DNA of 64,000 bases, from IMG/VR virus record IMGVR_UViG_3300009031_000368, positions 96,001 to 160,000 of that record; one strand, given 5' to 3'. Each line of letters begins with the position of its first letter. Position 1 is the first letter of the stretch. Of this stretch, positions 1 through 64,000 are shown piece by piece. This DNA comes from a virus (taxonomy: Duplodnaviria; Caudoviricetes). Under the pieces are notes generated by a model. That model searched no databases. It was not told the origin of the DNA and worked only from the letters and a program-made list of their open reading frames with translations. The translations under genes and the position numbers were made by a program.

Positions 1-255
1 CATCTGTCGATACCGTTCACCACCAATCTCCTGTATTTGTTTAATATATCCCGCAATCAATTGCATTGTGGCAGTCGTCTTACCGGAACCTGGACGGCCT
101 GAAATTCTAATGGTGCCTGTTGGAAATACATCGGGCAGCTTGCCTAATGGAATGGACTTTCCTGTTTCCTCTTCCATTACAAACTGTTTGAGAACCTCAA
201 TCGCATCTGTTACTTCTTTTCGGTTACCGGTATCTACCTCAATTGACAGTTTCAT
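1..255 (-). CDS. P-loop NTPase (RecA/RadA/KaiC-like), 3' end runs off the window
   Basis: Not in the ORF track. Hand translation from ATG at 255 (SD AAAGG upstream) is open to base 1: MKLSIEVDTG...TIRISGRPGSGKTTATMQLIAGY..., with Walker A GRPGSGKT. Confidence 0.7.
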   Translation of the reverse strand, partial: MKLSIEVDTGNRKEVTDAIEVLKQFVMEEETGKSIPLGKLPDVFPTGTIRISGRPGSGKTTATMQLIAGYIKQIQEIGGERYRQM

Positions 256-271
256 ACATTTACCTTTCTAT

Positions 272-1129
272 TTACTTTAATGGTCCAACCGACACGATCA
301 TCTCTTCAACAAATTGCCGGTTTGCTTTACATGACACCATTCTGGCTACTGGATGTGTCGATACATGGACGAACGGCGGTGACGGGTAAATCTTTGTAAC
401 CGTATCCTCCGTCTTATGATTCGTAATAACCACCTTCGCACCAACGTTTGCCGCGTCAACCGCTAACGCTGATAGTCGGTAATGGTCGGCGTCACCAAGC
501 CATAATGGCCCATACTCTTTAAAATTAGCCGTGGCGGAAAGTGGCACATATGGTGGATCGCAATAGATGTGGTCACCGGATTGAGCCTGCTTTAGGATTT
601 TACCAAAGTCGCCCCATAGGAATTCAGTATTCTGAACGCAATAAGAAATCATCCTAAGATCGGATTCATGCGGCAATGCAACGTATTGATACTTACCTAC
701 CGGGCTGTTGAAGACTCCAGACTTATTCTCTCGATACAATCCATTATAGCATGCATGATTGAGCCAAATCATCAGCGCGGCCTGTCGGACGTTAAACTGC
801 TCAGCTGTTACCATATCATTGAATTCCTTCTTCAAGGAATCATAATGGGCTTCAAATCCGACAATCGGTAGTGACTTCAACTCCTGCATCAAGGCATCGA
901 TATTATCTCTAACCTGTGTCCATGCATTAATCAACTTCCGGTTGCCGTCTGAAAGCTGCGCCGTTTGTGCCATTCCGGATGAAAGGACATAAAGCTCTAA
1001 CGCGCCACCACCCAGGAATGGAGACCGAAACGTTCCTTCGCACTTCTTTCCAAATGCCGCCGCAATATATTGTGCCAGGCGCGACTTGCCGCCTGCCCAC
1101 TTCCAGGGAGACTTAACTGTTGCTGCCAT
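272..1129 (-). CDS. dam: DNA adenine methyltransferase (Dam/D12 class)
   Basis: KSPWKWAGGKSRL N-terminal motif, FLGGG motif I, LNHACYNGLYRENKSGVFNSPVG, DPPY catalytic motif. Confidence 0.92.
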   Translation of the reverse strand: MAATVKSPWKWAGGKSRLAQYIAAAFGKKCEGTFRSPFLGGGALELYVLSSGMAQTAQLSDGNRKLINAWTQVRDNIDALMQELKSLPIVGFEAHYDSLKKEFNDMVTAEQFNVRQAALMIWLNHACYNGLYRENKSGVFNSPVGKYQYVALPHESDLRMISYCVQNTEFLWGDFGKILKQAQSGDHIYCDPPYVPLSATANFKEYGPLWLGDADHYRLSALAVDAANVGAKVVITNHKTEDTVTKIYPSPPFVHVSTHPVARMVSCKANRQFVEEMIVSVGPLK

Positions 1130-1149
1130 TTTCTACCTTCTCTTCAACT

Positions 1150-1995
1150 TTAATTAGCCCATGATAAATCTAACCATCGCAGTATGTTACAAACTTGACC
1201 AGTATCGCAATTTACTACACTATATCCAATTGATTTCTTTCCACACCATGGTTTCCATCTTTCGACCGGCCCACGATTGCCTGACACATAACAAACGGCA
1301 TCAAATATTCCAATCTTTTCCGCTGCTATACGATCAGTTAGTTCATACAGTCGTTCGTAAAACATACGTTCTGCTTCATCGGGCGACACTGGAATAATTG
1401 TTTCCTTCAACGGCTCCACGTTGATGTTCCATTTCAATCCGCCATCCTTCATGAGATCGCGCTTTTCGGTCACCAATAACACATTGTCGGCATACTTGAG
1501 ATACCATGGTTCAACGTCGGGCAATCCGAGCCATCTCCAAGCTGTTGACATCCCGCGCTTTTCCACATCCCGGTATGGTTTCATTTCCGGCATATATTTC
1601 AATGGCCGGACGATATCGGACAGATATGCTTCCATGGTCTCATGAAACAATCCATACATGCCGCCGATTCGACATTCCAATTCACTGCAACAGTGACTTC
1701 TCAATATCGATTCGATCAATCGTGAAACTCTAACCGAGTGTTCGGCAACCGAGTAGAATTTGAGACAATGACCGCAAAACCGGCAAAGCTTACTCAGTGA
1801 TGCCGCAATATCTTGTACGCTGAAATCCTCAACCCGCACATCTAGTGGATAAAACTTTCGCGCCGAATATGTTTGCGACCAGTCACCATGACGTGGTTCA
1901 CTGTTGGCTTGAAGTCCATTTATGTCAGCAATGGTCTGCCTATCTATTTCAGACATCATGTTCCATAATGATTCATTGTAACCGTCATGTATCAT
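1150..1995 (-). CDS. HD-domain phosphohydrolase (YfbR/YfdR-like 5'-deoxynucleotidase)
   Basis: IAASLSKLCRFCGH, FYSVAEHSVRV, LFHETMEAYLSDIVRPLK, ADNVLLVTEKRDL, typical of phage YfdR-like HD proteins. Confidence 0.82.
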   Translation of the reverse strand: MIHDGYNESLWNMMSEIDRQTIADINGLQANSEPRHGDWSQTYSARKFYPLDVRVEDFSVQDIAASLSKLCRFCGHCLKFYSVAEHSVRVSRLIESILRSHCCSELECRIGGMYGLFHETMEAYLSDIVRPLKYMPEMKPYRDVEKRGMSTAWRWLGLPDVEPWYLKYADNVLLVTEKRDLMKDGGLKWNINVEPLKETIIPVSPDEAERMFYERLYELTDRIAAEKIGIFDAVCYVSGNRGPVERWKPWCGKKSIGYSVVNCDTGQVCNILRWLDLSWAN

Positions 1996-2572
1996 ATGAA
2001 CCGCCTTACCGGCACAAGCATTTCGTCATCACGCAAACGGTATAACCAGCCAGCTATACTGAATCGACGTTCACATTTAACCATTTTGAGCTTGATGTCA
2101 ACTGCACCATTGTTCCCGTTTATATCATCAAAAACCGTCGCAATCTGCCATCCAATAATGCGGATTAGTGGATTGATGACTACATTTAACAAACTTCTAT
2201 GGCTAACGATGTTACCAGCAGCATCTACAACGATACCTAGATTTAAACAAATCATGATGGGCTCTTTTCGGTTGCCTGATTGAATGTAAGCGTTATGCCT
2301 CTCTGATAGAAAGAAAGCCTAACATCATTGTCCAAATGATAACCGTTTAGCATCGATACGAATTCAGCACAGCTATCTGTTGTCTCGAACTGAAACAAAT
2401 AATAGGAGTGTCGTATCGTCTCTGGTTTTATTATACATAGTGTAGCAAGCTCTTCAGAAACCGCATAGCTCTCTGTTTCCAGCACGCAAAACACGCCTGT
2501 AGTTGCTGCCGACAATCGTTCCATATATGGTTTTACAAAAGATTCTGCGTCCAGATGAGTTTCAACAATCAT
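1992..2572 (-). CDS. Two hypothetical proteins (1992..2255, 2252..2572)
   Basis: Co-oriented ORFs coupled by ATGA overlaps. Confidence 0.6.
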
Positions 2573-2591
2573 TGCTTTATTTCCTTTATCA

Positions 2592-3839
2592 TTAAGCCGT
2601 TAATTCGGCCAATCTATTTTCTACCATTTGCCTAACTAGGTCATATTCAAACCGGTGCGTCCGCCACCATTCACGGATCGCCTTCTGCGACGAAAATTCC
2701 TCACCGGCCAGATAATACTTATTGCCTTCCTGTTGAATCAGTTCCAGCTTCATACAGATTGAAAAGATGTAATCCGATTCAAGAATCTGTCCAAGCCGTA
2801 CTCCGCGCTCCGGATTATTGGTGAGCGACATACGGAAGGATCCATCGCGCAACGGCGCACCAGTTTTATTCTTTGTAACCTTGAAATTCACAGTAATTTC
2901 CAGCGGAACCTTAACTTTATCATCCTTGGCGGTTCCGATTTGAACTTCCTCAACAACTTTGTCGGATGTCCAAAACCTCACATCCAGCGAATCGGCAAAT
3001 TCTTGTCCCTTCCCACCAGGTCTGGTCGTTGGATCACCATATGACATTCCTATTTTTTGTCTGATCTGTTGGAGACAAAGAATCGTTGGCGCCGTATGAA
3101 AGTTGTTATACGCTTCATTCGTACCGGCAACCCACTTCCTAAACGCCTTATTTAGCAACCTGGCTTGAAGACCCTGCTGCCAGTCCTCCGAAGAAGATTC
3201 TATTTCCTTGGATGGTGTCAGTGCGGCAATGGAATCAATGATGACCAAATCTATTGAGCCACTCTGGATAGCTGAACTGACAAGATCAATGGTTCGCTCT
3301 GCCGTTTCTGGCTGACTAAGAAGAAGCCGGTCTAGGTCAACGCCATGAAGTTCTGCCCAACCTGGATCGAAAGTGCCTTCTTGATCAAAGAACCAACAAA
3401 TGAATTCTGAGAATGAATTCTGCTGGAGTCCGGCCAGTCGCTCCTTGTATTCCTTATCCTTTTCATTCGGCCACTGAACCGGAATCCATAATCCAGCCTT
3501 TACGCAATCACATGTCGCTATTGCACGCTTGTTGGTGCCTGTTTCATCAGTTACATCTTCAACATGGAGATCGCGCGGTTCACGCCAACAATGCCTGCAA
3601 AGCCTTTGCGCGGCTGCAATCACCATACATGCTGCCGTTGTTTTTCCTGAACTACATTCACCAAAAAATTGTGTAATGCGGCCTCGCGGGACACCACCAC
3701 CGGTTGCATGATTGAAGCTAACTGAACCAATCTTAATTCTATCAAGCTTCGGGATAGACCTTGCAGAACGTACCACGTCATAGCTGTATGTTTTATCCGC
3801 CGCTTTCACTATCTGATTAATTACATCGAATCTATTCAT
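2592..3839 (-). CDS. recA: RecA recombinase with Cys-rich insertion
   Basis: GGGVPRGRITQFFGECSSGKTT, VIIDSIAAL, GLQARLLNKAFRK, QQIRQKIG, PGGKGQEF, KNKTGAP; insertion with CRHC...CDC after Walker A. Confidence 0.93.
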   Translation of the reverse strand: MNRFDVINQIVKAADKTYSYDVVRSARSIPKLDRIKIGSVSFNHATGGGVPRGRITQFFGECSSGKTTAACMVIAAAQRLCRHCWREPRDLHVEDVTDETGTNKRAIATCDCVKAGLWIPVQWPNEKDKEYKERLAGLQQNSFSEFICWFFDQEGTFDPGWAELHGVDLDRLLLSQPETAERTIDLVSSAIQSGSIDLVIIDSIAALTPSKEIESSSEDWQQGLQARLLNKAFRKWVAGTNEAYNNFHTAPTILCLQQIRQKIGMSYGDPTTRPGGKGQEFADSLDVRFWTSDKVVEEVQIGTAKDDKVKVPLEITVNFKVTKNKTGAPLRDGSFRMSLTNNPERGVRLGQILESDYIFSICMKLELIQQEGNKYYLAGEEFSSQKAIREWWRTHRFEYDLVRQMVENRLAELTA

Positions 3840-3842
3840 CTA

Positions 3843-4373
3843 TCACCTTCTGTATGCTGCATGAATGGCATCTACCCGCTCGCCAATCTTCGCTTCCATC
3901 CAAGCATCTAATTCTGCAATTGATTGCGCGAGGTTGGTACTACTACATGGAATGGTTCGCCCAACATCGGCCTTTGCGAACCTGTAGTCGCCGACATTAA
4001 TCGTTATACCATAATCCAACCATATTAGCAACAATGGTGTATTGAACGACATATTAAAATCCGGCCTTACCGCGTCGCCTTTAAAGGCAGCCGATTCATA
4101 ATTGAGCCAAGCTCTCACTTGGTCCAATATTGCCTGATAACATTCATCATGTCTGTTTGGTTCAACATAAGCCGTGATCCCGACATTAATGCGCGCCGAT
4201 TCATTCTTTGGCAATGTAACCGTTTTACCAAGTTTAACTGAAACAGGTAGCATCATTTGATCAGATGTTATATCGAATAGCTTTGGCTCAACGATATCGT
4301 TTTCAATGGATTCTTGTTCTGCGCCTTTAAATAAGGCTTGTGTAACATAAAAGTTACCATTAACTGAAATCAT
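3843..4373 (-). CDS. Hypothetical protein
   Basis: 176-aa ORF in the operon between clpP-like and recA. Confidence 0.6.
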   Translation of the reverse strand: MISVNGNFYVTQALFKGAEQESIENDIVEPKLFDITSDQMMLPVSVKLGKTVTLPKNESARINVGITAYVEPNRHDECYQAILDQVRAWLNYESAAFKGDAVRPDFNMSFNTPLLLIWLDYGITINVGDYRFAKADVGRTIPCSSTNLAQSIAELDAWMEAKIGERVDAIHAAYRR

Positions 4374-4387
4374 AGTAAAAATATTCC

Positions 4388-5014
4388 TTATATCTGTGTT
4401 CTGTCATTCAAGGTAAAACGGTATTCAACATTGATCCGTGTAACAAATTGTGGAATTCCGATATGATTGGCCAAATTATGCTTTATGCATTCTGTCGCAT
4501 CAAGGTGCCAATCGGCATGGCCTTTTTCATGGATGATTTCCTTGAAATATGACGGCTTATGTCCACAATTCAATGCCATCCGTTCCATCAATACGTTGTT
4601 TAGATTATTGGCATGGTCGGCTGTTGCGTTAAATTCCGTAACCTTACTAAAATCTCCAGTTAACACCTCATGAATCATACAGTATCCGCTTGGTGCAATA
4701 TATCTAACTTGCCCGCAACTAAACAGTACCGCACCACACGACATCGCCTTTCCCGTTACAATGGTCGCGACTGGAATCTTTGAAGCCTTAACGATATCCA
4801 TCATGGCAAAAAGGCTATGGATGATTCCACCATAGCTATCTATCACGACTGGAATTACCGGTTGACCTGTTTGATGCGCGGTAGAAAAACTGGCTGCGAA
4901 TTCCTTGACCGATTTTTCATTGAAATCATTTACCCAAACCGTAACCGGCAGACTCAAGATATCGGCCGGTTGCTTAATGTTGAGCCTTGGATCTATATCG
5001 AAGTAATTCAGCAT
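4388..5014 (-). CDS. clpP: ClpP-like serine protease
   Basis: VIDSYGG, TIVTGKAMSCGAVLFSCG (catalytic Ser), CMIHE (catalytic His), WHLDATECIKHNLANHI. Confidence 0.88.
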   Translation of the reverse strand: MLNYFDIDPRLNIKQPADILSLPVTVWVNDFNEKSVKEFAASFSTAHQTGQPVIPVVIDSYGGIIHSLFAMMDIVKASKIPVATIVTGKAMSCGAVLFSCGQVRYIAPSGYCMIHEVLTGDFSKVTEFNATADHANNLNNVLMERMALNCGHKPSYFKEIIHEKGHADWHLDATECIKHNLANHIGIPQFVTRINVEYRFTLNDRTQI

Positions 5015-5016
5015 GG

Positions 5017-5208
5017 CTACACCACACCATACAACGATACACGGCTGACATGCTCCTGCTCATCAGCAGCTAGCCTGTCCCAAATAGCATCAAGTTGATT
5101 TCTCTGTTCAACCTCTTCCTCTGTTTCCTTGTCGTATACCGACATCAGCCGTCTAAGTTCTTTTTCGGCATCCAGGTATTCTTCGATAAGAATCTGATTC
5201 ATAATCAT
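5017..5208 (-). CDS. Small hypothetical protein
   Basis: 63-aa helical ORF in operon. Confidence 0.5.
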   Translation of the reverse strand: MIMNQILIEEYLDAEKELRRLMSVYDKETEEEVEQRNQLDAIWDRLAADEQEHVSRVSLYGVV

Positions 5209-5310
5209 TATCCCTTGATTTGTGGCACACCATAATGTGAAAGAAAGTTGACATATGGTCCGAACAAGTAAACGTTATATCCATCATCGTAACTTCGATA
5301 CAAGACATAG

Positions 5311-5769
5311 TCACTGCCTGGTGGAATCGTTTCCCATATCCCCATTTTGATCTGTCCCATAAACTGATTCATCCAATTGTCGTTTTAATTCCATCATTGC
5401 CGCGTTACTGCAACGTGCCGGATGTGGTGTTTTAATGATCTGATATACACCATTCAAACAATCTACACCATCGCCGGCAATCCTACCGAAACATATCACA
5501 ATATCTGGATTGTGTCGTTCAATCTGTTGTTTGATGTGATCAATATCTGCTTTATTGCAAGAGTTAGATGTAAAACCATGAATCGGACTCGCATCACAGA
5601 ATTGCATCATTGTCAGATGCTCGCCAACCGATGCAACAATCCTCTTACCTGTTTTACTCCTCAACAACAACCGCCTCATGAAGGCTTCATCGTCTCGAAA
5701 CCTATCTATGACTTCCTGCCTGGTACCCGGCTTAAACCACGGATTTTGCAACATGGCCAATATTTTCAT
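5311..5769 (-). CDS. Uracil-DNA glycosylase-like fold protein
   Basis: ILAMLQNPW, PDIVICFGRIA, KTPHPA motifs of the UDG superfamily; start moved to ATG 5769 (SD AAGGA). Confidence 0.65.
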   Translation of the reverse strand: MKILAMLQNPWFKPGTRQEVIDRFRDDEAFMRRLLLRSKTGKRIVASVGEHLTMMQFCDASPIHGFTSNSCNKADIDHIKQQIERHNPDIVICFGRIAGDGVDCLNGVYQIIKTPHPARCSNAAMMELKRQLDESVYGTDQNGDMGNDSTRQ

Positions 5770-5776
5770 AATTTCC

Positions 5777-5804
5777 TTGACAAAATATCGATGTGTGATA
5801 TGTT
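5777..5804 (+). promoter_or_regulatory. Sigma70-type promoter for the PRTase gene
   Basis: TTGACA-N16-TATGTT with TG extended -10. Confidence 0.6.
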
Positions 5805-5823
5805 GTGCTACAAATAACGATAT

Positions 5824-6345
5824 TTGGAGCATGGTATGCATTATTCCCGATATGCTCAGCGCCCACGATTACTGGCCTTGACGGCTAAAGATATTGCCGA
5901 GATGCTTACAACCAAGTATCCTGGCCGTAAATATATTCTGTGTTACACGGGCTTGAGCGGTATCACGCTGTCTACCGCCATCGGTCTTCAGCTTTTTACC
6001 TGTCACGGCATTGAGCCGGGATACATTTACGTGCGCAAGAAAGGTGAGGATTGCCATGGGGATTCCGTAGAGCATGAAAATTGCTTAAATGTGCGATTAA
6101 GAACCAAAACAGACCTGTACGTTTTTGTCGATGATTTCATATCTGATGGCGATACGATGAATAGGCTACTCACAATATGTAAGGATAAAATAAATTCAAA
6201 ATGGTATACTCTAGATACTCTACCCCATACGGCACTATCACGACGGAATGCCGTCATAGTACTGGGTCGCACCAGTAGGACAGAACCGTTTAAATTCGGA
6301 AGATATCAGATACCGGTTATAGGTTTCAATAAAGATTTATACTAG
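5824..6345 (+). CDS. Type I phosphoribosyltransferase (OPRT/APRT-like)
   Basis: PRPP-binding loop YVFVDDFISDGDT, GLSGITLSTAI, YIYVRKKGEDCHG. Confidence 0.8.
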   Translation: MEHGMHYSRYAQRPRLLALTAKDIAEMLTTKYPGRKYILCYTGLSGITLSTAIGLQLFTCHGIEPGYIYVRKKGEDCHGDSVEHENCLNVRLRTKTDLYVFVDDFISDGDTMNRLLTICKDKINSKWYTLDTLPHTALSRRNAVIVLGRTSRTEPFKFGRYQIPVIGFNKDLY

Positions 6346-7286
6346 ACATGCCAGTTTAAGCCTAGCTCGGACCATGTTTTAGGATAATCGGACTGTTCAT
6401 TGATCCATTCAGTAACATCTAGTGTTTCATTCCGCTTAAATGCCTGCAAACAGTTATATGTTTCATATGTTGATAGAAACTCCAATATGTCCGACATATC
6501 CCAACCGTCATACAGTTCGCCGTGAATATAAACGTAAAGATCTGGCTCACCATCATCTGTAAAGGTCTGTACTATTTCAAGGCTTAATATTTCTCCATCA
6601 CATTCAACAATACCGCCCAAGCGCCTATCCAATCAATACACTCCTTTCGCGCAATCAATTGCATGTCAATATGCTGACGATATTTTCTCCATAACTTCAT
6701 CAACATCTTGCCAGTATCGTTTATTACATTCTACTTGTTGCTCAAATTCAATCGGGCGATCATTCAACCACCTATGGAGACTGGTCAACATGATTGATGA
6801 CATGTCATCGGGATGCGTGATCTGATCTGTCGTTCATGTGCGAACCGTGGTATCTGAATAATGGGGAGGTGCAATAACCAATAAATTTCTATTATAGACC
6901 AAATACGCGACTACAATACGTTCAATGTTAGGATTATGAACATCTAGTCGTCCGTCATGATCTGCACATAGGCGAATTCCTACGTGGAGACAGTTTGAAC
7001 AACGGCACAACCGCTCACCGGTAATAGCTTCATAGCTTTTTACAAAATCATTACAGACATCTTCACTGCATTCAATTTCATCACACATTATTGATTCATA
7101 AAACGTAAGTTCTTCACCACACGAGACAGCCCCATCTTTTGTTATCCCGACGATATTTAGGAAATAATCACCATTCCTATACTGCCTGTATTGGCTATAT
7201 TCTGAATCATGTCCACCATCTGTCGCAATAACTGACCATCGCGCAATCGACTCTGTTGCTTTTACGGTTTGCATAAATCTAATCAT
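6342..7286 (-). CDS. Hypothetical proteins (6342..6632, 6834..7286)
   Basis: Co-oriented ORFs, no recognisable motifs. Confidence 0.55.
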
Positions 7287-7443
7287 CCTTGATTTAAGGG
7301 ATCACGATTCCGTGTTGCCGCGAAACGTAAATATTCCAAACTTAAAGCATAGAATATCTCAAACGGCACTGACGGCATAATAGCACAAGTTGAGGAATAT
7401 GGAGGAATGTGATTGCTGATTTGGCAGGATGATGTGCTGAAGT

Positions 7444-9045
7444 TTACTTTGTGGTCTTTGCATTTGTCTTCCGGATGGAAGGCCCGCTAAATATGCTACA
7501 TGATTTAACTTCTGGCTCATAGTCAGTATTTTCTACTCGCCGCATGCCTTCTGGGATAATAACCACATATTTGCCAACAACGCCAGGATGTGCGGTTAGT
7601 AGTGCAACCCATGAATTGACAAAGTGTTTATTGTATGAATCAATATGATAGATAACAGGAGACCCGGGAGCGCCTTTAGTACTACGTCGTTGCCCATACA
7701 ATGCTGCTTCTGCGATATCATTAGAATTGTTTTCACTTACATGATTCACACCTTTCCAGGTTTTATCTTCACATAGAAATCCACGGATACGAAGGATTTG
7801 CTCTGCCTCTTCTCTCGATGAAACAATATGCTTGCTGTAGTCTCGTACAGTTTTATACGGAGACCACGGCCTAATTCTGTCAGCCAACTGAACACCACGT
7901 TTTACAAGCTCTTCAGCAGAAATACGGCCAGCCGCATACAGAAAGACATCCCTGTTGCCATATACGCGGATTTTACAATCTTTACCCTTGTAAGATCCTC
8001 CGTAATGTGCAACACGAAGCATTGCCTGTGCCATCGTGGCATAGTTGCTGGAACCCACTGGACGGTAATCATGCCAGAACGAAATATACTGATGGAATTT
8101 AACCTCCGTTGATCTTGTTGCCGTTTGAGCAATCAACAGAATCGTCTTACGCTTTTTAAGAAAAACAGCGTCACAAAAGCTGGTAGCCCAATCGAATTCT
8201 TTGTTTTTGTAATCATCATCATCGGTTGTATTACTCTGAGCAGAGTCGCACCCAATAAACTTCACATCGAAACCACGTTCAGTTAATGACTTCACAAAGT
8301 CACAGCCTTCCGCCCTGATCTTTTTGAATCCATCAACGAAACGGATAACGCCAAAATACTTACCTCGCTGCGATTTGAAAAGCTTTATGGCTTCCGCGCC
8401 TTGTGCCGTAAAGCAGTTGTTGTCGAAATCCCAAAACGGTTTTGCTTCGTACATCAACTTATTGTCAAGCGACCAACCTGCCCCACGGTAATCTGCCGAT
8501 GGAATAAACGTCTTAACGATGAAATCGCCAGAAAGTCGACTATACGTGACTTCCTCATTCGTCGCTGAATACATGATAAACTTTACGCGCCGATTGTACC
8601 AAAGTGCATAAAACAAACCATCAGTATTGAGACACTGCTTTTTGTCGGTCCCGTAATCAGACTCATTAAGATGGATGACTACGGAATGTTCCTGGTTGAG
8701 ATCCAGGTACTGAGTGATCTCTTCAACAAGCTCAATCATCTTTGCACGCTTGTAAATTAGCCGAAGCCGAAGATTATGCTTTCCAAGTCTGACACGCTGG
8801 CTGGCTTCGTCGCGTCTGTTGAACGCACTTACATAATATTGCCTGTTGAGACCATTTGTCTTATACGCCCGTAAGGCATAAATCATCTTCATGATGCTTT
8901 TCCCGCACTTAACTGGTGCGTTCACCGCGACATGGCTGTTGATTAATTCCAGTTCAGCAACAAATGCTGTTGCTTCAGGGCAAGCCCGCTCAAGTTCCGC
9001 AAGATTCTTCACGTCAACGGACGGGTTAGTCACAATCAAAGACAT
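7444..9045 (-). CDS. Divergent SF2 helicase-like protein
   Basis: APVKCGKS (Walker A-like), HLNESDYG (degenerate DExD), YSAT (motif III), QAMLRVAHY (motif VI-like); start moved to ATG 9045 (SD GGAG). Confidence 0.55.
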   Translation of the reverse strand: MSLIVTNPSVDVKNLAELERACPEATAFVAELELINSHVAVNAPVKCGKSIMKMIYALRAYKTNGLNRQYYVSAFNRRDEASQRVRLGKHNLRLRLIYKRAKMIELVEEITQYLDLNQEHSVVIHLNESDYGTDKKQCLNTDGLFYALWYNRRVKFIMYSATNEEVTYSRLSGDFIVKTFIPSADYRGAGWSLDNKLMYEAKPFWDFDNNCFTAQGAEAIKLFKSQRGKYFGVIRFVDGFKKIRAEGCDFVKSLTERGFDVKFIGCDSAQSNTTDDDDYKNKEFDWATSFCDAVFLKKRKTILLIAQTATRSTEVKFHQYISFWHDYRPVGSSNYATMAQAMLRVAHYGGSYKGKDCKIRVYGNRDVFLYAAGRISAEELVKRGVQLADRIRPWSPYKTVRDYSKHIVSSREEAEQILRIRGFLCEDKTWKGVNHVSENNSNDIAEAALYGQRRSTKGAPGSPVIYHIDSYNKHFVNSWVALLTAHPGVVGKYVVIIPEGMRRVENTDYEPEVKSCSIFSGPSIRKTNAKTTK

Positions 9046-9106
9046 ACTCAAAATCTCCAGATGTAAGTGGAATATCGACAGAGTGCCAAGCCATACGACA
9101 TGGGCC

Positions 9107-9135
9107 ATATTGGCATATCGACATGAATATGTCAA
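9107..9135 (-). promoter_or_regulatory. Sigma70-type promoter
   Basis: TTGACA-N17-CAATAT with TG extension, in the intergenic gap upstream of the 9045 start. Confidence 0.5.
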
Positions 9136-9236
9136 GCAAATTTCAAGAAAATAATTCGGGCTGGATTATAGATGTTTAGTTTTAGAACTTAGAGATTTAT
9201 TACGTACGGAATATGTTGAAAATAGAAACAGGATTG

Positions 9237-10320
9237 TCATGTAAGCAACTTCTCGTTATCAGCTGCCCATAATTCTTTTGATTCTTGCAGAACTTTGCTG
9301 TAATCCGTATCAGGGTAGCGCTTATTTCCAGACAGAAGCTCATCCAATGGCGTCTTTAGCTTCATGCTCTCATCTTTGGAAAGCTTTCCTTCCCATGCAT
9401 GGTACCTATCTGCAATCTGTTGAAAATATTCCTTATGCGCTAGAAACCACTTCAACCCATCATCCAGGTTGCCGCCACGGTCCAGTAACGCCATTGTCTT
9501 AATTTCAGACAAATGAGCCGTTGCAGCAACGACGTCAGGAGTGACATCTGAATCAGCATACATATTGGTCAACTGTACCAATTCGGCCAATCCGCCAAGC
9601 CCTGTTTTATCAACTTCGATTGTTTCTTTGCCAAGAAACATTTTTGCATGTCCGCATGACTTTATCATCCGTATAAAATCATCGTCGACTTCATACTCTC
9701 TTATATATTCATTGAAGTTGATACTGCAATATCTCTTAACTGGAATACGCTCTTCAAACTGCTTCGTGGCTTCAACGATTCTACTCTTTAGCTGTTCGTC
9801 AAACGATTCCTTGACCGGTCTTATGTTTCTAACATTGTCTATCATCAGAACGGAAACAATGTAACCAGTTTTTGTCGTCAACTCCACACAATAGACGTTT
9901 GCCGTAAATCCGAATTCATGCTGGATCAGACATTCAACAGATGATTGCTTTTTCTTGTTACAAGTCACGTGTCCGAATACTTCAGTAACCGTCTGAAATG
10001 CTCCAGCAAGCCTGTCATAGTCACTTAAAGTCGAAGCAAATTCAAAAGACAGCGCATCATCTAATTTTTCAGTCACCGATTGACTCATCGCCATCCTCCT
10101 TTTCCACAACAGTAGAACTGTCTGCCAACGGGTCACCGTAAACTTGAATCATATTCTCAATATCTTCGTCGCTGGCTTTCCATCCATTCGCTCCAACTGG
10201 ACACGGTGGAAAACCATCCGTTGCAAAAGTAGTCTCTAATAGAATTTTTTTAATGTCACCAAATGCTTTTTTCTCTAATTCGCTGTCACAAACAACCATT
10301 TCTTCATTTCTATACATCAT
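9237..10320 (-). CDS. Two hypothetical proteins (9237..10136, 10069..10320)
   Basis: ORFs in operon, no recognisable motifs. Confidence 0.55.
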
Positions 10321-10341
10321 TTAAATAACCTCATATTATCG

Positions 10342-10998
10342 TTACCTTAAATTCAATACTATGTAAAATTCCGGCCTTGCTGGATGTTGGAAGCAATTTA
10401 CCGTAATTTTGTCATGTTGTTCCATCACGTCACCGATACCCACCAGATATCCGGCGTCATAGCTTGACCGTCCTTTAAAGCCAAGGATGATTTGTCGTTC
10501 AGGCACAACTGGGTGAGTAAACACCTTTAACTGCAAATATCTGGATGTTCCGATTTCGGTTAACCCGGTACCTGGTTCTGCCGTTCGGTTTAACGCTACA
10601 TCTGGAATTGTCTTATCGTTGACAATCATGAACGTTGCTGGACTTCTAATCGTATCGGTATGTATGGTGTTTGACGCAACACCAATTTCCAATTCAAGCT
10701 TTTCGGCATCAACATCCATCACGTTAGCTCTCGACATAATGCCACAAACGGCTGACCGCTCAATGGTCGCAATGATGTCGTTCAATGCTTTCGCCTTAAC
10801 GGTTTGCAACATGTCTGGACCAACCTGTTTATCGGCTATGTCGAGATTTATTTCTTGCACGCTACCATCTTCGCCTTTAACGACTTTTGCCATATACCAG
10901 TGCAGCGAGGTATCTTCACTTACATCATGAATTCCAACAATACTGTTTAGACTAGAGCCTTTAAGTGCCGACATCAACTGACTTCTAACATCACTCAT
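10342..10998 (-). CDS. T4 gp23-like major capsid fold paralog (C-terminal portion only)
   Basis: SPATFMIVN and QIILGFKGRSSYDAGYLV resemble gp23 GNFIIAS and VGYKGxNEMDAGIYY; start at ATG 10998 (SD AAGGAG). Confidence 0.65.
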   Translation of the reverse strand: MSDVRSQLMSALKGSSLNSIVGIHDVSEDTSLHWYMAKVVKGEDGSVQEINLDIADKQVGPDMLQTVKAKALNDIIATIERSAVCGIMSRANVMDVDAEKLELEIGVASNTIHTDTIRSPATFMIVNDKTIPDVALNRTAEPGTGLTEIGTSRYLQLKVFTHPVVPERQIILGFKGRSSYDAGYLVGIGDVMEQHDKITVNCFQHPARPEFYIVLNLR

Positions 10999-11002
10999 TG
11001 TT

Positions 11003-11485
11003 TTATTCTCCTTCATTAGTTTTTAATCGCTCAATACGAAACATTACATCAATAAAAATTTTACCATCCACGGCTTGCGCTATCAATGACTTAGACGCCG
11101 CAACGGCAAGACGGTTCAACAAATATTCTTCATCGTCCATGTGGTATGGAATACCCGGCTCATCTTTATAATAAAATAAGCACGCATTCAATGCGTTGAC
11201 TGTCGCGTCATCATATGCTGTAACTATATCATCGAACGGATAATATATAATTGTAATGCCAGCATCTGTCAGATTAGAAGCTGTTCGTTGTATTGCCATA
11301 AACAATAACCTGACAAACCTTCTTACCTGATCTCGAAATTGTTTGACACCTTCGTCAGCAATATCCTTCACATATTGAAGCTGTCTATCATAAATTGAAG
11401 CTAACGCTAATTTATCTCCACAATATGTATTGCTAATCAGTGGCTTCCACTTTTCGACAAGTTCATTATTCACCGTTTCATCCAA
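11003..11485 (-). CDS. Protein with gp23 N-terminal (delta-domain-like) motif
   Basis: ELVEKWKPLI...LALASIYDRQ resembles the gp23 N-terminus LLNKWKPLL...IAKIFENQ. Confidence 0.45.
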   Translation of the reverse strand: MDETVNNELVEKWKPLISNTYCGDKLALASIYDRQLQYVKDIADEGVKQFRDQVRRFVRLLFMAIQRTASNLTDAGITIIYYPFDDIVTAYDDATVNALNACLFYYKDEPGIPYHMDDEEYLLNRLAVAASKSLIAQAVDGKIFIDVMFRIERLKTNEGE

Positions 11486-12725
11486 TCATGTATTGTGGTT
11501 TTACCCATCGGCTCATCCACTCAAGCGGCTCCGACAAAGCATACAGCTGACGGAATTCCTGTATATACTGATTGGCTGTTTCGTAACCGGTGACATACAG
11601 CGCATTCTCGAAAGACCGTGCCGCTGAATCGGTAAAGTTAAATGAACCGGTCCATACCGCGTATGGCACCAACACGTTGACGTTACCGAATCGTGATGGC
11701 ACATACTGCCTCTCATATCGGCAGAACACCATAAACTTATGGTGCATTCTTTCTGACGCCTGATTCTCACGGTCACAATTTCCCACACATCGAACCGGAT
11801 CCACGTTGGTTCCTTCACCTAACAGCAATCCAATATCGTTGTATCGGTTCAACCCGCAATGCAGCTTACCGTATGATGCCTGTAACCGCCTAACGAAATC
11901 TGAACCGTTATCGTCCGGCCGGAGGAAATCTTCCTTTTGAACCAGTATCGCGCAATCTTTTTCCGACAATGCATCCAGTATACGCTTACTTGTCATCCAA
12001 GCCACACATCCGACAACGGCATCTGCTTCATGGATGTAGGCAGTGAGCGCCGTCGATAGATTCCTGAAATGGACACTGACACTTGCGTCAATATTCATCC
12101 TTGTATAATCATGTTGCGCGAATCCACCGGAACCTGTTGGTAGTTTTACATCGTTTAGATTTTCAATCCGCTTTACCGCTGTCGATTGTGCAATTGATTG
12201 CGCGTTATCTGAAACAACCTTTGCTTCTACTTCTGGATTACCAACTGGTGGTCCATCAACCACTACCTTCTTTTTCGTAGGTGTCTTTGCGCGCTGCCAC
12301 TGACGGTACATCTTGCCAACATCAAGCGCACCATCTTTTTCTTTCGCGATCCATGCTGTGGCGCGAGATTCACCAATAAGAAGTGACATCACAGAACTGT
12401 AAAAGAAATCATCGAACGGTGGCTCTGGTAAAAAGTGTTGTTCCGCTGGATGTCCTGTAGTTAGCTTGACGCCATCATTGTAAAACTTCTCGCGGATCTT
12501 AACCGCGTACTGAAGTTGTCCATCCGTAGCTGTTGGAAACTCCGGCCAGCCACGCTTAACCTGTTCAACGTAAAGCTTACCGACATATTCCTCGTGACAC
12601 GATGGACATTCCTTCAATTTCCATTCAGCAATTCTGTCTTCGTATCCTGGCGATAGCGTGAACTCCTTTTGGCTAAAATGTCCACAACTCATCTGAAGTT
12701 GAAATCGCTTTTTACCATATCCCAT
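11478..12725 (-). CDS. PLD-family (HKD) nuclease with N-terminal Zn-binding region
   Basis: GCVAWMTS, MHHKFMVF, VWTGSFNFT, SFENAL; N-terminal CGH...CPSC. Confidence 0.82.
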   Translation of the reverse strand: MGYGKKRFQLQMSCGHFSQKEFTLSPGYEDRIAEWKLKECPSCHEEYVGKLYVEQVKRGWPEFPTATDGQLQYAVKIREKFYNDGVKLTTGHPAEQHFLPEPPFDDFFYSSVMSLLIGESRATAWIAKEKDGALDVGKMYRQWQRAKTPTKKKVVVDGPPVGNPEVEAKVVSDNAQSIAQSTAVKRIENLNDVKLPTGSGGFAQHDYTRMNIDASVSVHFRNLSTALTAYIHEADAVVGCVAWMTSKRILDALSEKDCAILVQKEDFLRPDDNGSDFVRRLQASYGKLHCGLNRYNDIGLLLGEGTNVDPVRCVGNCDRENQASERMHHKFMVFCRYERQYVPSRFGNVNVLVPYAVWTGSFNFTDSAARSFENALYVTGYETANQYIQEFRQLYALSEPLEWMSRWVKPQYMIG

Positions 12726-12740
12726 AAATCACATGATTCC

Positions 12741-14884
12741 TTATTTTACAACATATCCACACAGTATCTGACCGGCCATACGGTATTCGCCAACCGTTGG
12801 ATAAAATCTGCCGGTTCGTTCTATGAACTTACCATGCCACTGTTTACCGGTAGTTGTACAGGTAAACTGTTTTTCCGATAGTCCAGAAACGTGCATGAAT
12901 CCCTTAACGAGTCCTTCATGCACAATGAAACACTTACTTTTGCCTGGAATCAGACATTCTGGAAAATGCTTCACCTTATAATTCAATGTCTGGTCGGAAC
13001 ATGCTGCAAACAATTCTTTCTCGTAATCCGACCACTTGATTGACTTGGGAACAGTTACCGCTATATGTGGTGTCACGATTTTATCCATCTGAACCTGCCA
13101 ACACCGTCATACTCTAGCCACTTTTGCTTAACTAATAGCTCTGTCGCGATAGAAGACGAAAGCCCATCATCGGAATACCCTAACAGTTCATCAATTTTGT
13201 CACATATAACATCGGAGTCGGTCCATTCGGTAAAACATGAGAGCTGCAACAGTTCAATGCCTTCAGGCGTATGAAGAGTAATATCTCGTTTGCAATTATC
13301 GTCTAGATCTATCTGATGATTGCGCTCAAGTCTTTTAACCATCTTGGTAAATTTATTACAAAAACACGCTAACTTTGTCCAATCTACTTTACGCATAAAA
13401 GTTGTGCTGCTGTTAGGCAGACCACTACTAACGATCAATATGTATTCATCACCAATTTTTGAGACAGAAAATTGAAAAGGATTATTACGAAATTCATCCT
13501 CATCTATACTTGCTGTTAAAACAAAATCACTCATCAGATACTCCCGCAAGTCGCTTAAGCTCTCCTGTCGACGCCCCAAGTTCATCGGCGATATCGTTAA
13601 ACCCTGAATCATCTGGTGTAGGTTCTATATCCGGTTGTTCATCGGTATCGTGTTCCCATCGCCTAGAGGCAATCACCGACAATACATCAAGCTGCAACCT
13701 GGCGACATTTGTCACATTAGGATTTAAACATCCCATGGCTGCTTCCTGCTCTACTGAAAACTCGAGCCGTTTACGGTTCAAGCCTGCCAACATGACCAAT
13801 TCATCATATGTACTAAATTCACTCATCGTAATCTAATCTCCAATCTATTTTGCATTTTTAATTGCAGTTTCCAGTGAAAGATCCATACGTGTCCACGATG
13901 CTTGTCCTATCTCATCCAGTGCAATTTGATGTCATTCCCTTACATGTTTAAGGGCATCATCGAAATCTGGCAACCTGACTCGTGCGCTACTTTTGCAGCC
14001 ATGCTGGCTCGATAACCTGGCCCAAGTCGTTGCTTGATTACCTTCACCTTGTACATCAATCTGTCATACAATCCAGAGCTATGCCAAGCTGTTTCATATT
14101 GGGTTTTATCACAAAGCTCATTCAGTATGTCTATATATGCTTCTTCTTCAGTTATTAAATGGTCCGTAAGCTGCAATAGGTCATACAGGCTGATGGTTCT
14201 ACCATTGCCAGCCTCAACACCGATCAAGACATCGTTACTACGTGGTTTAGCCGAAACAATAACGGTATATGTAACCAATCCATGGTTTCCTTTAATGATG
14301 GCAGGTTTAAATACACTATGATGTACTAGTGTATCAGCGCTTGACGTCATAACATCAACACCAACGTTATGACGTTCAATCAATTCATGTATGCAATCAA
14401 TTGCGCCGTCATCTGGAACATACTTCATGTCAATTTTATCTTCAGGTTCGATCAGATATGAAACATCGTACGGCTTTGATGTTGTTGGGAATACATCGGC
14501 CGGGAAGATCATAGTATTGGTTTTAAACAATATCAGCCGGGTTATCCACCTGACATCTGCCTCAAACGTGATGGTCCTGTCCGACATATGTAGTTTAATG
14601 GTTGATGCTGTAAACTGTTTCGGCAACATACCATCTAATACCGTTAACGTGATGGCATGAAAGACATGCGTCTCGGCCCGCATGATTTTAACGATGGTGA
14701 CATTGACACGGTGTAACGTTGTAGGCTTATCTTTATAAACATCCCTTGATGTAACGGCACAACGGACATTCTCCCATAACCGCACATCCGCTTCACCGCC
14801 AAACAATCTGCAAAGCTCTGTCGCACTGTTCTGAATCATAAGATTTGTCTCCATATAAATTATGGTCAACCTGACACCACTCAA
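12741..14884 (-). CDS. Four hypothetical proteins (12741..13088, 13073..13612, 13527..13826, 13940..14884)
   Basis: Co-oriented tightly packed ORFs; true starts are probably downstream of the longest-ORF starts. Confidence 0.55.
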
Positions 14885-14912
14885 GACATCAGATTGAAAT
14901 GTCGATTACCTA

Positions 14913-15791
14913 TTAGAATGGAATTAGGTCGTCTTCATTGGTGGCGGGTCTAATTGTTTCGCCATGCTGATTTAGCATTTCGGTAGAGTCATCCTGACCG
15001 ATGATGGGAATACCACGCTGACGCATGATTTCATCAGCAAGCTGTGTCGCGTCGGCCAGACTCATTGGCTGGATCAACTCACTATACTTGAATGGTGTCC
15101 AAGGATACTTGTCGTAATTCTCGACACCAGCTTCTGCCGCAAGCTTTGCCCATTGAGTCTTGTCATAGAACTCAACAAACTCAAATTCATCTCCACACGA
15201 TGGAGACTTATCGTCCCTACGACTGACATCAAACACACAACCGACGATATCGTCTAGATTCTTATAGGCAGACTTGCGCTTTAGTGCATCGAACTTCTTC
15301 TTCAAGAGATCCGCAACACCAACCGTCTCCTTCTTTTCGCCAGTCTTTGGGTCGGTGTATTTCTTGCCAAACTTCGCCGGAAAAAGCTGTCGGATACCCT
15401 TATGGGTGACCGTTCCATCATCATGTTTGAATCCACTCAACAGTGCAACCGTCAATAGCCCAGTATGATACACCTTTGATCCAGGTCTCGTATCACCCTT
15501 AATATAAGGGTAAGCTCTGTCAAGTGGGTCTTCCGCATAAGTCAATCCGGTTTCAGGATCCGGAATGCCCTTATTTCTGGTAAGATGTGGCGTATAGTTG
15601 TAGAATGAACCATTGTGGTAATACTGACGTTCCCAGAACGTGAACATCGTATTAAGGCCATCGATGAATAGAACCTGTGCCTGCTCTCCGAGACGTACAT
15701 TCAATCGCTTCGGCATATGCTTGTTTGAATTAACTGGAGCCCGTTGTGACTCCTTGCTCCCCTCACTGTAACCAGTACTGTACCAACCCAT
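14913..15791 (-). CDS. Single-stranded DNA-binding protein (gp32-like)
   Basis: Aromatic-rich OB-like core, GCVFDVSRRDDKSPSCGD, acidic tail ending EDDLIPF; located next to the primase. Confidence 0.68.
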   Translation of the reverse strand: MGWYSTGYSEGSKESQRAPVNSNKHMPKRLNVRLGEQAQVLFIDGLNTMFTFWERQYYHNGSFYNYTPHLTRNKGIPDPETGLTYAEDPLDRAYPYIKGDTRPGSKVYHTGLLTVALLSGFKHDDGTVTHKGIRQLFPAKFGKKYTDPKTGEKKETVGVADLLKKKFDALKRKSAYKNLDDIVGCVFDVSRRDDKSPSCGDEFEFVEFYDKTQWAKLAAEAGVENYDKYPWTPFKYSELIQPMSLADATQLADEIMRQRGIPIIGQDDSTEMLNQHGETIRPATNEDDLIPF

Positions 15792-15903
15792 AACGTTATC
15801 CTTTCAGATTTAATTGATTCCCAAATCTGGGATTTGATGCACCATTGTGTGCATGCTATAATGATATGTAATCATGATTAGATGAATGTGTCAAATGGTT
15901 TTA

Positions 15904-17040
15904 TTACTTTATATTGTTGTTGACATCATTATGACATTTATCAATAGATAGGCCGTTTTCGGCCAGCACTAGCTTTAATTTATCGTCGTCAAGATCTCCT
16001 GGATCTTCAGATGGCTTATTGATTAAGCGAATCGTTTTACCGCCTAGCTGTATAAACCGTATCCCAACATTGAATTCCATTTCCTCGCCAGCCGGATCGC
16101 TATCGCCCCAAACAACCAACTCATCGAACCATGTTCTAAGCTTTGACAGCTGAACATCCCCGACATTTGTTCCCAACGATGCAACCGGATTTATCGCACC
16201 ATTTTGCCAAAGCTTAAGGACATCGAAGCCACCTTCCACCAGAATGCCTCTCCGTATTGAATGATTGATCTTATGCTCACCATAAAGGATGAGATTGCGC
16301 CAACCGCGACTATCGACATTATGGCTATGGAGATACTTCGGCGGGATGGACCATCTGCAATCAATTGCACTACATTTTCCGTTTACGTTTTCATGATGAC
16401 GGGGGCATTGTGGATTTGGATCATAAAGCCGGCCCGTGATACCGACAAGTTCACCTTTGTAATTTCTTGCGGGAAACAACAACCGCTTCATTTTTCGATC
16501 ATGACCAAGTTCCCACTCCCGGCACACATCCAGAGTCAATCCTCGATCTAATGCATAATTGGGTACCGATGATCGATATGGTGCGTAAACCGATTCATCC
16601 AACACGCTGTACGTTATATCGTCCAGGCTAAATAGCGTGGTACGTTTACGTGTACGGCTAGATGTATTCTTTAACTGTTTGAGTGTGCCGCGTCCAGGTT
16701 GATCGAAACCGCTTTGACGAATCAGATTCAATCGATCCAACATGCCGTCAGGCGAATGACTGAATTCCTCATCTCGTAACAACAAGAGCATAAATATGCC
16801 CATCGGTGTCTTTGTCGTAAACTGAAACCTCAACACCGTATCGGTAAATGGTTCCTTCAGCTTACACGCCAGACAACTTGACATTGGAGTGTCGCCGATC
16901 AATACGGCAAACGACGGATGCCGGTCGTAGCCATCTCGATGTTTTGCTTCATTAGGGCAACTTGAAGTTACTTTATTTTGATGTTGTTTTATTTCACGAC
17001 ACCCCATTACCGATAGGGCGTGTGCGATAACGTCAATCAC
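15904..17040 (-). CDS. DnaG-like DNA primase
   Basis: N-terminal Zn domain (CP...H...CLAC), ILVEGGFDVL, VASLGT, WGDSDPAG, DPGD TOPRIM motifs. Confidence 0.88.
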   Translation of the reverse strand: MIDVIAHALSVMGCREIKQHQNKVTSSCPNEAKHRDGYDRHPSFAVLIGDTPMSSCLACKLKEPFTDTVLRFQFTTKTPMGIFMLLLLRDEEFSHSPDGMLDRLNLIRQSGFDQPGRGTLKQLKNTSSRTRKRTTLFSLDDITYSVLDESVYAPYRSSVPNYALDRGLTLDVCREWELGHDRKMKRLLFPARNYKGELVGITGRLYDPNPQCPRHHENVNGKCSAIDCRWSIPPKYLHSHNVDSRGWRNLILYGEHKINHSIRRGILVEGGFDVLKLWQNGAINPVASLGTNVGDVQLSKLRTWFDELVVWGDSDPAGEEMEFNVGIRFIQLGGKTIRLINKPSEDPGDLDDDKLKLVLAENGLSIDKCHNDVNNNIK

Positions 17041-17172
17041 GCGGTATCCTCCCTTTTCAGGTTATAGCATGAAGTGGATGATATGTAACAACATGCGCAA
17101 GCAATTGCACCATTAACGGTTTGCATATTCGGTAATCCGTGATAATATCACATCATTACATAAAGATAAACA

Positions 17173-18642
17173 ATGAATGGAACAACAATGAAAATCGTTA
17201 TCAATACCCATGCGTTTATACCGAAACAAACCAATGAATGTCCAGATGGCATCAACATACAACAAGCCCATACAGTAAAAAATGCATTAACGGTAATCCC
17301 GCGCGTTATGCAAGACTTTGCCGATGATGCCGACACTCAACCGATTTATTGTTTCAAGGAAACGGCAACCCATATCGGGGTACCGCGTGCATTTTTTGAA
17401 TCAAACAGAAAAAGGGATCATGAAGTAATTGAAGACTACTGCAATGGTGCCCCGACGCCAGAGCTAACGACAAATTGGAAGGCGGAAGGCAAATACGCAG
17501 AACAGAAAATTGCCGTAGACAGTATGGTTGATGTTCTTTTAAAAGGATCACATGGTGCAATTCTTCAAGGGAACTGTGCGTTTGGAAAAACTCAAAGTGG
17601 CATCGAAATAGCGAGAAGGCTTGGTCGCGCAACTATCATTCTTTGCCATAAGGACTTTCTGATAGACCAATGGACTGATCGTATCAAGATGTTGATACCG
17701 GATGCTAGGGTTGGTCTTGTTAAACAAAACACATGTGATTATAGAAACAAGGACTTCACAGTTGCTTCAATTCAGACTTTACTTGAGCGCAAATATGACG
17801 AAGAATTCTATAAAACATTTGGAACAATAATCTGTGATGAGTGTCACCGCAGCGGATCTCGTACATGGTCTGATACATTAAACATGTTCCCAGCTAAATA
17901 CAAGCTAGGATTGTCAGCGACTCCAAGAAGAAAAGATGGTTGTGAAAATATCTTTTTCTGGAGTATCGGACCAATCGGGTATGTCGCAAAAACTAAGCCT
18001 ATTGCCTTCAAAGTCAAGAAAGTCGATACCGGCTGGACATGTAAAGAAACAATCATGAAGCCTCAAGCGCTTTCCATGATGTCAGTTGATCAATACCGTA
18101 ACAGACGAATCGTTGACGAATTGGTAAAAGCGCTAACTGCTGGCCGGAAGGTTCTCGTTATGGGCGAACGGCTCAACATGCTGGAAGGCATCAAGATTGA
18201 CCTGGAAAAGGTTATGCCAGGTATTTCAATCGGTATATATTGTGGTGAATGGTTTGAATCAACGGCCGACAGACCTGAAAAGTATAAGCGTAAGAAATCG
18301 ACTCGAAAAATGCGAAAGGTGACTAAAGCAGAAAAAGAACTTGCAGCCGGCTGTCGCGTCATTCTCGCCACACGTCAAACGGTTGAAGAAGGATTTGATG
18401 TCCAGGATTTAGACACTCTTGCACTTGTTACACCGATATCTGATCCTGAACAAGCTGTTGGCCGAATTAGACGTCATCCACGAGAAGGGCAGACCAAAAA
18501 AGATCCCATCGTGATTGATTTTGTTGACAACGTAGGCTTCGCACAGTCATCATTTAAATGGCGAAAGCAGTTCTATGTTGAAAACGATGCGATGCCGGCA
18601 TCAACCGGTTCACAGATACAGCTCATAAAGAAACAATCATGA
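17173..18642 (+). CDS. SF2 DExH helicase (UvsW/XPB-like)
   Basis: CAFGKT, DECHR, LSATPRRKDG, EEGFDVQDLD, QAVGRIRR. Confidence 0.9.
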   Translation: MNGTTMKIVINTHAFIPKQTNECPDGINIQQAHTVKNALTVIPRVMQDFADDADTQPIYCFKETATHIGVPRAFFESNRKRDHEVIEDYCNGAPTPELTTNWKAEGKYAEQKIAVDSMVDVLLKGSHGAILQGNCAFGKTQSGIEIARRLGRATIILCHKDFLIDQWTDRIKMLIPDARVGLVKQNTCDYRNKDFTVASIQTLLERKYDEEFYKTFGTIICDECHRSGSRTWSDTLNMFPAKYKLGLSATPRRKDGCENIFFWSIGPIGYVAKTKPIAFKVKKVDTGWTCKETIMKPQALSMMSVDQYRNRRIVDELVKALTAGRKVLVMGERLNMLEGIKIDLEKVMPGISIGIYCGEWFESTADRPEKYKRKKSTRKMRKVTKAEKELAAGCRVILATRQTVEEGFDVQDLDTLALVTPISDPEQAVGRIRRHPREGQTKKDPIVIDFVDNVGFAQSSFKWRKQFYVENDAMPASTGSQIQLIKKQS

Positions 18643-19891
18643 AACTATATGATATACTTTCCAATACTCAAACGGTAAACCTGAAACGATACATCGACTC
18701 CATCAGCCGATATGTAAACGATCCTATCATGTATCTGAATGATCCAGAACTTTATGAATCAGATATAGTGCAACATCCAATGTTCGATGAATCAATGTTA
18801 GACACATTTGAACAACAGCGCACCATTGATGTTTGGACCATACTGATTGACGAACGAGACTGTTGGGCGCCTGAACACTCAGCGTATATTGAAAAGTGGA
18901 ATTTGATTCCATTTGATTACCAGCATCAATATCTGTGTAGCCATTACTTCAAACGGCCCGGACGTGAATGTAGAACATGTATGTTTCGTGCTACAGGACA
19001 ATCTGTCGCAACAAATGCAAGGTTAACAATATCTGGGAGAAAATGATGCCATACTTTAAAGATTTCAAAAAACAAATCACAATAAAAGATGCACTATACA
19101 TGTGTCCTTACTGCGATGGAACAATTTATAAAACATCATCGACGCAATGTTACGTCGGCCATTTTAATGAATGTTGCCATAAACATGAAGTTAACATCAC
19201 ACAAAGAATGCACGATGAGGACTACCGCGATATGGTAGGCGCAACTGTGATGTATGTATTGGACAATGACCATATTTACATGGCAACAATTACACGATTT
19301 ATACCTGAAAGCGTATATGCAGACTTACATGTCACCATTAACGGAAAAGAAATAGAGATATCGGCAGTAAAAGAAGCATGGGGTGACTACAACAAAAAGC
19401 CTCATTGGAGATACTGTATGGGAAGTGATTTTAACAAAGAAACTACTTATCATGCTTATCCCACAACGATGACTTCCGAACAAGTGGCTGGTTCGGTCGA
19501 TGAAGTGCTGGAATGGTGGTTGGCTGAACACCGGTATCAGGTATTATCAGATTATACTGTCACCGTTGAGCCACAATTGTTGAGAGAAAAATTTCAACCT
19601 GGACGTGAGGCGGTTTGCGTAACCGTTAAAACGATGCCATTGCTTCAAAACGAACAATCGAAGTACCATGGACTGATTAAAGACCTGAAGCAATTGATGC
19701 TTCGCGCATACCTGATGACTTACCGGGAAGATTTTACCAATGTTGAATTGTTTGAAAGCGAACTGGCGCGTCAACTAAACGATAACTATTTGGCGATTTG
19801 TCGCGAAGCTGATCCAGAGTATCGGGCCGGTATTGAGGAAGCTTATTGTTGCTATAGTTTTGACCTATACTTTGTAAGGGAGCAGTTATGA
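18639..19891 (+). CDS. Two hypothetical proteins (18639..19046, ~19043..19891)
   Basis: ATGA-coupled ORFs downstream of the helicase. Confidence 0.6.
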
Positions 19892-20457
19892 CGTGTATTG
19901 TTGGTCTTGTGCAAAACGATGAAGTCTGGATTGGTTCCGATAGCCGTGTTTCATTTGGCGACAGTTATGGATACACGACATCTACCGAAAAGGTATTTAC
20001 TAACCGGTTCCTGTTCGGTTGCTGTGGCGACATTAGAATGATCAATCTCTTGCGATATGAACTTGTTGTTCCAGAACTAGACGAATATGATTTGGACAGA
20101 TCTATCGTAACCAGGCTTATTCCAGCCATACAAAAAACGTATAAGGAAGGTGGATGGCTGATTGAAAATCAAGGGCGACAACAAGGTGGTCAGTTTCTAC
20201 TAGCGGTTGGCAATAATCTCTACACCGTTGACTATAACCATCAGATCATTAAACCTGGATCCGGATTTACTGCAATCGGTTCTGGCGTGGAGGTTGCACT
20301 TGGAAGCCTGTATTCCACGGCAAAAAGGGAACCGCTCAACAGGGTACTGACGGCATTACAGGCTGGTGCAAGCTTTAACCCATACGTAGCCGCGCCGTTT
20401 CATATCTGGCGTTCCGGATCCAGTGGAATAAGTTACTGCGGGATATTTAATCGCTAA
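19888..20457 (+). CDS. HslV/proteasome-beta-like Ntn peptidase
   Basis: N-terminal (M)TCIVG with Thr nucleophile, GSDSRVS, EKVF, AIGSG. Confidence 0.8.
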   Translation: MTCIVGLVQNDEVWIGSDSRVSFGDSYGYTTSTEKVFTNRFLFGCCGDIRMINLLRYELVVPELDEYDLDRSIVTRLIPAIQKTYKEGGWLIENQGRQQGGQFLLAVGNNLYTVDYNHQIIKPGSGFTAIGSGVEVALGSLYSTAKREPLNRVLTALQAGASFNPYVAAPFHIWRSGSSGISYCGIFNR

Positions 20458-20813
20458 GGGATGTTATACGTTCGATACACTGGCTTTACGCCAGTTTGCT
20501 TTATCGATTCAACTACGACTGCAATAATGCGTTTAGCATCGTCGGAATAATCTGCATTACATCGGCCTTCACCCGTATACTCAGTCACCTCTCCCGTAAC
20601 TGCATGCATATACGAATATTCTGAGGAATGCCACGATACGGCGAATTTTCTCATTGAAATGCGATCGATCAAGTCTCTGTCATCAATATACTGCTTGCCG
20701 ACGTGAAACAATTGGCCATCGTGATAAAAATGGTAGGAGCCGTCGCCATGCATCGTAATGTCAAACATCATCATCCTCCATGTGGAACAAGATACTTGAC
20801 GGCATGATAACAT
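20454..20813 (-). CDS. Hypothetical protein
   Basis: ORF with SD GGAGG before ATG ~20775 and its own promoter. Confidence 0.55.
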   Translation of the reverse strand: MLSCRQVSCSTWRMMMFDITMHGDGSYHFYHDGQLFHVGKQYIDDRDLIDRISMRKFAVSWHSSEYSYMHAVTGEVTEYTGEGRCNADYSDDAKRIIAVVVESIKQTGVKPVYRTYNIP

Positions 20814-20832
20814 ACGCTGCTGACGTTGTCAA
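20804..20832 (-). promoter_or_regulatory. Sigma70-type promoter
   Basis: TTGACA-N17-TATCAT with TG extended -10. Confidence 0.7.
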
Positions 20833-20839
20833 GTAGTTT

Positions 20840-21433
20840 TTAAAAAACCATCCATGCCAGCACGATAACGGCGCAATGGATCCCGATTTCAAACAATCGC
20901 TGGCCGACCATTTCTTCCTGCACCAGCATTAGCCCGCTGACGATTTCCATCAATTCTTTATGGGTAAGTCGCTGATTTTGATCTTCGGCCACAAACACAA
21001 TATCGGACCATCGTTGAAGGATCGGCTCAATGCTGTTGGCGAGATGTTGTACACCAATCTTTTCGGCCAGCCATAACGGAAACCTGGTACAGTCGGCAAC
21101 AAAATGCAAAGTTAGCAGCGTAATTGAAAACATCGCTATCTGTGGCAGTGTAACTGCTACACCGTACAGTCCAAACACCGTTACACAGGCTGTCCAAATG
21201 GTGGAATGGATCAATCCGGCGATAAGCGCGTAACGTTTATTGTTTTTCCATTCGCGCTTTGTGGCATTAAGTTTTGAAGGTTGGATCACATACTCGGCCA
21301 AACAATGACCAATCAGCGCTCCACCTAGATTGATGGGATTAAATACTATCAAGATTTGCCTTCTCTTTTTCTGACCAGAAACGTTCAACGGCTGAACGAT
21401 ACAGATCGCCACCGTGCGTATACCTGTAATCAT
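20840..21433 (-). CDS. DUF3307-like membrane protein
   Basis: GHCLAEYVIQP, LIHS, LHFVAD histidine pattern with hydrophobic helices; real start probably TTG 21352. Confidence 0.6.
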   Translation of the reverse strand: MITGIRTVAICIVQPLNVSGQKKRRQILIVFNPINLGGALIGHCLAEYVIQPSKLNATKREWKNNKRYALIAGLIHSTIWTACVTVFGLYGVAVTLPQIAMFSITLLTLHFVADCTRFPLWLAEKIGVQHLANSIEPILQRWSDIVFVAEDQNQRLTHKELMEIVSGLMLVQEEMVGQRLFEIGIHCAVIVLAWMVF

Positions 21434-21590
21434 CTGCGGATGCTGGAACCACTACCGGGTCGCGACTTGGAAATTGAATCGTGTTTTCAACAAAATTGAA
21501 ATATACAACATAATTACGTATACGGTTGCTGACAACAACAGTCTGAAATGCCTTCATGACGATATCTCTCCTATCTGGTTTTATTATCAA
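21339..21590 (-). CDS. Hypothetical protein
   Basis: 83-aa ORF in operon. Confidence 0.5.
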   Translation of the reverse strand: MIIKPDRRDIVMKAFQTVVVSNRIRNYVVYFNFVENTIQFPSRDPVVVPASADDYRYTHGGDLYRSAVERFWSEKEKANLDSI

Positions 21591-22452
21591 ATCCTGGAAT
21601 CAACTTGAACAACTGCGCAATTGATTGCGCGTTCCCCTTTAAGTTATCACGAGTCACATTATTGTCAATTACAATTTTAGTTTTTGAGAATCTATACCGT
21701 TCGGCATAAGTATCCCATACTTGTTCAACCGCATTCTGTGTATTCTTGCCCCATACACCATCAATATCGCCTACCTTAAAACCCATCCTGGCGCAATGAG
21801 ATTGGACTGCCTTATTGACAGTTTTGTCATTCCCTACGATTGGTCCAAAAAGTTCAAAATAGTCATATAGTCCTAACCAGATGTCTCTGAACGCCGGTCC
21901 AGGATCAAGTTTCCTGCCTGGGCTGATATGCTCATGACCAATGATTGATTCAATCCCGATACTGTGACGAGACGCTATATCGTAGGCCAACAGGAATGCC
22001 GACGCGGCTTGGACGTATGGGAACTTCGCCCAACTATATGTTGATGTCTCTGGTCGATGATCTAACGGCTTAACTGGTTCAAGGTTTGTCGTTTCTTTCA
22101 TCAGCATGGTGGTACCGGTGCCAGACGTCAATGTGTAATTTCTATATAGACCAGATTCATCAGCCGCGCCATAGCCGAAGTTAACGATCTCTATACCGAT
22201 GGAAAAGCTATTGACATAACTGGTTCCATTCCATGTCGAGTCACCGGCATGCCAGGCTCTATCTGATTCATTTACGGTTTGTATGATGGTGCCATCTGTG
22301 TCGATGATGTAATGCGAAGATGCCTTATTGGCATTTAGTCCATTGATAGCAGATTCCAACGTATTTCCGGCCGTATAATGGAACACGATACAACTGACCG
22401 GTGCCGATCTACCTTTGGAATAGTTCTTTAACTGAACGGTTTGATATTTCAT
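21571..22452 (-). CDS. N-acetylmuramoyl-L-alanine amidase (Amidase_2) with peptidoglycan-binding domain
   Basis: IVFHYTAG, SSHYII, RAWHAG, SIGIEI, IIGHEHISPGRKLDPG; DGVWGKNTQNAV PG-binding motif. Confidence 0.92.
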   Translation of the reverse strand: MKYQTVQLKNYSKGRSAPVSCIVFHYTAGNTLESAINGLNANKASSHYIIDTDGTIIQTVNESDRAWHAGDSTWNGTSYVNSFSIGIEIVNFGYGAADESGLYRNYTLTSGTGTTMLMKETTNLEPVKPLDHRPETSTYSWAKFPYVQAASAFLLAYDIASRHSIGIESIIGHEHISPGRKLDPGPAFRDIWLGLYDYFELFGPIVGNDKTVNKAVQSHCARMGFKVGDIDGVWGKNTQNAVEQVWDTYAERYRFSKTKIVIDNNVTRDNLKGNAQSIAQLFKLIPGFDNKTR

Positions 22453-22491
22453 AAAATCCTCCTGGCTGAATTCTATGAATTACTCAACCGA

Positions 22492-22758
22492 TTACTCAGC
22501 GGTTATTAGATCTTTAATCTTTTCAAACGTTTTATCGCCGACGACTCTACGGCCCGATTGGCGCTTAACGGATTGAATATCTGATGGTGATTTGAAACGA
22601 CGTGTGGTTCGATACTCGAGTATCAGCGATGCGCCTGATTCACCAATACCGGGAAGATCTACAAACTGTTGATGACTGGCCGTATTGATGTTTACCTTTT
22701 CGCCGGCCCATACAATTGTTGTGAACAGTAACATTAAGACTAGTATGATGTGTCGCAT
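22492..22758 (-). CDS. comEA: ComEA-like helix-hairpin-helix DNA-binding protein with signal peptide
   Basis: Hydrophobic signal ending VWA, VNINTAS, LPGIG, YR...F.S..DI..VK...VGDKTFEKIK. Confidence 0.85.
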   Translation of the reverse strand: MRHIILVLMLLFTTIVWAGEKVNINTASHQQFVDLPGIGESGASLILEYRTTRRFKSPSDIQSVKRQSGRRVVGDKTFEKIKDLITAE

Positions 22759-22794
22759 ATCAGGTTACCTCCTACTGGTGTAATGTTATGCAGA

Positions 22795-24045
22795 CTAGAG
22801 GCTCCATGGATTAGATTCATCAGCCGATTGACCGCGTGGAGGAATGATGGCTGCGCGCTCACTGTAATCCATTCTGTCAAAATCCCAATTCAATGTTAGG
22901 TCTTGGGCGTGAGCAGCACGCCGAACCATTTTAGGTATTACACGAAGAACCTTATCTGCCTTCATGTCCGGTGTTTGTTCGAGTTCTACAACATTATGCG
23001 CATCCCATCCTGTCTGTTTTGATAGCGCCGCTTTTCTTTCGTCATTGAGTTGGCTCATACATACATGTGGAATCATGGTGTCTTTTGCCTGTTCCTTGGC
23101 CCATTTTGAGAATATCGGCATATTCTCCATTCTGGTAAGACCTGGAATCATTTGAATATCATAACATGAATCAAGTATAACAACCTTTGGTTTTAAATCT
23201 TTTGTCGCTGCTGAAATTCGTTTAGGATTCATGTCATCAACTTCATCCAGTATGTCGAAGCCTCTATAATTTCCAGACTTTAGTTCTATTATCTTTTGAT
23301 TCAACAGATCTTCTGCAAAATAACCTAACTCTCCAGATACGAGATTTCGATACGATATCCCGGCATCTATTGTAAGGAAACGTTCCTGTATTTCAACTCG
23401 TTTCATTTCTGGGCTAACAAACAATACTTCGTTTCCGCACAACCACGCATGTCGGGCCAGAATAATTGCCAAAAAAGTTTTACCCGTCTTCGGGGAGGCA
23501 AGAAAGTATGTCAACGTCCCAGGCAATAATCCCATGCACATCTTATTGAGAGTCGGCCATGGCAATTCAATACCTAACTCGCCGCGCTTTGTGGCTTCAT
23601 AGTTTTCAACTACTTCCTCCATACCTTCAAACATTGACTTGACCTGGTATGCCTTTTCGGTCGAAACCTCCTTCATCTTCATGTGAAGTTCATCAACCAG
23701 ATCTCTAACCTTTTCTGGATTCTTTTCCTGAAGCGCAAGCAGGATCGGCTCCATGGATGATTCTTGCATCTCGTATAGGTGTCGGCGCAACAGGTGAGTA
23801 ACGATGGCCTCAATGGAAGCACCAATTGGATTAAACTCTCGATTAAATTCATGACTGACGACATCTAATCCGGGAAGTTGCCGGTATGTGTCGACGTATT
23901 GTGTGATGTAATTCCATGCCAGCGTGCTGATGCCCTTCAACAGTTTAGAATTCACACCGGTGCGTAATGCGTATCCGTAGCTATCTGGACCACCATCCAG
24001 TATGGAACGGATCAATCCAATATCGTATGATTCAAATTCCATCAC
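22795..24045 (-). CDS. dnaB: DnaB-like replicative helicase
   Basis: LASPKTGKT Walker A, FVSPEM, VVILDS, MSQLN, location in replication cluster. Confidence 0.85.
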   Translation of the reverse strand: MMEFESYDIGLIRSILDGGPDSYGYALRTGVNSKLLKGISTLAWNYITQYVDTYRQLPGLDVVSHEFNREFNPIGASIEAIVTHLLRRHLYEMQESSMEPILLALQEKNPEKVRDLVDELHMKMKEVSTEKAYQVKSMFEGMEEVVENYEATKRGELGIELPWPTLNKMCMGLLPGTLTYFLASPKTGKTFLAIILARHAWLCGNEVLFVSPEMKRVEIQERFLTIDAGISYRNLVSGELGYFAEDLLNQKIIELKSGNYRGFDILDEVDDMNPKRISAATKDLKPKVVILDSCYDIQMIPGLTRMENMPIFSKWAKEQAKDTMIPHVCMSQLNDERKAALSKQTGWDAHNVVELEQTPDMKADKVLRVIPKMVRRAAHAQDLTLNWDFDRMDYSERAAIIPPRGQSADESNPWSL

Positions 24046-24695
24046 GGCTTCCTTTTAAAGATATTGGTGATTTGTCGGGCTGATTCTTCTCTTCTGTCTG
24101 GTCCAACAACTTCAACCCTTACAAAACATTCCTTAGCGGTTGATGTTGAGGAAGTCCCGAAACATGTTTCAAATTCATCCGGCGAAATCTGGCTTGTCAT
24201 CCAGGTGATTTTCATATCGGCAGAGCGCTGTTTGAGGATCATTTTCAGGAATTCCTCACCGGTTCCCTTAGTATCCTTCACTCCCTTGCCGACATCATCA
24301 ATCAATAGGACATCTACCGACATTGCACGTTGCCACATGGTTTCGTATTCATCGAATGACACCTTGTTGATGACGTAATCCTTTATCATCAAGTATTCGA
24401 GATACATTGCCGTGATGCCACGCTGCCTGAGTGATTTCAGAGCCACAATCGCTGCACTCGTTTTACCGTTGCCGTTCTTCCCCCAACAATACATTCCCAC
24501 TCCATTCCTGAACATCACTTCAAGATTTTTGAAGTATGTATCTATCACGTCGCGGAATGAAAGTTCTGTCTGCTCTCCATTTACCTTAACCTTAAACGTG
24601 CAATCAATTGCGCTATACTGTGCTGTTCTGAAACGTTTTGGTATCCTCATTCGTTCAAGATCATCATCGGTCAATTTACGCTTCTCCATCACCAA
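24042..24695 (-). CDS. DnaC/IstB-like helicase loader ATPase
   Basis: GKNGNGKT, LLIDDVGK, LKQRSADMKITWMTSQ; coupled to dnaB. Confidence 0.85.
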   Translation of the reverse strand: MVMEKRKLTDDDLERMRIPKRFRTAQYSAIDCTFKVKVNGEQTELSFRDVIDTYFKNLEVMFRNGVGMYCWGKNGNGKTSAAIVALKSLRQRGITAMYLEYLMIKDYVINKVSFDEYETMWQRAMSVDVLLIDDVGKGVKDTKGTGEEFLKMILKQRSADMKITWMTSQISPDEFETCFGTSSTSTAKECFVRVEVVGPDRREESARQITNIFKRKP

Positions 24696-25120
24696 CTGTC
24701 TCCAGCTTTGTCGGCATTATATTCCGCGCCGGCGTGTATCTTTTTCTTTTTTACCTGCACCTTATCGAAAATGCGCGCACGAATTGAGTATAATAGATTG
24801 ATACCAGGTAGCCCGTCGAAGCTATATGTCGGCCATTCATCACACAAACAATCTACGGCTTTCTTTACCAGCTCATCACCATATTCGAGGAGTAGCTTCT
24901 TGGCCAAGGTTGATTCCTTTATGCCCCATCCCGATTCAATATAACCGTTGGCCGTCACAAATCCTGATGCGAATAGGCGGCTACGTCCTTCCCTGAACCA
25001 ATCACGCACCGTATGCGCATTGGCGCGGTTGTCGGGAATTCCGTCAATCTTTTTGAGTTTTACCTTTTTCTTTTTAGTTGAGGAGAATAGGCTTATTTGA
25101 ATGTTACCGCCGTCTGCCAT
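24689..25120 (-). CDS. Putative replication initiator/loader partner
   Basis: Basic ORF immediately upstream of the DnaC-DnaB pair; assigned from position only. Confidence 0.35.
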   Translation of the reverse strand: MADGGNIQISLFSSTKKKKVKLKKIDGIPDNRANAHTVRDWFREGRSRLFASGFVTANGYIESGWGIKESTLAKKLLLEYGDELVKKAVDCLCDEWPTYSFDGLPGINLLYSIRARIFDKVQVKKKKIHAGAEYNADKAGDSW

Positions 25121-25383
25121 ACCGTTATGCTTTCGATATAATCGTTTGGTTCAATTGAATATGATTCACCATCGGATTCAACATCTGCCATCCAAAACGT
25201 CTTCGTCCAATCGGCGCCATACCGTGACAATTTATCACGAATGAACTGTTTTGCCGCAATTTCATCCGGCAACCCATCAAGGATATCTTCACACCTATAC
25301 GTTGTTGTAACGGTACCTGTCAACGTGTTACCATAAACATTAAAACGGATCAAATCACCACGTCGTATCTTTATCTTACTCAT
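25093..25383 (-). CDS. Hypothetical protein
   Basis: 96-aa ORF in operon. Confidence 0.5.
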   Translation of the reverse strand: MSKIKIRRGDLIRFNVYGNTLTGTVTTTYRCEDILDGLPDEIAAKQFIRDKLSRYGADWTKTFWMADVESDGESYSIEPNDYIESITVWQTAVTFK

Positions 25384-26348
25384 ACCGTTTGCTTTACATT
25401 ATTTAAAAATAGTTCAAAACACTGTTGACATCTAAACGCATTTCCACCGTCGTTTATGAGCGATGAACGTTTACACCCATCCTCAATACAAACAGATTCC
25501 ATAAACTCGTTCCGATGCAATTTAGTGGTAGATTGCTCATGAAGCAATTCATCAACCTTTCGTCTAGAACGTTTATAGATTAAACGGACTCGCTCGCGGG
25601 ACAATTCCATCAGTCGGCCGATTTCAGCATAACTGACCGGGCCATATGATGATGTTTCAAAGATAAATCGCTCACGTATCGATAATTGAGAACTTGCCGC
25701 CAGGATGTCACGTATAACAAATTTATTGAACATTGAGTCGAACGACGCATGCAGGTAGCTACTATGGAGTGTCAATATTTTGTTCTTATTGTATAGCTGA
25801 AACTGCGGATCATCTGATGATTCCGATTGCAATTGATCCACTACCGCTTCATTACTGGTATGGCTCATATCGGCACGTATTTCGTCAAGCCGGACAACAC
25901 CAATCGTGTTTTTTAAACATCTCCATCCATATCCGTCTTTGACGATCCATCCTTCCGATAATGCCTGCTTTTGAATATATTGCCGGAACCACCAATTGGC
26001 ATATGTGAGAAATGAAACATTCTTTTCTGTCTCAAACTTCGTCACCGCCGGATATAGCGCTTCAAGTCCAGAATGAACAAGATCCACCATCGTTACAGTG
26101 ATCTTCTTTTGAAGCATCATGTCGTGAATCTTTTTTGCCTCCTTGAATATGAAGTAAAAGCATGCGCCCATCATCTTAGCCATAATGGCACGCTGTTCAT
26201 CGGTAACCTGTTTATCCCGTGGCAACAGCTCCAATTGTTGATATCTCAACACCAAACGTATCTTCTCGTGTTCATCAATCGGCGTGGTATCAAGTCCGTC
26301 AACCAGTCTCTTTAACTCTTTATTATTTCCAACAACGTCCTGCTTCAT
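25380..26348 (-). CDS. Sigma-70 family RNA polymerase sigma factor
   Basis: Region 2 DLVHSGLEAL...KFE...SFLTYANWWFRQYI; region 4 SYAEIGRLMELSRERVRLI. Confidence 0.88.
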   Translation of the reverse strand: MKQDVVGNNKELKRLVDGLDTTPIDEHEKIRLVLRYQQLELLPRDKQVTDEQRAIMAKMMGACFYFIFKEAKKIHDMMLQKKITVTMVDLVHSGLEALYPAVTKFETEKNVSFLTYANWWFRQYIQKQALSEGWIVKDGYGWRCLKNTIGVVRLDEIRADMSHTSNEAVVDQLQSESSDDPQFQLYNKNKILTLHSSYLHASFDSMFNKFVIRDILAASSQLSIRERFIFETSSYGPVSYAEIGRLMELSRERVRLIYKRSRRKVDELLHEQSTTKLHRNEFMESVCIEDGCKRSSLINDGGNAFRCQQCFELFLNNVKQTV

Positions 26349-26517
26349 TACATTGAATCCATAACAACTCCTACTACTCTATGTTTAATCAATATTGTAA
26401 ATGTGCTTTCCAAACAATCATCAACACCATCGTAGCAGACATACAGTGTTGTTACAATTCAATCTAACATTACTGTACGGCGTGTCAATGGTTTTAATGA
26501 AAATGTTTGAAAATAGT

Positions 26518-28473
26518 TTAGATCGATTCCATGAACTGTCTGAACTTATCCCAATTGTTGGTATATTGAAATGGCGGGAGAGACTTCAACAGCAATTGAC
26601 CATACGGCTTATTGACGATACGGTTATCGAGTAATACGAACGTTCCCTTATCGGTGATGCTTCTAATCAGTCGCCCGGCCGCTTGTGCCAACACGATACC
26701 GGTTAACGGCATGATGAAGTTATTCCATCCGCTCATCCCCTTCTTTTCAATCAATTGCTGGATGGCGGCTAATACTGGATCATCTGGTACCGGGAATGGA
26801 AGCTTATCCATAATTACTGTCTGTAGCGCGTCACCGGCCACATCTACGCCTTCAAAAAAGCTCTTGGTGGCAAACAGTACCGAATTGGTGTCCTGCTTAA
26901 ATTCCTCCAGTACCAGCTGCCGTGACTTATTTTCCTGTAACATCAAATTTCGGCCAGATTGCCTGATACGGTCGGCCAACAACCTTGAGCAATTATTGAG
27001 AGATTTGAATGATGTGAACAAACACAGTACGCCACCTTTCGTGCAATCAATTGCGCGCATCATCAATTCGGCCGTTTCGCTATCATCAAAATCCTTTGAC
27101 CTATCGTTTCGGTCTGGGATGAACAGCAATCCGTTATTCTTCAAATCAAAAGGACTCTTAAGCTTTAGAGTCTTGATATCCTTTGGCGCACCGACCTGGG
27201 ATGCAATATAGTTAAAGTTGCCAAGTGTCGTCATGGTGGCACTTGTCAACACGGTCGCATGCTTATCGTCGAATAGCTTACTGCCTATCCAGTCCGATAC
27301 ATCTATGGGAGAAAACTTAACCGTCAGCTTCCATTGCTTAGCTGCCGTGGCGAAACCATCATTTTCACTCCATACGACAAAATCATCAGTAGATCCTGCA
27401 CCGATTCGTTCAACTGCCTTTCGGAATTCTGACAAACTTGTTGCCAACATTTCCAAATTGGCAGAGTCTCGTTCTGCCGTCGTATCGCTTTTTGCCTTGA
27501 GCCGCACTTCTCTCAAAAGTTCATCGATGCGCTTCAGTGCAACCGTAATGTTTAACTCGCCTGGCTGGATCCTTCGCTTTTCCTTAAAGTCCTTCATCTG
27601 AGCTTGAATGAGCTGTAACAGATCTCTAATCGATGTCTGGAATTTTTCAATAACATCCTGTTCTATGTATTTGTTGAGTCGACCAGCAAGCCACTTTGAT
27701 TTACTTTCCGACACTTCGCCGGATTGAAACGCTCTGGCAATTTCGGTAATCTGATGCGCTTCATCACAGATCAATACATCGAATGGAGGCAGCACTTCAC
27801 CATCTAACTTGAAGTCTGTCATCAATAGGTGATAGTTGACGACAATGACTTGTGCTCTAGCCAGACCTTGCCTGGCCCGGTTGGCATAACATTCACCGAC
27901 AAGTGGACACTTGGCCTTCAGGCATTCATTGCCTGATACCGATACGTTGCTCCATTCCTGTTTGGGATTAAACGTCAGCTCCGACTTATCGCCGGTTTCA
28001 GTACTTTCCGCCCAACCGATCAGTTTTTGTTTTATCTCACGGGATTCATCAGACGCATATAGCTGGTTTTCATTCGTGTAATCGTCATACCTGTGCCGGC
28101 AGAGGAAGTTAGATCGGCCTTTTACAAGTGCAAACTCGAAATCCCATGGCAGCATGGCCTTCAACATTGGAAGGTCTTTGTAGTATAGCTGCTCCTGTAA
28201 CGCAATGTTGGCCGTGGCTACAATTACCGTGCCACCGGTACGTGCCGCATGCTCGATACCAGGTATCAAATATGACAGGCTCTTACCTACGCCGCACGGT
28301 CCTTCAATAAGGATATGCTGAGTACCATCAACATGATTTTCAATGCCATCAATGACATCACAAACCGCTTTAGCCATGACGACTTGTGATTCCCTACGCG
28401 GAAAACCGTAATCCTCCAGGATTCCTGCTTCGCCAAATGTTCGCTTCATGCCGGTCAGCTGTGCCTGATTCAT
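26518..28473 (-). CDS. dinG: DinG/YoaA family helicase
   Basis: EGPCGVGKSLSYLIP, KGRSNFLC with Fe-S cysteines, DEAHQ, LTSAT, LFTSF, FFEGVDV, LPFPVP, QAAGRLIR. Confidence 0.93.
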   Translation of the reverse strand: MNQAQLTGMKRTFGEAGILEDYGFPRRESQVVMAKAVCDVIDGIENHVDGTQHILIEGPCGVGKSLSYLIPGIEHAARTGGTVIVATANIALQEQLYYKDLPMLKAMLPWDFEFALVKGRSNFLCRHRYDDYTNENQLYASDESREIKQKLIGWAESTETGDKSELTFNPKQEWSNVSVSGNECLKAKCPLVGECYANRARQGLARAQVIVVNYHLLMTDFKLDGEVLPPFDVLICDEAHQITEIARAFQSGEVSESKSKWLAGRLNKYIEQDVIEKFQTSIRDLLQLIQAQMKDFKEKRRIQPGELNITVALKRIDELLREVRLKAKSDTTAERDSANLEMLATSLSEFRKAVERIGAGSTDDFVVWSENDGFATAAKQWKLTVKFSPIDVSDWIGSKLFDDKHATVLTSATMTTLGNFNYIASQVGAPKDIKTLKLKSPFDLKNNGLLFIPDRNDRSKDFDDSETAELMMRAIDCTKGGVLCLFTSFKSLNNCSRLLADRIRQSGRNLMLQENKSRQLVLEEFKQDTNSVLFATKSFFEGVDVAGDALQTVIMDKLPFPVPDDPVLAAIQQLIEKKGMSGWNNFIMPLTGIVLAQAAGRLIRSITDKGTFVLLDNRIVNKPYGQLLLKSLPPFQYTNNWDKFRQFMESI

Positions 28474-28500
28474 ATTGTGTCCTTTGAACGTTTGTCAATC

Positions 28501-28529
28501 ACAATATCACAACTGGCCCGATTTGTCCA
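28501..28529 (-). promoter_or_regulatory. Sigma70-type promoter upstream of dinG
   Basis: TGGACA-N17-TATTGT with TG extension. Confidence 0.5.
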
Positions 28530-28814
28530 TTATACCGATAGGAATTCTTTAATGGTGAGCAATGCCTGATATACAGATGCTTCTCTGTCAGAGATATCTC
28601 TTAACTTAATTTTTCTATGTGTAAATCCACTGGTAGAATCTACCCATACAGCACCATCTTCTATGTATAAATACTCATCAACATGTGGATCTGGAAACTC
28701 CAGTTTGTTTCTAATTTCTGACGAAAGAAGATTATAAATCCAGATAATTGAATGTCAACACTGGTAGGAATGCCTACCGTTTTATTAATTGTTTGTGCCA
28801 TTATTCATGTTACC

Positions 28815-29189
28815 TCAATACCTCAATGTCTGAATATCAACATTTCCAGTGTCATCAGTCAACCACGTTCGGCCCCAAAGTCGATATTGCTTATTTGGCC
28901 AACCTTCGCCACGAATCGCTTTCGACACATTGATACAATCTCTGGATTGACTGTTCCCACGATCTGCCAACGGTTGTTCATACTGTGTGATGACGTCATA
29001 TAGAGAATTAAACATCTGCATACATTTTGGACAAGCATAGTTATTGAAAATCAAGTAACACATAGCCATCAATACTTTTGATTTTTCTGCCTTACTGTAT
29101 CCGGCCCAATATTCTGGCCGACACTCTGTTGGATTATTCTCGTGGATTTGTTGATGTTCAATATTCATATTATATAAATCACTTTTCAA
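28815..29189 (-). CDS. Hypothetical protein
   Basis: 124-aa ORF. Confidence 0.5.
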   Translation of the reverse strand: MKSDLYNMNIEHQQIHENNPTECRPEYWAGYSKAEKSKVLMAMCYLIFNNYACPKCMQMFNSLYDVITQYEQPLADRGNSQSRDCINVSKAIRGEGWPNKQYRLWGRTWLTDDTGNVDIQTLRY

Positions 29190-29207
29190 ATAACTTTATG
29201 ATTAACT

Positions 29208-31058
29208 TCATTCAAATTGAGAACTTATCGCCTCATACAATGCCTGTGACAGTTGTTCCCAACTATACCCATTTTCCATTCCGGACTTAATGAAATCATT
29301 TATATCTTTTACCATCACACCACCAGTATAGCGGTAAAGATATTCCCAATCAATAAATCTTGCGCAAATGTTTCTTTTTGCTAGATTTTCAAAGCAACGT
29401 TGCGCACTTGTTTGACCAACACCATTATTATCGACATGATAAGCTATCAATACATACTGTACGCCAGATTGTGCCAACAGTTCGGACATACTGTCGCCGG
29501 CCATAGCTGCTGAATCAATCGCACCAACGACATCTGTCCCGTCAAATATCGTTTCAGTTATCCATGTGTCCATTGCACCTTCGGTAAGGATGACTGAGTT
29601 CTGTGTTAATTTCGGCGTTCCATAATGGAGCGGGAGTTTATTGTGAGTCTTCTTCAGTCCCTTAACCGATTGATACTTTCCGGTCGTTTCATCGGCTTGC
29701 TCGAATCGATGCAAGATGTTACGCACTGTTCCATTTTCATCGAACACTGGGAATCCTAGACAATTTCCGAATGATAGCATCTTTCCATACCGCCACCTCC
29801 TGACTATCTGGTTGGAATAGTCCGGCGCATTACGATCCGCGTATACGATTCTACCATCACCAACATTCTGATGGATGACTTCTTCGGGAATTCCTCGCTG
29901 TTCCAGAAATTCTGCAACCTGCTCGGTTTTATAATCGGTCAGTTGTTGCACGGTTTCAGTAAGATCAGTATCTGGAATGACGGAATCACTGACCGATTCA
30001 ATCGTAGATGAAACTTTTCCAGTAACCGATTTCGTAATAGTCTGGAGTGTAGCAGTCACGTCTCGCGCAATTGATTGCAGTGACAATAGGCTTGAATCCC
30101 AGCCATCAAATGTCTGCGCGGCAAGTTCAACCGCATAATCGCTTATACGGCCACTGTAATGCTTCATGAATTCATATAGCGTCATACCGATAGCTGCAGC
30201 AAAGTCTTTGAACGCACCACGTTGACCACTTTTTATATGATACCATGCATTGTTTTTGAGCGAGATGTTTCGAGAACCGTGAACGCTTGGTTCAAATGCC
30301 GTTCCGGCCCATGGTGCAAACATTAATGCGCCACGTTCAAACCTGTAGTCAGGACTATTGTCGATTATTGATTGAACGGTTACCACAAGCATATCTTCCC
30401 GCGAATATGCCCAATCAGTTTTATTTGCAACTGCAACTACTGGCCGGTCATCAACTTCGCGGTTATCTGTACAGGCATTTGATTTATCACCATATTGTTC
30501 TGACAAATATGGAACAGTAACATTTATATCCTTTACCGCTTCAGCAATATCAAACACATGAGTGAGCCGATGGTGGATAATATTAGCCCGTTCAGCCTTA
30601 TCGTAATCTAACGCATATTCCAAATGACGTCTGTAGCGTGGTGCCTTTCCCGTGCTAACCATTATGGCATTTACACATCCAAGTTTGATTAGCTTATCCA
30701 TGGCAACCTTTATGGCATGTTTCTTAACACCAAGTTTTTCTGCCATATTGTCTTGCTTCATCTTTACTTTTGAATATTTCGTCCCTGGCCGGTAATCATC
30801 GTCCAAGCTATTCAATAATCTGAATAACGAATAGTGCAAGGTAAGTAGGCCAGATTCGTAATCGGCACGGATTGATGCCTGTACCGCGCTACGACGGTTT
30901 TCCTGCTCAATCATCCACCGTGTACTATGTGGACGCAAAATAATGGAGCTTTTCTTCCATTCGTTATTGACATTCATTGTTTTACCAGCTAAAATTGATG
31001 TTGAACTTTGATTAGGTAACATTTGTGTTTCCTTTATGGCCGTAGAAATTGCGGCCAT
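29208..31058 (-). CDS. Winged-helix plus TOPRIM (primase-like) fusion protein
   Basis: HTH QDNMAEKLGVKKHAIKVAMDKLIKLG; C-terminal LGFPVFD, ILTEGAMDTW, IAYHVDNNGVG, KDIND. Confidence 0.65.
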   Translation of the reverse strand: MAAISTAIKETQMLPNQSSTSILAGKTMNVNNEWKKSSIILRPHSTRWMIEQENRRSAVQASIRADYESGLLTLHYSLFRLLNSLDDDYRPGTKYSKVKMKQDNMAEKLGVKKHAIKVAMDKLIKLGCVNAIMVSTGKAPRYRRHLEYALDYDKAERANIIHHRLTHVFDIAEAVKDINVTVPYLSEQYGDKSNACTDNREVDDRPVVAVANKTDWAYSREDMLVVTVQSIIDNSPDYRFERGALMFAPWAGTAFEPSVHGSRNISLKNNAWYHIKSGQRGAFKDFAAAIGMTLYEFMKHYSGRISDYAVELAAQTFDGWDSSLLSLQSIARDVTATLQTITKSVTGKVSSTIESVSDSVIPDTDLTETVQQLTDYKTEQVAEFLEQRGIPEEVIHQNVGDGRIVYADRNAPDYSNQIVRRWRYGKMLSFGNCLGFPVFDENGTVRNILHRFEQADETTGKYQSVKGLKKTHNKLPLHYGTPKLTQNSVILTEGAMDTWITETIFDGTDVVGAIDSAAMAGDSMSELLAQSGVQYVLIAYHVDNNGVGQTSAQRCFENLAKRNICARFIDWEYLYRYTGGVMVKDINDFIKSGMENGYSWEQLSQALYEAISSQFE

Positions 31059-31081
31059 TTTTATTTGTTCAATTGTTATTC

Positions 31082-31330
31082 TTACTCTACCACTTCAAAC
31101 GTCTTACGATTATCAATCATATTAATTCTGATCCGACCCGAATTCTTCAGATCATTTATTCCATCATAAATATGGCATCTGGTAACTCCGATGAGCCTTG
31201 CCAAATCTGTAACTCTGAATTGATTGTTTCCTGCCCGGATGAATTCCACCAACGCTCTTCTTATCGTAATATCCCTGCCCTTATACTCTTCAACGATACG
31301 TTCAACCTCTGGTGTTACTACTATACGCAT
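31082..31330 (-). CDS. Small HTH DNA-binding protein
   Basis: FRVTDLARLIGVTRCHIYDGINDL. Confidence 0.65.
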   Translation of the reverse strand: MRIVVTPEVERIVEEYKGRDITIRRALVEFIRAGNNQFRVTDLARLIGVTRCHIYDGINDLKNSGRIRINMIDNRKTFEVVE

Positions 31331-31356
31331 AACATGCTCCTAACTTCTTACAATAG

Positions 31357-31386
31357 ATTATATCTAAACTATACATATTGTGTCAA
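31357..31386 (-). promoter_or_regulatory. Consensus sigma70 promoter
   Basis: TTGACA-N18-TATAAT upstream of the HTH gene (SD GGAG). Confidence 0.72.
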
Positions 31387-31439
31387 CTGCTACAAACGAA
31401 ATACTTTAACAGGCGATCATATACACCACCTGAAAGATC

Positions 31440-31471
31440 CTCTCTCTCCTCTCTCCGAGAGAAAGAGAGAG
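31440..31471. repeat. CT-rich/GA-rich imperfect inverted repeat in a long intergenic gap
   Basis: CTCTCTCTCCTCTCTCC followed directly by GAGAGAAAGAGAGAG. Confidence 0.7.
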
Positions 31472-31768
31472 TCTGATCGTTTATGATCACTAAGCGATAA
31501 ATCAACAATAGCACCATTGACGGTAAATGTGAATGTATTTTTGTAATGGAAGGAAAACTTCTACGATGAAGAATAAAAGGATGAGGTGAGTTGACGTGTT
31601 AATCTAACTCTGATTCAATGATTCGGCGGGAGGTTTGTCTGGCACGTTTCTTTGCACCAATCAGGCAGGGATTGCGTTGATTTCTAGGACAACTGCTATG
31701 ACTGAAGATCGGGCGCTTTTGATACTTGGAACCGTAATCGTTCCTGTTACGGTAGATATTGTCTCGTT

Positions 31769-32285
31769 CTAATCCGTATGGGCGCATGATGGATCCAATA
31801 TATGATGTTGTGGACAACGACACCCACATGGTGCAATTGATTGCCAACCGGCTAACCTATTTACAACGGTTGGAGGCAAAGTTTTGACGTTACACTCCCA
31901 GAAGATTTCGGCCGGACATCCTTGCCGGTTACATCGGACCAGATAGTAAATATCGTTGATTTGAACTTCATTGAGTCCGAACATCTTTTTACCGTAACGT
32001 TCAGCTTCAAGTGCAGACATCCACCGATAGCCATCAACAACATATGGAACGACTACGCTGGCTCTATGTATTGCTTCATTAACCGTCATTCATCTCACTC
32101 CATTGCCGCAAACGGCCTTTAGACTTATACCACCTAAGCATGTCGCCGGATCCTTTTCCAATCCAACCAGCGGCAATCGGTGGCGCTTTAACGATGATAT
32201 ACGTTTCATCGACGACAACACCGCCGCACCAAGCATCGGTATCGATCCAGATTAATTTTGTTACCACGGGTGTAACGTTCACCAT
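31769..32285 (-). CDS. Two hypothetical proteins (31769..32089, 32079..32285)
   Basis: Co-oriented small ORFs. Confidence 0.5.
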
Positions 32286-32587
32286 CCGGTATTGTTTGGC
32301 CGGTCATCGTAACAGTAATCACATGGATCATCCCAATAAGATGATTCACCGCTTCTTACACGTCCAGTGCCGTGACATGTCCGACACATTGAACGAGGAA
32401 TTCTGATAACGCTCACGGGTGGTTCCTGGTAATCTGATTCAAGCAGAAGGATTCCCTGATTTGTTACCCATATAGATTTTACATCGACATGCTGTGTGCC
32501 AACTTCAATTTGGACATCGCTATCCGGAAAAACTTCATCGTCTTTCTCCAATACTGCGATTGCTTCTTTCAATTCTGCCAGTGTCAC
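32279..32587 (-). CDS. DnaJ-type Zn-finger protein, paralog A
   Basis: CRTCHGTG...CDYC. Confidence 0.6.
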   Translation of the reverse strand: MTLAELKEAIAVLEKDDEVFPDSDVQIEVGTQHVDVKSIWVTNQGILLLESDYQEPPVSVIRIPRSMCRTCHGTGRVRSGESSYWDDPCDYCYDDRPNNTGW

Positions 32588-32596
32588 GTCATACTC

Positions 32597-32884
32597 CTAA
32601 TCCGGATAACAGTTATCGCAATTGTCGCGCGAACCACATGTGTCACAGCCAGTTCTACCAGTGCCATGACATACCCGACAGTTTGATCTGGCAGTTCCTG
32701 GTTGCGGGATGTAATCGGCATCAATAATTAATCCGTTGTTAAAGTCGGGATATGCGGCAGTTACGTCCACACGCTGCGTGCCTACTTCAATAAGGACATC
32801 AGAATCATCATCGATATCTCGTTCGTTTTCCATACATGCAATCAATTGCTTAAGTTCAGAAAGTTTCATCGCTCTACTCCCCAA
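32597..32884 (-). CDS. DnaJ-type Zn-finger protein, paralog B
   Basis: CRVCHGTG...CDTC...CDNC; clear similarity to 32279..32587. Confidence 0.6.
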   Translation of the reverse strand: MGSRAMKLSELKQLIACMENERDIDDDSDVLIEVGTQRVDVTAAYPDFNNGLIIDADYIPQPGTARSNCRVCHGTGRTGCDTCGSRDNCDNCYPD

Positions 32885-35215
32885 TCATTTAGTCCGGCCG
32901 ATCTATCATAACAGTCATCACATAGATAGATTCCACCACAACAGCTTTCATCTTTCGTCTCTTTGACAATCGTTTTAGGCTTTGCCGTCAAGGCATTCAG
33001 AGTTTTAGAAAGGTTATCGATATAATCAACGTATTTGACAACTTCAGCCTTCGCGCGCTGAATTTCACCGGTTATCGTTTGTTCCAAAGTATCGTTGAAT
33101 CTATTGGCGTATCGTAATGGTATTTGAGCATTCAATGCGCCTCTATTCGATTGAATGGGCCACTTAACCATCAATGCATCAATCGTCCATCGCAATTGAG
33201 TTTCCGGAAAGTAGGCTGAAAGCGCGTAGGCACATCTATTAATGCTAGTCATGTGTTTAAATCTGTCAGGAAGCCTCATCATCGCATCTCCCATCTTTTA
33301 GTTGAGCCGATCGTTTCATGGCACGTTCATAGATTTCTTGTCTGGTAGATTCCGGCAGCGATAAGCCGTCAGGCAAACTGTTACCTTTTACCATGATGGT
33401 TCCAGTATTGTTTGGAATAGTCACAGTGATTGTAAAATTTAATTCTACGTCGCCAGTATGCACAGACATATGTCTGTTGGTATGTAATACGTCAATGTTG
33501 ACATTATTGAAGTTTATGTCGTACAAATACGCAGCGTCAAATGTTGTTTTTATGTAGTGATTTATTGTGTCAAGTTCGTTTCTGACATTACTACATGTAA
33601 TGTATGTATTGTAATAAATGTCAAGATATAAGACCAACACTATACTGTTCTGTTTTGATACACATCGTGGAACGTAATAATCGAATCGACCACTGGCAAG
33701 AGTCTTTTTAAGGAAACCGTCCATCCATCCGCGTCTGGTTGCAGTAGAAAGCTTAACGCGACGGACTTCAAATGGTTTATCGGAGAGCGTATAACTGATG
33801 CCAGACATAACGGCTCCTATTTGATTTGTTTTATTGCCTCATCTCTAACCTCCGACCAAAACAATATACTGGCATATTGGCCGGAGTGGATCTTTAATCC
33901 AAATGGGAATATATCACAAATCTGGCAAATTGTACCTGGCACAAAAGTTGCAACATCTAAATCTGACCTGGCCTCTATTGGAATTTCCAGACATACTGAC
34001 TTGTTTTTCATCCTGATGGGATCGGCCCACCATTCGATCAATGTGGTTTTGCCGTATGTGGAGATTCCATCCAGGATTGATTGTCTCATCGCCATAACGT
34101 GCATGGTGGCTTCAAATACGGCTTTAGATTCCCAGTCTCGAAGCGGCGGGACACCATCACGTTCAAGGGATTTTATGGTATGGTCGGCTTTATCAAATAG
34201 CTCTTTTGCTTTGGTAGGACTGACTACAATCTTCATTCCAACAACAACTCTGGCTGTTTGATTTCTTGTTGCTTTTCTTTGGTGTTGAAAAGCTCAAGCT
34301 GATGAGATTTATCCGCGACATTCTGCGCTTCTTGAAGAATGAAATCCAATTCATCAATTGAAGCCTTAACGGCACGCTCCACCAACCCGGTATTGACGAT
34401 GGTGAATTTTCCGGTTGTCTTCTCTGTCTTTGTTGAACGGTAAAGTACCGATTCATATTCTGATTCAGAAATGAATCCACTATCAAGTAAAAGCTTGAGG
34501 CGATTCAGATCCACGGATTCCACGAACACCATTCGGTGTGAGATATCTTTCGCATCCAACAGCTGTTTAATGTTGTCTGAATCTGCACCATCGATTGTTT
34601 CGACAGATTCTGTCTTATCGGCATACTTTCGCGCGATCACATCTCCAACCTGACTTTCCCGCCAAGCCGTTGACTCATTGCAGCCTTCAATGCCTTTTTC
34701 GGCATCGCGGCGAAGCTCAGCCTCTAGTTGCTTGATTGATTTGTCGACCGACGAATGGATGGCTTTGAGAAGTGAAACCGTTTGATACCGTTTTTCTTTC
34801 GTGGATGTGTCGATTCGGGTTAGCAGCGAGCGGGCATCTCGTAGCAGTTTGATATAGTCTAACATACAATACTCCATGGTTTATGTTTTAACCATAGAAT
34901 ATCATATGCAATCAATCATGTCTATACAATAGGCAGACATGTTTACTTGTCTTCAGTCAACATATCGTCAAGATAATTCATGAGCGTTTCAGCGTCAACG
35001 TGCCATAGGGCTTCATAATCAGCCGGAACACATTCCACGTTACCATCGTCTGATACCATAAACCGTGTGCCTGATTTAGCCGTCACGGCATAATTACTAT
35101 CGTCTTCATAAATCCGAAACTCGTCTCGGATCAAGTATTCTTTCTTGCCAGTTAACTTGGTGACAGTTGTTCCTAACGGAATATCGCCAACCGGCATAAT
35201 GACTTTTATCTTCAT
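32866..35215 (-). CDS. Five hypothetical proteins (32866..33294, 33266..33808, 33817..34236, 34233..34877, 34943..35215)
   Basis: Tightly packed co-oriented ORFs. Confidence 0.55.
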
Positions 35216-35217
35216 GG

Positions 35218-36489
35218 TTACTTCCTTCCCATCGGTTTAACGGTTCCAGCCCGTGTGGTTTCAATAATCCAAGCATCCGATACATTGTATGTCTTGAATT
35301 CAATAATGTTGCCAGCCCGATAACCGTATTGACCTTCTTCATCAGTGAAATTTACATCGTAGCGCGAGTCCTTCTTGATGCGCTGTGTGTCGGTGCCATC
35401 GGCAGATAGTTGCGGCCAATCTTCATTATGTTCGTTTCCCGACAACGTTTTACTATCCCGAACATCCCAACGGTGGTAGTCCCATTCACAGTAATCCTTT
35501 TTGACAGGACACTTCTGATAACAGGTACGCCACCTGGTTTCGGTTCTATCGCACATGTCATACCGGGTTTCATAGTCATCGATCAATCGGCCATTTGAAT
35601 AGCAGGTATCCCAATCGGTAACGGTTCGTTCTTTGCACTTCGACGTTCCATTCTTTTGCGATTCACATCCGTACCGCTCAGTAGAAGTGCGCGGATTGCA
35701 CTTACTGGCAATCTTTTCGTAATGTGATCCGACCTTTACCTGTCGCGGGTTGCATTTCTCCTGCCATCGATACTGGTACGGCTCACATCGGTATGGATTA
35801 CAATCCTCATAGTGGTGAATTTTCATTTCACACGAGACATTGAACGCCCCGGCGTCCGGACTGCCAAAGTCTCGATTACGATGTAACGTGTTGCGCTGTT
35901 CCAGCGTCACGGTATGCTGCCATGCAATCGATTGCACTTTAACATCACGCTGTGTCGGCATGAGGAGCCAAACCATCAATACGCAGAACGCAATGATGCC
36001 AACAGCGTAAAGCAAGCTTGTGATACGAAATCGATCCGTAATTCCCGTTACCCATCGTTCAGCCGGTGCAATGTATGTGCCGGTCAATAGATTTTCATTC
36101 CCACCAGCTGGCTTTGAATCGACGCTTGTTCGTGTTTCATATAGTGATTGCATATCGGATAGAACCGAATTCGATTCGCGGCTTGCCCCACAATTGGAGC
36201 AGCTTGAGCCAACGTTGTGTTGCTGTCCTTCACAAAACCGACATACCCAATTTTCTCCACAACTAGCCAGTTTGAGCTTTTCCGGATCGGTGATGATAGG
36301 CGCAGTAACGTCCATTACATCGGCTTCGCGAACTTCCTTGGCCGAACCACACGTCACACACGATGTCTTCAGCCCTTCATTGACTGAATCACATTGATTA
36401 CATTTCCAAGTGTCTTCAATAAACACTTCACGATCTGGTCCATATTCACGCATTACGGTTTTCTCCTGAAAAAACATAAATCCATTCAA
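35218..36489 (-). CDS. Membrane-anchored protein with two RanBP2-type Zn fingers and a Cys-rich distal domain
   Basis: WKCNQCDSVN...CVTCG and WVCRFC...CSNCG; one TM helix (LLYAVGIIAFCVLMVWLLM); Cys-rich C-terminal half. Confidence 0.65.
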   Translation of the reverse strand: MNGFMFFQEKTVMREYGPDREVFIEDTWKCNQCDSVNEGLKTSCVTCGSAKEVREADVMDVTAPIITDPEKLKLASCGENWVCRFCEGQQHNVGSSCSNCGASRESNSVLSDMQSLYETRTSVDSKPAGGNENLLTGTYIAPAERWVTGITDRFRITSLLYAVGIIAFCVLMVWLLMPTQRDVKVQSIAWQHTVTLEQRNTLHRNRDFGSPDAGAFNVSCEMKIHHYEDCNPYRCEPYQYRWQEKCNPRQVKVGSHYEKIASKCNPRTSTERYGCESQKNGTSKCKERTVTDWDTCYSNGRLIDDYETRYDMCDRTETRWRTCYQKCPVKKDYCEWDYHRWDVRDSKTLSGNEHNEDWPQLSADGTDTQRIKKDSRYDVNFTDEEGQYGYRAGNIIEFKTYNVSDAWIIETTRAGTVKPMGRK

Positions 36490-37620
36490 GGTCTCTAATC
36501 ATTCGTTCTGTCAGTTCACTTCTGCCAGACAACTCTTGTGTCAACATCGTTACAGCTTCGCGCATGTATTCTGCCGTATAAACACTTGCGAATTTATAGT
36601 TCTTATACGGAGTCAACCTTTTATCGTGTGGAACAACATGATTCCAAATCATTCTTAACGTATAAAACAAATGACTGGTTTTCATGTCGCGAGGTGCGAT
36701 AAATTCACCGCCATTCATGCGCCATTTGAAATCTTTAGCAGGAATGCAATCGTCAATCTTCACACTGTAGCTCCTCAATTAGCCTATCACGCCACTTGAT
36801 TTCACCGTTTAGGTCTACCACCGTTTCAGTCAGCTCGGATACTTTAGCCTCAAGCTGTTCAACAGTCTTCATCGACTCAACCAATGCATCCCTGAGCGCG
36901 CGGTTATGCCGTCTGATGTCTTCCAAGGTATCGACGTAATCCAACTCGCTGATGATGGAACTGGCTTCATCGCATTCAGACAACTCGATATCGTGACAAG
37001 CTGTTTTTATGGCTTTAATGATACGGTCAATCAGCGGACATGTTTCAGCCGCTACATCACGTCGGATATCGGCATAGTACGCACGGTCTGACATTGCGAA
37101 TCCTTATCAGATCTGTTTATTCTTTCTTGTCGGCGTCATATTCTTCTAATTCGGCGTAGTGAAGATTCATTCTGGCCTGTCGTTCCTCAATAGGTACACC
37201 GATTAGCAACTCTTCAGTTACTACGATGGTACCATCTTTCCGTATCTCCGAATGCATCTCAGAATCGCCGTCTTTCGCAAGACGTTTATACATGCCATCT
37301 TTAATCTTTTGTGCCCAGTACCATGAAGCTTTGCTATCTTTGGGTTTGAATTTTATTGAACATAATTCCTGTAAATATAAGGCCCCAATTCATATCTCCA
37401 TCATCCAGGCCAAGGAAGAGACAACGTAACGCTAACTGTCTATAAAATATTCACCACGGCATAGCGGCTCATCGTGTGCGGGAATATTGCACCCAAACAC
37501 GTCAGGATAGCCACCTTTCTCAATCAGGTCTGCCGCTTCCCGTAGCCGTCTGATGAGAATCGCCCGTGCTGATTTCCTGTCGACATCCTCCAAGGAATGC
37601 CATCTATCTTGATCATTCAT
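36446..37620 (-). CDS. Hypothetical proteins (36446..36778, 36753..37094, 37432..37620)
   Basis: Co-oriented ORFs; an additional open frame ~37115..37370 lacks a clean start. Confidence 0.5.
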
Positions 37621-37623
37621 CGT

Positions 37624-38358
37624 TTAGTTTCCTAACTGTTTCTTATCTGACTCACCGCGAAGGCCGTTGACGATATTGATTTCCTCGCCGGCCCGAATAC
37701 CGGCCGCACTCCATTGCCACTTTGGCGCAACGGTTTTCTTATACTTTATGTTGTCATCGAACCACTGGTCTACCTGCTTGAGCCTTGAAACCACCAGTGC
37801 CATCGTTGTAACATCCGGTGACGCGGCAGCCTTCATACTTTCCAGCCGTCTAGCCAACGTAACGGTTGCCGACATACAGAAATTGGTACGCAACGACGAC
37901 TTGGCACGCGGCGGAAGCTCATTGATTTCTGTCGGTAATCCGCCGTATCGAACGACCATATTGGATGCCTTCGCGTCCTTCATAAAAGTTTCAGACCTGG
38001 AAACGATTTCGCGACGGAATACATCAAACAGGTATTCGGCGATATCGACATCAGATCGGTGACCATAGAAATGTGTGAGCGTAGTCGTTCGTCTGAACGT
38101 TGAACGACAATTACAGAATCGCGCCACATACGCGGCAAGATCCCGGACCCAGCTTTCGCGCTGGAAAAGATTGATCTCCTTCGTTACGATCGGATCAATG
38201 ACTTCCGCATCTTCGACGTCCGCCATACTTACAGCGTGTTTTGCCATAAGGTCGGCGGCAAACTTCGCGGCGAGGTCTCCTTCCGGCATACCGTCCTGGT
38301 TAACTGCGACAGCTAGCAGCTTCTTGATTTTACCCAAAATGTTCGGATCAACGGCCAT
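37624..38358 (-). CDS. DUF2786-like protein
   Basis: KIKKLLAVA...EGDLAAKFAADLMAKH N-terminus, FYGHRSDVDIAEYLF, AAGIRAG; start ATG 38358 (SD GAGG). Confidence 0.75.
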   Translation of the reverse strand: MAVDPNILGKIKKLLAVAVNQDGMPEGDLAAKFAADLMAKHAVSMADVEDAEVIDPIVTKEINLFQRESWVRDLAAYVARFCNCRSTFRRTTTLTHFYGHRSDVDIAEYLFDVFRREIVSRSETFMKDAKASNMVVRYGGLPTEINELPPRAKSSLRTNFCMSATVTLARRLESMKAAASPDVTTMALVVSRLKQVDQWFDDNIKYKKTVAPKWQWSAAGIRAGEEINIVNGLRGESDKKQLGN

Positions 38359-38414
38359 GACAGGTACCTCTTTCGTACAGTGCAATCAATTACGCGAAAG
38401 TAATAATGAGTGAC

Positions 38415-39627
38415 TTATGGACAATCCGTCATAACATCCATGACATCCGATGCCAGCTTTTCAACGGCGCGGAGCCGGTCAAAGCTATTGAAGAAGTCAT
38501 CTTCTCCAACGACGACGTAGGTAGCAGCGTCCTTTCGGTATTCATATCCGTCATCGTCCGGATGGGGCTGCGCGTACTGTCTGAATTCGACGGTCGGCTT
38601 GGAAAGGTCAATCTTGCCTTCAATCAGGTACACGTAAGTGGCATGAAAACCACCGTATTCGTAATAGTCTTCATCGTCGGTATGCTGGTCACAGACCAAA
38701 TAGACGGCTCCGTCAATGAGGAACATATCGGCTGAATCAAAATGACCGACTGCGCTGTTGGCGTCATACATCACATTGTTGAGGAACTGAACGGTGTGGC
38801 CATCGATATTCGATACTGTACCCATAATTTCAAACCTCAAAGTTGAATATTTATCAGCTTACCGATATAACATACTGCACAACGAATGACTTGTCAAGAG
38901 AAATTTTGAATCACTTGACGATTTTCGCCGTAATTACGATTTGTGTGCCAGTTTCGGCCTTGAAATGTCTCTCCGCATACGCAAAGATATCTTCAATTGA
39001 ATGTTCGCGATATGGCGTTACGTGTGCGAAGATCAAAAGATCTGTCAATATGTTTTTCAATGACTCGTTATCACTGCTGGTTCCAACATCTTCTCGGTAC
39101 TTTGCAAGTATTGACTTGACGATGGAAACCTGTTCAGATATGTCTTTCTGCATGGCACATTCCTCCATCTCATGATTGATTGAAACATGTAGCAGCATGA
39201 TAGCATACGGCTGATATTTTGTCAAGAACTTTTTGGATTATTTCTGGTGAGCCTTAAAGTACGTCAGGCAGGCATCGTCGATTATTTGATCTAGTGTTCT
39301 TATAACTGTTGGATTCTGCACGGCAATTATAGCCGCCAACATATAGTTGATAAGCGTTATGGCCGGCGAGTTTCTTTCAATCAGTCCATCGATGGTCGTA
39401 ACGTACATGTGGCCGGCAACATACACGTATACCGTCACGATGGATAATCGGCCAGATGTTTGTTTCTCAAGCAGGAATCCAACAGGACCATTCTTAAGCC
39501 TAATGATTCGCGTTGTTGTTTCACCCTTATCGATCAGGTAAACCAGTAAGCCATCGATGCCGGCCCGGATGGTGTCGAAGTTGATACACGATAACAAACT
39601 GTTTACATTTTGTCTAGTCATCAACAT
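38415..39627 (-). CDS. Three hypothetical proteins (38415..38840, 38911..~39154, 39238..39627)
   Basis: Small ORFs; the first two have their own consensus promoters. Confidence 0.55.
38869..38897 (-). promoter_or_regulatory. Sigma70-type promoter
   Basis: TTGACA-N17-TATGTT. Confidence 0.62.
39197..39225 (-). promoter_or_regulatory. Sigma70-type promoter
   Basis: TTGACA-N17-TATCAT with TG extended -10. Confidence 0.7.
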
Positions 39628-40874
39628 TTCCTTGAATTACTAAAATCAACAGCAATACGTGACTGACTCTGCTTTTGCTTAAGAGAATCTAGTGAATCTA
39701 TGATATCTGTCATGGCCGATTGTCTGTACACGGACAACATCTTCACGTCTGCTAATGATTCATAGCTGTAGTAAAAACACAAGAATTGTTCGGTAGCCAA
39801 TTTGGTTTCTAATGCAATTGGTGAATGATGTATATGAAATCGCCATGGACCATAAGTAACGATTCTGTACAAAGAATACGAACTGGGCATTCTACTCATT
39901 TTGCTAAAATTTACCGTTCCACCTACTGCATACGTTTTAAACCGTGATGAGGGCAAGTCGGCAGCCATTGTTGCGCCTACAAAATCATAGTCGGCATCTG
40001 TCATGGTGAAGTACCTCCATTTTTAATCATGACGCACCGAATGGAACCAAACAGCATTTTGCTTCTGGCGCGACAAAACATCCTTGTTTGGCGTCAATGA
40101 CTCAATGATATCATCCATTGCAGACAATTTTAATATAGAAAATCCAGACTCCACATCTGCCACAGGTTCATAGTTATAGTAAAAGCCAAGGAACTTCCGT
40201 GTGGCAAGTTGTACGGTCATCGTCGATGTTGCGCTTTGTTTTACGTAGAAACGCCATGGCCCATACGTAATGGTTCTTGCCGCATAGTCGTTACTTGTTT
40301 GACCACTTTGCGGTGGCGGCGCCAGGTAGATATCGACTTTGCCAAAATGCACGGTGCCACATCTACCCGGTCGTTTAAACGCAACAATTGGATGTCCATT
40401 AAGTGTTGCCTCGATAAAATCTTCTTCAGTCATATGTTACCATACCTTCATTGCTTTGATTATTCCCGCCAACATGGATTGTTCATCCTCGATGCTGCAT
40501 CTCCTTTTACCAAGGAGTTTTTGATAATGTTCATGTACGGTCGTCAATACTTTGCTGATTACCGCATAGGTGTCATCATCAAATGATTCAAGTTCCAATA
40601 ACCTGTATCGATACGGATATCCGAACAATTGCCTTGTTGCGACCCAAACTTCAATTGTAACATCCCACGCAATTTGATCATTTACAAGTGGCTTCCTTGT
40701 ATTCATATTGGCATATAGAACGATTTGAAGCTTATTGACACAAATTGTTGTACTGGTTACCAACTTTGAAGCAATGACATCAATATCGCCGATCCGGCAA
40801 TATTCGGTGCCGACTTCGTCAATCAACATATAGACGGCATGCGCCTTATCCAGGATAGATTTCATGTCAACCAT
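39621..40874 (-). CDS. Tandem paralogous hypothetical proteins (39621..40004, 40023..40433, 40437..40874)
   Basis: Shared TYGPWRF...LAT..FL.FYY.YE..AD...SAM.DII.SL in the first two; weaker VATRQLFGY in the third. Confidence 0.6.
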
Positions 40875-42253
40875 CAGCCTTCAGCCTCCTCAGTATCAAT
40901 ATAGTCATCCTTCTGCTTGATGATTCCTTCAAGCACGCGAAAAATATAGCTTTTTTCTTTGTAGAACGAAACGGTTCCGTCCGGTTGTTCGACTCTGATG
41001 ACGACTCCTTCGTGTGGATGCCTGGCGTCTAGACCAGATGGGATTGCATCGGTTCCAGATTCACCATTGACCAATCGTTCTACCTTTGCTCGAAGCGCCT
41101 CCTCGTTGCCATCATACATAAACGATTCAATATGACGCACCGTTTCAACACCAAGCTCGCCGGATCGGCCGACAACCTGATACCATGAAAGATCAACCTC
41201 ATTACCGTCTTCAGCAACACGGGTGATGCGGTAAACCGTTAGCCTGGTTTGTGGCCCATTGGTGCCATCTGAACTACAGCCATAACTGTACTCAAAACAT
41301 TTACCAAACCGCTTTTCAATCTTCTTATCCTTCAATCCAGTGGTGTCATGACGGCCCATAATCGGCGCACCGGTATCGGTGTAACCGCAAAGCTCATAGT
41401 AGATGGCTTCGCCGGGATGAAGCGTTATATCTTTTACCGCATTGAATCGGAAGTTCTCGGTGCCGTAATACGAATTACCGGTTCGCCGTTCCAACACGAC
41501 GCGACGGCTACCATTCAGATATCGCCACGGATTGCGCTCAACTGATAACCCAACACGCCGTAACAGCCAATCACAACAACCGGCCAGACGTTTACGCCAG
41601 CCTGAAAGTTGAACAAGATCACGAACTTGTGCGGTACGCCCAGAAGTACCATGAAGCTTCTCGGTAATATGGATGATTGAACCAACCGGAATCTTGCTGG
41701 CGAAATACCTGAACTGTTGTGTTTCAATGTGTTCATGAAACATGACATTCTTTTTACGTGCAACCGGAGTAGACGCTGACTTCTTTGCACGCACGGTTGC
41801 CGGTGTTTCATATTTGGTGCAAACCACATGACCGTTCACGGTATCGATTAGATCTCCTTCTTTGAAGGAAGAAATATCACAGCCAGTCCAATCAAGCATT
41901 TCGACCGGACACCAAAAGCCATCCGATTTTACACCTTTCAGCTTAATGGCACGCACACGGCGGTTTGGTTCAAACATGCCACCGGCCGGCTTTCCGGTTT
42001 CATCTTTCCGTTTAACCAGATCCTTATTGGATGCAAAGGTTTCAGACAGGACACCATCACTGGGGAAGAATACGCCCAGTGTGCCATCCTGTGTTTCCTT
42101 GCCGACAATCACTTGATTGCCAAGACAATTCCCGATGGCCAACCGCTCAATCTTTTCGACAGAGCCATCCGGTTTAACGATATCCGGGAATGGACGTACA
42201 TGGATACTTGTTACGATTGCTTGATACATAACGGACTCCTTAATTACCACCAA
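40874..42253 (-). CDS. RNA ligase (DRB0094/Rnl2-like, N-terminal OB domain)
   Basis: Motif I TEKLHGT, EAIYYELCG, HEGVVIR (motif IV), KEKSYIF (motif V), N-terminal LKGVKSDG. Confidence 0.88.
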   Translation of the reverse strand: MVVIKESVMYQAIVTSIHVRPFPDIVKPDGSVEKIERLAIGNCLGNQVIVGKETQDGTLGVFFPSDGVLSETFASNKDLVKRKDETGKPAGGMFEPNRRVRAIKLKGVKSDGFWCPVEMLDWTGCDISSFKEGDLIDTVNGHVVCTKYETPATVRAKKSASTPVARKKNVMFHEHIETQQFRYFASKIPVGSIIHITEKLHGTSGRTAQVRDLVQLSGWRKRLAGCCDWLLRRVGLSVERNPWRYLNGSRRVVLERRTGNSYYGTENFRFNAVKDITLHPGEAIYYELCGYTDTGAPIMGRHDTTGLKDKKIEKRFGKCFEYSYGCSSDGTNGPQTRLTVYRITRVAEDGNEVDLSWYQVVGRSGELGVETVRHIESFMYDGNEEALRAKVERLVNGESGTDAIPSGLDARHPHEGVVIRVEQPDGTVSFYKEKSYIFRVLEGIIKQKDDYIDTEEAEG

Positions 42254-45200
42254 TAATAGATACGGACATTATCCAATGATTCATTTGGAAAGAAACCGGC
42301 GAGCAATTGCCGCAACTGTTTATACTCTGTTCTGTCGGCGCCAGGCAAATATAGGTATTCACCATTATGAGGCTCACATGCCTCTACGTATTGTGTCAAT
42401 TGCCGCAACTCTTCTTGAGTTTTATCCGATTCATCCAAAAATCTGTCTAGTTCAATATAATCAATTTCTTTTATGGTTTTAACTTTAAACATGAATCACC
42501 CTAATCGCACAGGTTGAAATGTTTGGGCGCGTTCTTGATAAATGACAGGATGTCGCTATAGATGTATCCATTACCATCTGGTCCAATTGCCTGAATTGTC
42601 ATTATGCGCTTGGTATCATACTGTTGATATTTGTTTTCAAAATGGCCAGCATGAAAAGATTCCAAACTTCTAAAGCCGGATGTTCTTTTGTTGTAGCCAT
42701 CTGAACCGTCAACATGTTTGTAATGCTCACGGACGTCAACATTCATATCTTGAAGCTTTTCCAGCAGACAGTTCGCAACTTCTACCACCTTCGTCTGTGT
42801 GGTGTGAAACAAGCGTGTTGCGTTAGTGTATTGTTCGTGCATCTGCTTTGAACAAGCTTGCGAGTCATTGAGCTGTTCCAATAATTGATTAACGTCCATT
42901 ACCACTTTTCTCCATACACTGTTTCTTTTGCAAACTTCCTAAACTGTTTCACGCAATCAATTGCGCGGGTAACTGAATGTTTGATGCCAACCGTAAATCC
43001 ATTCATGGCACCAGTAACGGCACCGTAACCAAACGCGCCAATAGCTGAAAGCGGTACGGCCAACAAGATGCACAGTGGTAGCATAAAATAATTGATACAA
43101 AACCCAGCTACCGGCATATCATGAAATTCATTATTGATTGACTTGATGAACTTCGGCAATCCGCGAATACCATACTCCAGTGTTGTTTCAAAGAATGGAA
43201 TTGTGGAAACCGTAACGGCGGCCAGGCTTCCAATCAGTCCGCGTAGCGCTTCAATGATTTTGATGTCATACCGTGGCTCATCATCCTTGGCACGATATTG
43301 CTTCAGCATATTGATTTGATCCGACATGCAATCAGTAATCCATCGTCTGGCTCGATCAGCTAATTCAAATCCAAGTCGCCGTCTATACCCAGCCAATTCG
43401 CCAAATCCAACAACGGCACCATGACCGAACGATCCAATCACCACGATGGCCGGAATGGCAACCACGTTGAGCGCCGGAGATGTAATGAAGATCAGGCTCT
43501 TCAACACTGGTCCAACGTACCGGGTACGCCAAAGAGCACTATAACTATGATACAGTGCGGCAGGATACCTGGAAAGCATCGCTGCCGTATTGCCGACAGT
43601 TTCATAAATAGCGATAATTGGTGCGCCGATCAGGATACCGGCACCAGCTTCAATGATTGAAATATCGTTACTCATTTGATTCCTTTAAACTGTTATGCTT
43701 CCAATGTGTGGATTTTACGACAGAAAGTAATTGATCTATTTCTGAAATAACAGGCATGTCAGCCTCATCATAGTGAGATTCACGGCATGCATCACAATAC
43801 CCTATAATGTTTCGGGTAATCAGCAGACTTCGCCGATATGCCTTCAATCGCGCAGGATTCATCTTTTCGATTTGTTCTTTAGGTAATGACACGTAACCCA
43901 TACCTGGCTCCTATTTTGAAAATTAAGCCAAATGTATCACACATTGAAATTTTGTCAGGAAGTTTCTAGCAGTCAGATTCGCCGTATGGATCTTCGAGAA
44001 ATGCGTGGGGACCACTGACGTTATGGGTAGCTGATGAGATGTAAAGTCCTTCATCGCAGTACCGGCACCATTCACAATTAATGTGTGCCATGAACGAATA
44101 ATCGTCTTCTGGATTTAGCATGATATGTCGAATCGATAACATTGGGCTATACATGCCGTCCACTGCTTCAAGCGCTTGTTCAAACGTCTGGTATCTGGTT
44201 CGATTTTCCATTAAGAGCCTACCGTTTCATTGGTGCCGTACCATTGAAATTCATTGAGTGGTTTGTGGGTTTTGCAATTGACGCAAAAAGTGCCGGTATA
44301 GAAGTCAGGTTGCCGTGCATACGTTTCAGCAATATGTCGAGACATACTGGTAACTGTTCCACAAACAGTGTGGATGTATGACATCCTAAGCGGTCTGACA
44401 AAACCCTTGGCACGCTCGTCATCCGACAGAACCAGATATGCAAGCTGTTGACCGTCATCCCTTAATTCTCGATGGCTACGGCCTTCCGGCACGTCACGGG
44501 TAAATGCTGTCTTATCACTCATATTGTTTTTACTCCTTACATGTAGTCATCATAATACCTGTCTCTTGGCCAAAGCCCATCGACCGTAGATGTAAATTCA
44601 AACCGGAATTCAATCTTGAATGGTGCAACCTTTTTCATAGTTACTTTGGATTGCAATTCCTTGATTTCTACCCGCATCTTAATATGGTATCCGGCCGAAT
44701 CGGCATCATTATCATCGATATGCTGGTAAACATAATGCTCAGCATCCCCGATCAGCTCACGATAATCATCAACACTGCCCGGATTCGCAGCAGCCACTTC
44801 ATCGGCCAGCATATCGTCAAGGATTGACCGGCATTCATGTGATTCCAGAATATTTTGAACATCATCAATCAAGTTGCGCGGCAGATCAGATTCATCAACA
44901 ACATGTTGAGACATCTGCTTAAATGTGTCTGGTTTTGCGAACATGTTAAGATTATAGACGGTATAAAATGTTTCAGGAAAGTTTACGTCATATCCGGATG
45001 TATCGCTATAGTCGTCACTAAGTTGTTTTTGATTCCAGGAGTGTCCACGTTTTGTGGTAATGAATTTAGTCGTTGTTGCCTTTGCCTTCATGGAATCAAT
45101 ACCTGCTTGAAGCCTATCAGCAACAAACCATGAAACGGCAGATTGGATCGACTGTAACACTGAGCCTACATCGGAACCGTCAACCATACCGGTTACCAGG

Positions 45201-45544
45201 TCGACGAACAGCAGCTGAAGCCTGGACGGTTTGCGTGCAATTGATTGCGCGGGAATGCGGCTTGATTTTGATTTCTTCATCACGATACTCCACTCCACAA
45301 TTAAAACATTATGCTCAATTGTAGTAAAACATCAGACCAGTGTCATATCGGCAGGTAATATGTCGGATTGCTCCACAAGATTTATATCGATAACCTTGTA
45401 TCCGATAACGGTATACTCGATGAAAGAATATGGGACCACTTGAATATCGGAATATCCTTCATCTAGAAGTGCCTGAATATATAATTCCAATACATGTTGG
45501 AATGTCGATATACGGGCAACCTTACAGATCTTTCGTGTAGCCAT
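42244..45544 (-). CDS. Cluster of hypothetical proteins (42244..42492, 42501..42905, 42899..43675 membrane, 43668..43901, 43966..44211, 44211..44522 Zn-binding, 44537..45298, 45332..45544)
   Basis: Co-oriented small ORFs; 42899..43675 has several hydrophobic helices. Confidence 0.55.
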
Positions 45545-45568
45545 ACAGTTGTTCCTTTTGTTTAAGGC

Positions 45569-46549
45569 TCAATGTGTGTAATGCGCTAGGATTGAATCGC
45601 TGTAGATTGATTCAACGTATTGCGTCCACCGTTCTAGATCGATTGAGCGCTGAAGCTTAGATGTCTGATGCGCGGCCAGAACACGATCCAATCGCTCTTC
45701 AATAAATACCTGAACTGTTTCATAACTGAAACAACCTGTTCTAATCTGTTTCAGCCATTCACAATTAGGCCGTGGCAGCGTGATGTGACCAGTAGTTAAC
45801 AGTTCTTCTGCTTCATCGGCAATCCGGACAGCATGCATCAACGCTTTGTAGTCGACACCATCATTGGTTAGAGTCTTTTTCGCCCGATCGCCGTATTGGT
45901 TCAACACTCTGTCATAGATCTTAAATGCTTCCTGCACGCTGAAATGAACCGGGCACTTCCTGCCGCAAACTTCAAGATGAATGATGGTATTGCCATGGTC
46001 CATCGTTATTGGAACAAGTTTGATGTCTTCATTCTGTGCCTCTAACACAAATCTTACAACCGGTGTCTCTTCAAGCTTAATGTGTTTATCTTGATCTCTA
46101 AGAAATTCAACAGTAAGCTGTGCGGCGGCAACCCGATTGCCCTTCACACAATACTTAGCGGCTTGAGTCTTACAGTAGCCTACAAATGCCGATGTGCCGG
46201 AATGAATCAAATCATTGCGATGTTCGGCGATAAATTCCCATTCCGGCGATGTAGTGGTCCAGGCATCTCGTGGAGCAAACAACATTTCAACCGCATTGGT
46301 TTGACCATCTTTCAACAGTACGGTCAAAAAGCTTTGTAGCGTAAACAGTTCAATGTCGGTATCGGTAGATGTATTTTTACCAGCCGATGATTTTGAACCG
46401 ACATTGATCGATGTCCGTGGCGCATTCTGCAACACCAAGTCTTTCGGCGATGGTACAAAAATGCCCTTGTAATCGGTATCTGATTCAGGAAGGTTGGTCC
46501 CGTAAAGCCGCGAACCAAAGATGGTTTGGAATAGGATCTTCATAATCAA
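45569..46549 (-). CDS. Pol-beta-like nucleotidyltransferase (RlaP/YcgL-like)
   Basis: FGSRLYGTNLPESDTDYKGIF (GS...DxD), NAVEMLF, KALMHAVR. Confidence 0.85.
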   Translation of the reverse strand: MIMKILFQTIFGSRLYGTNLPESDTDYKGIFVPSPKDLVLQNAPRTSINVGSKSSAGKNTSTDTDIELFTLQSFLTVLLKDGQTNAVEMLFAPRDAWTTTSPEWEFIAEHRNDLIHSGTSAFVGYCKTQAAKYCVKGNRVAAAQLTVEFLRDQDKHIKLEETPVVRFVLEAQNEDIKLVPITMDHGNTIIHLEVCGRKCPVHFSVQEAFKIYDRVLNQYGDRAKKTLTNDGVDYKALMHAVRIADEAEELLTTGHITLPRPNCEWLKQIRTGCFSYETVQVFIEERLDRVLAAHQTSKLQRSIDLERWTQYVESIYSDSILAHYTH

Positions 46550-46908
46550 ACTGGAACGATTGTTGTTCCATCCTTCAGTGCGCCAATGCCGTAAAGAAAA
46601 ACATCTAACTTGAAGTTGTTTTCATAACGTGGAGCACCTTTAGTGACAAGGTTGCCATCAGTGTCATAACGTAGTACCGTCTTGCCGATAACCTCAACAT
46701 GTTCATACCAAAAGTTTGAAGCACGGCGAAAAACACCAAGTTCAACATCCATAGATCGGCCTTCAGGGAAATTGATTCGATATCGGGCCAGTCCATTTGT
46801 TCCAGCCACCTTCTTTACATCTTCAACGGTCGGCACTTTTGATTTCTTCACGTTAACCTCACATGCTACAAATGATTTTTGAAAATAGGCGCTCAATTCG
46901 CCTCTCAT
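46546..46908 (-). CDS. Hypothetical protein
   Basis: 120-aa ORF. Confidence 0.5.
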   Translation of the reverse strand: MRGELSAYFQKSFVACEVNVKKSKVPTVEDVKKVAGTNGLARYRINFPEGRSMDVELGVFRRASNFWYEHVEVIGKTVLRYDTDGNLVTKGAPRYENNFKLDVFLYGIGALKDGTTIVPV

Positions 46909-48165
46909 GATCTACTGAACCGTCAACACCACTACCATGCGCAACTTCATGAACCAAAGTACCCAATAGCTGTTCACGGTCGGTGACGATTTTCCTAGCT
47001 AGATATATCACATCGTTGCAATATTGTCCTAATACATTTTTACCACAAAAATCAACCACGCTGACTTCAAATCGCCTCATGTCGACGGCCAAGCCAACTG
47101 TTTGGATTGCCCATAGGAAGTTATCGGTTTCATCGACAGTTAATTCATCGGCTGAATACATGCGTTCAACAGAATTGGCTTTCGTTTCCCTGATCGTTTC
47201 AATGTCGCCGATGACTTTGGAAACACTGTTCTGAATGGCGCGATTCACCACGATACCGCGCACGCCATAATGGCCAGATTCAATAGATTCAGATGTTGAA
47301 ACAACCGGAATCACGTTTTCGCCATGAATTGACTTAAAGTGTCGCGAGACGGCCTCATGCAGATTGTTTTTATCCGAATAGTCGTATTCAAACACCTTGC
47401 TTTCTCCAAGGCTGGTATTCAGGATATTGTAGATCTGTTCATCGGTGAATCGTCCAGCTTCAACGGCTTCAGATAATACAGCCTTAATTTGCGCCTTGAG
47501 CGACCACGGGTCGGCAAGTTTCCTGTCTCGATCCAGTCCAACATGCTTGAGATCGTATCCATACCGGTATGGTTCTGGAAGCTGGCGTACGAATAATCTC
47601 TTGACGAAAAGCTTATTGGTGTGCCTGGCATCGGTCAGAATACGTCCAGACGTGCATTCAATTGCATCAATCGGCGTATCGCTCAGAAATAACGTATTAG
47701 CTTTAAAATTTCAGTCCAGATTTCCTCTATGATTCCGGAGATCTCATACTCGATAAATGCCTCGCCGTCGCGAGAACAACAACGATGTGTATCAAAGAAT
47801 AGGATGTCGCTTTGGAAGTCGTCGCTCCATCTGATTTCCGGTGTCCAGTTTTCATTTCCATTCTTAATTACAACTTCATGCCCAAGCTTAAGAAGTCGAC
47901 AAACGGCGAGCTTGTAGCCTTCGCCGAAATGCCCCGCTGCCTCATCATCGCACCGCTTATCGGTGTTGCCCAGTACCAGAGATGATGGGGAAAGTATGGT
48001 ACCATCGGTACGAACCATCAATCTGTCAGTACGCGGAAAGTGCTTAACTGTCATCCGGTGTCCCTTGCGTTCCCCGTCCTGTGCATTCTGCAAGAATTCC
48101 CGGACGCATCCGGCAGGTGTCCAATCGATATAGTTAGGACTAATGGCAATCGGCAATGATGGCAT
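46859..48165 (-). CDS. GHKL (HSP90-like) ATPase plus C-terminal HEXXH domain, interrupted by a -1 frameshift at 47701..47707
   Basis: 47683..48165 carries REFLQNAQD and GHFGEGYKLA. The -1 frame is open from ~47706 to 46859 (hand-verified: NTLFLSD...LDRDR...LVHEVAH). Confidence 0.75.
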
Positions 48166-48246
48166 ATGACATTCTCCTTTTCAAAGTGTGCGGTATGATG
48201 TCACAACACGCTAAAACGTCAACCGTAATTTGTTGAAAAATTCCAA

Positions 48247-48274
48247 TTGACATTAAGCTATCTTGTGATAACAT
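48247..48274 (+). promoter_or_regulatory. Sigma70-type promoter (divergent region)
   Basis: TTGACA-N16-TAACAT with TG extension; an opposing TTGACG-type promoter drives the GHKL gene. Confidence 0.55.
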
Positions 48275-48286
48275 GACGGGAAACGT

Positions 48287-48715
48287 TTGGAGGACGGTAT
48301 GCATAACGGCTCAATGAGTGTGGAATCAGTCGGCTGCGTGGCTGACGCGGTGTCGGACCTTTTGGCCAGTACTTCTGACATTGACTTCCATGTCGAAAAT
48401 GACGGCATTGGAAGTTACGAATGCCACGGGTATCGTGGATTTCACCACGGGACCAATTACGCTGTTGCTGATTCTGACTTAACGTTTAAAATAGATGCGC
48501 CACTGATTCGCAGGCATAAGTCAAGCTCGGCCGTTAAGAATGAAGTAGAAGTCATAAAGAGAATGTCGTTCCATGACTGGAGCGATGGATGTGATGGCGA
48601 GCATCGTGGTCCATGCCGGGCGGTTTGTGGTGAATATATGATTGAATTGAATGTCGTTGATGTCGAGATGGAAGTAATCGATGGACGGCTCGTATTTTGG
48701 GTAAGATTTCAGTAG
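48287..48715 (+). CDS. Hypothetical protein
   Basis: Isolated plus-strand ORF with SD GGAG and its own promoter. Confidence 0.6.
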   Translation: MEDGMHNGSMSVESVGCVADAVSDLLASTSDIDFHVENDGIGSYECHGYRGFHHGTNYAVADSDLTFKIDAPLIRRHKSSSAVKNEVEVIKRMSFHDWSDGCDGEHRGPCRAVCGEYMIELNVVDVEMEVIDGRLVFWVRFQ

Positions 48716-50627
48716 CCGAAAGCACGCTTCCATCTATTGGCTGCGCCGTTAGGATTTAGACCTAAAGCGATAAGGCATCTATCCGCTTGACGGTCCAGCA
48801 TTTCAAGTAATTTCTTTTTATCATTTCGGGTAATGCCGAAAGTAATCTTCACGCCAGTTTTTTCTTGGATTTCTCGTGAAAGATCCCATGTAGCAGTTGT
48901 TGGCATTGTAGGATCTTCCCCGGAATGAAATCGCACCATTCGCCAAACATATGCATACACGCCATTCTTTGGCTTGTTTGTTTTTAACTGCTTCCCATTA
49001 CCACGAACTGTTATTTCTCTCATGGCTGTGTCGTCATCGCTGGACATCTTTTTGATGTAAGTCATCACTTCTGGATCTACTTCTCCACTGACGCTCTTTG
49101 TAAGTTCATCATCCGACATCAGAGCTTCATGGATTTGGTCTACAATGGTGGCACTATCTATTGATTCATTCTCCATTGCATCCATTTCGGCCTGCGCTTT
49201 GTCGGCCAACCATTTTGAAATAACTCCAGACTGTACCAGATGTTTAAAATCCCACCGCTTCCAGGCTCGCTCTAACTCATTGATGGAATCAAGGCATTCA
49301 TCGGCCGACAGTAGGAATTCCTTTCGTATGCCGTTGCTGTCCATGTCGTAACCTTCTACCGCCCTTGCATCTTCAAGATATTCGCCGCGCAGGTACCGGA
49401 GTGAGCTAATTCTGTCCTGTATTGAATTCCCGACTGCCTCAAGCGCACCACCATTACTTTCATTGAAATATGCAACTGATTGCACGGATTCCATGAATTC
49501 ACCAATGGCCGATACCTGGAGGCTAAACGTCACTGACGGTGGGTTTATCGTAACGGTTGCTTCACTGTATGAAGATTCTGTGTTGAATTCTATCGGGCCG
49601 ACATACTTGAACCTTGTAGTGCCCAACTGTTCATCGCCGGCCAGTTTTATTGCTTTTGTGGCCTTTGGTTTGATCAGGTCTAGGATCTCTTTCTGCAGCT
49701 TACCGCCAAAGAGCGCATTGATGGCAGCTTTGCCAGTCAGCTTCTTTATCCGTTCTTCCAATACTCGCTCTTGCACTCCGAGCATACCGGATAATTCACG
49801 GCCAGATATGGTAAAATCAGCGTCTAGCTCAGTGGCGAATTCAAAACTATCCGGTTCTTGACCGGCAGAAATTTCTACACTATTGATAACAACAGGCATA
49901 CGTACTCCGTTTAATGGTTGTTTAAACAGAATACTATTCAAAAAGGCGCTTGATGTAATGGTAGTAATTGATGATGTAATCCTTAAAATACAGGATTACC
50001 AGCGGGCTGCTAAGGAGAACAATTTCAAAACCGTGAAAAGATAGCCCGTATGCCTCAAGTCGGTGCAATAAGGCAGCACTCGGGATGATTAACCAACCGC
50101 TGTATTTCATACAAATAGTCTCAAGACTTCGCCGACAACGTTTAGTGCTAGAGAAGCGCCGAATGCCAACGTGGTAGCAATCGCGATAACGGCGCTCTTC
50201 CAAAATGGAACATTGGTTTCAGTGCCTTGCACAAAGGAAACCCAGAAGTCAAGGTTTCGATCCGTCCAAATAGACAACGGGATGGTGAGTAAAACACACA
50301 TCAGAACATAACGAGACAAAAGTGATGATAGATTCATTGCAAATCGCATAGTGTCGGATTCTCCACTTTCCAATTAGCAGTTATACTGATTTGTTCAATC
50401 AGCTTTGAAGTTTCTGATTCAGAAATATCACAATCTAGCGTTTTTGTCAAGATATTTTTCAACTCTTGAGCGGAAAATCCCCAGTCGAGATTGAAGTAGA
50501 CGGTTTCCACACCATCATAACCGGTCATCCTGACTGATTGTTCAAATGCATTCTCAAATGCTTCAATGGTGTAGACGTTATCGTCAATCGTGATTCGCCA
50601 TCGACGGACCAATAGTATATCTGTCAT
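48709..50627 (-). CDS. Hypothetical proteins (48709..49941, 50107..50373 membrane, 50334..50627)
   Basis: Co-oriented ORFs. Confidence 0.55.
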
Positions 50628-52066
50628 ACATCACCATCATCAAATCCAACAACATTTGTCGCATTCAAGCAGCCTTGAGGCTTTTGCTTTTTGGCAGTTC
50701 CCTTTACCGTTGGTTTTGTCTTTTTCTTTTTATCTGGGTATGACGGCGCTGGATGTTTAAGTGAAAGCTTTTTCAATACCTTCATCATGTCATCGTTATC
50801 CATTCCAGCCTGCCTTGAAAGCTTTTTCAGGAAAGGAGACGCATCATCGTTATCAATCTCCTCATCGCTTGACATCGAAAGCGGTGCCGTTGCACGGATG
50901 ATTTCAATCAATCGTTGCCAACAAGATGTTCCACTTGTATCAAGCTTAAATGCCAACAGTTTCAAATATGCGCCAGAAAATCCGCCAGCCGCATCTGCAA
51001 TTTTTGTCAATACACCGTCTGCAATGTTGGTCGTCAGGTAATGACTTAAAATCCTTTTACGGCATCCAGCTGATAGTGGCTGCAAAATGATGATTTCATC
51101 AATTCGGCCAGGCCGCATGCCTGGGTAATAAAACTTTGATGGCGTAATGGTCATACTGCCATCATCCATGATGGTACCGATTACGGTAAAGTCTCGATTG
51201 AGAGATTCAAGTGTAGTCAATAGAAAATCGTAATCGTCCTGTCGCTCCAACACATACTGGATATCATCCAACAATAGCACCGATGGCTGAAGATAAAACA
51301 ACACCTTGCCGATATTGGTAAGGCTGAATGACTGAAACTCCCGGGATGGAATTTTAAGGATTCTACCACCAACCCGCTTTGCCAGCAGGTAACTCAATGT
51401 TGTCTTACCTGACCCGGTGTTACCTACGATGATGATGGAACGGGGTGAACCATCCGAATTCCTAACTTCAATTTCATTAACATCTGGTTCACCAATATAT
51501 GTGGCTGATGGATGAAATGCTTGCAGTTCAAGATTACTGGAGAAATCCTCGCCATCTTCATCATCGTTTGGCACAGTCATAGACCTGGTTAGAATCAATG
51601 AATCGCTGGTTCGCCAAATGATGTTCAACAGAAATTGCTTGAACAGATCAATGGATCTTACATAAAATACCGTATCGTTACGGTTACCATCATTGCCATG
51701 CAGACTGATAATGTCATTGGTCCACATCAACAACCTCCGATCTTTAATCAAACGGACGTCGCGGATCGGTTTGGTGCCACTTGCAATTATTGAATCATTA
51801 ATGACTTGGCTTAATGAAATTGGGAGATCTAGCCAGGTAAGACCTTCACCTTCTAGGAAGGTGGTCACCATGTCATCATCAAGATCAATGAAATGGTAGA
51901 TGATATCCTTAACTGATGCGGCAACCGCTATCGCGGCCGACAACTTTGATTGGCTTTGGATTTTAGAAAATCGTCCATAGATATTATCTACGATTGTTAA
52001 CTTTCGTACAAATGCGGAGACATAATTATAGATGGTGAGTTTTGCGTTTAGTGCATCGGTGTTCAT
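50624..52066 (-). CDS. AAA+ ATPase
   Basis: GNTGSGKTT, VLLLDD, RPGRIDEII, GFSGAYLK. Confidence 0.85.
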   Translation of the reverse strand: MNTDALNAKLTIYNYVSAFVRKLTIVDNIYGRFSKIQSQSKLSAAIAVAASVKDIIYHFIDLDDDMVTTFLEGEGLTWLDLPISLSQVINDSIIASGTKPIRDVRLIKDRRLLMWTNDIISLHGNDGNRNDTVFYVRSIDLFKQFLLNIIWRTSDSLILTRSMTVPNDDEDGEDFSSNLELQAFHPSATYIGEPDVNEIEVRNSDGSPRSIIIVGNTGSGKTTLSYLLAKRVGGRILKIPSREFQSFSLTNIGKVLFYLQPSVLLLDDIQYVLERQDDYDFLLTTLESLNRDFTVIGTIMDDGSMTITPSKFYYPGMRPGRIDEIIILQPLSAGCRKRILSHYLTTNIADGVLTKIADAAGGFSGAYLKLLAFKLDTSGTSCWQRLIEIIRATAPLSMSSDEEIDNDDASPFLKKLSRQAGMDNDDMMKVLKKLSLKHPAPSYPDKKKKTKPTVKGTAKKQKPQGCLNATNVVGFDDGDV

Positions 52067-52112
52067 TGATTCTCCAGTGGTTCAGATTTGTTTTATACAG
52101 ATTATCACAACA

Positions 52113-52691
52113 TCATGAAACGGTAAGGCTACTTAGCGGGATATGGGTTTTATGGCTAGTTTGTGCCAGATCCCACGTATGTTTCGTTCCACCGTCCTTC
52201 GGCACAGCACCATCGCCCCACGTATAGGCAATCACGGCATCTGAACCGCTTACCGGAATATTGCGCTGAAAGAATCCTGGAATGACATCAATAGTTGCAC
52301 CACGAGAAACAGCTTCCAGTATTCCAAGCCTAGTGTTCCGTCCACCGGGCATTTTTGCTGAGAACCTATCATGGTGATAATTGGAGACACGGCCAGGATC
52401 TTTTGAACCATTGCCTTGTTCAAATCGTCCCGTTGATGCAATCAATTGCGCGGGAAGGTAAAGATGAAGCGACTTAACAAAACCCATCAGGTATAGAGAA
52501 ACCGAGATGTGGTCGGAAAATGCCGCACCACCACTAACCAGGCATATGTCATCAATCGCGCATTCGAGAGTGGTACAAAATTCCGTTAGTCGGTTTTGTG
52601 CATCCCGCACCATGCTGACATATAGGCCATATGACATCTTGTCGTAATCTTCGCCACGGCCGGCTGTTCCGATGATGGAAATGGTTTTCAT
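52113..52691 (-). CDS. SLOG superfamily (DprA/YspA-like) protein
   Basis: ISIIGTAGR, LVSGGAAFSDH, RNIPVSGSDAVIAY, GGTKHTW. Confidence 0.65.
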   Translation of the reverse strand: MKTISIIGTAGRGEDYDKMSYGLYVSMVRDAQNRLTEFCTTLECAIDDICLVSGGAAFSDHISVSLYLMGFVKSLHLYLPAQLIASTGRFEQGNGSKDPGRVSNYHHDRFSAKMPGGRNTRLGILEAVSRGATIDVIPGFFQRNIPVSGSDAVIAYTWGDGAVPKDGGTKHTWDLAQTSHKTHIPLSSLTVS

Positions 52692-54416
52692 TTAATGGTG
52701 TCAAGATCCCGCTGGATGTTTTTTAGCATTTCGCGGACAATCCTCTCAGCGTGAACACATGTTCCCATCTCTGCGCGTGTGGAAGTAACCGTTGTGCTAA
52801 ATCCCCAAACGAACACGCCAAATTCTTCATCGTAATAAAGTGTTATGTTTACAACACATCGATTATTGGCAGCGAGACCAACGATCTTTTCATTATCTTC
52901 TATATCCCAATCCATGTATGGATAATTCTTTGCAAGTTCATGCAATGAATCCTTCAATAGTTGGATCCGTCGTTGTTCAATGTTTATTGACGCGATATCA
53001 AACCCGTTATCCACCATCCATCGGTGAGCCGTGTCATCGGTTTCGGCTGATTTGCTGACAAGTTCAAACATTTGCTGAATTTGCTGCTCGGTGAAACTAT
53101 TCATCGTTTGCTTTCTCCACAATCATCCAGTCGCCATAGTCGACCGACATATCATCTGATAGAAATTCAATTCGGCCATCACATCGGGCACACTGCCCAC
53201 GATATCTTCGCCATCCATTAAAAATCATCAGCATTTCGTGTTGATGTCCGTTCCAGCCACATTTTTTACATGACACCTTCCTTGACTTCACATATGGGCA
53301 AGGTGTCCACACTTCATTCCATTCAAATTTCGGTTTGACGGTTTGCAGGTATGTGGTTAGACGAATCCTGGCAGCCGACCAACATTCCCGGCATACCGAG
53401 ACGCCGCTTCTAGTCCTGTACTTTTCAACCGGCATGGTTTCTTTAACCAACCCTTTGCGCGGGCCTGATTTAAATAGAACGTCCTTTGGCTGTACGCCGC
53501 ATTGCATACAACCAGTTTCTGATTTGAATGTTCTAACTTGATCCAGCTCACCTATCGTCAGAGCTTCATTGACCAATACCGATAAGAATACGCCAATATG
53601 GTCAGTGCCGAGCACCAATCGTAATTGTCTCTCTTCCTTGATCCGGGCTATCTTTGCCATGGCATCCGATGAATCAGTGATGCCATCTAGCTTCAATAGC
53701 TGGTCTTCGGTAAAGTCAACAAACATAATATTTACTCGGCGGCAAGAATGATGTTCAGATCAGGAGTCGGAGTCGAAGCGGTGGGAGTATCAAGAATCAG
53801 CTCAACGGTAGCTTCATCGGTAACTGATGGTCCGTCATCGGAATCAATCAGCTGATGGACGTAACTGCCAACCATGATAACGATAACGGCAACAACAAGC
53901 ATAACACGAAACAACATAACGTTTTCTCCTATAGGCCAATACCGGCCATGTAAATTTTATGACTATCGGAATCAATCTCCATGACTCCAACAGTCGCCAC
54001 ACAATCGATGGCTGATGCCACAATATATGGCAGAGTCTTTACGACAAAGTGCCGCTCAAATTCATTAGGCAATGTGATCGACACAATCGATCCAACTGGA
54101 GGAATCGCATCAATGGTTGGAGCGGAAATATCCCGCACACCAACACTATTCCAAGTCCGGAATTGAATCTTCATAGTCCATAACCCTTGATAAGATAACT
54201 GTACAATCCCGCGTTACTGGATGAAACGACAGTAACCGCATGACGGATTGCTGTGTCGTTATCCCAGTCGTCGCCGACAATCCGCGCAATTTCGTCATAC
54301 AGCCTGATCAACTCGACACGGGTAATCAGCATATCGCCTCCGCCATCGAAATCTAGCCATATGATATCACATTGAGTATTTTTGTCAATATCTTTTTCTG
54401 AATTGACTTCAATCAT
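52688..54416 (-). CDS. Hypothetical proteins (52688..53122, 53097..53726 Zn-finger, 53732..53917, 53929..54174, 54171..54416)
   Basis: Co-oriented small ORFs; several CxxC pairs in 53097..53726. Confidence 0.55.
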
Positions 54417-56056
54417 ACTTGTAGGACGCCGTAACGGTACGCGGCTGAAACGATTTTTTGTCCAAGCGCCGACAGCCCCGACTGTAATTCTCCATATAGC
54501 GGATTATCGGCGATGATATCCCGTATTTGATACAGGCTGGCATTCCATGCACGATGATGACTTTTATCGGTTCGCAACGATGCGGTTGATACGACAAGAC
54601 GGGTAGCGATGTTCAACAGCCGTTCAGCGTCTGCGCCAAGCTGATAACGTTTTAGCATATGTGCCGCATGGCAATACATATGAGATTCTCGCGCAGTCAT
54701 GTTGATACAACATCTTGGCGTATTGTCAATGATATATTGTGGATCTAGCCAAAAGAAGTGATTGTAGTAGAATGGGCCTTCTGAAATAATTTGGTTATCT
54801 GGATGTAGCGCGGAAAACACGATGCAATCTGAAACAAATTGTTTCATTTTATGTGACGTATACTTTGTAACATTGATCCGTTGATTGAAATTTATGGCAG
54901 TAAGGCTTACCGATTTACCTACCGCAAAGCAAACGGCAGACTGTATGAAGTTAGCGGATGTAATGAGAAATGGCGATCCGCCACGATAGTCATCGCTCGA
55001 CGGGCCATTTATTGCGAAAGATTGGACGTTCCCAATGGTTGCTTCGACATTGGAGTTATGTGAAAATTTGGCAAGTGGCGGCCCACTACCACTCCAACCA
55101 TAAGGAATAGTCCTATCACTATAAAGTAATTCCTTACTCCTGAATCCTATCGTGTTACCTGAAGCTTCATCTATCACTGGAACCAATAGGCTTTTGCTTT
55201 TCTCAAAACTATAATCATGACAGGCAAACAATACATACTGCTCGCCTGATGGTGTAACGATAATCCGTTCAGGTGAACAGTAATTGGTTATCGTGAGATG
55301 TATAACAGGCAGCGGTGCCGCCAAAACGATACAACTATCGGCAATCCGTAGCCCGTAGTCTCTATACATATCGGACAATGACTTCATTGTGCCGACAGTA
55401 TAGCGTATCAACAATACAGTTGGCCTATTGGCCGATATGATCTGTGCCAAGTTTGAATCTGTTACCGTTCCATCTATAACAACTACTTCACGGTCATTGC
55501 TCCATCCAGGCATAACGCCATTCAGGTATTGCTCCATTACACGACTGGCACCATCGGTAACGCAATGCTCCGGATAACGGCCAGGCCGGTAGCCGACATT
55601 AAAACAGGAGGAAGATGCCATCTGGTTTATTGTCGTTACAGCATCACAGTAACTTAAAGGCGTGAATTCAAAATCAGATAAAGCGTCTATCAGGCTATGG
55701 TCAGGCGTAGAAGCAGCCTTCTTCCAGTCATAACGTTCAAACAGGTGATGTATGATGTCACCCGTATCTACCACATAGCAGGATTCTCGATCGGCCAACA
55801 GGATGACGTTAGGCGCATCGTAACCATTAAAGATGAGATTTCTGACATAGTGGACTGTTTGAGCCAATGCGCGGGGCCTTGATTGCCTGTTGCGGCGACT
55901 GAACTGAAGTTTAAATTCCATCAATAATCGCAAATCACCAACAACACCATAGCCATCGGTCCCAACCGGTGATGTAATGATGATACCTGGGAAGCTCTTC
56001 TGAAGTTCTGACTTATAAAAAGCTTCAACGTCTTTTTCATTTGTCGCAGTGAGCAT
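54413..56056 (-). CDS. Restriction-modification-like protein: N-terminal PD-(D/E)xK nuclease, degenerate methyltransferase region
   Basis: GTDGYG...LLMEFK...LAQTVHY nuclease-like core; C-terminal NHFFW and WNASLYQIR; no recognisable FxGxG or NPPY. Confidence 0.5.
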   Translation of the reverse strand: MLTATNEKDVEAFYKSELQKSFPGIIITSPVGTDGYGVVGDLRLLMEFKLQFSRRNRQSRPRALAQTVHYVRNLIFNGYDAPNVILLADRESCYVVDTGDIIHHLFERYDWKKAASTPDHSLIDALSDFEFTPLSYCDAVTTINQMASSSCFNVGYRPGRYPEHCVTDGASRVMEQYLNGVMPGWSNDREVVVIDGTVTDSNLAQIISANRPTVLLIRYTVGTMKSLSDMYRDYGLRIADSCIVLAAPLPVIHLTITNYCSPERIIVTPSGEQYVLFACHDYSFEKSKSLLVPVIDEASGNTIGFRSKELLYSDRTIPYGWSGSGPPLAKFSHNSNVEATIGNVQSFAINGPSSDDYRGGSPFLITSANFIQSAVCFAVGKSVSLTAINFNQRINVTKYTSHKMKQFVSDCIVFSALHPDNQIISEGPFYYNHFFWLDPQYIIDNTPRCCINMTARESHMYCHAAHMLKRYQLGADAERLLNIATRLVVSTASLRTDKSHHRAWNASLYQIRDIIADNPLYGELQSGLSALGQKIVSAAYRYGVLQV

Positions 56057-58010
56057 AAATTAGATACCCAATTCTATCAATATCTAAATCAGAACTAATT
56101 TTACCCGTCGCCATCGTATTGTTCCCGCCGCTTTTAGCAGTTATAACCTTCAACAGTTGAATGGCCGGATATCGTTCTGACAGTTCGGCCGATACTGATA
56201 TAACTATTTGTTGGCCATATTTCAGCACAACAATACATGGTCCGAAACGATCACGGAGTCTATCGGTTTGAAGTCGCATTTCTTCAACAGTGTTAAGTAT
56301 TGTATCGGATGCAATTATCAGCACATCAGACGATAGATTATAGAAACTATGTGAATCAGATTCCATATTAAAATCTGCCGCGACTCTTTTATACTCAATC
56401 AGCTGTCGTTCAAGGCTCTGGCACTTCTCCTTCAAATCCTTAACAGCTGTAACGGGATCACTGCCAAGCTCTTTCCGCAGCAATGTCATGATACAACTAT
56501 ATTGTTGCATGATGTTAAACGCATCGTCGCCGGCCACATATTTGAACCATCTCGCATATGGGCCACTTGAACCATAATCCAAAACTTTTACATGATGGCT
56601 GGTTTCAAACTTACTGATGATATCATCATCCACAGGCTTGTAGTGTTGAAACGTAGTCGTATATACGTTCATACCATCTGTTGATTCAAAATCATCAGAG
56701 ATGATAATGGCATGATTGCCAAAACTGTCTAATAATGCTGGTCCGATTGGACACATGCTGGTATCAACACATTGAACAACCGTTACGTGTTGAGTCTTGT
56801 CGATATCGCTTCTATCGGTAAAACGTTCAATGTTAACATCGGGCGCAATCAATTGCATGTCTTCACGATATATGCCGTATCTGTTTTTCAATTCCTTGAC
56901 GAACGTTTCATTAACTGTTTGACCGCCATTCCGTTTAACATATTCCAGATAGACCTTACTGCCACGATTCAGATTGCTCCAATAGAGATCTGTTTCAATG
57001 CCGAGCACATCAAAGATTGTTGTTTTATTCTCTTTCAACTTCGGATACACGTCAGACATCGTATCGATAACCGATTTGACTGGTGCCACAATATCATTCA
57101 ATCCAAGCAAGCCAGCATGCCTGATGGCGCGACGAATGATTTTCTTTACCACATGACCACGATCCTTTTCCGATGGGAAGACATACTCGGACAACAGGAA
57201 GACAATCGCGCGGCTATGGTCGGCAATGACACGAATCGATACATCACGATTTGGATCTATGCCATAATTGGCCGGGATTGATTCAATGATGGGAACAAAT
57301 AGATCGGTATCATAGTTGGATGTTTTACCTTGAAGCACAGACGCGACACGCTCCAACCCCATACCGGTATCAATATGTAGTCGGCCGGTGTCCTTCATGG
57401 TTCCATCCGGATCCATTACCTGTTGCATGAATACAATGTTCCAAATTTCAAGGTATCTGTTTGGCTCAACGATAGGATTAGTTCGTGGCAGATCCGGTGT
57501 TAGATCATAAAACACTTCAGTGCATGGACCGCATGGTCCACTATTACCCATTGTCCAAAAGTTATCTGAACACGGTGTAATGTTGCTATACCACACCAGA
57601 TCACTCCATACCCGATAGGCGTCAACATCTTGTGGATGTACGGTGATATGCAGTCTGGTTTTATCCACGCCGAGCCATCCCATCAGATGGTCAGCTTCCT
57701 CGATTACAGATACTTTTTCGTCTGTTGAAAACCTGAAGTTGCCCAGCATTTCAAAGAATGTATGGTGTCGTGGCGACTTGCCCACTTCTTCAAAATCGTT
57801 ATGCTTGCCTGATACCCGTAGGCACTTTTGGCATGTCGTTGCATTCCAGGGCTTTTGATTTCTTAGAAAATCAGGCTTAAATTGAACCATGCCGGAATTG
57901 GTAAAGAATAGCGTGTCATCATCGGGGACAATCAACGATGACGGACGCTGCCAATAGCCTTGCTGCTTAAAGAAATGCAGGAAGTTATTTCTGATATCTA
58001 TTGACTTCAT
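56037..58010 (-). CDS. alaS: Alanyl-tRNA synthetase, editing domain degenerate
   Basis: FFTNSGMVQFK, QKCLRVSGKHND, HHTFFEMLGNF, EIWNIVFMQ, IDTGMGLERV, VIADHSR, IIRRAIR; C-Ala KSGGNNTMATG; no HxxxH or CGGTH. Confidence 0.93.
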   Translation of the reverse strand: MKSIDIRNNFLHFFKQQGYWQRPSSLIVPDDDTLFFTNSGMVQFKPDFLRNQKPWNATTCQKCLRVSGKHNDFEEVGKSPRHHTFFEMLGNFRFSTDEKVSVIEEADHLMGWLGVDKTRLHITVHPQDVDAYRVWSDLVWYSNITPCSDNFWTMGNSGPCGPCTEVFYDLTPDLPRTNPIVEPNRYLEIWNIVFMQQVMDPDGTMKDTGRLHIDTGMGLERVASVLQGKTSNYDTDLFVPIIESIPANYGIDPNRDVSIRVIADHSRAIVFLLSEYVFPSEKDRGHVVKKIIRRAIRHAGLLGLNDIVAPVKSVIDTMSDVYPKLKENKTTIFDVLGIETDLYWSNLNRGSKVYLEYVKRNGGQTVNETFVKELKNRYGIYREDMQLIAPDVNIERFTDRSDIDKTQHVTVVQCVDTSMCPIGPALLDSFGNHAIIISDDFESTDGMNVYTTTFQHYKPVDDDIISKFETSHHVKVLDYGSSGPYARWFKYVAGDDAFNIMQQYSCIMTLLRKELGSDPVTAVKDLKEKCQSLERQLIEYKRVAADFNMESDSHSFYNLSSDVLIIASDTILNTVEEMRLQTDRLRDRFGPCIVVLKYGQQIVISVSAELSERYPAIQLLKVITAKSGGNNTMATGKISSDLDIDRIGYLIYAHCDK

Positions 58011-58203
58011 TTTACTCTCATCGAATAATCGCATGCCATATATTCAGCATCGTCTTTTGTCGTCAATGTGATGAACTAGCTAACCTCAGATGTCCAATAA
58101 TGATCGGTTGGTAAATCGTTATACCAAATCATCATCCCGCATCGTTCGCAACACCGACGCTCAGAGCCATAAGGTTGACCGTTTTGTGTCTTTAGATGTA
58201 AAA

Positions 58204-58644
58204 TTAACATACCAGGTTCACAAGATCCGAGAATCCGTATTCTTTAATCAGATTCTCGGTACACGCCATCAGTGGTTTCGGCCAATCCTCTAGATCATAA
58301 ATCTTGAACCAGCCAAATTCAGTAAATTTATCTGGTTCCATGATTCGAGCCTTGGTTGGATTAGTTACTACGGCAGTCATCCACACCGTTACATAATGCT
58401 TGCCTTCCGGCATGATGTCATTAACGGCTGTAAGAAAACTCACCGGTCCTAACTCGATGTCAAACTCTTCTTTTGACTCACGCCGGACACACTGTTTAAA
58501 CGATTCCCCATATTCCAGGTGACCACCTGGGAATGCCCATGTGCCGGATTGATGACTGCCGGTACGTTTACCCAATAGAATATAGCAATCACCGTCAAAA
58601 TGACTCATGGCAATAACCGCTGTTCCAACAAGTGGGCGATTCAT
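58204..58644 (-). CDS. Nudix hydrolase (MutT/NUDT15-like)
   Basis: Nudix box PGGHLEYGESFKQCVRRESKEE, IMEPDK. Confidence 0.9.
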   Translation of the reverse strand: MNRPLVGTAVIAMSHFDGDCYILLGKRTGSHQSGTWAFPGGHLEYGESFKQCVRRESKEEFDIELGPVSFLTAVNDIMPEGKHYVTVWMTAVVTNPTKARIMEPDKFTEFGWFKIYDLEDWPKPLMACTENLIKEYGFSDLVNLVC

Positions 58645-59419
58645 AGCCGTACTCCTTCCGTGATTTGATGCAATTGATTGCGCTGACTGATGAATGTATC
58701 GTTGAGATAACGGCAGAGCACAATTTCTGATTTAGCAGGATCAAAACGTTCATCCGTTACAACGGTAACCAGCACCGGCCGGTTGGTAATGATTGAATTG
58801 TCATTAACCTTAACTTCCGGCCGGATCCGAAACGTTACACCAGGTAACCAATCGATATAATAATCAATCGCTGAACCGGTGAGATCTGTAACAAAACAAG
58901 TATCGGCTTCCCATTGAAGCGAATTCAACAGTCGTTGACACTTTGCTGCGCTGAATGAAGGCGCGACACGCATCTGGAATCGCAAAACGGCATGCTCGGT
59001 AATATACCATCGGTTAATCATCACTCATTCCAATATCTAGGAGTATTCGATTCAACGTGGAGCGCAAAATCTAATGCGGCTTCATTCTCCTCATCAAACG
59101 TCACACCGACATCGTAATATGTTCCAAAGTCATGCGGACACGCCTTTATTTCAAAAACGACTCCTTCCGGAGGCGGAAATCGACGTTCCAACATCGCCCT
59201 AAATCGCTTACATTCACGCATGGCTTTCTGTTCATAATCGGGATTGCCGACCTGTGCGCAATACTCTTCACATGGCGCAGGACCAATACTCATATATCCC
59301 ATGGATGTATCCTCCTTCATGGCACATGATATCACGAAAACATCAAATTGACAAATTATAGGCTGGGAATCGTTTCTGACAGAAGATTGTAGACGTGGAG
59401 ATTTGGATCGAACCAACAA
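58641..59419 (-). CDS. Two hypothetical proteins (58641..59024, 59021..59419)
   Basis: First has ITEHAVLRF (DUF4258-like); second probably starts near 59292 behind its own promoter. Confidence 0.5.
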
Positions 59420-59889
59420 GAATGCCGGATTGTTTCAAACAGTTCATCATCTTGTTTAAAACGAGCGAATGCCATACCGACAGCCGACGATCTGCTAATA
59501 CCAGCAAAGCAATGAATTACAAGAAAATCATCACCGATCTGTTTGAAGAATTCGACGAGACGACCGGCTATTTCGCTTGTCATGGCCTTTCTGCTATAGC
59601 TATCGCGTTCAATATCGAAGAATTTAAATTCGCCGACGTGGTTATAGAACCCACCATGCAGTTCCGGTAACCGGTACCCCGGATCGCTGATACGTAGACA
59701 GCTAACTTGTTGACAGGTTGGTGGCTCCATCAGATTGACGGCATCTTCTTCACTGAGAATGAGAATACCATGATGGATTAATGTCTCATCCAGCTCAACT
59801 CGTGGCTTGTATCTTAACAACCCGCTCCCGGCATATTGGTCCATATAGGTGCAGTGATCTTTTCCACAAATTTTACAATCAATCATCAA
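59356..59889 (-). CDS. Cys-based (CX5R) phosphatase
   Basis: VIHCFAGISRSSAVG P-loop, FDPN. Confidence 0.82.
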   Translation of the reverse strand: MMIDCKICGKDHCTYMDQYAGSGLLRYKPRVELDETLIHHGILILSEEDAVNLMEPPTCQQVSCLRISDPGYRLPELHGGFYNHVGEFKFFDIERDSYSRKAMTSEIAGRLVEFFKQIGDDFLVIHCFAGISRSSAVGMAFARFKQDDELFETIRHSCWFDPNLHVYNLLSETIPSL

Positions 59890-60538
59890 ACGACGATACT
59901 CCTAGAAATTTCAACAAATAAATCATGAAGTTCACCATATCGAGAAAGAGGTTGATGGCAAGCGTGGTTGCCTGTCCCCAGCCTGAAACTTGGGTATCGC
60001 GCACCATCATCATATCGACAAGAAAGAATGCAGCGAAGACAACCATTCCAACAATACTGAACAATAAATTGGCACCAGCCGAGAATGCCACGAAAAGATT
60101 GACACAGCTGACTAGGATCAGACCAAGCAATGCGATCAGTAACCAGTTTGAAACCTTCCTGTAATCGAAACTGACCAAACAGGCAATAAAGCCCATCGCA
60201 GCGAGCACAAATACTGTTGCCAGGTAGCTTGTCATCACGGTACCTGTTCCAAGCCTGTCGGCATAACTGGCAAATGAGGGACCAAGCAACAGCCCTTCCA
60301 GATATGCGAATACGCCAGATGTTGGAATACACCACATATTGTTTTCTGCAGCAAGCATATTGGTTAGAAATAATGTAGCAAACAGCATTACGACAAGCAT
60401 CACAATCCCGGCTGTTCCAATAATGGCAGCTGAACCGTATGTTGTCCAAACACCTAGCGCACAGATGGCATTCAGCATGGCCAGTACCGTCATGGTGCGA
60501 GAAAATGTCGTGCTAAAACTGTCATAGATAAAACTCAT
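59879..60538 (-). CDS. BAX inhibitor-1/YccA family membrane protein
   Basis: About 7 TM helices; FAYLEGLLLGP, LAINLFLDMVNFMIYLLK; start ATG 60538. Confidence 0.85.
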   Translation of the reverse strand: MSFIYDSFSTTFSRTMTVLAMLNAICALGVWTTYGSAAIIGTAGIVMLVVMLFATLFLTNMLAAENNMWCIPTSGVFAYLEGLLLGPSFASYADRLGTGTVMTSYLATVFVLAAMGFIACLVSFDYRKVSNWLLIALLGLILVSCVNLFVAFSAGANLLFSIVGMVVFAAFFLVDMMMVRDTQVSGWGQATTLAINLFLDMVNFMIYLLKFLGVSSFDD

Positions 60539-60548
60539 ATTTGTTTCC

Positions 60549-61292
60549 TTAAATTTCAATAGTTGCTTTAACGTTAAACTGCTTATTTTCTCCACGGTAC
60601 CCAAGCGGATTACGGACATGCCTGGTATTACCGATCACAACATCCATAGTGGAATGGCTGTGGCCGTGGATCCATACAGCCGGGCGCTTTCTAAAATCTT
60701 CGTGCAACATATCACACACGTAAAATCTGTTCAGTGGATTTCCACGAAAACAGTCATCTATCAATTGGTAGCCAGGCAAGTGATGAGTTACCATAACGTC
60801 AGCACCACAATGCCTGATGAAGTCAACAGACTTCTTGTTGGTTTCATATACCCATGGTACGAATCCTTGAATCAGTCTGAAGTCATTCATTTGAGACCGG
60901 TAACAAACGTTCAAGGGATCATCTCTGAACCACATCGTGGCACCGGCGATTGTGACGCCATCAATATCTATCGATGTGCAATCAAGTGCATGGTAGCCGG
61001 AGATTTCAGCCAATAGCACTGACATGTAATCAGCAACTACAGCTGGACTGGTTCCATAATAGGTGTGATTACCGGGTACTTCAATGACATGCTGGAATGT
61101 CTTACAAAGGATTTCGATATTCCGCCGATGAAATCCACCAACGGTGCCGTCTCGTTTAACAATTTCCGACATATCACCGGCAACAATCAATACATCGGCA
61201 GACTTGTTGCGGCAGATGGTGTTTACCCAGCTCAATCCCATGTCGGAATGAAAAAAGTCTAGGTGCAGATCACTTAGGTACTGAATTATCAC
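60549..61292 (-). CDS. Calcineurin-like metallophosphoesterase
   Basis: SDLHLD, AGDM, PGNHTYY, THHLP, WIHGHSH. Confidence 0.9.
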   Translation of the reverse strand: MIIQYLSDLHLDFFHSDMGLSWVNTICRNKSADVLIVAGDMSEIVKRDGTVGGFHRRNIEILCKTFQHVIEVPGNHTYYGTSPAVVADYMSVLLAEISGYHALDCTSIDIDGVTIAGATMWFRDDPLNVCYRSQMNDFRLIQGFVPWVYETNKKSVDFIRHCGADVMVTHHLPGYQLIDDCFRGNPLNRFYVCDMLHEDFRKRPAVWIHGHSHSTMDVVIGNTRHVRNPLGYRGENKQFNVKATIEI

Positions 61293-61343
61293 GTTCTGTT
61301 TACCTGCTTCAGTATGAATCTAAAACATCTTGTCGGTTGGCCA

Positions 61344-61790
61344 TCATGCACGTCCTTTACTAAAGTCAACGAAGTAAACGTTGTCGATTATTTCGTCAAC
61401 AACCAGCTTAGTATCGGCTTTCATTTCTGGCGATTCTTTTGCCGGCCAGTTGATGATTCCTGGTTCACCGTTATTGCTATTACCATATGCGCAATTGATT
61501 GCAACAACTCGGTTCCATGGAATCCTAATTCCGTATAAAGCATCAAACGACAGCTGACACGACATTCCTTCATCATCGGCAGTAGGGCAAATGATGCTCA
61601 TAAATTGAGCCGGGAACTGCAATACCGTCAACGATTGACCATCTTCCGCCACATATGCCGGGAATCCCATTGATTTCTTTTCATCAGGTGTCCCGCCGAC
61701 AACGACATAAAAGTCAAGATCAAAGGCTACCATTATGTCAACCATCATTCGCAATGGATGCTGAAATTCATCTTTCTTGATGGCTGACAT
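61344..61790 (-). CDS. SspB-like ClpXP adaptor (putative)
   Basis: CQLSFDALYGIRIPWNRVVAI resembles the SspB core (F-G...IP...V.AIY); start ATG 61790. Confidence 0.45.
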   Translation of the reverse strand: MSAIKKDEFQHPLRMMVDIMVAFDLDFYVVVGGTPDEKKSMGFPAYVAEDGQSLTVLQFPAQFMSIICPTADDEGMSCQLSFDALYGIRIPWNRVVAINCAYGNSNNGEPGIINWPAKESPEMKADTKLVVDEIIDNVYFVDFSKGRA

Positions 61791-61791
61791 G

Positions 61792-62487
61792 TTATCCTCT
61801 ATCACACGTAAGAAGTTGAGCAATGAGTAAAAAGGGAGCAAACGGAATAGATACCACGATGGCAACAATGTCAAGTTTTGGACCAAATGTTGAACCATGT
61901 GACGTCATTGCCAGTTTTCCCAGAATCGCTGGGAATCCGATGATAAAAAACGGAATAGATACAATGTTACATAACAGCTTCATCGTTCACCTCAACGGCA
62001 ATCCGGATGACGTATAACCTGACGACACATCGGTTACAATGTTTTTACCGCGCGCCTCACGCCGAAGTGATAGCAGCTCTGACAATTCGTCATCCGACAG
62101 ATTCCCAGCGGATCGGCCCGACAACAAGTCAAGACGATTCGACATTGCATTGGATGTGAATCTCGTCATATACTGGTCTGCCTCATGACAAGACAATACA
62201 GCCCTTGCGGGGAGAAAAACGACATCTGTACTGTCATTGCAAGATATCACGTTAACAGCAAATTCATCAAGCCTATCGATAAATTCATCATGGCCGTTCC
62301 ACTCTTTTTCATAATCTTCTCGATATCTGATGATATCGGCCAGCATTACAATATCGATTATATGACAGCTATTCCAGACACGCTTGGCGGTGTCGTCGTA
62401 TCCGGCCATCTCTTCAACAATATCATCAACCCTGGTTTCAATTTCCAGCAATGACTCTAAAAACGTTTTAAACGATGTTACGTCCAC
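61792..62487 (-). CDS. Hypothetical proteins (61792..61983 membrane, 61987..62487)
   Basis: Co-oriented ORFs. Confidence 0.5.
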
Positions 62488-62515
62488 GCTATGCTCCCTG
62501 AATCAATGTATGGCT

Positions 62516-62543
62516 ATATTGTCACAAACGTCGAATTTGTCAA
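62516..62543 (-). promoter_or_regulatory. Sigma70-type promoter
   Basis: TTGACA-N16-CAATAT with TG extension. Confidence 0.5.
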
Positions 62544-62551
62544 CGACATTT

Positions 62552-62908
62552 TTAGATTGACGTGTTGTTCCCGCCCGTCATTGCTGCGACGTCGCGTTCC
62601 CGTTTACGCATTTCTACACTTTTACGCAGGATAGAATCCAGTATTCCCATGTGCTCATCAAGAAAGCCTTCCGGCCAATCCTTGACTGCACCATAGCGGT
62701 TGACGACCACCTGTTCGCCGTTAAATTCAAATCGGACATCATCGGCATCAAGTCGTCCTTCAACGATCATGAGCCGAAGCGCATCAAATGTCGCCGGTTC
62801 ATTAACGGATAAGCAGGTATTGTGACGCCCTACTCCTTCATAGAAGGCAAGTATCTTTTCAGCCTTTTCGCGAGCTGACTCCGGGTTATCGATGACAACA
62901 GTTAACAT
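62552..62908 (-). CDS. Stand-alone DUF3696-like domain
   Basis: FDALRLMIVEGRLDADDVRFEF...VNRYGAVKDWPEGFLDE. Confidence 0.6.
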   Translation of the reverse strand: MLTVVIDNPESAREKAEKILAFYEGVGRHNTCLSVNEPATFDALRLMIVEGRLDADDVRFEFNGEQVVVNRYGAVKDWPEGFLDEHMGILDSILRKSVEMRKRERDVAAMTGGNNTSI

Positions 62909-62916
62909 GATGTTAC

Positions 62917-64000: not shown

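What the first reader, a model, noticed from the sequence alone, without database searches (positions are those of the whole stretch)
56037..58010. Phage alanyl-tRNA synthetase lacking a functional editing site
SEEN: catalytic motifs and the C-Ala domain are intact, but the protein is ~657 aa (bacterial AlaRS ~870). The editing region is shrunken, with no HxxxH or CGGTH zinc ligands; only the following GSSGPYARWFKYVAG segment is recognisable. KNOWN: AlaRS mis-activates Ser and Gly and relies on editing; aaRS genes are rare in phages. INFERENCE: backup charging when host AlaRS or tRNA-Ala is attacked, deliberate mistranslation, or Ap4A synthesis coupled to the adjacent Nudix gene.
Basis: partly seen in the sequence, partly recalled or inferred. 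Interest (0 to 1): 0.7.

Follow-up and report, generated by a model that had tools for sequence, protein, structure and literature searches.

The report
Phage alanyl-tRNA synthetase without proofreading site
An uncultured 232-kb groundwater phage carries its own alanine-loading enzyme for tRNA: the charging site is intact, the proofreading domain is reduced to a small shell with no catalytic residues, and the two residues that normally read the tRNA's identity mark are replaced. It is an unusual variant of the proofreading-free viral enzymes already described.

Summary
Window 56037-58010 (-) encodes a 657-aa AlaRS.

- **Charging half:** residues 9-403 are a bona fide aminoacylation plus tRNA-recognition module (Pfam E 8e-109). 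All nine checked Ala/ATP-site residues are kept.
- **Losses:** the beta-barrel and the zinc-binding core of the editing domain (HxxxH, CGGTH, Q584) are gone.
- **What remains:** a 74-residue shell of the editing fold (Z 8.7 to a solved AlaRS editing domain), two long helices, and a well-predicted C-Ala domain (Z 16.3, rmsd 1.9 A).
- **Not in the finding:** the G3:U70-reading residues are replaced (E. coli N303 to E, D400 to N, flanked by K and R). In E. coli, N303D and D400N nearly abolish charging.

Most likely it is an active AlaRS with no cis-editing that still charges host tRNA-Ala. The Tupanvirus mini-AlaRS also lacks N/D and editing, yet is G3:U70-specific. Other huge phages carry N-terminal-only AlaRS (434-469 aa), so loss of editing recurs in phages. 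This gene is the only copy I found that keeps C-Ala with a gutted editing domain, and its C-terminal half has no sequence relative among 1.84 billion representatives. The scan has already found editing-less AlaRS on other DNA (symbionts, Mollicutes, CPR). Nothing supports the Ap4A/Nudix or deliberate-mistranslation ideas.

The parts
56037..58010 (-). alaS-like CDS, 657 aa plus stop (residue numbers below count from the upstream ATG at 58034, so M9 = 58010)
   Evidence: ORF list and translation; Pfam tRNA-synt_2c 13-402, E 8e-109; PDB AlaRS N-domains, E 1e-87
58011..58034 (-). possible 8-codon N-terminal extension (alternative ATG at 58034), probably not translated
   Evidence: No purine-rich site upstream of 58034, GAGAG upstream of 58010; homologues start at M9
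57285..58010 (-). class II catalytic core (residues 9-250) with an intact Ala/ATP site
   Evidence: R73, K77, W160, E196, N199, V201, D222, G224, R229 all match the E. coli active-site residues
56826..57284 (-). tRNA-recognition helical domain (residues 251-403). G3:U70 readers replaced: E289 (57168-57170) for N303; K383-N384-R385 (56880-56888) for Y399-D400-T401
   Evidence: Alignments; roles of these residues from PMC6055181
56751..56825 (-). about 25-residue predicted disordered linker (404-428), standing where the last helix of the N-domain and the roughly 110-residue beta-barrel lie in bacterial AlaRS
   Evidence: pLDDT below 50 at model residues 396-420; alignment gap; no barrel HMM hit
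56529..56750 (-). remnant of the editing domain (429-502): alpha-beta-beta-alpha-beta-beta shell lacking HxxxH, CGGTH and Q584
   Evidence: AF2 pLDDT 83-91; VIA-align Z 8.7 to 2zze editing domain (75 aligned within chain 613-752), Z 8.2 AlaX-M, Z 7.7 AlaX-S; weak hhalign match on FQHYKP...ISKFE
56352..56528 (-). two long helices (503-561), equivalent to the helical (dimerisation) subdomain of prokaryotic C-Ala
   Evidence: AF2 helices at model residues 79-99 and 103-134; matches to 2zvf and 3wqy
56040..56351 (-). globular C-Ala (DHHA1-like) domain (562-665)
   Evidence: Z 16.3, rmsd 1.9 A, 103 aligned to the Aquifex C-Ala domain 3g98; Foldseek 3g98 TMt 0.73; own HMM E 1e-9
58204..58644 (-). 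upstream neighbour: Nudix hydrolase (context only, no shown link)
   Evidence: Pfam NUDIX E 2.6e-18, intact Nudix box
54413..56056 (-). downstream neighbour overlapping the alaS end by 20 nt: 547-aa orphan protein (context only)
   Evidence: No Pfam, NCBIfam or PHROG hit; weak restriction-modification-like lead

Best explanation
This is a phage-encoded alanyl-tRNA synthetase of bacterial origin. It still activates alanine and transfers it to tRNA, but it cannot proofread. Shown: the Ala/ATP pocket is complete, the editing pocket (zinc ligands, Q584, about 60 residues) and the beta-barrel are deleted, and the helical and globular C-Ala parts are predicted to fold normally. Inferred: during infection it adds alanylation capacity for host tRNA-Ala, alongside the phage's own CCA-adding and RNA-repair enzymes. 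C-Ala would hold the tRNA elbow, and the editing-domain shell would survive only as a structural spacer between the charging module and the C-terminal part. It may also still touch the acceptor stem, because the hairpin it keeps corresponds to E. coli residues 680-699. Ser- or Gly-tRNA-Ala made by mistake would be left to host factors (host AlaRS acting in trans, AlaX, DTD) or simply tolerated during a short infection. The G3:U70 pair is probably still read, but by contacts other than the canonical Asn/Asp pair, as in the Tupanvirus enzyme.
For: N-terminal module: Pfam E 8e-109, TIGR00344 363 bits over 13-402, PDB AlaRS fragments E 1e-87. All nine checked active-site residues are kept. 99 of 137 positions that are at least 95% conserved in bacteria are kept. 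C-Ala: Z 16.3, rmsd 1.9 A. The C-terminal model has pLDDT 89.9. The gene is intact and near-identical in groundwater metagenomes of four studies; its 4 SNPs are 3 synonymous and 1 S-to-P change. Precedents: the Tupanvirus mini-AlaRS lacks editing, C-Ala and the N/D pair, yet is G3:U70-specific and rescues a yeast ALA1 knockout without serine toxicity (PMC10036535). E. coli C666A AlaRS charges tRNA-Ala and mischarges Gly (PMC13219725). Other huge phages carry N-terminal-only AlaRS with intact active sites. Context: a CCA-adding enzyme with an HD domain, an RNA ligase and RlaP lie on the same strand.
Against: In E. coli AlaRS, N303D retains 1.2% and D400N roughly 4% of kcat/Km (PMC6055181). The phage has the analogous E and N, so charging of G3:U70 tRNA may be poor or redirected. 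The N-domain stops near E. coli residue 420, short of the 441/461 fragments known to be fully active, and the following stretch is predicted to be disordered. 38 of 137 highly conserved positions differ, including the SFGDYF block after motif 2. There are no relatives with this architecture, so selection on the C-terminal half cannot be measured. No expression or activity data exist.
Confidence: 0.6

Rival explanations
1. Retargeted synthetase. The E289/N384 pair (with K383 and R385) reads a 3:70 pair other than G:U. The enzyme then alanylates other host tRNAs or a phage RNA, for recoding, for mistranslation, or as an Ala donor for a non-ribosomal transferase.
For: Both G:U readers are replaced by residues with inverted hydrogen-bond character. 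N303D and D400N cripple G3:U70 charging, and N303A opens E. coli AlaRS to G3:C70 (PMC6055181). The double change occurs in none of about 140 bacterial sequences compared, only in this phage and in two other viral copies, L031 and L032. Human mitochondrial AlaRS has M/G at these positions and a tRNA without G3:U70. Phage Mom uses an aminoacyl-tRNA for DNA modification (PMC13219725).
Against: The Tupanvirus and C. elegans mitochondrial AlaRS also lack N/D but stay G3:U70-specific. No tRNA-Ala-like or other candidate RNA was found in the phage by ARAGORN or Rfam. The one odd tRNA-like gene has a UAU anticodon and C3:G70 and lies far away. No transferase partner was identified.
Confidence: 0.15
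2. Catalytically silent tRNA-binding protein (pseudo-synthetase). It would shield or sequester tRNA-Ala or tmRNA, for example against a host nuclease, without charging.
For: C-Ala, the main tRNA-binding module, is kept while other parts decay. 28% of highly conserved N-domain positions are changed. RNA-repair genes lie nearby.
Against: Every checked residue of the Ala/ATP pocket is conserved, which is not expected without selection for adenylate formation.
Confidence: 0.12
3. A gene in decay. It is a horizontally acquired alaS slowly losing domains on the way to the N-terminal-only form, or to loss, with no present function for the C-terminal half.
For: Other huge phages have already reached the N-terminal-only state. 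The C-terminal half has no detectable sequence relative.
Against: There is no stop or frameshift in 657 codons. The remnant and C-Ala are predicted to fold with pLDDT about 90. The gene is identical across samples from several studies.
Confidence: 0.08
4. Ala-AMP or Ap4A producer working with the adjacent Nudix hydrolase.
For: The adenylate site is intact. A Nudix gene lies 169 nt upstream on the same strand.
Against: There is no operon-type coupling, as a spacer with a small ORF lies between them. The Nudix protein has only generic MutT-like matches below cut-off. No Nudix box lies within 3 kb of AlaRS in six other huge-phage loci. Keeping C-Ala makes little sense for a tRNA-independent role.
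Confidence: 0.05

Closest known systems
Tupanvirus mini-AlaRS (TuAlaRS; Antika et al. 2023, PMC10036535)
   Same: It is virus-encoded, has no editing activity, and has the conserved N/D G3:U70 readers replaced (P/T there, E/N here). Its catalytic core is intact.
   Different: TuAlaRS ends after the tRNA-recognition domain. This protein keeps a gutted editing shell, the helical subdomain and globular C-Ala. It is of bacterial rather than eukaryotic type and comes from a phage rather than a giant virus. TuAlaRS activity is shown; this protein's is not.
N-terminal-only AlaRS of other huge phages (IMG/VR loci L019, L020-L022, L028, L031; found here, no description found in the literature searched)
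   Same: They are phage-borne, editing-less, and have an intact active site.
   Different: They are 434-469 aa with a complete N-domain and no C-terminal parts. They share only 36-37% identity with this one, which suggests a separate, probably independent acquisition (no tree was built). Most keep N303/D400; L031 has A/T.
E. coli AlaRS editing-site mutants (C666A, C666A/Q584H)
   Same: Charging is intact and post-transfer editing is lost. Both mutated positions are absent or replaced here.
   Different: The mutants keep the whole domain, the zinc site geometry and the N303/D400 readers. Here about 170 residues are deleted.
Engineered AlaRS fragments 1-441 / 461N (PDB 3hxu) and the N. equitans split AlaRS-alpha
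   Same: The charging module works without editing. AlaRS-alpha alone charges independently of G:U (PMC11392972).
   Different: This N-domain is about 20-40 residues shorter at its C-terminal end and is covalently joined to C-Ala.
small-AlaRS of CPR/DPANN (bioRxiv 10.1101/2023.05.29.542759; NCBIfam NF002436 type)
   Same: It is a shortened natural AlaRS that lacks the beta-barrel.
   Different: small-AlaRS keeps the editing domain and lacks C-Ala, which is the opposite pattern. The NF002436 score is 238 against a cut-off of 529.

Membership tests
Alanyl-tRNA synthetase (class IIc; Pfam PF01411, NCBIfam TIGR00344 alaS) | Class II catalytic core with AlaRS-specific Ala/ATP residues (E. coli R69, W170, N212, V214, D235, G237, motif-3 Arg) | tested here: met
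   All are conserved; PF01411 E 8e-109
Alanyl-tRNA synthetase (class IIc; Pfam PF01411, NCBIfam TIGR00344 alaS) | Conserved Asn/Asp pair that reads G3:U70 (E. coli N303, D400) | tested here: not met
   E289 and N384 stand in their place. N is found in 139 and D in 144 of about 148 compared sequences.
Alanyl-tRNA synthetase (class IIc; Pfam PF01411, NCBIfam TIGR00344 alaS) | Full-length equivalog score (TIGR00344 cut-off 457 bits) | tested here: not met
   363 bits, covering only model positions 1-408 of 847
Alanyl-tRNA synthetase (class IIc; Pfam PF01411, NCBIfam TIGR00344 alaS) | Editing domain with HxxxH and CxxxH zinc site (tRNA_SAD) | tested here: not met
   No PF07973 hit and no hit with my own editing HMM. 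The motifs are deleted or replaced in the alignments. Only a 74-residue shell of the fold remains.
Alanyl-tRNA synthetase (class IIc; Pfam PF01411, NCBIfam TIGR00344 alaS) | C-Ala domain (helical plus DHHA1-like globular part) | tested here: met
   Z 16.3, rmsd 1.9 A to 3g98; matches to 2zvf and 3wqy. Pfam DHHA1 did not reach threshold.
Alanyl-tRNA synthetase (class IIc; Pfam PF01411, NCBIfam TIGR00344 alaS) | Alanylation of tRNA-Ala | not testable with these tools
   This needs an enzyme assay.
Viral mini-AlaRS (TuAlaRS type) | Aminoacylation domain only: no editing domain and no C-Ala | tested here: not met
   The editing site is absent, but C-Ala and an editing-fold shell are present.
small-AlaRS (catalytic + tRNA-recognition + editing; NF002436) | Functional editing domain directly after the tRNA-recognition domain, no C-Ala | tested here: not met
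   NF002436 scores 238 bits against a cut-off of 529, matching the N-terminal part only. The architecture is the reverse.
AlaX free-standing editing proteins | Editing core with zinc ligands | tested here: not met
   The remnant aligns to AlaX-M and AlaX-S at Z 8.2 and 7.7 over only 73-77 residues, without the ligands. No AlaX-like ORF exists elsewhere in the genome.

The most novel reading that the evidence does not exclude
The paired replacement of the G3:U70 readers (Asn to Glu, Asp to Asn, flanked by new Lys and Arg), combined with deletion of the editing site, has re-aimed this synthetase. It would then put alanine on RNAs that do not carry G3:U70: other host tRNAs, or an unrecognised phage RNA. 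That would be a phage-driven change of tRNA identity rules, or a private alanine donor for a non-ribosomal reaction.
Probability: 0.12. Interest if true: 0.85.

Novelty: new variant of a known kind. Interest (0 to 1): 0.5.

Why it matters
AlaRS proofreading is usually described as nearly indispensable, and its four-domain layout as invariant. Viruses are emerging as the place where that rule breaks: the Tupanvirus mini-AlaRS, and here several huge phages. This gene is an architecture not described before. The editing pocket was removed in place, while the tRNA-elbow-binding C-Ala domain and a shell of the editing fold were kept. That separates the structural role of the editing domain from its catalytic role within a natural protein. 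It also carries, as natural changes, substitutions analogous to two that nearly abolish G3:U70 charging in E. coli AlaRS (N303D, D400N). It is therefore a ready-made test of how flexibly the G:U identity mark can be read, and of whether a phage can loosen or redirect tRNA identity during infection.

Tried and rejected
**Searches that found nothing**
- Megablast of the gene against GenBank phages: no match.
- tblastn against phages gave only N-terminal matches. Most were 'UNVERIFIED' records with full-length or small-AlaRS genes that look bacterial, so I did not use them as phage examples.
- IMG/VR scans with the single protein, and with the neighbour P0002, found no relative.
- Exhaustive phmmer of residues 400-665 against 1.84 billion representatives found only the protein itself. 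Selection on the C-terminal half could therefore not be measured.

**Weak or negative tests**
- hhalign of the remnant against an editing-domain profile gave only probability 4%. The remnant reading rests on fold matches, position and consistent MAFFT placements.
- ARAGORN on the genome and Rfam on all 232 kb (E up to 1 for the window and the last 32 kb) found no tRNA or other RNA family.
- The alaS leader has no fold signal (z -1.06).
- The promoter and terminator scan was at chance level.
- I asked whether AUA might be read as Ala via the odd UAU tRNA-like gene. Only 3 ATA codons fall in alignable positions, so the test is uninformative and I dropped it.
- No RNA holder is listed among the sequencing runs.
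- Contigs of four runs gave only 4 SNPs, too few for dN/dS.

**Limits and steps not taken**
- A possible cryptic metal site was considered (D424-x3-C428 lies in register with HxxxH; also H441, H464, H480, H481).
- I did not run complex prediction, because the report makes no binding claim.
Full report
**1. The gene**

On the minus strand an open frame runs over 56037-58034 (665 codons). The second ATG, at 58010, is the likely start. GAGAG lies 7 nt upstream of it, while nothing purine-rich precedes 58034. Homologues begin exactly at M9, and the public gene call is 657 aa. Residue numbers below count from 58034.

The window belongs to a single 231,714-bp virus record with 44% G+C. The same gene occurs, near-identical, in groundwater metagenomes from four studies. 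The only differences seen are three synonymous changes and one Ser156-to-Pro change.

**2. The N-terminal 400 residues are a real AlaRS charging module**

- Pfam tRNA-synt_2c covers 13-402 at E 8e-109.
- TIGR00344 scores 363 bits, but only over model positions 1-408 of 847, which is below the full-length cut-off of 457.
- The best solved relatives are AlaRS aminoacylation fragments (9jdn, 3hxu, 1riq; E 1e-84 to 1e-87).
- In an L-INS-i alignment with E. coli AlaRS and 35 bacterial sequences, every checked Ala/ATP-site residue is kept. R73, K77, W160, E196, N199, V201, D222, G224 and R229 correspond to E. coli R69, K73, W170, E209, N212, V214, D235, G237 and the motif-3 Arg.
- The nearest sequences are ordinary 870-aa bacterial AlaRS, 42-47% identical over the N-terminal 55-60%, several of them labelled Myxococcota or Desulfobacterota.
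- The module is more diverged than bacterial AlaRS are from each other: median 42.6% identity against 55%.
- 38 of the 137 positions that are at least 95% conserved in bacteria are changed.

**3. What is missing**

Pfam finds neither tRNA_SAD nor DHHA1. HMMs that I built from the 35 bacterial sequences detect in this protein only the N-terminal module (9-403) and C-Ala (570-642, E 1e-9). They detect no barrel, editing core or coil, although the same HMMs find all five parts in E. coli AlaRS and in every full-length control.

The alignments show two large deletions:
- E. coli residues of about 425-562 (the last helix of the N-domain, the beta-barrel and the HxxxH helix start) are replaced by about 25 residues that AlphaFold predicts to be disordered (pLDDT below 50).
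- About 60 residues containing the CGGTH motif are absent.

Q584, mutated in the classical C666A/Q584H editing-dead enzyme, is Ile444 here.

An ungapped extension of the alignment puts Asp424 and Cys428 in register with the two His of HxxxH. That stretch has low confidence, and the second half of the zinc site does not exist. I therefore regard a cryptic site as unlikely but not formally excluded.

The phage genome encodes no AlaX-like or other editing-domain ORF.

**4. What remains of the C-terminal half**

An AlphaFold model of residues 425-665 has mean pLDDT 89.9. It shows three parts.

- **Editing-fold shell.** This is a 74-residue alpha-beta-beta-alpha-beta-beta unit (429-502). An exhaustive structural search aligns it to the editing domain of P. 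horikoshii AlaRS (2zze: Z 8.7, rmsd 1.9 A, 75 residues aligned within chain range 613-752). It also aligns to AlaX-M (9iuw, Z 8.2), AlaX-S (1v7o, Z 7.7) and the ThrRS editing domain (1tje, Z 6.4). In each case only about half of the target's core is matched. These Z values are middling by the tool's own calibration. The case for a remnant therefore also rests on its position in the chain, on the consistent MAFFT placement of PALLDSFGNH, FQHYKP...ISKFE and the final hairpin, on a weak hhalign match, and on language-model neighbours that are AlaRS C-terminal fragments.
- **Two long helices** (503-561).
- **Globular C-Ala domain** (562-665). It matches the Aquifex C-Ala domain at Z 16.3, rmsd 1.9 A, 103 residues. 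Foldseek also hits full-length A. fulgidus AlaRS and its dimerisation domain.

The retained hairpin corresponds to E. coli residues of about 676-699. This overlaps the 680-699 segment reported to be the editing domain's own tRNA-Ala recognition element (PMC8583063).

By sequence the C-terminal 266 residues are an orphan. phmmer against 1.84 billion representatives returns only the protein itself.

**5. A point not in the finding: the G3:U70 readers are replaced**

E. coli Asn303 and Asp400 read U70 O4 and the G3 2-amino group. Tyr399, Asp400 and Gly403 are described as strictly conserved (PMC6055181). Here PSNENRGY is PSEKDRGH, and LYDTYGF is LKNRYGI. That gives N303 to E289, Y399 to K383, D400 to N384 and T401 to R385. 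Both regions are anchored by flanking invariant residues and align without gaps.

In E. coli, N303D retains 1.2% and D400N roughly 4% of kcat/Km, and N303A gains activity on G3:C70.

Among about 148 other AlaRS compared, position 303 is Asn in 139 and position 400 is Asp in 144. The double change occurs only here and in two other viral copies: L031 (A/T) and a giant-virus MAG, L032 (S/N).

This could mean altered tRNA choice. However, the characterised Tupanvirus mini-AlaRS has P/T at these positions and is still G3:U70-specific, as is C. elegans mitochondrial AlaRS (PMC10036535). I therefore treat retargeting as a minority reading.

**6. Other phages**

A pattern scan of IMG/VR found 43 AlaRS loci.
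- Those on 20-50-kb contigs are full-length. They often lie at contig ends and probably come from host flanks.
- On large phage records the gene is N-terminal-only, at 434-469 aa. These are L019 (103 kb, terminal repeats), L020 (411 kb, 98% complete), L021, L022, L028 and L031. None has an editing or C-Ala ORF within 3 kb.
- Terminase genes confirm that three of these records are phages.
- Two contigs of about 200 kb carry only a roughly 300-aa core-like protein.
- These phage copies are 36-37% identical to the present one. This suggests separate acquisitions and independent loss of editing, although I built no tree to test it.

Loss of editing is thus recurrent in phage AlaRS. The present architecture is the only one of its kind that I found.

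Earlier notes of this scan report N-terminal-only AlaRS in symbionts, Mollicutes and CPR bacteria. I did not re-test those.

**7. Context**

All neighbours lie on the same strand:
- a Nudix hydrolase 169 nt upstream;
- a 547-aa orphan protein overlapping the 3' end by 20 nt;
- a metallophosphoesterase at 60549-61292;
- a 462-aa PolyA_pol-head plus HD-domain protein, which is CCA-adding-enzyme-like, from 62917 and running past the window end;
- an RNA ligase at 40874-42253 and RlaP at 45569-46549.

This gives an RNA- and tRNA-repair flavour, but no tight operon with alaS is shown. No tRNA is detectable in the genome by ARAGORN or Rfam. The one tRNA-like gene flagged earlier, at genome position about 207.7 kb, has a UAU anticodon and C3:G70.

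**8. Verdict**

The most likely reading (0.6) is an active AlaRS with no cis-editing that supplements charging of host tRNA-Ala. In this reading the editing domain survives only as a structural shell, and C-Ala still grips the tRNA elbow.

| Rival | Confidence |
|---|---|
| Retargeted substrate | 0.15 |
| Non-catalytic tRNA binder | 0.12 |
| Gene in decay | 0.08 |
| Ap4A/Nudix coupling | 0.05 |

It is a new variant of a known kind (viral editing-less AlaRS). It offers two testable oddities: in-place gutting of the editing domain, and natural E/N substitutions at the G:U-reading positions.

Noticed in passing
window 58076-58210 (-) and 58007-58075 (-): A 44-codon ORF starts at an ATG overlapping the Nudix stop codon (ATGTTAA). 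It contains CCxxC and ends at a TAG. The same frame then runs another 22 codons to a TGA that overlaps the alaS ATG (ATGA). I saw no evidence for readthrough, and the RNA fold is not significant (z -1.06).
   Followed up: partly
window 54413-56056 (-): A 547-aa orphan protein whose start overlaps the alaS stop region by 20 nt. It has no Pfam, NCBIfam or PHROG family. The only lead is a weak structural and feature resemblance to Eco57I/HsdM-type restriction-modification proteins and DUF7149 (TM 0.35, score 0.78).
   Followed up: partly
window 62917-64000 and beyond (L058:417-1805, -): A 462-aa protein with a PolyA_pol head and an HD domain, resembling a class II CCA-adding enzyme with phosphohydrolase, lies about 5 kb upstream of alaS. 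On the same strand are an RNA ligase (40874-42253), RlaP (45569-46549) and a metallophosphoesterase (60549-61292).
   Followed up: partly
L019:2208-3509, L020:2941-4332 (= L021, L022), L028:397-1803, L031:2977-4350: Huge-phage records (103-411 kb; L028 lies on a 25-kb fragment) encode N-terminal-only AlaRS of 434-469 aa with intact active sites and no editing or C-Ala ORF nearby. I found no description of phage copies in the papers searched.
   Followed up: partly
L041:2875-3816 and L042:2914-3825: Two IMG/VR contigs of about 200 kb carry a roughly 300-aa protein that matches only parts of the AlaRS catalytic core (E 1e-14 to 1e-16). It may be a further-reduced AlaRS-like paralogue.
   Followed up: no
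L031:2977-4350 and L032:2912-4333: Two other viral AlaRS also lack the N303/D400 pair: A/T in a 171-kb phage contig and S/N in a giant-virus MAG. Replacement of the G:U readers may therefore be a viral trend.
   Followed up: partly
proteins P0005, P0014, P0018, P0033, P0096: Several full-length bacterial AlaRS among the closest hits have Lys at the position of E. coli Asn303, which the literature calls universally conserved.
   Followed up: no
ARAGORN does not find it, nor does Rfam at E up to 1. A T-loop scan shows it is the only such element in the genome. Its 3:70 pair is C:G.
   Followed up: partly
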